DNA from: Pelomyxa schiedti
Lineage: Eukaryota; Protista; Evosea
DNA: 45,571 nucleotides
Reading direction: 5' to 3'
NCBI GenBank assembly: GCA_020536535.1
Contig: JAHLWZ010000925.1
Coordinates: 1-45,571 of the forward strand
Made by a program: the position numbers and the translations under genes
The notes under the pieces: generated by a model
What the model saw: the letters and a program-made list of their open reading frames with translations, nothing else
Told to the model about the DNA's origin: nothing
Database searches by the model: none
Shown: one piece after another, positions 1-45,571 of the stretch
Numbering within the stretch: position 1 is the first letter of the stretch
How the letters are laid out: each line of letters opens with the position of its first letter

Positions 1-511
1 TGTTTCATCATGTGTGCCCTCGTCACTCTCCACCCCAAGCCCACTCTGGCGGGTCGGCCAGTGGGGACCCGGGGTTGTGGGCTCGGAACCGAAGGCCCAA
101 TCGGTTCCTTGCCCGCACCCCGGTACTCCCCGGTTGCCGACTCGTTGGTGTGGGCATTTGGGCCTTGGGGTGGAGTTTGGCTTCTCTTCCCACTGACCGG
201 CATCCAGACAGCCACCCACATGCAACAGCTGCACCCAAAGCCAAGTCACGAAACTCAAAGCCTAAGAAAGCTTCCACCAAACATAAACTCTTTTGTTTTG
301 TAGACAAATTTTTCTTTTTGTTGATGACAGGACTTGTTCCTCCACTAACAATCATTTTGATTTGTTGGGTACTGGTGAACAACAACATGGTTGGTCCAAA
401 AAAAACCGTGGTGCAAAGTTGGCATTGGTGAGGACAATCTCGGCCGACAAACGAGGAACAAGTAAAGTTACATAGACCATTACAAAGGGGGTCTGCACAT
501 GGGAAGGCCTG

Positions 512-2987
512 TTAAGTGTCTTTGTGGATAGGCTTTGTGGTTGTGGTTGTTGTATGGGTGTGGTGGGTCTGTGTGTGCGGTGTATGTGTGGTTCTGCGTT
601 GTTGTGATTGTGATGGTGGTAGTCTGGGTTGGTGTTGCACAACGGTTCGTGCTCGTTGTGGGGGTAATTGTGTTGTCGCTTGGCGTTGTGGTTGCCGCTG
701 TTGTGATTGTTGGTGGATTGTGGGCTGTGGTGCGGTGATTGCTGTTGGCTTGGTGACTGGAATTTTCTGGGTGTTGGTGGGGACTAAGGCTTGTTGTACT
801 TGCTGTTTAGGTTGGACCTGGCTCTTTGGGGGTGAGTATTCAGGCCTGCAGTTGGTGAGGTTGGTTAGGGTCTGTATTGGGATGGCTCATACTCGTTGAA
901 TTCAATTTTTCGATTTACGGGTTTTTCGTAAGTGGTCTGTGTTTTGAGTCTGGTTGAAGTTTCAAAAAATATTGGGTGGACTTACATCAAGAAGCCAGGC
1001 TAAGTGCTTCATTAGACAAATGGAATAAGCCTTTGTCAAACCTGTTCGATGTAGAGACCTGCCTGTGCGTGACGCGACTCTGTGTATTGAGCTTTGAAGT
1101 CTAATGAGAATATCTTCTCGCGAGTCTAAACTGAGGTTGGAGTGTTGCAAGAGTTGTTAGAGGCCTTACTGCGATCAAAATCTGGTGTGTCTATAAGAAA
1201 TGTGGCATTGCGAGCTGGGCTGCCTTCTTTCTTCGTTTCACAGTCAATAAACCTCTAACAATAAAACTAAGTGCTACCATAGGGGTGCTAGGGCTGTTGG
1301 GAAGACGGCATTTCATCGCTGAAGGCAAGGCAGTTGCTTCATTTGCACCTGTTAAAACCTTAGAAAGTTGATTGCCAAAGAAAGCTACTTGAACGAATCA
1401 AGTCATCTGTTTCAAGACGAATAGCTGCGCAAAGAGAGGTCATTTGCTTAAGTTCTTCAGTGTAGTACAATAACTGCTTGTCAAGAAAAGTAGTAACTTC
1501 ACCAACTGCACATGTTCAGATACCAAGTTCCGAAAGTTGGGAAACGGTACTTTTGTCAGATGGCAGTGATTTTACTGCCTCAATAAGGCGGTTTATGCAC
1601 TGTGTATATGTCTGAATGATAATGACAATGTCAGGGATCCGTGAATCCTACCAATTTGCCTTAGTGATTTAAGTTTCCTACATTGCAATATATCACATTT
1701 AGCTGCACAAAAGAAGCAGGAAGAACCTTGTTAGAAACCTGAAGAACAGATGAGCCAGGTGGTACAATAGCATTCCCATCGAGAACACCAGACATATCGT
1801 GACTGAGAGATTCCAAAAAATTACCTGTATCAACAAAAGGGTTAGACCAGTGGGAACATCGTTCTGTGCCACACCATGACCCCTTTTAATGAGAGAGTGC
1901 AATTCATCAATTTGAAGAAGTAATTTGTGCAAAGAAGTTATTGCTTCTGCGTCAGGTAATGTGTCTCGATTGTAAGTTGATTCTGCAACCCAATGATGAT
2001 CCAATTCGACCTAAAAGAAAATTACATGAAATAGGCTGAATCAACTCAAAACCTTTTCAGAGGAAAGCTTATGCAAGAAAATCTCTTGGTTGGCAGAGAC
2101 CTCATTTATTAAATCCTGCTCTGAGAGAACTTGTGCAGCTTCATTTATAAACATTTTCATGTGATATGAACCTTGTGCCTGACCTCGAAATGATTTATTT
2201 TATGATTTCCATTTGCACTACTTACAACTGAAGAAAGTGCAAAATCTGACAAGGCCGTGTGCTCTATTTGGGATTCCAAATCAGAGTACAACTCTTGTAG
2301 CCACAGTTGTTCCTCAGAATCGGCTGTGTCGCCTTCCACATGGATAAGTTGGGTTTGCATTGGAGTTTGTTGGTGCTGTGTCCAGCTGTTCATTATGTTA
2401 CTTAACCACTCTTCGTCAAGCTTTGAGACTAGAGAAGGTGTTGATGTTATCTCATCCTCTTGAGACAGTAACTTCAATCGCATCACGTACATAGTGAGAT
2501 GCCTCAAAACAGTGACAAGCCTTTAAAGCACATTGAGTCTGAGTACTATGCTAATAATAATAAGGTACTTTGGTCCAGAGCACGATTTCAGGATAAGTTT
2601 TGAGGAGCTTCCCATTGGAACAACATGCTTCTTCTCAAGGTCACCCAACCATCTCATACATCCTTCTGAGAAAGCGTCCCTCTGTGCCTTGTTCACTACA
2701 GGATACCAAGGTTCCAACTCCTTTTCGTTTTTTCCCAAGTGAAAAACAAAAAACCCCCTATTAATCATACAACAAACCTGGCGATGCCTCATGGGGTCAA
2801 CACAAGCGAACAGAAAGTACAAAACAGCGAAAACTCCCTGAGAGTTCATCGTAGGGAAGGCGAGGTTGATCGCGGCGGCGCCGCCTTCGTCCAGCACCAA
2901 TCTTGCGTCCGATTCCATGAATCCCAGAATTTGCAGGCCTCGGCGCAAAAACGCCGCGTCGGTGTTCCACGTAGGCGTCGCATCCAT
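512..2987 (-). CDS. HAUS6: HAUS augmin-like complex subunit 6 (multi-exon; 3' end uncertain, between about 510 and 960)
   Basis: The N-terminus reads MDATPTWNTDAAFLRRGLQILGF...NSQGVFAVLYFLFACVDP...WYPVVNKAQRDAFSEGCMRWLGDLEKKHVVPMGSSSKLILKSCSGPKLVTVLRHL. This matches the HAUS6_N pattern (LLGF, FLF..lDp, WP..d..q...F, s.l..pgG.kf..ll..L). Helical/coiled-coil exons follow, separated by short GT-AG introns, then a Q/T/P-rich low-complexity tail. Confidence 0.75.
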
Positions 2988-3072
2988 CGGCACCAAGCCT
3001 TTCGATTAGAACTTCTAACGAACCAACGTTGGAAATTAGAAAAAAGCAAAATTTTGTTTTTCACCAAACCCC

Positions 3073-5195
3073 TCAGAGGTTCTGAACGAGGGGTTCGTTG
3101 GTTACAATGTGTTGTTCTGGGGTACTTGTTGTTTGTGTGTGGTGACTTGCGTGGTGCGAGTGGGAATGAGAGTGGGAGGAGTGCCCGCGGGTGTGGTGAT
3201 GGTGGGTCGAACTGGATGAAAGGTCACCATACAACACGCCGCGTTGCAGTTCCTCTGTGTATTGCATGAGTATAACTTTTGAGAAGCGCAAAGTAATGGA
3301 AACCTTCGTGTCTCTGCACAAAATCGTAGGGTTTGTAGAAATTAGGTTGGCGAACTTCAGTCTCCTCCACAGTTTCTACAGAGGAAACCTTACTAGCTGA
3401 TGAACTGTTTGGAAGGCAAGGATTGTGCATTTTACTGCAAGTTGTGCATCCAATCTAGCGTGTGCAGCAGTTCGATCACTTTCAGAAACATCTTCGATTC
3501 TCTGAATAACTCCATCTCTCATCCATATCACGTGATCGGAAAAGTGCTGTACAGTGTTGGTATTTACCTTGTAACCGTAGTAAGGGGTACCTTCAAACTG
3601 ACATCATGAGTAACCATAACGAGAGTGATACCTGCATCGTACAAAAAAAGGGAGGTTTCAAATGGAAAGGTGTGAAAGGGGAGGATAGACCGTGTTCTTT
3701 ATTGAGTGACGTGAGAAGCTTCATTACGATACAGGTGTTCTTTGAATCCAAGTCTCCCCTGGGGAAAAGGGTGAGAGAATTCTTACCAAACTAACACCTT
3801 ACGTGGGTTCATCAAGCAAAAGCAGCTCCGGCTCATTTGCCATTGCTCTGGCGATGGTTACCCTTTGTTGTTCACCACCAGATAACTGAGAAGGCAAATG
3901 GTCCAGTCGATCCCCCATACCAACAGACTGCAGAAGACCTAAGATGTGACGGTGAAAATGGATACTGCCTGAGTATAGGTAACTCACTCACAGCACGCCC
4001 TTTCCTTTGGCTCGGATTAAGACGGCCTGCCAATACCATTGGCATCATCACGTTTTCAAGAGCAGTCATGGAACCAAGAAGATTAAAGGTTTGGAAGACA
4101 AACCCCCTTTTAAAAGGTTTAGAAGAGAGGGTATCCAGAGGGAATACATTTTTGTAAGTCTCAGGTGAGAAAGGACTCGGTCGTCAGTCTTCGAGTCAAT
4201 GCCTGTTTACAAATTGGTATTGAAGCTTAAACAACTTCAATGTAGTTTGAATATAGTCGTTACTACAATGTGAATGTAGGACCTAGACATACGAGTCCCA
4301 CATAGATAGAGCTCCCCCTTTGAAGGTTTATCAATTGTACCAATGATATTCAAAAGAGTAGTCTTCCCTCCACCTGAGGTTCCAAAAATGCAAACAAATT
4401 TTCCTTTTTTCACTGACATCGAGACACCTCTACAAATGTAGGTAAGCAACCAATTGCCTTGAATGCAATTACCTCAATGCAGGAACTCCTTCAATACCAA
4501 GGAGATAGGTTTTGTGAATATTTCTCATGGAAATGATGGAATCTCTGTCTAATTGCTCTGCTTTCTAATTGTCATTACTACAGGAGGATGGAGGAGAAAT
4601 GTACCGAGAGCCGTATTTTTCCAAATGGTTCATTGGATCCAGTTGCCGTCTCAGCCTTCAATGAACCTCCTAAAAACTCAAGATATCAGTAGAGCACAAC
4701 TTCTTTTTAATAGGAAACCGAGATGGAACAATAGAAATATACAAAAACCTCACCATGCAAGGTTTCCATTTCCACTTCCGCATCCCCCAGTTTGTTGCTG
4801 TGGCGAATGAGACCCACTCTCGACCTTCGCCTCTTTCGCTGGTGGCCGCCAGTGGGAGACCCATGGTGTTTCACAGACGACGAAGCAGCACTACTAGTAG
4901 TAGATGACGACGATGACGAGGATCCAGCCAACGTAGCCGTGCCCACTGCAGATGAACCAGAACCAGAACCACCACCAACTACTACAGCAACGGCAGACGT
5001 CCCAAACAAAGGAGCAGTGTTTGCATCTGCCATTCTCGTGTTTGTGGTTGTAGTGGTAGTAACAGTAGTCGCAGATCCGGCCATAGGATCTACACTCGCA
5101 CCCACTGCCGCTGCTCTGGATCTGGGATCTTGTTCTACGCCCTCGTCACTAGAAGAAGAGCTACTACCGCTCGATGATGACCCGCTTGCACTCAT
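3073..5195 (-). CDS. Stand-alone ABC ATPase (LolD/MacB-type NBD, Dictyostelium AbcH-like), no transmembrane domain
   Basis: The spliced product has Walker [11 protein letters not shown]-loop GFVFQTFNL, signature [14 protein letters not shown], Walker [13 protein letters not shown] and H-loop VMVTHD. It has a Ser/Thr-rich N-terminal extension and a His-rich C-terminus. Confidence 0.9.
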
Positions 5196-5295
5196 TTTTT
5201 CCTTTCTTCTTTTACTTGTTATTTACCCGAACCGGAAATTGGAAGCTAGGATAGAACACAAAACAAACGATAATTTCACATTTTGGGTGCTTTTA

Positions 5296-6301
5296 TTACA
5301 AATTGCCAGAACTGGCCCTCTCCAGTAGCTTTACAGCTAAGTCATGGAACAGTTGTTCCACGTTTTGTCCTGTTTTTGCACTGACTTCCAAAAATAGGGG
5401 TTTCTCAAGCCCACCCTGTCCTACAATGGCAGCAAACCTTTTTTGTATTAAAGTTACATTAGTGCTCAATAAGAATTTAAACGGATTGGATGGAACAAAC
5501 CTTTCTGCATCAGCAGTTGGCACAACACGGTTTGGAGTGGCCAGGTCAAGTTTGTTGCCAGCTAGAGTTACCACAATGTTGGGTGCTCGGACTCGCAATT
5601 CATCCACCCACTGTTTGCACATTTCAAATGTTTCCTTGTTGGTGATATCATACACTGTGTTGTTGTTAGGTTAGAGAAGTGTTGTAGTCAAGGAACTATG
5701 TATCATAATAATAAAAGGGCCTCTAGCAAACCTATAATTGCAGCAGAGGCCCCTCTATAATACAGAGGTGCGAGAGACCTATACCGCTCTAAACACCCAA
5801 CGTTAGGGGGGGGGGTTTGAACAAAATCAGACGACTATACCTTGACCCGCAGTATCCCATATCTTACAATACAAATCGATTAGTCTCGAAATAGAAATAA
5901 CTAAAGTTTTACCTCTAACTTCACATCCCGTCCATCAACCTTAATCTTGTGCACCTGGAATGCAGCACTGCATAATTATGTCAAAATACATGTCATCCAT
6001 ATTTTTTGTTTTTTTTTTGGTACCCTATTGTAGCCTCATGCTTTTCAGGTATTTTATTGGACGTCAGCTGCGATACAAGGGATGTCTTTCCGGTCGCCAT
6101 GTCACCCAATAATACAACTTTTATTCCCGTCTCAGGGGTGCGCTTTCGCTTGGCCACGTGCACCTCATTTCCTGCAACAAGTAAAAATTAACAACAAAAA
6201 AATAACCCTTGCACACACACAACAAAGAGGAGATCTCCCAAGAACCACACAAACGTACCTTCTTTGTTATCAGGGTTGGGGGTTGGCCCGCAGTTTCCCA
6301 T
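5296..6301 (-). CDS. Rab5-family small GTPase with N-terminal MGNC acylation motif and no C-terminal prenylation cysteines
   Basis: Six exons splice to [45 protein letters not shown]...TIGAAF...[31 protein letters not shown]...GNKLDL...EVSAKTG...[15 protein letters not shown] and RYRSLAPxYYRGA are Rab5 signatures. Confidence 0.9.
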
Positions 6302-6595
6302 TCCGTTTTTCTTTCAAATAATGATTACGGAGAAACAAACATCAACAACTTGCACAAATTTAACAGGGATCTGGACAATTCGACCACTGGAGAGGTTCGC
6401 GAGTAGGAAGCCAACGTCATTAAGATTTTCCTCCTTGCACTCGATTCGGTGATCCAATCACCCGGCGGCCCTGTCAAAAATAAACGACGCAGCGTTCGAG
6501 AGGAGAAAAAAAAAATAAAGTGGGAACTCATTATTTCGTAATTACCCTCTCATATTAAGAAGGGTTCACGTGGCGTGTGTAGCGTGTTATAACGG
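6302..6595. promoter_or_regulatory. Probable bidirectional promoter (Rab5-like / AGC kinase)
   Basis: About 295 bp between divergent start codons. Similar head-to-head spacing occurs at 20178-20351 and 29703-30009. Confidence 0.5.
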
Positions 6596-9500
6596 ATGGG
6601 CGATTTGCACGTTTCGTGGATAACGAGACCTCGGCGAACAAACACCACTCCGTCACCGTTGTCGACCGTAAACGGCAATCAACCTCCCCCTCAGCACCAC
6701 ACGTCGCCGCCACTTCCCACATCGCCCATAACAAAGGCATCCACGCCCCCGCTTTCGCCACCGTACCCCCCACTTGCACCTCCGTCGACTCCCACCAGCG
6801 GCCCGCAGCAGCCTCAGCAGACCCCCCCACTTGCACCGTCGCCGTCTCCCTCTTTGTCTCCTTCACCTTCGCCTGGTATCTCCCCTTCGCCTTCTCCCTC
6901 CATCGCGACCCCGGTACCTCTTTCACCTTGTCACACACCTTCACCATCGGCTTCTCCTCAACCGACAACTGTTCCTGCAACCTACCCATCCCCCAGTGTT
7001 GCACATGCATCACACGCCCCCCCTAGTCTCCATGTTACACCTGCTTCACCTATTAACTCACCTCAGAATCCACCTCAAGTTTCCCCCTCCGTTTCTCCCA
7101 TGCCTCCGCCAGTATGCTCTCCACTGGCCACTCTGTTTGGGCATTCCTTTTCACAGTCTGGCTCATCCTCATCTTCATCACCTTCACCATCGTCTTCTCC
7201 ATCACCAAGTTCTCTACATCACAGTGGGGGATTAAATACATCTTCTCCTACACCACATCATAGTGCCTCTCCACTTTTTCTGTACTCTCCTACAGTTTCT
7301 CACAGTCCCCAGACACCCCACACCAACCACGGGCACCTTCCGTTTGCTGGAGGTCTCCATAACAGTTCTCCTGTTCATCTTCCAGCCTCTGCAACCACTC
7401 CACCTCCCCTTACACTGGCTTCTACTTCTGAAAGAACTGCTCCAGTTCATTCTGTTCCCCCAAACAACTCCCCAGGAATTGCAGTTGAAAGCACACAAAC
7501 GACCAGTGAATCACCACAATTCTCCAGATGTCACAGGAGATACCAGTCGGAAGGACCTAAAGTGCACCAGCCGCCACACACTTTTCTGACAAGATTGACA
7601 GTGAAAGATTGCCAACTTAGAGTTGACCAACAGCTGGAAACAGTAGCAGTAAGTTACTCAAAGAGAATTTACTGGCTTTAACCCCAATAGGTTTTCCTTA
7701 TTCACGTAACAAAAGTTACCTTGAAACATTGCAGAACTTGGAGAATTGTGAGGCGATTCTCTCAAGTTCTTGAGCTCGACAAATCTGTAACTTCCTTTAT
7801 TTGTTTTGTTGGGTGGGGTATTGATTTCCAAACACTAAAACACAACACGACAGCTTCGTGACCAATTTGGAAAGAACCTACCTCCACCACCAAAAAAACG
7901 CCCCAGTGTGTCAAGCTTTCCCTCTTTTTGTGACAACTGACTGTTATAGGTAATAGCCCCGCTGTACTTAAAGAGCGAATAGAATTGATTCAAGCCTATC
8001 TGGACACCTTGGTTCAGATACCCTCTGTAGAAAATTGTGACACATTCAACAAATGGTTGGATACAGAACTTGATGTGAGTTGTTCAAAATTCTATGGAAC
8101 CTGGAATAATTCTTAACCTTCCTCTAGCCCGTTCTCTTTCAACTAAGTGAGCCTGAAATGAGTGGATACCTTCTGAAAGAAGGTTGGGGAAAAACCTTAG
8201 TTTTACTTCAGTTAATCGATGCAGGTCATATCTGGAGAAATTGGAAGAATAGATTCTTTGTACTGAAATCTCCTATTTTAGTTTATTTTCCAGATGAACA
8301 TGTTTGTTTCCAAAAAAACAAAAAAAGTTGGCACTTGAATCTAACTGTCTTAATAGTATGCCAGTACACTAGTCCAACCCAAAGGAGTTCTGTCATTGGT
8401 TGGGGCAACTGTACGTGCAGCTACCGAAAAAGGTGTCTTGTATATGGAAATTGTCTTCCCAGAAGGAGCTGCTTCTCTTTTTATAAAAGCTACTGATGAG
8501 GCCAAATATAAAGCCTGGTCTGATGTAGGTGCCAAATTTCACCGTCCTGGTATTCACCTTCCAGCTAGGCATTAAAGCACGCTATTTCGAATCACATCAA
8601 TCGTGAAGTTATTTGCCCCGTAGAACAGACTCAGGTTTGATGCCATGTCTCCTTTCAAACATGTTAAACATAACTAAAAAGGTGGATGAACTACCAGAAG
8701 ACCCCCCAACAGAATTTTTGATCACTGAGATACTGAACGACTCCAACCTTGTCAGAATACAGAATGATCTCATTTGTAGACTAAATGAGTTCGTGAAATC
8801 AGTTTCATCCATGACGCAATCGCCAGTAAACATTAAGCTCATCGATATTGCTAAGAAACTCATTTCTTCTCGTGAGTCTTTTGATTCGATGTTCCATTAA
8901 TACCCATTTCTACAGCAATTCAAGATCTTGTAAATACTCACATGGGTCTTCAAACTGTAACTTCAGTGCATGAAGCAGGGAGGGAAGATCCTGAAAACTA
9001 TAATGTTGCCAGGTAAGACTCACAATTGTGTTTGTCCCTCATCTTGTTTAGACTTTTGGAAATATTTTCCCCCATGCTGAAAGTGGCTTCACTTGTGGCT
9101 TCCTACCACAGGACCCTAGCCAAAAAAACACGTGTGCGGCTGGAGCATGTCTCCATGCTACAAAATGCCTGGAATCACTATGATCGAATAAGAGAACAAA
9201 ATGTACCCAAGCACGACCAAACAAAATCTCCAGTGATAGCACCTCATTGCCCCTTAGCTGCTCACTTTGCAATGTCCCCTCCTCTCTCACCTCATCAACC
9301 ACCACATCTTACAATGTCACCACCACTATCCCCAAATCAGCATCCACTCTCTCCATACCAAGCTCCTCTGGTCCCAGCACAATCTCCCCCAACACCTTCT
9401 CGAATCCCTGTTTCCACTGTTCCCCCATTCCGGCTGAATTTGAAAGAAGCTAGCAGAACTGCTCCCCAGGAAGAACCACCTCGTCCTCCAACACCGAAGC

Positions 9501-12352
9501 GGTTTATGTGCCGTATTTGTGAAGTGACCTATCCTCACGCATTTGGAATTAAGCACACACAATATTGTGAATTAGCTAGCGAAGTACAGTGCAATTACTG
9601 GCTCTTCTAAGAACTAACTAATGCTGCTTCTACTTAGTGTACCAGTGCCAATGCATCAATAGAGAACAAACTCTCTAGATTGGGGGAACTTATGCAAGAA
9701 TGCAGAACTAAAGAAAAGGTTTGTGCGAGCTACACCCAAAATAAACCTAACGTGACTAGATGGACGAACGCAGTTCAAAGGTGGAACTTTTAGCTGAAGA
9801 GTACCTTACATCTTTAATATATGTTACATTGATTTTCTCCAGAGTCTCTGGGCTTTCGTACAGTAGAAATTCGGCAAAACCTTGCGAGGATAGATTAAAA
9901 AGGATTGAAGAGATTCTTCACTCAGACACCGATGTGTTCACACAAACCATAGGGCATTGGATTTGCATCCTTGTGTGCACAACAAAATAATTTTTCTGGA
10001 AAATTCACCACTCCTCTTACCCAAAACAAAACCAAAGATTGAAGAAAAGATTGACACAATCAAAATACTATGTCAAAAGCAACAAATATCCAATAACTGG
10101 TGGAACAAGGGGCTTTTGCGACTCCTGTGGGGCCCAGTCGATGCACCTCCTCCATCCAATGCCCCTGTGAAGCACCAACGTAAACACTTGGTAACGCGAA
10201 GTGATTTCCTATGGAAAAAGAAGATTTCCAGTGGGGCTTTTGGGTGTGCTTCTCTTCTGTTCGCTGTACGTTAACTGTGGTTACAGAGAAGTGTGGCTGG
10301 CTAGTAAAAAAACGACAGGAGATCGATACGCAATTAAAATTCTTGACAAATCGGCTATGATCAGGAAAAATATGGTGGACCGTGTTATTGCTGAGAAGGA
10401 TATTATGTCAAAGCTACACAACGAATTTATTGTTAAATTATATTATGCCTTCCAATGTGAGGTGTGTTTGTTTGCATTCAAAACACACTGAATTTCACCT
10501 TGCGGCAGAAATCACTTTATCTGGTGATGGAGTATTGCATTGGAGGGGATGTTGCGTCTCTGCTTGCCAACATAGGCCCGTTCGAGGAATCGATGGCACG
10601 AGTTTACATTGCTGAAACAATTCTGGCTCTTGAATGTCTGCACAAACTTAACTTTGTTCACAGGTTTGCAGCGGTTCTAACTTCCGTAGTCATTCATTAT
10701 TGTAGGGATATTAAGCCTGAAAATCTTTTACTCAACAGAGAGGGTCACATTCGTCTTACAGACTTCGGCATCAGGTATATTTCTGGTACTTAGTTCTTGT
10801 CTTTAACCCATTTCCAGTCAGTTTGGTCTCATTCAATCCTCGGGTCACCTGAACATTCCAGACAAATCGGTCCCTGCCAAATCCAATTCTCAGCCTGGTC
10901 TTCAAACTTCAGGCACCGGCACATCCGCTGTTAACACCACTAGAACTTTGAATAGGACTATTAGTTGCCGGACACTACAGAAAACCAATCGGGGCACGCT
11001 CATAGGCACAAATCCACGAGTTCAAACTCGCATTCTTGGTACACCAGACTACCTTGCCCCTGAAATTTTGCTTGGATATTCCCATGGTGGGTACCATATT
11101 TATCTGGTACTTTCTCATCGTGTGCAGGAGCTCCTGTGGACTACTGGGCAGTTGGAATCATGTTGTATGAGGTGAGCAATGTCAAAGCTTTGACACTTAT
11201 TGACTCCTTTCTTTCAGCTACTCACTGGAACACCGCCATTTAATGCAGACTCTGCTACACAAATATTCCAGAATATTCTACGACACTGTAAGCCAATGTA
11301 CCTACTTCTTCTCTAATGCTCGTCATAGCAATCAACTGGGACACTTCAACACCAATCCCAGCTTTAGCACGTGAACTCATCACTCAACTTTTGCAGTCTG
11401 ATCCCAACAAACGACTTGGTACCAGAAGTGCTGATGAAGTGAAGAGGCACCCCTTTTTCTCCTCTATAAACTGGGATACCTTGATGGACACCGAAGGTCC
11501 ATTTGTTCCAAACCCGGACGATGACGACGATACCAGCTACTTCATGGGTTCAATACCACCTCCTCCTTTGTCTGACAACTAATTCTTACCACCCCATACA
11601 CAGACCACCGTGTTTCCAAAGACACAAACATCCAACAAGCTACCCCTGACGACTTGAAAACCAGTTTCCCTAATTTCAACTTCACATCCACTGCCAACTT
11701 GGCAGACCAGAACCGCCTCGACGTGGCCGAGTACGAGGAGGCTGTTTCGGGCTCAGAGGTTGGTGACGAGAGTCAATTCAACTCCGCGTCACTAAGTGCC
11801 CCTGGTGACCTGGAAGGACTAAGTGCCGAATACGTTCCCGATACAGACGGCACACCAAGCCCTGGCCTCATTGCCCCAACAATAAACCCACCAACTCCCA
11901 CGCCAACAATAACGGTAACAAACCCATTAACACCAACATCAACACCAGCACCAGCACCAACGCCAGCAGCAACAGCAACACCAACGCCAACACCAGCAGC
12001 AACACCAGCAGCAACACCAGCACCAGCACCAGCACCAGCACCAGCACCAGCACCAACACCAACACCAACACCAACACCAACACCAACACCAACACCAACA
12101 CCAACACCAACACCAACACCAACAGCAACAGCAACACCAGCAGCGGCAGCGGCAGCAGCAACTGCACCAGCAACCGCAACAGCTACAGCTACAACCCCAA
12201 ACACAAACCCATCGACAGCAGCCACAGGCACTTCTTCACCCACATCAAATACAAACAGCTCCCCTTTGTCTTCTGACAAACAACGACGAATGTCCGCTGC
12301 AATGCGTGGGGAGCTGGACTTGGACTCCTTATTGGGTGATGAGGACATGTAA
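6596..12352 (+). CDS. MAST/Greatwall/IRE/Rim15-type AGC Ser/Thr kinase with N-terminal PX, PH and C2HC zinc-finger domains
   Basis: Domain order: Pro/Ser-rich N-terminus; PX (WRIVRRFSQVLELDKSL...LPPPPKK...KERIELIQAYLDTL, about 7690-8075); PH (MSGYLLKEGHIWRNWKNRFFVL, about 8158-8590); CRICE...HTQYC (about 9505-9570); kinase ISSGAFG, YAIK, LVMEYCIGGD, HRDIKPENLL, DFG, GTPDYLAPE; AGC tail FVPNPDDDDDTSYF...FPNFNF. Confidence 0.9.
11935..12200 (+). repeat. Coding hexanucleotide tandem repeat (CCAACA/CCAGCA)n encoding a Pro-Thr/Pro-Ala tract
   Basis: Directly visible tandem run in the last exon of the AGC kinase, translating to PAPAPAPTPTPTPT. Confidence 0.95.
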
Positions 12353-12447
12353 TTTTGCCTTGATGCAAACTAGAAAATGAAAAAAAATGTACACCTACAA
12401 AAATCCCTTTATTGTTGCATTTATTTCCTTTTCATTTTTGTTGTGCT

Positions 12448-14741
12448 TCAGCTCTTTGTTTTGGTGTCATCTTTTTTGTGCTCTGCTTTCAGCTTAGTAG
12501 CCACCCATGGAACAAATTCCTCAGCTGTTAGGTGCGCCTTTGTCGCCTCAGATGTTACAGCAGTGATATCAAACACGCCTGTAAGGCAGCAGTTCCAACC
12601 ATAGATTGTTCCTCCAAGCTTGGTGGATAGTGACCGGGAGCAGAAGTAACATGACTGAAGGGCAGTCAATTGGCTGGAAAGGTCGGGGGTTGGCGGCCTG
12701 GCTAGATATGAGAAAAGGGATTCTGGGTGTACAGAAACCGTACTTGGTTGATAGTGTGGCTATCTCAGAGTCGATGGAAGCTATTTCCTTCTTAATTTTT
12801 TCTAGTTGTTCTTGCTTTGTTTCCAAATCTGGAAGGGATAAGTAATTGATTGTACAAACACCAATGCGCAACTGTGCTCCAGTGTGCTGATCTCTGCTTC
12901 TAGCTTGGTGCGACTGGGACTAGGGGCTGCTGATTGAAGTGAACAATAGTCGGATTAAAAGAGTAAGAATACGCTCAGACTTCTTGATACAGACAGTGCC
13001 GCCTCCTTCCTCTTCATTATCACCTTCAGCTGGTTCTTCAGCTGTCCCATTTATCAACGCCATCATTTCCTGAAGGGGTTACTCCTGGAATCATTTGAAT
13101 GTACACACATCAACACTTCGCACTGTTTGTGGTTCTGGTGGAGTATCTGGTTTTACAACCATTGTAGAGGAAGGGGATAGCTGAGGTTCCTCCTCATCTG
13201 GACCACTGGAAGTCTTAGAGGAGTCATTTTCGACAACAAATAGGGAGAAAGGTACATTTTGAGTGTTGGGTACTTGGGTTCCTGTTTGAATTGACTGAGA
13301 TCCAGTTCGTGCTACTGTGGATTCCATTCCCAAAGCTTTTTCTCGGCCCTCTCGTTGTATTGTATCGTCGTACTCTTGGACAAGTTCGAGTAGACATGCG
13401 TTGTCTAATGTTCCCTGCAAAAATGGCTCCTGGAAAATCCTACATAAGCGAGGGGATTGAGGTCTTTCTTTACTTGGAGTAAGGCCTGTGCACTAGGCCG
13501 CTCTTTGGGATTCTTAATCAAGCAATTTTTTATAAAGTCGTTGAAGGAATCACTCCATTTTTTTGGATCTTCCAGTGTAGGAGATGGTAGATTTGGAATT
13601 AAGAAAATTACCTGTTTACTTTTTTTAAAAACAAATCTGAAGTTTCATAAACATACACGCATTGGATGGATTGCGGAGTGTGGTGGGGAACCCTGTGCAA
13701 GTTCAATAGCAGTGATTCCTAAAGACCAAATATCAATCTGCACTGAAACACATAAGACAAGGAAAGGGGCTTTAGACAACAAAAGGGGTGATTGCCTTTT
13801 CAGTATAGCCACTTTCTTGTATAACCTGAATGAAATATGATTATTGAGTAGTGGAATAAAGTACTACCTCTGGAGCCATCCAAAACGGAGTCCTAGAAAG
13901 TTTTCGGTTATTCATTTGTCATTTAAATGTTGTGTGTACCCAATCACAGAGTTCATGCAGGATACGGTACTACTTAACTGTGCGGACACACCAAAATCCG
14001 CTGTATTCAAAGTTAAAAGAAATTGGTATGTTATTGTTCCTATACCGAGTTTTGCTTGACCTTTGGCAGTCAACAATATATTTCCCGCCTAAGGTTATTG
14101 CATAAACTAAACTGTACAATTCTCGTTGTTGAAACCTTAATATCACGATGTACTTTCCGCAAACTGTGCAGATAATCTAAACCCTTAGTTCGTCAGTTAC
14201 GCTATTTTTTGATGTGGAAAAAGCCTACAGAAAGAACATCTTTCATAACGCAAGCTATCTGTTTTTCGTTAAATGTTCTCTTCAAAACTTTGAGAATGTC
14301 AGAGCAAGACCCCGCTGTGCACAGCTCCATTATAATCTGAAATTTATGAGTGGCTTGCTTTGGTCGTTACTAGAAATACCCAGAGCTCATTGAGAGCATT
14401 GAGGTAACTACCATAGTACGCTATAGTGTTGGGGTGCTTGATTTGTTTCATAAAGTTGACTTCCTTCCGTATGTCAGACAGATCTCCCTCGATTTTGATG
14501 ATCTTGATCGCAAAAAATGCACCGGTTTTCTTATGCATGCCCTTCCACACAGCACCATATGATCTATTTATTGCCACAGGGCCAAAAAAAAACGAAAGCA
14601 TAAGGTCCGCAGCGCCGGGGAATTAATTTGTCACATCGACTCAAGTGGCGTGTCAACGTACCCTTCGCCTAGTTTTTCGACAAGAGAAAAGTCAGGTGTC
14701 GGGTCCTTAAACAAATCCGGAAGAGAACGACCCGTGGCCAT
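12448..14741 (-). CDS. STE20-family MST/Krs (Hippo-like, GCK-II/III) kinase with C-terminal coiled coil
   Basis: The spliced product reads [35 protein letters not shown]...FAIKII...HRDIKAGNILL...[11 protein letters not shown]...[63 protein letters not shown]. The last-exon frame (stop 12448 versus 12569) depends on the choice of acceptor. Confidence 0.9.
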
Positions 14742-14872
14742 CGTTTTTTTTTTTTACTTTATGTTATTGTTTCACAGAAGGGGCAGATCGGGTCAAATCT
14801 GAAGCGAAGTAGCCTTTCTTTTCCCTGTCCATGTTTGTTACCAAGGTATCTACAACCAAAAATGAACCTTGG

Positions 14873-17338
14873 TCAGACTCTCTCTTCTTGGCCCTGAGGT
14901 GCTCCACTTACCTCGGCTGGGGGTTTAATTTTTTGTTTTTGGAAGGCCGCCGGTGCTTTGAATGTCACGTAGCACAGTCCACCGCCAACGCCAAACAAAG
15001 CGCCCATAATGCCACCAAAGGATGTTGTCTTGCTTGTAAGGCTCACTGCCACTTTGTTGAATTCGCCCATCATGCTGCCGCCACCAAGCTCATAAGTGGC
15101 ATAGAGACAAAATAGAAATATACACACCACAGTGTAGTTGGGGATGCCAATCTCAGCAGATGAGCCGTGCACAGGCAAAGTACAACAGAGCAAATGCAAT
15201 TGCCCACAAAGCAAAGCTGGAGAACGTCAAACCCGTGAATGGTGCTATGGCATTCAACATTAGAATCCATAGCACTACAAACGAGACGTTTGGCCAAACC
15301 TCTCCAATGAACTTTGCATGGCTCCACAGAAAAGCAACAGAGTAAAGAGTATGAGGGCAGAGAAAAGATTCACGATGAACGTGCAACTCCAAAGTGATGG
15401 GTTCTTAACTATGATGTGCTTGTATAATAGCTGTTGCCTGAGTCAGGACTTTCCTTTTCAGAGAGGGTGGATGGATACAATATAAGCTGACGTGAGGACA
15501 GTATTAAGAACAATCCAGATGAATGAATGGAAGTCAGAGGTTCCAGGGGAGTTCATATTGAAGAAGAAACAAGAGAGTGTCTGTTGGAATGTGACCTGTG
15601 CAAAAAAACGAGCAAGAAAAACAAACCATGAAGAGGAAACTCGAGAAAACGTTTCCGGTCAAAGGGAACCGAAAAATCCGCCAGTCACCAAGAGCGGTGA
15701 CGATTGACGACACTGACTTCCAGAGGAAAATTGTTGTCGCTGGAAGGTCTCGGAAACTATGTCATTGGTTTTAAGCTAACATTGAAGGAGAGAGAAGTGA
15801 ACCTCAGGAAGTTGGACACAATCATCCCGACAAAAATTAGACTGCAGGGGACACATTCCAGAAGAACCCATTTCTGTACTCTGAATTCCAGTGCCTTGGC
15901 CAGGAAAAATAGTCCCAGAAATACAGAAGTCATGAGAACCTGCCCACGATAAACTTGTTGGCAAAAAAGAGGATGTATATAACCTGGGAAAATCCAAGAA
16001 AGAGAATATAGGTATCGGGAACTGCACTCTGGAAAAAAGGGAGCAAAAATACCCGGTTCAAAGTGCTCATTATAAGTGAGAGTGCAGTGTATAAAATGCT
16101 CATGATCACAAGGTGCAAATTTGTGCTGTCCTGGCACAATGTATTGGATTGTAGACTGTTTCGCCGCCGAATAAATATTGCCAGGGCACATGACACTGCA
16201 AGAAATCCCAGAAACAGGAGGCAAGTAGATATCCTTGTGATTATTTCGGCCTCTTCTTGGTGGCACTTGAACAAGTTGTTCATGACTGATGTGAAGTCGA
16301 TCCACGACATGTCGTAATGATGGATGGCTGCCGGGTTGGGGTTTCCGGTGAACACGCCACAATAATCAAGTGGATTGAACATATCTGTTGGGAATGTGCA
16401 AACTGCATTGAAATGTGCAAGTGTATGCCGGGAGACAAAATTTGGACCGAAAGTGTCAAGAACCTTCTCGTGATAAGTGAATGAATTCCTATTGGTGGTG
16501 AAAGTGTTGGTGAAGTCATCAATCATTGCTCCAACAACAGGACTCCGAGTGGCCGAAAACATGAAGAAGTTGGAGACAACCTTAGTCTTTCTCACTGTGC
16601 CAAACGAAGGCGGCGTACACCACTCAGAGCCGTTTATTATCCTCGGGAGAAACGAATCCAGAGGTATGAGCAGTTCGTAATCCAAATCCGCATATATACC
16701 CCCATATGCATAAAGTATCAGAAGGCGAGCTGCATCGGCTCTCATAATCGTGGTGTCAATTGAGATATACAGGCCATGCAGTTCCGGAAACACACGGAAT
16801 ATCATCTCTTCCAAGCTACCTCCGTCCCACAGCAAGTACACCCAATCTGCTCAAGCAATCAGCGTGAATGGAAACTCAACGGGAAAAATAAAGAAATACC
16901 TGGGTTGAGATCTTTCCAAGTCTGTACATAAGGAAGCAATCTTGGCGGGATACTTATTGAACTGTCCTTCTGAATACTGAGTTGATGGATGATTCGCGGA
17001 ACCCCGAGACGGCCGCCGTCTCCTCGTGCTCCTCGGGATTCGCCCACTTGTTCCGGAACCCAGCACGACGCAATGGAGGACAAGTTCGCGGCAGGTGCGG
17101 ATGCATTATGGGCCGGCGTTGCCGCCCAAAGTCCCGACAGGGCGCGGCCTTGCGCCACCTGGTTGTCCAGCACCTGCACGCGTTCCTCACCAGCCAAAGA
17201 TGCCATCTTTGTGGGCAACAGAAAACCGTCGGACAAGGACGGCGTAGTGGGCCCCAGCTGAATCGCTCTGGTGGACAGGAGGACTAGAAGCAGCAAACAG
17301 ACGCGGCGCCCCGCCGCTTCCACCCAATCGCCGGACAT
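14873..17338 (-). CDS. GT32 (DxD, SUR1/CSG1/Och1-like) glycosyltransferase fused to a Vrg4/GONST-like nucleotide-sugar transporter, copy 1
   Basis: Signal peptide, then VPRIIHQ, TWKDLNPDWVYLLWD, MRADAARLLILYAYGGIYADLD, FGPNFVS, AIHHYDMSW, a TM helix plus RRR, then transporter helices (YTALSLIMSTLNR; IFVGMIVSN; TTIFLWKSVSSIVTALGDWRIF; SPTTLCMMGEFNKVAV; GALFGVGGGLCY). The GT and the first transporter helices share one exon (ORF 15930-16841). Confidence 0.85.
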
Positions 17339-17786
17339 TGATTTTGGGGGTGATTCTTGGTTCTGTGGAACTTCGAAAAATTCCATTTCCAGGCACCCGG
17401 GGAGGGCAAACCTGTTTTCTGTCGTGGAACTCATCAAGTTCATTCGATCAATTCTCTGACCTCGAAAGATTGCGAGCGCTGGGGCCTTAATCTGCCAATC
17501 TAATCTCCTCTTGTACCCTTCTCTTTGTTGAGTGCAAGTGGTTGAACCCTTGCTGTTCCCAATGTTGCCGGACATCAATATTTGGCTGAATAAAAAAAAC
17601 ACCAGACCGCCGATCCTGAGCGACGATAACGAAAAGTACAGCGTTCCGGTCTGTTGATTATTTTATTCAGCCAATTCCCAACGGGATGTGTGACTCCGGC
17701 ATGACCATTTCAAGCCCCGAAGAATCAAGAAAACTTTACAAACAAAAACTCCAACAACCCAAGTAGGAGGAGCTATATTGACATAT

Positions 17787-20177
17787 TCACACCACGTTGT
17801 CTTTTGACTTCCCCACCGCGATGGCCTGTTGTGACTTGTTTGTCTGGAATAGAACGTAGAATAGTCCCCCAACAATTCCAAACAAAGCCCCCATCAGTCC
17901 CCCAAAAGACACCACAGCTTTGGAGAGGCTCACGGCTACTTTATTGACCTCACCCATCATACTACAAATGCTCAGTCAAGAAGGAAAGGGGTGAAGACAT
18001 ACCACACAGTAGTTGGTGACGTCAGGTGCAACAGATAGACAGTGCACAGGCAAAGTAAAACAGCAATGATGCAGTTCCCAATAAAGCACAAGTGCAGGAG
18101 ATTAAAACCGTCAATGGTACTGTGCATAAACTATCAACTCCGATTAACAGCGAGAGTGCCAAACCTTTTCACTGAGCTGAGAAAAGTGCCGAAACCAGTC
18201 AGCATAACCAAGAGCACTACGGCCGAGAAAAGATTCACAATGAATGTGCAAGTCCAAATTGAGGAACTCTTCTCAATAACATGCTTGTACGAGAGCTGTT
18301 GCAGTGAGACATGACTCAAGAAAAGATGCAATTACTGTATAAACAGACGTGAGGACAGTATTGAGCACAATCCATATAAACGGATCCCAGTCAGGAGTTT
18401 CAGTGGAGTTCATGTTGAAGAAAAAACAAGACAGAGTCTGCCAGCCAAGGGTTAGCTCAAAACACATACTTGGAAAACAAACCATGAAGAGGAAACTGGA
18501 AAAAATACCCCTAGTCAAAGGAAACCGGAATATCAACCAGTCACCAAGAGCAGTGATGATTGATGACAATGACTTCCAGAGGAAAATCGTTGTAGCTGGA
18601 AGGAATCGGAAACTATTCATCAACTAAGAAAGTTAAAGAGGGCGAGTAAACAAACCTCAGGAAGTTGGACACAATCATCCCGACGAAAATCAGACTGCAA
18701 GGGACACATTCCAGAAGAGCCCACTTTTCAATTTTAAAATCCAGAGCCTTGGTCAGGAAAAATAGTCCCAGAAATGCTGAAGTCGTCAGAACCTGCCCCA
18801 CAATCAATTTTGTATCCAAAGAAAGAGGGATGGCGAACCTGCGAAAATGCAAGAAACAATATATACGTCTCGGGGACTGCATTCTGGAAATAGGGAAGTA
18901 AAAACAGTCGGTTCAAAGTGCACATAAGCAGCGAGATTGCAGTGTATGCAATGCTCAAGGCGACTACATTAAAAGCTGAGAAACCCTGAGCAGGGGCGGT
19001 GAGTGTTTTGGATCGCTGCTGGCTACGGCGCCGAAAAATGAAAGCCAGAACAAGTGATCCCACAACAAACAGAAGGAACAGGAGGTACGTGCAAACTTGG
19101 GTGATGGTTTCGGCCTCGTCTTGGTGGCACTTGAACAAGTTGTTCATCAGGGAGGTGAAGTCGATCCACGACATGGCATAATGGTGGATGGCTGCTGGGT
19201 TGGGGTTTCCAGTGAACACGCCACAATAATCAAGTGGATTGAACATGTCTGTTGGGAATGTGCAAATTGCGTCCTGGTGAGCTGATGCATGCCGGGAGAC
19301 AAATTTGGGGCCGAAAGTGTCAAGAACCTTCTCGTGATAAGTGAATGAATTCCTGTTGGTTGTGAAAGTGTTGGTGAAGTCATCAATCATTGCTCCAACA
19401 ACAGGACTCCGAGTGGCCGAAAACATGAAGAAGTTGGAAATAACGGTGGTTTGTACTGCACCAAATGAAGCTGGCACATTTGATTCAGTGTGGTTACTCT
19501 TTCTTGGGAGGAATGAGTCCAGGGGCACAAGCAATTCGTAATCCAAATCCGCATATATCCCGCCGTATGCGTAAAGCAGAAGGAGGCGAACGGCATCGGC
19601 TCTCATGATAGTTGTTTCAATGGACAGGTACAAGTTATGCAGTTCAGGATACACTCGGAAGACCATTTCCTCCAAACTGTCTCCGTCCCACAGCAAGTAC
19701 AACCAATCTTGTTTGGATGAATATAAGTGAAAATCACGCAAGTGCGTGGTGGAAGATACCTGGATTGAGGTCTTTCCAAGTCTGAACGTAAGGAAGCAAT
19801 CTCGGCGGGATACTACTTGCAGAGGACTTCTGGATGTTGAGTTGGTGAATAATTCGTGGAATTGTGAGCTCTCCCGCCGCTCTTTTCGCGTCGCCGCGAA
19901 GCCAACACGACGCAGAAGAAGACGAGTTTGCGCCATTGGTCTCGCGCAGTGAGCCCTCCCAGAGATGCGAAATGGCCCTTCCCCCAGCAACCTCCCCGTC
20001 CAGCTGCCGCAAGCGCGTTTCTCCAATGACAGAGGCCATCTTTTCCGGCAGCAAAAACCCATCGGCCAGCGATGGCGAGGAGGGTGCCATTTTCACGGCG
20101 CCCGCTTGCCCTTGCCACCGCGCGACACACAGCAACACCCACCACGTCGCAGATACGTATACAACAAAGCTTGGCAT
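17787..20177 (-). CDS. GT32 glycosyltransferase-nucleotide-sugar transporter fusion, tandem copy 2
   Basis: Paralog of copy 1 with matching intron positions. Motifs: IPRIIHQ, RADAVRLLLLYAYGGIYADLD, HHYAMSW, YTAISLLMCTLNR, WKSLSSIITALGDWLIF, MMGEVNKVAV. Stop TGA at 17789-17787. Confidence 0.85.
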
Positions 20178-20351
20178 GCACCGGCGCGTTAGTACGGCTG
20201 CGTGGATCTGCCTTGTCACGGTTAAGTTTGTGTTTTTTTACGCTCTGTAATGGCCATTTCGTTTTCCCCTTCTTTTCTCTCACGGCAGGTGGCATGCCTG
20301 TTTGGCAGTTGTCATTTTAGACAGGGGAAAAATGGAATTCCTGGGGCGCCG

Positions 20352-23300
20352 ATGACATGGAAACAAAACCCCAACCTTCAACTCCCACAACAGGCAAGTC
20401 AACAACAGAGATCTGCAGCCTGTCGCGGAAACCCGGGAAACACAAACCTCGTGTATAAGTGGGTGAACTCCTGTATCTAGCAGTATACAACCACACACCT
20501 CTCGAGGACTGCCGTCTCCTCCAGTTCCTCAGACCAAACCTCAATTCTGAACGCGGACCAGCATTCGCATAAAAAGTCGTGTGATGGAACTCGACTCGCA
20601 AGAATCTTATCCGTTTCTTCAGGAAAAAACACCAACAAGCAAAAACTGGGTGCCGCACGCAGTCGCGAGGACAACAGGGCCGCCGGCGGTGAGGCTAGCA
20701 ATGTCCCACCGGTGGCCCAGCCCGGCGTGCGCATAGTCCTGCAGTCCACTGGGGCGACGTCATTCCCCGGCGAGGCGGAATTGGGCATCCCTGCCCGGCG
20801 CGCCAAGATCCAAAGCATTTCGGTGGGGGGAAATCTCATTTCGGAAATCCCGCCTTACGTCGGTGCGCTGCCGGCCCTGTCGGATCTAGATGTCAGCCAC
20901 AACAGGATCTCGTACTTTCCGGCTGATACTGTTGTCGCGCGTGCCGCTACTCTGAGGCACCTATACATCTCTGGCAACAACATTCGCGAGATCCCTCGTG
21001 ATGCGGTCTCCGCACTGGTAAACTTGATGACACTGAGATCTGCATTAAATCCGCTCGGAGAGGGCACGGGTGGTTTTCCTACTCACTTATTTGCACTTCC
21101 GTCTATTTTGACACTGGATTTGTCCCGCACTGGATTGAAGGGTGACTGCGGATTAATTGAACTGCACCGCCCGACTTTTCCAGCTTCTGCTATGACGGGC
21201 GCCGTTGTTAGTGCCCCTAAACCTGCCACAAACGAGCCCAATATAAATGCCCCCACCACACAAACAAGTGTACCAACTCCCTCACCTCAGACAACTCCCA
21301 CATGCGACGTTGTAGGCACTTGCCACTTGAATGGCCTTATCTTGGATCATAACAAACTGCGAAGTCTCCCAGATAACATTGGCAAAATTCATGAGCTTCA
21401 CACCCTCCAAGCATCTTTCAACCACCTCAGATCCATACCAGACAGCTTATGTTCACTCACAAAATTAGATACACTCATTCTGTCCGAGAACCGACTCTCT
21501 ACTCGTATATGTCCCCTTTTTAAGTTTCCTTTTCATTCACCAGTACCAGTTCCTGACGATCTCCCATTGTTACCTTACCTGACAACTCTTGACATTTCAA
21601 ACAATCCAATTACAGCATTCCCTCCCAGATGGTTTACAAATGGAAATGGGGGGCCCCGTAACAATACATGGTTATCTTTAATGGAGCTGAGTGCCCATGA
21701 CATGCTGCTTGAAGAGCTTCCAGTCAACTTCTTTTCCCACCTGCCCTGTCTTTCAACGTGCAATCTATCTAGAAACAATCTCGTGAACCTACCTGATTTT
21801 ACTCATGCTACATCTCTAGTTTGCCTTTACGTTGTGTGTAAAACACAACAGTTTTGTTTTCCCTTACACTAGGTTTAGAGTAACAACCAGTTAACCAGTT
21901 TCCCTGCCTCTTTTACATCTCTAATCAGGCTAGAGCATTTAGATATTTCTTGTAATAGTATAGTGCACTGTCCCTCTCTTGCAAGTGCGATATCTTCCTT
22001 ACCACATTAGTTCCTTACAACAAAAAAGCATTGACTAGACTCTGCAACTTCTCTGCTGGATACAACCCCTTTATGGAAACCCCTGATTTGCCCCCTGGAT
22101 TGGCAGAGTTGAATCTATCTGGATGTATTTTAACAAAACCGCCAACTGGTAGTTTTCTTTCACTTAGGAAACTGTATTTGTGTATGCCAATACCCTTAGT
22201 TTGTTATTGCACTACAATTTCCTTATTGTTTGATAGCTCTGAACGAATTTACCCGTATTCCGGCTGAATTAGTTTCCTCCACACAGCTGGGCACTGTAGA
22301 TGTTTCGTTCAATAAACTAGACTCTCTTCCAATTTTTCATGCAGGTATTTTTCCCACTCTTCATATTGAGTTGAAGTTGAACTAGATTACGTCAACGCCA
22401 ATAGAAACAGCGAAACAATTCAAAGAACAGTTCCTCTCCCTTCCAATAAGATAGCCCCGCCTTGCGTTAATATGCATGTTGGAATTGCAGAAACTTTGGG
22501 TCGTAGGCTGTCCATGGTAAGGCTGGTTCGAATGGAAAATGAACTCCATTGATTTCAGTTAGGAAGATGTTATCTGCTACCAGGGACAAATTTCACCGGG
22601 CGCCGATTTTATAGGTCTTTTTGATGGACACGGCGGAAAAGAAGTAGCCGATTTCGTTTCATCTGTTCTCCCAGGTGCTGACCCAAAACATTTTCGATAC
22701 CACATTCACCATTTCAAACAAAGGCTACTTCAAGGGTGTTCTTCCCGCAAATGAAGAAGAAGTCTGCAAAACTGGCTATCAGCAGACCCAAGTTAAGTGC
22801 AGAGAATACTTAGGTGAAGATGCCGACGAAAAGGTAAATTAACAAAAATAAGGGAAAGTTCTAACTTGTGTTGAAAAGCAAATTGGATCAACTTCGCTTA
22901 CTGCTCTTGTGTGGCGTGATCATATTTTTATGGCGAATGCAGGGGATTCGCGGGCAATTTTGTGGCGGAAGGATCACGCAATACGGCTATCCAGGGATCA
23001 CAAGCCCCTTGATCCCGAGGAGTATAAACGAATCAGACAGCTAGGAGGTAGGAATTATCTTCGTAGTCCTTCCTCCTAAACTTTCTTCCATGAAGGATAT
23101 GTAACAGAAGTTGGGCGTGTGAATGGGATCATTGCTGTCTCTCGGTCTTTTGGTGATTTCTTTGTACACCCGCTTCTAGATCCTGAACCCTACTTCACCA
23201 CAACTCAATTTAGTGAGGAAGACAGATTTTTACTTTTGGCATGCGATGGTGTTTGGGATGTTCTCACTGACGAGAAGGCCGGCACAATTGTAAATCTTGC

Positions 23301-23838
23301 ACTCGACGCATATGATGATGACCCTGAGGCTGCCGCATATGTTCTGCGGGATGCAGCATACCTTAACGGCAGTACTGACAATATCAGTGTCGCAGTGTGT
23401 GTTCTGAAGAAATATTGCATAGCAAAGCAGATGGAGAAACACAAACTTCCAAGGACTAAGCATGTGAAACATAATTCTCAGCCTTCTCCACATTTCCCGT
23501 TAGGTCAAGCAGGTGTTTTGGTAGCTCTGCGGCACTCCCAGTCAACAATGAGACTAAAAATGTTGACAAAGACCAAATCCCCGCTGGCACTTAGGCCTGC
23601 AACCTCCACTGGTGACAGTGGCAGTGAAAATCCAGGTGACACTAAGAAAGATAATACCAACCACTGCCAACTACCATCCGGTTCCACCACCCCACCTCCC
23701 GCTAATCAAACAACGGGCACACAACTTCTTACACAAGAGGCAAGTACACAACCGGCACCAACTGATCCCGGCAGTGTGGCGAGCCTCAACAACACCCCAT
23801 CAACTATCATTACCCCAACAAAGGAGACTGCTGATTAA
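20352..23838 (+). CDS. Leucine-rich-repeat protein with C-terminal PP2C phosphatase (PHLPP-like architecture); start codon uncertain
   Basis: Many LxxLxLxxNxL repeats at about 20800-22400. PP2C motifs are intact: GRRLSMED, GLFDGHGG, ANAGDSRA, DHKP, RVNGIIAVSRSFGD, LACDGVWDV, GSTDNIS. The frame is open from 20481; a first exon from ATG 20352 with a putative GC donor (CAG|GCAAGT) is proposed. Confidence 0.85.
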
Positions 23839-24007
23839 ACCCAAATATATCTGTACAGACTCCCTACACTACCATGGCCCCACTACACAACCAAATTAAC
23901 CTGTAACTGTATGAGGTAAAAAACAAAATAAAATAACACTAACAAACGAGATCCTTTTCCGAATCGCACTAACACTTCTTTCCCAAAAGGAAGTGAAAAT
24001 CGAACCG

Positions 24008-24994
24008 ATGCGCAAAGGGAGTTTCATTGTGGCCACGTCACTGCTGGTGTTGGCTCTGTCTGTGGCCCTCCCGTTGGTCATAGTCCCGCGGCTGGTGGGG
24101 TTTCTCAGGACAAGGATTGAGGCATATGAAATCAACAGGCTATTGGGTTCTCCAAACGAGCTTGCGCAGGTGTCAGATGATGCAAGGTTGTGGTTGAGTG
24201 ACTACCCTACTTCACTGCAGGTTTTTTTTTCCTTTCAGCTTTGTTTTTTTTTTTTTCCTGGTGGTTCTATGTTGACTTCGTAAGGTGAGGGTTCTTAGGG
24301 AGCATAACATTGGAAGGGTAATATCTGTTGTGTGGGAGAATGTGGCAATTCCACCAACCCTGGAGCAGTACTACAATGTGACTTACCTTCACATTCGTTC
24401 ACAAGACAGGGACGAACAAGACCTGTTGTCAATCTTTCCACTGGCAATGCAGTTCATTGAGGTACGGTGCTTGGGCACTAAAACTAAGATTGCTAAACAC
24501 CAAACAACAGAACAACACTGAATCAAACACACTGGTTCACTGCATGGGAGGCGTTTCAAGGAGTGCAACTATTGCTACAGCCTACCTCATGCTCAGTAGG
24601 AAATACTCTGTGGAAGAAGCAATTACTCATCTCCGAGAACACAGACCCCAAGCAAGTATATGCCCAAGCACATAATCACACAAAAAGAAAAAAACACACA
24701 GACCCAAACCGTGGATTCCGAAGACAATTGGAACAATGGAAAGAATGCATACAAAGTGGAACCACTCAAAATTGCAAATGGGAAAGCCCCTATTCCACAA
24801 CTCTACCTGTGATTTCAGTTGTTATGCACCAGTCACAACCAAATGGGCCCCACGCCCACCACGTGCTTGTTGGCTCATCATTATGGGACACACTCATGGA
24901 CTACTGGGTGTGCCTCCTCACAATCTTTGATAGAAGGATTCGCCCATTACTTCAATCTATCCACCTTTCTTCTCCTGGGCAGAGGAGCCTTTGA
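24008..24994 (+). CDS. Atypical dual-specificity protein phosphatase with N-terminal hydrophobic anchor
   Basis: Catalytic loop VHCMGGVSRSATIATAYLM, general-acid region QDRDEQDL, and RPQANPNRGFRRQL after splicing. N-terminal MRKGSFIVATSLLVLALSVALPLVIVP. Confidence 0.9.
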
Positions 24995-25305
24995 ATGAAA
25001 AAAATGGGAAAGAAGGTGCACTCGTCAGGCTCACAATTTACAACCCAAAAACATGCTTTCGTGGTCTTGGGGTTCGTTGGAATTTTTCCCAGCCTTTTCT
25101 TCTGGGGTGCACATAACCCAGCTTGCCCAAATCAAGATCTCTTTTTTGTAGATCATGCAAGCTCGATCGCCATTCTGATTATTTTTCCTTCGTTGTTCGT
25201 TAGGGGTGTGAACATTTGGTCTTCATCGAAAAAAGGGGCCGAAAAGTTAGATAACAAAGCCAATAAACAAGCCCATGCACCAACAACAGCAATAGGTGTG
25301 ACTCG

Positions 25306-27654
25306 ATGGAGCGTGTTCTCCCATAATATGATTAGTTACCTCGTACTTTTATAGGGATACGAGTGTCAAGGCACAACCATAAGGTAATTTGATTTCCTTT
25401 TTCATTTCACGCAAGTCAGGAGGCTGTTAACACAACAACAGGATTGAACAGTTTAGAGAATGTATCACTGGTATTGCATTGTCAAGACAAGCTGTACGTG
25501 ACCTGGCTATCAGAGGTGAGTTTACTTGGTGCTCACCTTTTTTTCCCCCCAACTGTTTTTTAGGGATACCAAACGCCCCTGGGTTGCGGCCAACTTATTG
25601 GAAGGTTTCTTTGGTGCTGTACCTTCCCTCGTTCTAAATGCTTTCTAAGATACTGTTGAATTACTTACCACTTGTCCCAAGTAAGTGGCCGGCTGTATAC
25701 AAGAGAAGCCGGGCTAATTATTGGGAATATCATAAGGAAATAATTGAGGTTGTTGCATAACATTTATGTTATTGTGTTCTGATTTGCTTTTTGCAGACGG
25801 CACCTCCAACAGAGGTTATTCTCCTTATTGTTTTTTTTTTTTTTTACTTAAGTTCGTTAGGATGACCGTGTGTGGGACCAGATTTTGAAAGATGTGCATA
25901 GAACGTTTTCTTCTGTTGAATTATTTAATAACGTTCGTTGACACTATTACCTTAAATCACTCTCACGTAATTATACAGGAAGCAGTGCGCACATCACTCA
26001 AAAATATTCTCTTTTTGTATGCCAAACTAAATCCAGGGACATCCTATGTACAAGGTTCTAGAATATAAAAGTGGAGGGGAAAATCTCAAGTTACACAGGA
26101 ATGAATGAACTTGTGGCCCATTTATTTTATGTGTTTTTTACTGACACTGACCCCGATACAAAAGGTAGTGTATCTGTAATTTGCTGGTGTGCTTGCTAAT
26201 TTTCCCTCTTCCAGAAAACGCTGAACCTGATACTTTCTTCTGCTTCACAAATCTCATGACAGAGGTGGAAGGTAATTTTTTACGCCATCTGGATCAAGTG
26301 GAATGTGGTATAAATTATACAATAGATAGGTATGCCCTTTTTCTCAGAGATTCTTGAGACTGATGGGTATTGTTCAGATTTTCTTCGCTGATTCAGCGTT
26401 ATGACCCCGAATTGTGGTCTCACTTTCAGGCCATTGGAATGGAGCCACACTTTTTTGCACTCCGCTGGATTACATTGTTGTACTCCCAAGAATTCGGGAG
26501 GGCGCCACAGAGCGATCCCTGCATTGCTCCAAGTGATGATCTTGGAGTCAATTTTGGTGGTGTTGGAGTTGGTGGTGACTCTAGTCTGAAAGGCGCTGGA
26601 GTGGCAGGAGTCAATATTGTAGTAAGGTTATGGGATGCCTTCTTTGCTGATGATAAGAGATTCGAACTCACTTTATATTTTGGATGTGCTTTGCTCCTGT
26701 AAGTTTAATTCTCTTGCATTGCGATACTCAGTCTCTCAAGGTGTTTGCGTAGTCATCTTCTTAATGGAGTATTTGAAGAAAATTTGGGACTTCTTCAGGT
26801 ACCGTAGGGAATACTATTACTTTTTATTTATTCATATCGTCAAGGCGTATCCACAAGCAGATTTCGATAAGATTCTCGATTTAGCTTTGCAGTTGAGAAG
26901 CTCCCCGAATTCGGTTCCCTCCTACGAGACTATATACAAGATACCACAAAATCCACCCTCTCCGACACTTTCATTCGTCACTCATACCCCCAGTCCAACG
27001 ACTGAAAGTTCGAGTAGTGACAGTCCATCAGAAGAGGTAATTCTTTCCTCACCCACCCAAGCCTTCCTTCCTCCCACTTGACCCACAATTCCCAACGCCG
27101 CTAATCCATCCCCAGCGAAAAAAAAGGAGATCAAACCGAAAAACAACTCGATTCGAAGACTTCAAGAACTTCCTCACCTCCTCGTCATCCTCATCCTCAT
27201 CCTCATCGTCATCATCAGCATCTTCTTCCTCCCAGCAGCGGCCCTGCTCGGCCCCGCCATCACCCCCGATTTCCCTCTCCCCACCACCCCCTCCCCCAAT
27301 CCTTACACACCCGCTCTCCTCCTCAGCTTCCTCAGTCCCTCTCCCTTCCTCCTCGCCGCCACCAACCATCCACCTCTATGGCTTGCTGTGCCAGCCCCAG
27401 AGCTCAGCCCCCAAACCCCCTCCTCCCATGCTGCGTTCCTCCTCCCCCAGCCCAACTACCACTCCATCTTCGTCACCGCCGGCATGCAACCCGCTGCTGC
27501 CCCCTGTACCCTCACTCCCTCCGCCCCACCCTGTTCATGTGCACAGTCCAGGTGTGGTCCTTTCTTTCTAGAGATATTCTGGCCTCATTCTTTGATAGGT
27601 GTTTGTGAGTGGAAGAGGGCAACACCCCCTATTAACGCCAAGGGAAAGGTGTAA
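25306..27654 (+). CDS. TBC-domain Rab GTPase-activating protein, TBC1D13-like
   Basis: Spliced motifs GIPNAPGLRPTYWKILLNYLP, ILKDVHRT (R-finger), YAKLNPGTSYVQGMNELVAH (Q-finger), AEPDTFFCF, FFALRWITLLYSQEF, VRLWD. Ser/Pro-rich tail. Confidence 0.85.
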
Positions 27655-27804
27655 GCTTATTGTGCATGAAGTGTAGGTATTTATACGCGCTTGCGTGGTA
27701 ACAAGAATTCTTGTTACCAACAAGTCGGAGTTGTGGATAGAATTTTGCATAAACAAAAGAATTCTTTTTTGTTCATTTGGTTATTTATAAATTTTTGTTG
27801 GTAT

Positions 27805-29702
27805 TTAGGATTTCCCATTGTGGAAGTTCTGCCTATAGGTTGTGGTGAAGTGGGATTGTCCACTTGTCTGTGTGAAGACTTGGCTGGCAGCTGGGGGCCT
27901 GTACATTGCCTTTGGAAATATCAGAAGTAGAACAAAGGAAAAAACTGGAAAATACCCTTCGGGCAGGTGGGTGTGATTGTGACGCAAGGGAGAGTGTCTG
28001 TGCGTCAACATCGGCAGGTTTATTTGGTGAAGACATGGCACGCTGTGACATGTAGAAGCAGAACTCGTCAAATAAAACATAGCCCCCTCGGTTAGAATCC
28101 ATCTTGTCAAATTCTTTCCGAAGAGCAAGCTCATCCATCGCTGAGACAGCGGATCCAGAAATCGCTGCCCATCCTTTCTTGAATTCATCAAAGGTGACGC
28201 GGTTATCGTTATCCTGTGCGTTTATCAGGATCTAACCCAAAGAAACTGGATATTCACCGTGTCTAACTGTCGGAATTGTTTGCTTAGGGTATCAAAGTAA
28301 GCAAGAAGTTTGATCATTTGCTGGAATTCGTTTTGTTGAATAAATCCATCGTTAGATGTATCTGCAGCTTTATAGGCACGCATTATAGCGGCGCGGTTCT
28401 TGGAAAACTGTGTTGTGTTGGTTATGAAGATTTCAACATCGCTATTGTTATTAACCTGAGGAAGAACAGTTGTAATAGCTCTATCGATTTCCGCAAGGGA
28501 ACAAATTCCATTCCCGTTGGAATCAAATGCTTCCCACACCTTTTGAACTTGTAAAGTATCAATAACTGGGGCCTTAATCGGTGTTGTGGCAGTGGATGTG
28601 GTATCCGCTTGGGGTTGCATCTGTAGAAGATCAGAATTTTCTTAGCCAAATTGGAGGAAATTACTGATCGTGTCTTGACGGGGGATGTGTTTGGTGATGC
28701 ATAAGCCGCCTGAGTTGTTGTTGTGAAAGGTGATACTGTGGCTGTAGGGAAAATAGAGGTAGAGGCATTTCTGCTTGGTGACATAGCTTTTCCTGAAGTT
28801 CTAGTGGGCGAGCTTGTGGTGGTTGAAGTGTTGGCATAAGTGCTCTAGAGAGGTGTAAGGGGCAGAAAAAGCGTCATAGAACCAACCCTAGATTTCACCG
28901 GTGAAACAGCATGAGCGGGCGGAGAAGACTGAACTGGTGAATAGGCAAGTCCCTCTTGGGTGGGTCAGATTATTGATGGAGGAATCACTCAACTTACGTT
29001 TCTTTGCAAGGTACATGCAAAATTCATCAAATAGCACCTATTAACCAAAGTAAGGAATGAAAGATGAGGAAAAGCTAGAGGTCACACTTTGCCACCACGG
29101 TTAGAGTCCATAGAGTCGAATTCACGTTTTAAGGTTGCCTGGTCACCGGTAATCCCGAGATGGCTAAGAAACGGTAAAAAAGATGATATGAAATGAGTAT
29201 TTTTGTACCTGCAGCCGGCAACAAATTCGCTGAAGTCAATCCTTTCATCGTCGTCCTTGTCCATCTCTTGGAACTGATTCCACATTTGGTTGTATTTTTC
29301 CAACAAGTCTATGAGGGTGGCGAATTCATTGAACTGAACATATCTGGTAACCCAAAGTCAACACGAATAATAAAAAAAAATGAGGAAAACCCGTCGTGAG
29401 AAATATCAGCAGCCTTGTAAGCACGCATGAGGGCATGCTTGTTCTGCGTCTCGTTAAGTACAAACTGACCACGAAGAACCAAAAGGGGAAAGAGAGGAGA
29501 AATTTACCTTGCCGTACTGCGGCATCAACATCAACACTGCCCGGTCGCATTCGGCAAGCGACAAGAAACCATTGCCGTTAAAGTCGTACGTCTTCCAGAT
29601 CTCCACCAACTTTGGATCTGCATCAGGAGGAATGCTGGAAGCGTTGGTTGTACGCTTGGTTGGTGACGTAGTTCCGGTGCCACGCGTGCCTCTGGTTGCC
29701 AT
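27805..29702 (-). CDS. EF-hand calcium-binding protein with two tandem calflagin/flagellar calcium-binding-protein-like modules
   Basis: Two homologous four-EF-hand units: YDFNGNGFLSLAECDRA...MRAYKAAD...MDKDDDERIDFSEF...MDSNRGGKVLFDEFC and FDSNGNGICSLAEIDRA...MRAYKAADTSNDG...MDSNRGGYVLFDEFC, joined by an S/T/P-rich linker. Confidence 0.8.
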
Positions 29703-30009
29703 CGCCTGTGTTTTTTTGCTTTTTTGTTTTGTTTCGTTGCTCTCGTTGTTTTAACTGAACTGCTTTGGTTCCTGTTTTTGTTGGTTTTTGGTTTCCGAAA
29801 ATAAAAATACATGTGCAAGAAACCTTGTTTCGGACGTTGGATTGTGCCCTTGAGAAATCCCCGAACTCCATCTCTCCCCAAGATCTCCTTTTCTCGATTC
29901 CTCTTCAGGGCTCCCTCAGGTGCTGTCCCGCCCCTGGAGGAAACGCTTCGTCCACTCACAGCCACCGATTTCTCAGATAAATCAGCACGTCGATTCAAGA
30001 GAGCTCGAC

Positions 30010-30412
30010 ATGCGGCGCATAGCCAGCACTAGCTTGGCCTCCGTGATAGCGGGCAACTACGACATGTACGCCGTCGACGAGCCCTCGGACGGCGGCCGCG
30101 CCCTGGTGCCCCGCGGTAACCGCTGCGTCGCCGTCTCCCTGTCCCTCGCCCCCTCCTCCTCCACTTCCGCCTCTGCCTCCTCCCCGCCGTCGACTACCTC
30201 CTCCTCATCTGCATCGAGCGGGGCAGCAGCGACGCCGCCGCCGGGCGTGGACCGCGGTGTTCTGAGATTGGCCGTGATAGCGGGAGTCGGAGCCATCATG
30301 GCACGCGCGGACGTCTCGGTGCCCGCGGCAGCGACCCCCGCCACGCGCCCACGGGGGGGCGAGGGCGAGGCGCAGGCTGCGTCCTCCGGCGGGGGAGGCG
30401 GGGCAGCCGCCA

Positions 30413-30467
<55 letters not shown>

Positions 30468-31700
30468 AGAGCCCGTGCCCAAGGCGGACGGCTACACGCC
30501 GCTCGAGTTCGACACGGCCAACCCGGGGTCTGGGGCGCAGGACCCTGTGATGGCGATGCACTGGGTGGCGCTGCGGGGCGGCGTGTGTGCCTTGGTTGTG
30601 GGATACAAGAGCGGCAGCCTGCGGACTTTCTGCGACCACGGCACCGTCGTCGGCTGCCAGAAGTTCCATGACACTGCCGTTATTAGGGTCAAAGTTTGCC
30701 GCTGTGGCTGCGGTGGAAAATCCTCGTATCTGGTTGTTCTGTACGAGACGGGGGTGCTGGCTTGCACGGCTTTGGGCTCCTTCTCTTCCGCTATAGAATC
30801 GGCCTGTGGCCAGCTTTGTATCTTATGTGCAAAGGTGCAGAGGAATCTACCACCGATTAACTCGTCCGGGGGTCCTATTGCTTTTTCCAAGTGGCACCTT
30901 ACAGGTAACAAAAGTAAAATAAAATAAAATAAAACAAAATAAAACAAAACAAAACAAAGCACTACGCTCGTACTTACGATGCCGTAGATCACTCGGAAAT
31001 TGAGGATGTTACGATGAATACAGGGGATACATCTCTCTCCCCTATATCGGCAGTGGAGCCTAGAACGCAGTGTGCTGTTGCTGTTGGTTCCTCACCGTTC
31101 GCCAGCTTATATGTTTTACCTGCGGATGACAGAGCGGCTAATGTGGCTGCTACCTTCTCGCGGGCAACACGTGCTATTTTCTCCTTTGCAAAATTGTGGT
31201 GGTCTGGATCAAGTGACACCGAAAACCGTGAGGAGCAACACAACCAACACAACCAGCAACTACAACAACAGCTTTTGCAAGCTGCTCTGCAACAACCACT
31301 CGAAGTTTCCCCAGTGACTTCATTGGCAGATGACAACCGGAAAATAGATTCCATAGTACCTGATCCCTGGTGTCACATGGCACTGTGCTCTGACTCTCTC
31401 GGCCGGGTGCTGCTGCTCGAGTTACCTTCATTCGTGGCCTTGAGGATATGGAAAGGATACCGCGATGCACAGTGTGGATGGACACACATCACCGGTTCAC
31501 CAGAAGGGAAACTTGCAGCAGTCATCTACTTGGCCAGAAGAGGCTTACTAGAAGTGTGGGACCCAATGGGAACCAAGCTTCTGGGATTGGATGTAGGTGT
31601 TGGGTGCATACTGTCATATGACAATGGCAACAATGTGTCTGAAGTGCCGCACTGCCTTCTGTTTGATTCTGAGGGGTTTGTGCGCCAAGTTGTAGTATAA
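30010..31700 (+). CDS. RAB3GAP2: Rab3 GTPase-activating protein non-catalytic subunit, N-terminal domain only (RAB3GAP2-like)
   Basis: LVVGYKSGSLRTF, SLADDNRKIDSIVPDP, SDSLGRVLLLE, LRIWKGYRDAQCGW and VIYLARRGLLEVW are RAB3GAP2_N hallmarks. There is an intron at about 30905-30988. Confidence 0.85.
30413..30466 (+). repeat. Coding (TCGGCG)n tandem repeat encoding Ser-Ala
   Basis: About 9 perfect hexamer units, directly visible. Confidence 0.95.
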
Positions 31701-32022
31701 CTTCAAATAACTTCTGCAAATAAAAAAACACAAGTGGTTTGTGCTTTCTCCTCGTTCACGCAGAACAAAAAAAATATTTGTACGCATGATTGTCCAAATG
31801 GTGTAAGTCCCAAGTGGAACGCCCAATTGTACGGGTCATCTCGAGGGAGTCAGGAAAAAAGAACATTCTTCGAAGGGAAGATAAGTTCCGCTGGATCCCT
31901 CACCAGAACACCAGTCAGTTCCCCTCATGCCCTGGGGACAGCCTTCCGCGTGGGTAATTATGGGAAGGGTGTTTGTAACTGGATTTTTTCAGCTTCCCTG
32001 AAAAAAAAAAAAACGACTGTTG

Positions 32023-33650
32023 ATGGACTGCGAAGCCAGCACGGCGACGTCTACCACGTCCACCTCCGTGCCGCAGACCGCGTCGCAGCCATCACCCACA
32101 CAAGTTGTCAGCACCGCTGCACAGCAGGAGCAGAAACAGACCCCGCAGTGCCCCTGCGTCACCTGCGCGTGCGCGTGCCACAGGCACAACCACTGGGCGG
32201 CCCCAGGGTGCGACGCAGCCACGGACACGGACGACCTGCCCGCCGACGAGGACGAGGACGAGTACGAGGGAGACGGCGCGGACACCGAGCAGGAGCAGCA
32301 GCACGCCCGAGGAGGGGACGACTACGACGCCGGGCTGATGACGGCTACCACAACGACCACGTCCGGGCGAGGGTGCTGCGTCGGCTGTGGGGTCTTGGGT
32401 TGGCTCTCTTCCGCGCTTGGCGGGCTCTGGTCGCCGGACCCGCCACTTTCGACGGCAGCAGCTGCCCGCCACGGGATTATGGGCGACGGGCCTGCGGCTT
32501 CTTCTGCGGGTGCTTCTTCGCAGCAAATGCGCAAGAACCATAACAGGCCTCAGGCTGCCGTGAAGATGCAGGTGAGAAAACCGCCGGCCAACAAACCACG
32601 AAGGATGAACAAAGAAACTACCACGGCCAAGGCCCAGGTGGCGAATTCCGCGTCCGCTGCTGGGGATTATGGGAAGACCAGTGCCGGCGTGCCAACACGA
32701 GCAACGACCAAAGTGCCTGGGAGTGCGGCTGCTCTTGGCACTTCGGGGAAATCAGTTACAGGAAGTGGGGAGGTTGATTTGCTTAGGACGCTTCCGCGAT
32801 CTCCTGTTGTTCCGATCAAATACAGTGATTTGGTGGCAAAGTACGCTGGGGAGGAGGCGGACGAAACTTACATGATCCCTGTTATGGGAGACCTTCACGT
32901 CGGTGTGCATTTTAATGTACACACTACTATTGGGATGACTACCTATCTCAATCTCCCCAATAGGAAAGACAAGTTTTCTCCATTGGTGTGTTGCTCTTGC
33001 GGTTTTTGTTTTTCATAACTGGTGAATTCCCAGCGTTAAACATGGGAAAACTCCTCTTCTGGTGGACACAGAGCATGATGTTGAACAGACTGTTCCAGTT
33101 GTTGAATTTTATCATGGAAAGGTTTATTTTGCACAACGTAAAGGTTTCCTGACCCTTATTCCCTTGGCTTGTTCCAAAAGAAACTCAAATTGATGCTTAT
33201 CAAACGTAGACACGACTGGTTCTTGAAAATTCCAGCAAGGAGGTTTCTTTTCTCTTTTTTTTTTTTTCCTCCTTCTTCTATCTCACTGCACACCGTCATA
33301 TGCAGCGTTTTTGGAATTGCACACAGTTTCTTGATTATTTTTGACATTACACACCGCCAGTCCTGGGATCACGCAAAGAGTGTTATTGAGGATATAAGAA
33401 AATACCACAAGAACCCCATGGTACCTTGGGTTTTGTTAGCAAATAAGACAGACCTGGAAGAGCAAAGGGCAGTCCCAAAGACGGAGGTTTAATACCTCTT
33501 TTTTGTGCCAAAATTAACAGCTGTCCCAAGATTGAAGAATTCATGCTACCAAATAAACAGGGAGCACTCATTGAGAGCAGCAAATACGATTTACAACAAA
33601 CAAAGAACACCCTTCAGTTGTTGCTTAGCCAAGTCGCTCGCCAGTCTTGA
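32023..33650 (+). CDS. Divergent Ras/Rab-like GTPase domain with long low-complexity, Cys-rich N-terminal extension
   Basis: Splicing gives IPVMGDLHVGKTSFL (G1), KLKLMLIKRRHD (where DTAGQ is expected), FLIIFDITHRQSW, VLLANKTDLEEQRAV (G4) and IESSK (G5-like). It ends VARQS* with no CaaX/CC. Confidence 0.75.
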
Positions 33651-33987
33651 ATTTGTTCAATAAGCGTTACCCTGTCTATTTTTATTTTTTTCTTCATTCA
33701 TTGGTTGGCCTTCAACCAATCATCGATCATGGAACTGTTCCTCCTGCCGCTAATTCACAGAATTTTTTTTGATTTACTGTACGCCGTACTTACAGTGAGG
33801 TGCCCCACCTTACTCCTACAACCCAGCTCTCTGCACTTTTCTTCTTCAAGTGGTCGCCTGTGCACCAGCAAGATTCCATTCAGCTCTTCGTTCCCCAAAA
33901 GCCGTAGAAAACGATGCAGAGAAAGAAAAAAAACAAAAAAAAATAAAATTGGCGTTCATAGTGGCGGCACCGCCAGTGGGTGCACAT

Positions 33988-36900
33988 ATGATGACGACAC
34001 AGCAACGCCGGACAAGCGACGTTGGGACGAGACCGTCGGGGCTGGCCTTGGCGATGCAGCAGCAGCAGTCGGTGGTTGGAATCGATTACGAACTTTCTGT
34101 GATGGAGCACACGGACAGACCCAAATCCGACGACGACACTTTAATATTAATAAACAACAACAACACAACCACCACCATCATCAACGACACTGCGAACGAC
34201 GCCCTGAACGGTGCCGCCTCGCAACAAAATCAACAACAGCAACAACAAAAGCAACCACAATCGCAACCGCAACCCCAACCCCAACAGCAACAACCACAAC
34301 CACAACAACAGCAACAGTATGTGCCACAGCACCAGCACCAACGTCAAAGAAGTGGCATGGATGGTCCGTATTCACAAGCACAAAATGTGGCTGCTGTAGA
34401 GGACGGCGGGGCAACGGCTGGGCTGTTGCCTGCGGCAAATGGCGAGGGCAACAGCTCCCCGTCGGTAAACAACGGCCGCGCCACCAGTGGTTCAATTGGT
34501 GCCACTGGCACTGCAAATCAGAGCGGCACTCACGGTGCTTTGGGCGCGACTAATAATTCGATTCATTCCTCGTTTACTGTCCGGACTTCCACTCAATCAC
34601 AAAACTCTTCACCTAATTTAACCTCGTCACCTCAGCCTTCGACACCACTTCCGGGCACTTTAGCTCTCAGCACTCCACTTACATATACAACACTCTCTAA
34701 CAGCATGTCCATGACTAATTTACGTGATTCACCTTCACTGAAACGAGCCGAATCAAACTTAAGATCGTCGCTAATTATCCGCAGCTCATCACCTTCTGCC
34801 AACACATCTTCACCCATGGCATCCCAATTGCTGTTTGTATGTCAAAGGTGCAAACAGACTTTGGAAATTGAAGAAAGCTTGGGGAAAATAGATGTTGGTC
34901 TATTGAAAGAGGGTGGTGAGTTGTCATGTCATTTCATTTTCCAAAGTTCTCACCCCTCCTAGAAAGAAATGTACAACTACTATCTTCCTCTCAGAGGCCA
35001 GCAAATGTATGGATAAAATCAGAAACAACACCCAGAAGACGCAGTAGTGTTTTGCTGTTGCCAGGTACTACTATAGATTCAAGCTATTTCCCTGAAATAA
35101 AAATAAGTAGTCAGCAAAATCAGTTCTTCACCTATGGGCATTTCAGGTTTATCTGACTCTGACCTGACTAACTCGTTTATTGCACCCTCTTGCCACAGAA
35201 GATCAGGTACAACAAATGTCAAACGTATTTTGTTCCTCAAGGTTTTTTTAGTGTTAATGTCAGGTGAGGAGCTCAGCCAATTATCTGAAGCAATTTCAAA
35301 AAACTCCTTTATTCAGCAACAAACTTCAATACCACCAATACCACAACCCCAGCAGCAAGCGAGCCTATCACAAAGCACAAACAAACTTCCAGAACTGACG
35401 GAACCCCCAAAAGCCCTCCAACCATTACCATCTCAGGTACCCCTAATGCCACAACCACCACAATCGTCAGTTGACACCACACCCGACCAATCAGGTCATG
35501 GAGCTGCACCACATCTCGTATCCAACACAAAGGTGAGACCTTTGTACTTGCACTATTTTTGGGTTTTCACAACCTCAGGAAGATAAACTCAACGATGACC
35601 AATGTGAACCAGCCAATACTGCTCCCAATTCCACTGGTACTTTAAATTCCACACCTTCGACATACTCTCCAGTGGTAGCTGCCCCTTCAGCACCCCGTTC
35701 TCCTTCACCTGGCAGTCCTATGCAAAATACCCAAAGTTTGCGCTACTATCTCGCATTATCTGAGTTATTCACTTCATCATCGGAAATTTCATGTAACAAC
35801 TTCCTGCTCACTTTTTGGGAGTTCACTTTAAACAAAGGGATTGATCAACCTCTATGTTCCAATTGTGCACATATTTTGATTGCGGAACTTGAGGACCTTA
35901 GTGCAGAAAGGGAAACACAAGTAAGAACGCTCGACGAATCACACCTGACAGTGTACAGAAAAGTGTATTTTGTCACTATATTCAAAGTTTGGACGATTCT
36001 GGCGATGTCCAGTTGCAATTAACTGACACAATTGACAAGGAGCTCGCTAGGGTAGGTGATTTATATTTCTGTAATAACCCTGAAAAAGTTGGAAGCTGAA
36101 GAAATGCAACTGGAACAGGAATTATGTCTTCTAGAACAAACTTCCCAGTCCAACATTACGGAAATGCAATACCTCTCAAGACAATGCAGAAAATTGAATT
36201 ATTATGAGAGAAGGTCTACCAACATGTTGTTCCAAAATGGATGCCCATATTTAACCCCAGGTACTGGGAGTTGTTTGATGAGCACCATCGAGATTCGGCA
36301 CAGTTCACGGAGCTGTGGGGTGACACCCGTACTGCCCTCTCTACATCGAAGGATAAACTTGCATTTCTCAACAGGTAGACGTATTTACAACGTTGCAATG
36401 TTGTAAATTGCTCTAGTTGCAATCCTTTGAACGAGGCCTTCAATATTTGGTTTGAAGGCCATTTTGTCACAGTTAATGACTTCCGTCTTGGCCGACTCCC
36501 AAGTCAACAAGTATTCCTTTCGGCCTGTACTTAATTTACTAACCTTATGAAGCTCAAAGTGGAATGGGCTGAGAACAATGCTGCATGGGGTTACGCCTCA
36601 CTGCTCATCGTCAACATGGCAAGATTACTCAACTACGATTTTAAAGGGTACCCAAAACTTGTACCTCCACATACCCATTATTATGACTTCAGGTATCGGC
36701 TGACCCCTCTAGGCTGCAGTTCCCGTGTAGAAAAGTTAGACTCACACATTACATACGAATTGTAGGACTCTCCCCGAATTTAACTTGCCAGTACCAACTT
36801 TTCAACCAAGATTTGGAGACCCAAATGTCAGTATAGGGAGGTTATTTTGGTATAGGCGCTTTGATAACGCTGTTGCTGGATTTGTTTGTTGTGTCAAAGA

Positions 36901-37212
36901 ATTGGCCGACTATATGCAAGCAGTCGACCCCGGATTTGTGCTACCGTACCCGTAAGTGAAAGGCCCAAACAACAACACAGCTCTAACAACCAATGAAGTA
37001 TAAAGGATGATCATGTTGGGGAACTAAGTGTGCGAATACAATTCAACAATGAAGACACCTGGACAAAGTCCTTAAAGTGAGTTGGTTATTGCCTTTGCCC
37101 TGATCAGTGCACTTTTCTCACACTAGCGAACAGGAACCTCATGGTCAATTGCAAATTTATGCTACAGTGGTGTGTCTGTCACAACGGGCACGAAAAGCTG
37201 AACCGTGTGTGA
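33988..37212 (+). CDS. ATG6: Beclin-1 / Atg6 / Vps30 with long Q/N/S-rich N-terminal extension
   Basis: [19 protein letters not shown], a coiled coil, then the BARA domain [73 protein letters not shown]. Confidence 0.93.
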
Positions 37213-37319
37213 CGCAGGCTAGCTCTTACCTTTTTGGGTCTTTCTGTGAAAGTTAATTCTGAAATAACCGCGACACGGGTCAGGTCTTTTTCATGAGGAA
37301 GCAAGCAAAGGCAATAATA

Positions 37320-37661
37320 TTTGTTGATCGTGTACATGCATCTTACCTTTCTAAGAATACCCTATATGCCGGAGGAAAACCAAAACAGCGTTTAGTGTTG
37401 GTTGTTTTCAGCAAAAAACGGAACAAACCAAAAAGCAAGANNNNNNNNNNNNNNNNNNNNNNNNNNNNNNNNNNNNNNNNNNNNNNNNNNNNNNNNNNNN
37501 NNNNNNNNNNNNNNNNNNNNNNNNNNNNNNNNNNNNNNNNTTTGTTGATCGTGTACATGCATCTTACCTTTCTAAGAATACCCTATATGCCGGAGGAAAA
37601 CCAAAACAGCGTTTAGTGTTGGTTGTTTTCAGCAAAAAACGGAACAAACCAAAAAGCAAGA
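37320..37661. other. Scaffold gap (100 N) flanked by an exact 121-bp direct duplication (37320-37440 = 37541-37661)
   Basis: The identical sequence tttgttgatcgtgtacatgc...aaccaaaaagcaaga ends at the gap and restarts straight after it, typical of unmerged overlapping contig ends. Confidence 0.9.
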
Positions 37662-37664
37662 ACG

Positions 37665-40600
37665 ATGAAAGGGGCCTCGAGTGCAAGCGACAACGAGGTC
37701 GCTAGTGAGCCCACAGGGTCATTCCAGAAGCGGGTCAGAATTATGGGAGGATTTGGCCCCAGCAGAACCACCACATCAACAACAACCACATCCACCGCAG
37801 GTGCAACGTCAACAGAAATAACAAGAGTGGGTGCGCCCATAAGTTCCTCCTTTGACAGAGATTTTGGAATGGAGCTCACCAACCCCGAAAATAGCCGCGG
37901 CGCAGGGGACCGCAGTATTTCCGTCACTTTGGCCTGTCCCAATCAACGCAGGTACAGTGACCCTCTTTCTCGTCCATTACCACTTGGCCCTGATTCTTTT
38001 CTTTTTTTCCCCCTGTTACCTTGCCGGGGCCATTATGCAGCCCACACGGTAGCATGCCAAATACAGCCAGGGATTTGTGCACGTCAAGCTCGACGACGTC
38101 CCTAATAGCACGCGACCCAACGGCGGTCGTTGCAACGGCGGCGTGGACACACCTTCATGCGCACGCCCACGCCCACGCACAGGCACAAGCAGCGCGCGCA
38201 CAATTGGCATCTTTGAGCGCCGGAGGCAATTGTGGGACGGTGGCCAATACGGCTGTGGTGCAGCCTGGCCAGGGGTGCCAGAGATTTCCATCTCCTGTGA
38301 ATCCTGTTTTGTCACCACTGAATCCAAAAGTATGAGTGAGTTCCTGCCTCCAAACATTCCCGCAACTTGCTGGATTTTCTTCACCTAACTAACTAAATGG
38401 TTTTTCTTTTTTCTTTCTTTTGCTCCGTAAAAAAAATAATTTAGGCTGTGGATTCTACTCCAGTTCTGACTCCTGTTACTATTGCTACTATTTCTCCTGC
38501 TCTTATATCAGCTGCCGCGACAGTAGCACGTACCGCAGAGGAAGAACAAACAGGATCGAGGCCAATAAGTTCACTCAAAAGCTCCACAGCTACAAGTTCA
38601 AGCTATCTTGGACTGGACAAATCAGCATCTTCCTCAACATCCGTTTCTGAATCAGAGAGTTCAGTATATACTGGGATTGGAGGAAGTTGGTTGCGACAGT
38701 TGGGATTAACTAGCTCATGGAGAAAAATAAGAGCAAAATATTTTGGCCAGAGAGAGATCTTTGCGTTTATGTTTGAGCTCAATTCTGACGTCCCATTCTC
38801 ATCGTATGTACATCTTACTGGCTCTCAAGCATGACTTCATCTCCAGGAGCCTTATGCCTCTATGCTACTTCATACAACTGATTCAGGTATTGGGCCTCGT
38901 TTTATTAGCTACAATGGGTTCAAATTCTCCCTATAGTCATGAAGGCAAGTGTGATTTTTATCTCTCCCTCTATTGATACCTCCTAGCTTCGCTTGTTACA
39001 ACTATGAAAGTTTTCAGTATCTTCACCAAATGGATTCCTGATGATATCACCTTTTTCCCCTTGTGCATATGGGCTGGTGTTCTTGCTTCGATTTATATTC
39101 TAATCTTTGTATTGACATTTACCTCTCATTTGCACTTCACAAATGAGGTAAAGGCATTTGTTCCAAAAAAATGTATCTAAGCACTCACAGGCTCATTTAC
39201 CCTACGTCATTAAAAAAATTTTGTGCCTCTTCTATCACTATGGAGTTGATATCCTGGTTACTCCTAGCCTTGCTGCATGGATACCCTTTTCCCTTGGGAA
39301 AAGGTTTGTGCCCCCACATCATTACACATAAACATATATGCACAGAACTCTTGGCAGTTGGGTAACAATAGATAGCAATCAAGGGATAATTGTAGGAGAA
39401 CCTTTTTCCAGCATAGTCTAAGGTTAATTAGGCCATGTCTATGCTATCATGGTTTGGCTTTGCTTGCTTAACGCTTTTTTTGTTCTCGAGATTATTCATT
39501 TTTCCTGGTAACTGTAACTGCCATAAAGTCAGGTAACTGGTCCATCAACTCACAAAACCCTTACGTTTCTTTAGGGGGGTTTGGCTTGTTTGGTCGGCTG
39601 CAGTACCAATCGTGCTTTCATGGGTCAAAGTAATCTCACTAGTCCTCACTGATATTCCTGCAATTTCTGATCCAAGTATTGTTGATGTCTCCGTATTTTT
39701 TTCCCTAAAATAATGTATTAGTTATTCCTGCTTCTGTGGAACTGTTCCTGTTTTTATTTTGTTCCATTGCTCTGGTAATCTTTCTTCCTTTTCGATCTCG
39801 GTTGGGGAACCAGCTCATTACTTCAGCACTTTTCATCTTCACTGCCTGGTAACTTCCCAATTTCCTTTGCTAATGGTAATTTGTTTACATAGCTCTGCCC
39901 TGTCTTTAGCTGCCGCAATATGTGTTAGGGATTCTCCAAGCATATTGAAATCACTTTTTATTGCTTCCATGACCACAATACCTGGCTGGGTATTTCTGGC
40001 ATTCTGTGTTATTCTAGTTCGCTACAAGTTCATCCTTCGTCAAGTGAACCAAATATCAATTTCCATGGACTCAGGAGACCTCGAGTACATAAGTTTCTCT
40101 TGCCAGTCCCATCGACTAACAACACTAGGAATGCAGCTGTTACTGAAACGGCGGGAGCAGTTGCAGTTAAAGAAAATCGGTATAGCTTTTCCTGGCAAGT
40201 AATGGTATACGCTATTGTGGCCAACTCTCTTGATGATCCCTCTGTAAGCTGTGGCATTTTACACTACGTAGGTAATATGCACTTTATGGGAAAATAACAT
40301 TACACAGGGAGTTACTCATTTTCCCTCTGCATATTTTCTGTGGCTTGCATATGGCAGAGCAACTCTGTCTCACGACCTCCAAGTTTCTGGGTTTTGCCTC
40401 CAACAGTCGAACAAGGTAAACCCTTGAAAATTCTGCAGAACACTAATTATTGTATTGTAGTTAGTACCCGCCTGGGCCCTTCCTTCCCTCTATAATCAGT
40501 TTGCCTTGGATAAAATGAGGCGGGAATCTGAGCAAAAAACAGAAGAAAATACTGTACGCTTGTTGTTATCAATAAAGAGGTGCCACGAAAAAGCGCTGTG

Positions 40601-43600
40601 CTATATTCACAAGTATGATGACATTACTTTTTTATTTTTATTTTTATTTTATACTAAGTGAGTATTAGGTTTTGGAGTTTCCTTCTCAGTGACGGGGTCA
40701 ACCAGCAGTCCCTGCACCATCTGGTTTCCAAAATACAAAAAGCAGAAAAAAGATGTGATGAACTATTCAAAGTACAGTCCTTTCCTTAAAACTTCTCTTT
40801 CTCTTGACCTAAAACTAGATAATTTTGCCTGGGAACAAGGTGTGTTCTTCAAACAAAAGGTGTGTTCAAACTTCTCATAGGTCACTGACAATCCTACCTT
40901 GCTGCGCGCTTTTGCTGAATATGTACGTGATATTAAGCAAAATAACATTCTTGCAATGCATTACTTGGAAATGGCCGACCACATGGAAAGCCATTCAACA
41001 CCCTGCAAGCCAATCACTGGGAAAGTTCAAGATAACCCCCAAATGAAACATGACGTGGAGAATGAAAATGAATTCATGGTTGAGGCTGCAGTTTTACGGT
41101 TTGCCTCCTTTACATAATGTAAAAAATATTTATCATACTAGGCAAGAGGAACTTGCACAACAAGTGCAGATTAGGAAACAGCTCGAAATATCATGTCGAT
41201 CAAAGGCCTTCTCGCGATTTTATTTTGCATCGTATTTCATGCAGTTGGTCACATGTATTGTACTGTTGGCGAGGTATGAGATCTGATATTTGGGATAGGC
41301 ATTTACGTACTCATCAAGCTTCATCCTTGCCCGGACTGCGTTTAAGGAGCGTGAAAGCGATTATACTCTTATTGCTGCTGCCGGGGGCATGCGAAGCTCA
41401 GAACTACAGGTACACAAATTATTAAATATATTCATTGTAACTTTTCTCCAGGGTGCTTATGGGTCCAGGTGTCTCCAACTAGCTGTTGGAGGACTTCGTC
41501 CTTTCTCCTTCAACATTACCAACTATGCCAGTGACCTTGGGGATGAAATGGTTTCGTTAACTGACACAGCTGAAAACCTTTTTTTGAATGAAGATACTTC
41601 ATATCAGGTTCACTTACATCAGCGCCAAATTGTTTTTAATAATTAGCCCAATAGGCTGTTCACAATGCATGGCACGCGACTGATATTACTTGTTCTAAAT
41701 ATCACCAACTTGTGGGAAAAACGGAGGTTACAAATACCTCTCTCTGGGACATGCTAGAAATATATACAAGCAAGGTTCATGATAATGTGGCTCTGTTAAC
41801 TGCTGAGGTTCTGGACTCGGACCAGCTCTCTGAGCCTTTTTATTATGTAATAAAAAATGGCCCCACCAAGTGTGCGATTGTTCATTCTTTCTTAAATTAA
41901 TATAACTCAGCCTTTGGAGTGGTATCTGGAGACTCGTTTCTGCTTATGAGGATAGATTCCGTGCAGAAACCCAACATACACTTGTTGTGACTGTGACAGT
42001 TCTAGCAACTTGTGCACTACTTCCCCTGGCCACTTTTTTCTTGGTTCTGGTCCCGTCCTTGATTTCTCTGAGTCGAGAACAGTGGATGGTTCACCAGTTA
42101 TTTCTGCAGATCCCTAAAGCTAGTGTATCAGCAATATGTGATAAGATTTCCTCCAAAATTTCACAGAAGGCAATAACTCTCCACAATTCCACAATGTAGA
42201 AAAAATTAATTCACTGTGCAGAGTGCATCTTTACAAAAAGATCTTGAGATCATGGCTGCAGTAAATTCATATAAATCAAAACGCTGGAATGAAAGGAAAC
42301 CCCTTATGGCTCTTGGGGCCCTATTCCTGTTAGTATTTGCGCTGATCCTTTGCACAATTATAGTAATTTCTGGGCTTGCCCTGAAAACCAACTCTGAATA
42401 TATGGTTAGTGGCAAATAGTCGTCTCCGTTTAACAAAAATACAAAAGGACAGAGCTCTAGAAATAAATGTAGCTGGGTCAAGAAGAAGTCTCAGTCTTCG
42501 AATGTTGACACTTCTGCAAGAGGCAATCATTGAGGACAGCCTTTACCACACGAAAGAGGAAATGATGACAGAATTTTTGCGTACAACAGATCTTCTGTAC
42601 CGTGCACATGAGAATGTGAAGTTTGGAAATAAAACCCTTGGTCTTTCAGGTGCAGAATCTTTACATGTTGGGAATACCCTAAATTATATTTAGGCTCTGT
42701 GGGTAGGTCCTCTGCCCAGGATTCATTATTGTTTGATACCCGTTGTGACCAATATGAACAATATCGATGCATGAGTCTCGATACAATAATGCGGAATTTT
42801 ATTGAAGTTTTCCCCCCCCTACTATCAACTTACATTAATTGATGAATGAAGATGGCACATGATCTGTATACAGTCAGAGACCTTCTTACTTCTTTCAACT
42901 TCAGCCTGTTTTTAACCTTTGAGACACTTCAAGTTGACTATGTCATGCCCCTATTGAGCCAGTCCAAAAAGATCTATGTGGCTGAAGTACCAGAATTGGT
43001 CAATACGTCAAATAAAAGTACCCTCATTGCATATAGCAGCTCCTAACACCATCAATAGGAATCCTCTGGATTTTCTGCTTTGCACTGGGTCTACTTTTTG
43101 TACTATTCTTTTTTGTTATACGGCCATCTATAGGTTTGTCCTTCTTTTCTCACACATTGTCTTTCCTTTTTTTTTTTTTTTGAACTTTCAAACAGGAAAA
43201 GTTGAAACGGAAATTCACACAACACGAGCCATGTTGGGAATGGTTCCAATAGATGTAATACGAGAAACACCAACCCTACTATCATTCGTTGTAAAAGGCC
43301 AGCTGTCAGATAGTGCTTTCGATAACTCCAATGAACGCTCCCGCGCAATTATCATGGCGGCAGTGGATGCCGTAGTGGAATTGACTCACACTGGAGTGAT
43401 TGTAAGCATCAATCCTAGTGGTGAACAAACAACTGGTACGATTGTGTCTCGGGTGAGACTCTCTATCTCTAATTAGATTTCATTAGGTTACTCTGCTTCC
43501 AGCATTATAGGGAAACATTTTACCGTTCTTCTTCGAGATGATACGGATGCTCGTGCTGTTGCTGATAAATTGAATCAGTGCAGTGAACTTCTTTCTACAG

Positions 43601-44968
43601 GAGGAATGTCATCTCTTATCCATGGGAAAGAAAGGCAAGTGGGGAATTCCGCTGGTAGTAGCTGGTCAATGAATGTAACTGGCATGCGCTTTGATGGCTC
43701 ATTCTTCCCTGCAATAGCCACTTTGAGTTTATTTGTGATAGGAGGCAAAGTGAGATTTGCCTTCTTTTTAAGAGATACAACACCCGAACAGGTTCGTTAA
43801 AGTGGGTTTGTTAGTATAAAGTAACAACATACACAAAAAAAAAATCAGAAACATGAGGAACTCCTGAGGGAGGAGAAAAGGATGTACGAAGAGCTTCTAT
43901 TTAGTGTTCTTCCTCGTCAAATTGCTTATCGATTGAGAAACGGTGAAAAGGATATCGTCGAATCTGGTGAGTTTGTGTAGCTTCTACTCCTTTCTTGACT
44001 TTTGTTAGTTCCTGTTGCTACCGTAATGTTCGCCGATATTGTCCAATTTACGTATGTGCCACATAGTACCGTTTTTTTTTTTTGACGTGAAACCAAGCCC
44101 GTGGAGCGCTTCTGTACCACCTTCCCAGGTCATTCGGGTACTGAACCAACTTTTTTGTTCCTGGTAATACCCTATCTTTCTTTAGCTTGTAACCTTTCAT
44201 CAGGGACGATCTTCTATTGACTAAGTATACAAACATTGAAAAGATAAAGGTTTTATTTTGGTCTATTTTCTCTGTTCATTAATAGTAAAAGACAATTGGG
44301 GATTGTTACCTTTGTGCTGCGGGTTTATTTGACCAAGATGATAAGAACTTAGCTGCAAAAAGAGCGAAGGAGGTCACTTCAAACTTATGAAGATAGTAGA
44401 ACCTTACTATAAAGCCAGGTCATCTCTCTAGCGCTTGACATGATAGCATCCTTGAAGGAAACCAACATACAAATACGAGTGGGAGTGAACACAGGGCCTG
44501 TTTTTGCAGTATGAAGGATAGCTTTTCCAAAAACCAAGTCCTCAACTCCTACAAACAGGGCATTGTTGGATCACCAATAGTGAAACCAACCTTTGACATT
44601 TTCGGAAGTACCGTTAATGTAGCATCTCGAATGGAGAGTTCCTCCTCTGCTAATGTAATTCAGATGACCCGGTACTCCCCCTCCCCTCCACCCACACTCA
44701 CAAAAAAAAAAAAAAAAAAAAAAAACAACCACCCAAACTTATTCCCTTTCCTCTTCTAACGGGTTCATTCAGTTCCACGTATGAGCTGGTTTATGACTCG
44801 TTCCAACTGGCAGAACACGAAGTGGATGTCAAGGGGTGTGGGCTCATGAGAACCTACACAGTAATTCACTCGAATTCAACGGCGGATGACATAGCTTCTT
44901 GCGCAAAGGCCGCGTGCACACTCTCCCGCGTGGCTCCAAAGCCACACAACACCGCCGAGAATGATTGA
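37665..44968 (+). CDS. Large multi-pass membrane receptor adenylyl cyclase (TmcB-like N-terminal membrane/TPR region, two extracytoplasmic domains, PAS, class III cyclase)
   Basis: Many TM exons at 38830-40030; TPR-like GVTHFPSAYFLWLAYG and DNPTLLRAFAEYVRDIKQN; PAS AAVDAVVELTHTGVIVSINPSGE...GMRFDGSFFP...FLRD; helical linker EELLFSVLPRQIAYRL; cyclase TVMFADIVQFT, IEKIKTIGDCY, IRVGVNTGP, FDIFGSTVNVASRMES, VKGCG. The Lys in KIK and Asp in FDIFG indicate ATP specificity. The N-terminal exon structure is approximate. Confidence 0.85.
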
Positions 44969-45120
44969 GCCCAGGGGCTCTCAGTCTGTGGCTTCTTCCA
45001 TTTGTAGATTATCACAGCCTATGTAAGTAGTTTTGTCAATAAAAAAACAAGAGAATTTTTTTTTTATTAAATTTATCGTTTTTCAAGAATCGCCTATGGT
45101 TGGTTGTTAAGGAGTGCCTC

Positions 45121-45571
45121 TCAGCGTCTTAGTAGAGGAGTGAGACCAAAGTGGGCGCATTCGGCATGGACCAAGTCCGTAAGCGCATTGAATAATTGTG
45201 GGACGGCTCCGGCCTGGGGTACGATGTACCAGCCTTTGGGACCCTGAGAGCCAGGACTCTGAGGAATGTGCACCCACGTGGGTGTTCCTGTTGGTGCAGA
45301 TGCGTTCGTTGTGGTATCGAGGGCTCCTTGGGGTTCCGGTTCCGACCAGTACCCGGAATCTGTTGGCCACTTGTAGGACAAATGCCGTGTACAAGGCTCC
45401 TTTTTTTGGAGTTTGAGTTGTTGACATCAGAACAGGAAGGAGAGTAGTCGGGGATGCTTACTGCATTGGTATGTTTACTAACAATGTTGTAGATGCCGTT
45501 GTTGTCTTCAGTACATACGATGAAGATTACATTACAATTTTCTTCCAACCTGGGAGAGATCCATCCATGGA
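45121..45571 (-). CDS. 3' end of a hypothetical protein running off the window
   Basis: Open frame ...LEENCNVIFIVCTEDNNGIYNIVSKHTNA, then a probable GTAAGC...AAAG intron, then EPCTRHLSYKWPTD...AHFGLTPLLRR*. It converges on the cyclase with a short AT-rich spacer. No family recognised. Confidence 0.45.

What the first reader, a model, noticed from the sequence alone, without database searches (positions are those of the whole stretch)
14873..20177. Single-chain 'transport-and-transfer' glycosylation enzyme: GT32 transferase fused to a nucleotide-sugar transporter, present as a tandem pair
Seen in sequence: both paralogs encode a signal peptide, a GT32 catalytic domain (PRIIHQ, RAD..R...LY.YGGIYADLD, HHY..SW), one TM helix ending in RRR, and a DMT-fold transporter resembling the GDP-mannose transporters Vrg4/GONST. 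The GT-transporter junction lies inside one uninterrupted exon in both copies (ORFs 15930-16841 and 18734-20062), so it is not a gene-model merge. Established knowledge: Golgi nucleotide-sugar transporters have cytosolic N-termini and GT32 enzymes (SUR1/CSG1, CSH1, Och1) act in the lumen using GDP-Man. The extra TM with a basic cytosolic flank is exactly the linker needed to put the GT in the lumen. Inference: the protein imports its own sugar donor and channels it to the attached transferase, perhaps for mannosyl-IPC-type glycolipid or surface glycan synthesis. It may also be a Rosetta-stone counterpart of the yeast Csg1-Csg2 complex, in which a GT32 needs a polytopic membrane partner. I know of no characterised protein with this architecture.
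Basis: partly seen in the sequence, partly recalled or inferred. Interest (0 to 1): 0.85.

Follow-up and report, generated by a model that had tools for sequence, protein, structure and literature searches.

The report
Sugar-adding enzyme fused to sugar importer
An anaerobic amoeba (Pelomyxa schiedti) has five genes, two of them side by side here, that each make one protein joining a sugar-attaching enzyme to a changed copy of its own Golgi importer of activated sugar, a natural test case for whether such importers hand sugar directly to their enzymes.

Summary
The fusion is real. The window is a Pelomyxa schiedti contig with two tandem 8-exon genes (692 and 706 aa). Each encodes a GT32 domain, one membrane helix with a basic tail, and a complete 10-helix nucleotide-sugar-transporter fold (TM-score about 0.8 to Vrg4). 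The junction is inside exon 2. Five intact copies exist, and both halves are under purifying selection (dN/dS 0.14-0.29). All six introns of the transporter half match those of the amoeba's stand-alone GDP-mannose transporter gene, so that half is a duplicate of it. The linker helix was inherited from a GT32 subfamily that already has a C-terminal anchor. RNA supports separate transcript ends, refuting NCBI's merged 1279-aa model; RNA over the junction is only partial. Transport is not shown: Vrg4 Y28, S32, K118, N221 and K289 are kept, but N220, Y281 and A286 are changed in all copies. Best reading: a transporter supplying its tethered enzyme (0.5); rival: a transport-dead Csg2-like scaffold (0.25). 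No such fusion turned up outside this species or in the papers searched. The scan reported this family twice before on other contigs of this genome.

The parts
17787..20177 (-). Copy B, 692 aa, 8 exons: 20177-19760, 19707-18839, 18792-18656, 18612-18483, 18437-18336, 18295-18165, 18119-18003, 17961-17787
   Evidence: introns 3-7 and the 3' end to about 17751 seen in RNA contigs
14873..17338 (-). Copy A, 706 aa, 8 exons: 17338-16900, 16846-15984, 15939-15803, 15756-15627, 15580-15479, 15430-15300, 15244-15128, 15074-14873; start codon inferred from homology
   Evidence: introns 4-7 seen in RNA contigs
19860..20177 (-). Copy B N-terminal hydrophobic segment (signal peptide or anchor) and stem with an N-x-S sequon found at about the same place in all five copies
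   Evidence: hydropathy; sequons
19165..19859 (-). Copy B GT32 catalytic domain (PRIIHQ, RAD, YGGIYADLD DxD motif, HHY..SW), split by intron 1
   Evidence: PF04488; Och1 structure 9n3s E 4.8e-9
18960..19164 (-). Copy B linker: TM helix, RRR basic flank and short cytosolic loop, in the same exon as the end of the GT and the first transporter helix
   Evidence: same TM plus basic tail in stand-alone GT32 relatives
17787..18959 (-). Copy B 10-TM SLC35/DMT-fold transporter half derived from the resident GDP-mannose transporter gene; GEVNK in place of GALNK at 17954
   Evidence: (paralogs)
16301..16999 (-). Copy A GT32 catalytic domain
   Evidence: PF04488
16105..16300 (-). Copy A linker TM helix, RRR flank and loop
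14873..16104 (-). Copy A transporter half; GEFNK at 15067

Best explanation
Each gene makes one secretory-pathway (Golgi-type) membrane protein. Shown: a GT32 domain, one TM helix with basic residues after it, and a full 10-TM nucleotide-sugar-transporter fold, in five intact paralogs under purifying selection; the transporter half is a duplicate of the amoeba's GDP-mannose transporter gene. Inferred from family knowledge: the N-terminal hydrophobic segment puts the GT in the lumen, the helix returns the chain to the cytosol, and the transporter then has the normal cytosolic N-terminus. The gene most likely arose when a C-terminally anchored GT32 lost its stop codon and read into the duplicated transporter; the transporter then evolved fast and the fused gene multiplied. 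Most likely function (inferred): the transporter half still imports a nucleotide sugar, probably a GDP-sugar such as GDP-mannose, and the tethered GT uses it for an alpha-linked transfer onto a membrane-near acceptor such as an inositol sphingolipid or surface glycan. The tether fixes 1:1 co-localisation. Strict hand-over is possible but not implied.
For: Fold. Ancestry: 6 of 6 intron columns and phases shared with P0023 and 4 of 4 with P0163; the nearest stand-alone transporter among 1.84 billion representatives is P0023; trees place the fusion clade with the two Pelomyxa free transporters (SH 0.999 and SH-aLRT 99). Selection: transporter dN/dS 0.20 and 0.29, GT 0.15 and 0.14 in the two least saturated pairs. 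Vrg4 Y28, S32, N39, K118, N221, G285, N288 and K289 equivalents are invariant in all five; S32, K118, K289 and Y28 are essential and N221 selects guanine (PMC13342644, PMC6789118). Closest solved GT is the mannosyltransferase Och1. The genome has a GDA1-type nucleoside diphosphatase candidate and four SMS/IPCS-type genes.
Against: Only 18 of 35 columns highly conserved in 53 free relatives are kept in all fusions. Y281 is L or V (Y281A is inactive and the residue must be bulky, PMC6789118); A286 is E or Q (A286D is a defective yeast allele, PMC13342644); N220 is I or V. The stem branch is very long (2.5-3.9 changes per site). The cell still has two free GDP-mannose transporter genes, so the fusion is not needed for bulk supply. 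GT32 enzymes also use UDP-Gal and UDP-GlcNAc (own knowledge), so the donor is not fixed by family. No single RNA contig spans GT motif to transporter helix 1.
Confidence: 0.5

Rival explanations
1. The transporter half no longer transports. It is a Csg2-like membrane partner that folds, stabilises, localises or dimerises the GT32 or presents its lipid acceptor, and may still bind a nucleotide as a regulator; the free transporters supply GDP-mannose.
For: Y281, A286, L287, N220 and the proline after the motif are changed in all copies; long stem branch; yeast GT32s Csg1 and Csh1 depend on Csg2 (PMC9635301), a DMT-fold protein (PMC4570203); no CSG2 match in this genome (a weak negative because the control did not ring); two free transporters remain.
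Against: The polar and charged cavity residues Y28, S32, N39, K118, N221, N288 and K289 are invariant across copies only about 50% identical in this half; a pure scaffold would not need buried lysines.
Confidence: 0.25
2. The transporter half is active but has switched specificity: another nucleotide sugar, or a different counter-substrate such as GDP instead of GMP, possibly serving the whole compartment and not only its own GT.
For: The changes cluster in the sugar motif (GALNK to G[EQ][FV]NK) and at Y281, which in Vrg4 matters selectively for GMP (Y281F lowers GMP affinity only, PMC6789118), while the hinge lysines stay.
Against: N221, the guanine discriminator, is kept; no substrate was tested; sequence predicts SLC35 substrates poorly (PMC6789118).
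Confidence: 0.22
3. The fusion is an assembly or gene-model artefact, or two adjacent genes without a shared transcript.
For: NCBI's own model here is a wrong merge (P0007, 1279 aa); RNA over the junction consists of two short contigs from different runs inside one exon, so DNA carry-over is not excluded.
Against: Five loci on four contigs keep one open frame across the junction despite 25-31% linker identity between distant copies; DNA contigs 14 and 18 of run X4 cover both junctions; there is no stop, intron or new start between the halves.
Confidence: 0.03

Closest known systems
Vrg4 / GDP-mannose:GMP antiporter family (SLC35D-like; TC 2.A.7.13)
   Same: 10-TM DMT fold, TM-score 0.79-0.80; Y28, S32, K118, N221, G285, N288, K289; direct descent from the resident family member (shared introns).
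   Different: Fused behind a luminal enzyme; FYNN is [FL][IV][IV]N, GALNK is G[EQ][FV]NK, Y281 is L or V; about 20% identity; not recognised by Pfam TPT.
Yeast Csg1(Sur1)/Csh1-Csg2 MIPC synthase complexes
   Same: A GT32 (PF04488) paired with a DMT-fold membrane protein.
   Different: Non-covalent in yeast; Csg2 is its own family (PF16965) described as a regulatory subunit or calcium-homeostasis protein, whereas this partner derives from a GDP-mannose transporter. The GT here is from another GT32 subfamily; the amoeba has a separate Sur1-like gene.
Och1 alpha-1,6-mannosyltransferase (GT32, PDB 9n3s)
   Same: Nearest solved GT structure by sequence (E 4.8e-9); RAD..R and YGG.Y.D.D motifs.
   Different: Och1 is a single-pass type II protein with no C-terminal anchor or transporter (own knowledge); similarity covers about 90 residues only.
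Mammalian MGAT-SLC35A enzyme/transporter assemblies (PMC6453868)
   Same: Transporter and transferase held together, with direct donor transfer proposed.
   Different: Non-covalent, UDP-sugar systems; hand-over is stated there as an unproven hypothesis.
Uncharacterised stand-alone GT32 subfamily (P0008, P0011, P0019, P0020, P0033, P0038)
   Same: Signal segment, stem, GT32, cysteine pattern, HHY..W, then TM helix and basic tail; about 28-34% identity.
   Different: They stop after the basic tail; no transporter follows.

Membership tests
GT32 / PF04488 | Gly_transf_sug profile over cut-off | tested here: met
   39.7-54.9 bits against cut-off 23
GT32 / PF04488 | Intact DxD and RAD..R motifs | tested here: met
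   invariant in all five copies
GT32 / PF04488 | Alpha-glycosyl transfer, donor and acceptor | not testable with these tools
   needs enzyme assay
SLC35/DMT nucleotide-sugar transporters | 10-TM DMT fold | tested here: met
   model of paralog P0002, pLDDT 90.8; Foldseek E 1.8e-9 to 5oge. The alignment used for folding held 53 free transporters, so the model leans towards that fold; the sequence hit is independent of it
SLC35/DMT nucleotide-sugar transporters | Pfam TPT/UAA/Nuc_sug_transp/EamA over cut-off | tested here: not met
   only EamA 15.7 bits (cut-off 28.2) for one paralog
Vrg4-type GDP-mannose transporters | Descent from a family member | tested here: met
   6 of 6 shared introns, best hit, trees
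Vrg4-type GDP-mannose transporters | GALNK / GXLNK motif | tested here: not met
   GEFNK, GEVNK, GQFNK x3
Vrg4-type GDP-mannose transporters | (F/Y)YNN motif | tested here: not met
   N221 kept, N220 is I or V
Vrg4-type GDP-mannose transporters | Essential Y28, S32, K118, K289; aromatic Y281 | tested here: inconclusive
   first four invariant; Y281 is L or V
Vrg4-type GDP-mannose transporters | GDP-mannose/GMP exchange | not testable with these tools
   needs proteoliposome assay
Csg2 family (PF16965) | CSG2 profile match | tested here: not met
   no match in the proteins or the genome (control silent)
MIPC synthases Sur1/Csh1 | Orthology and IPC mannosylation | not tested
   no tree with named Sur1; a different, Sur1-like stand-alone gene exists at C725 (judged by eye)

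The most novel reading that the evidence does not exclude
The protein is a self-contained import-and-transfer unit: the transporter half hands a GDP-sugar preferentially to its own GT domain and takes the released GDP straight back out, the altered nucleotide pocket having dropped the GMP step. It would be a natural single-chain example of donor channelling in the secretory pathway.
Probability: 0.15. Interest if true: 0.88.

Novelty: new variant of a known kind. Interest (0 to 1): 0.68.

Why it matters
Direct hand-over of nucleotide sugars from Golgi transporters to transferases has been proposed from interaction data but is stated as unproven because the complexes are hard to isolate or disrupt (PMC6453868). 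A natural 1:1 chain can be purified as one protein and tested by split-versus-fused and isotope-dilution assays. If the transporter is dead instead, it shows a GDP-mannose transporter turning into a Csg2-like partner of a GT32, which bears on what Csg2 does. The gene's history is unusually clear (six shared introns, inherited anchor), and databases hide it: one record merges two genes and none names the transporter half.

Tried and rejected
Single-sequence folding of the full-length paralog failed (pLDDT 38), so domain geometry was not assessed. A word-based search with the transporter half alone found nothing. A metagenome scan found no relative. Contig look-ups for P0001 and P0002 were withheld. 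Paper searches for a natural GT-transporter fusion found none; the library lacks most subscription journals. NCBI's 1279-aa double protein was rejected because RNA contigs run unspliced through copy B's stop. The 15756-18656 RNA joint was rejected as a 23-nt cross-match between paralogs. My first guess for intron 6 of copy B was wrong and was corrected by RNA. Pfam TM_ErbB1 and TcdA_TcdB hits are below cut-off and reflect a TM-plus-basic segment and the shared DxD motif. Four Pfam calls failed on a frame slip and one tree script returned nothing.
Full report
Source and gene structure. The window is contig C925 of a 52-Mb eukaryotic assembly. A database protein encoded on a 45,571-bp contig matches it and is named Pelomyxa schiedti KAH3744351.1 (P0007). 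Three-frame reading and splicing in scripts give two head-to-tail minus-strand genes of eight exons each, with 40-55-nt GT-AG introns: copy B (20177-17787, 692 aa) and copy A (17338-14873, 706 aa), 69.5% identical. Searches used exons by reference or the database's own proteins (P0001, P0002, P0007). The joined models were used only inside scripts, for alignments, trees, dN/dS and one local tblastn against six fetched loci.

RNA evidence (three runs of one sample, contigs only). Spliced joints confirm introns 3-7 of B and 4-7 of A. Two contigs run unspliced from 17961 to about 17751, through B's stop codon and across the place where NCBI's model splices B into A, so the 1279-aa protein is a wrong merge. 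At the junction of B, one contig covers 19418-19005 (GT end, linker helix, RRR) and another 19036-18849 (RRR to transporter helix 1). They overlap by 32 nt, come from different runs and lie within one exon, so they are consistent with one transcript but do not prove it. The GT half of A has no RNA cover; introns 1 and 2 rest on homology.

The two halves. Exon 2 of both copies matches PF04488 over cut-off, and the nearest solved structure is Och1. No Pfam transporter profile passes. However, the C-terminal half of paralog P0001 finds only the two Vrg4 structures in the PDB (E 6.3e-7 and 2e-4), and a model of that half of P0002 (pLDDT 90.8) superposes on Vrg4 with TM about 0.8 (Atlas best row an SLC35D-type cluster at 0.88). 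The folding alignment was mostly free transporters, so the model is not fully independent of that assignment.

A family, not just a pair. Three more intact copies lie on C1457, C831 and C1045, plus two short fragments. All five share the same seven introns. In the two least saturated pairs dN/dS is 0.15 and 0.14 for the GT, 0.20 and 0.29 for the transporter, so both halves are maintained. The linker is only 25-31% identical between distant copies yet always open, which excludes a gene-model accident.

Origin. The best stand-alone transporter hit among 1.84 billion representatives is the amoeba's own GDP-mannose transporter KAH3757062.1 (P0023). Its six introns fall in the same alignment columns and phases as the six in the transporter half (shown for four copies; the fifth has the same phases and flanks). 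Two trees join the fusion clade with the two free Pelomyxa transporters, apart from a probable Mastigamoeba orthologue (P0157, species inferred from its gene id); the stem is very long, so placement alone is not secure, but the introns agree with it. The nearest stand-alone GT32 proteins have the same plan up to the linker: signal segment, stem, GT32, HHY..W, a cysteine, a TM helix and a basic tail. The simplest history is a C-terminally anchored GT32 reading through into a duplicated transporter gene, which gives the right topology without new parts. I did not find a free copy of that GT subfamily in this genome; the stand-alone GT32 at C725 is of another type.

Topology (inferred). A hydrophobic N-terminus, an N-x-S sequon in the stem of all five copies, four invariant cysteines in stem and GT, and basic residues right after the linker helix fit GT in the lumen, then cytosol, then ten transporter helices.

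Is the transporter active? Mapping through P0023 to Vrg4: Y28, S32, N39, K118, N221, G285, N288 and K289 are invariant in all five; K40 is R; N220 is I or V; Y281 is L or V; A286 is E (window copies) or Q; L287 is F or V. Of 35 columns at least 85% conserved in 53 free relatives (start Met left out), 18 are kept in all fusions. In Vrg4, Y28, S32, K118 and K289 are essential, N221 selects guanine, Y281 must be bulky, and A286D is a defective allele (PMC6789118, PMC13342644). The core is therefore kept while the pocket is remodelled. This fits continued transport, possibly with changed selectivity, but a binding-only scaffold is not excluded. The genome has a GDA1-type diphosphatase candidate and four SMS/IPCS-type genes, so neither GMP antiport nor an inositol-sphingolipid acceptor is ruled out; neither is shown.

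Distribution and prior knowledge. In the exhaustive search the only proteins with both halves among the best 150 were Pelomyxa's; a very distant fusion scoring under about 69 bits would be missed. A metagenome scan was blank. The Atlas lists 790-900 aa fungal Nuc_sug_transp clusters and DUF3431 clusters as weak look-alikes (0.78-0.82). These could be analogous fusions or transporters with long tails; I could not open them, so the claim that no analogue exists is not secure. Paper searches found non-covalent transporter-transferase assemblies (PMC6453868) and no natural fusion. Two earlier reports of this scan describe the same family from other contigs; I saw them after forming my reading and do not count them as support.

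Verdict. A real, lineage-restricted, five-copy fusion of known parts in an arrangement for which I found no description. It works most likely as a transporter feeding a tethered GT32 (0.5), less likely as a GT with a dead-transporter scaffold (0.25) or a transporter of altered specificity (0.22). It is a GT32 member and a DMT-fold protein of Vrg4 descent, but fails the GALNK and FYNN motif tests, so it should not be filed as a GDP-mannose transporter without an assay. Interest 0.68.

Noticed in passing
window 17582-17674: A 93-bp MITE-like element with 28-nt terminal inverted repeats sits between the two genes; 418 candidate places in the genome, the best 40 at 93-100% identity.
   Followed up: partly
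window 14873-20177: NCBI record KAH3744351.1 merges the two genes into one 1279-aa protein and names only the glycosyltransferase; RNA contradicts the merge.
   Followed up: yes
L030:1020-2260 (G000:C725): Stand-alone Sur1-like GT32 with N- and C-terminal hydrophobic segments.
   Followed up: partly
L029 (G000:C821, about 32550-34000): Second free GDP-mannose transporter gene; its database protein (P0163, 295 aa) looks truncated, since similarity to P0023 continues to the last helices.
   Followed up: partly
L008 and L012 (G000:C2794, C4163): Short contigs close to the C831 and C1457 copies: alleles or a sixth copy.
   Followed up: no
ESM Atlas: Fungal clusters of 790-900 aa with Nuc_sug_transp, and of 650-800 aa with DUF3431, score as weak look-alikes; possible independent enzyme-transporter fusions.
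   Followed up: no
window 14344-14601 (-) and 20712-21872 (+): Flanking genes look like a STE20-type protein kinase exon and a leucine-rich-repeat protein (by eye); no glycosylation cluster is evident next to the pair.
   Followed up: no
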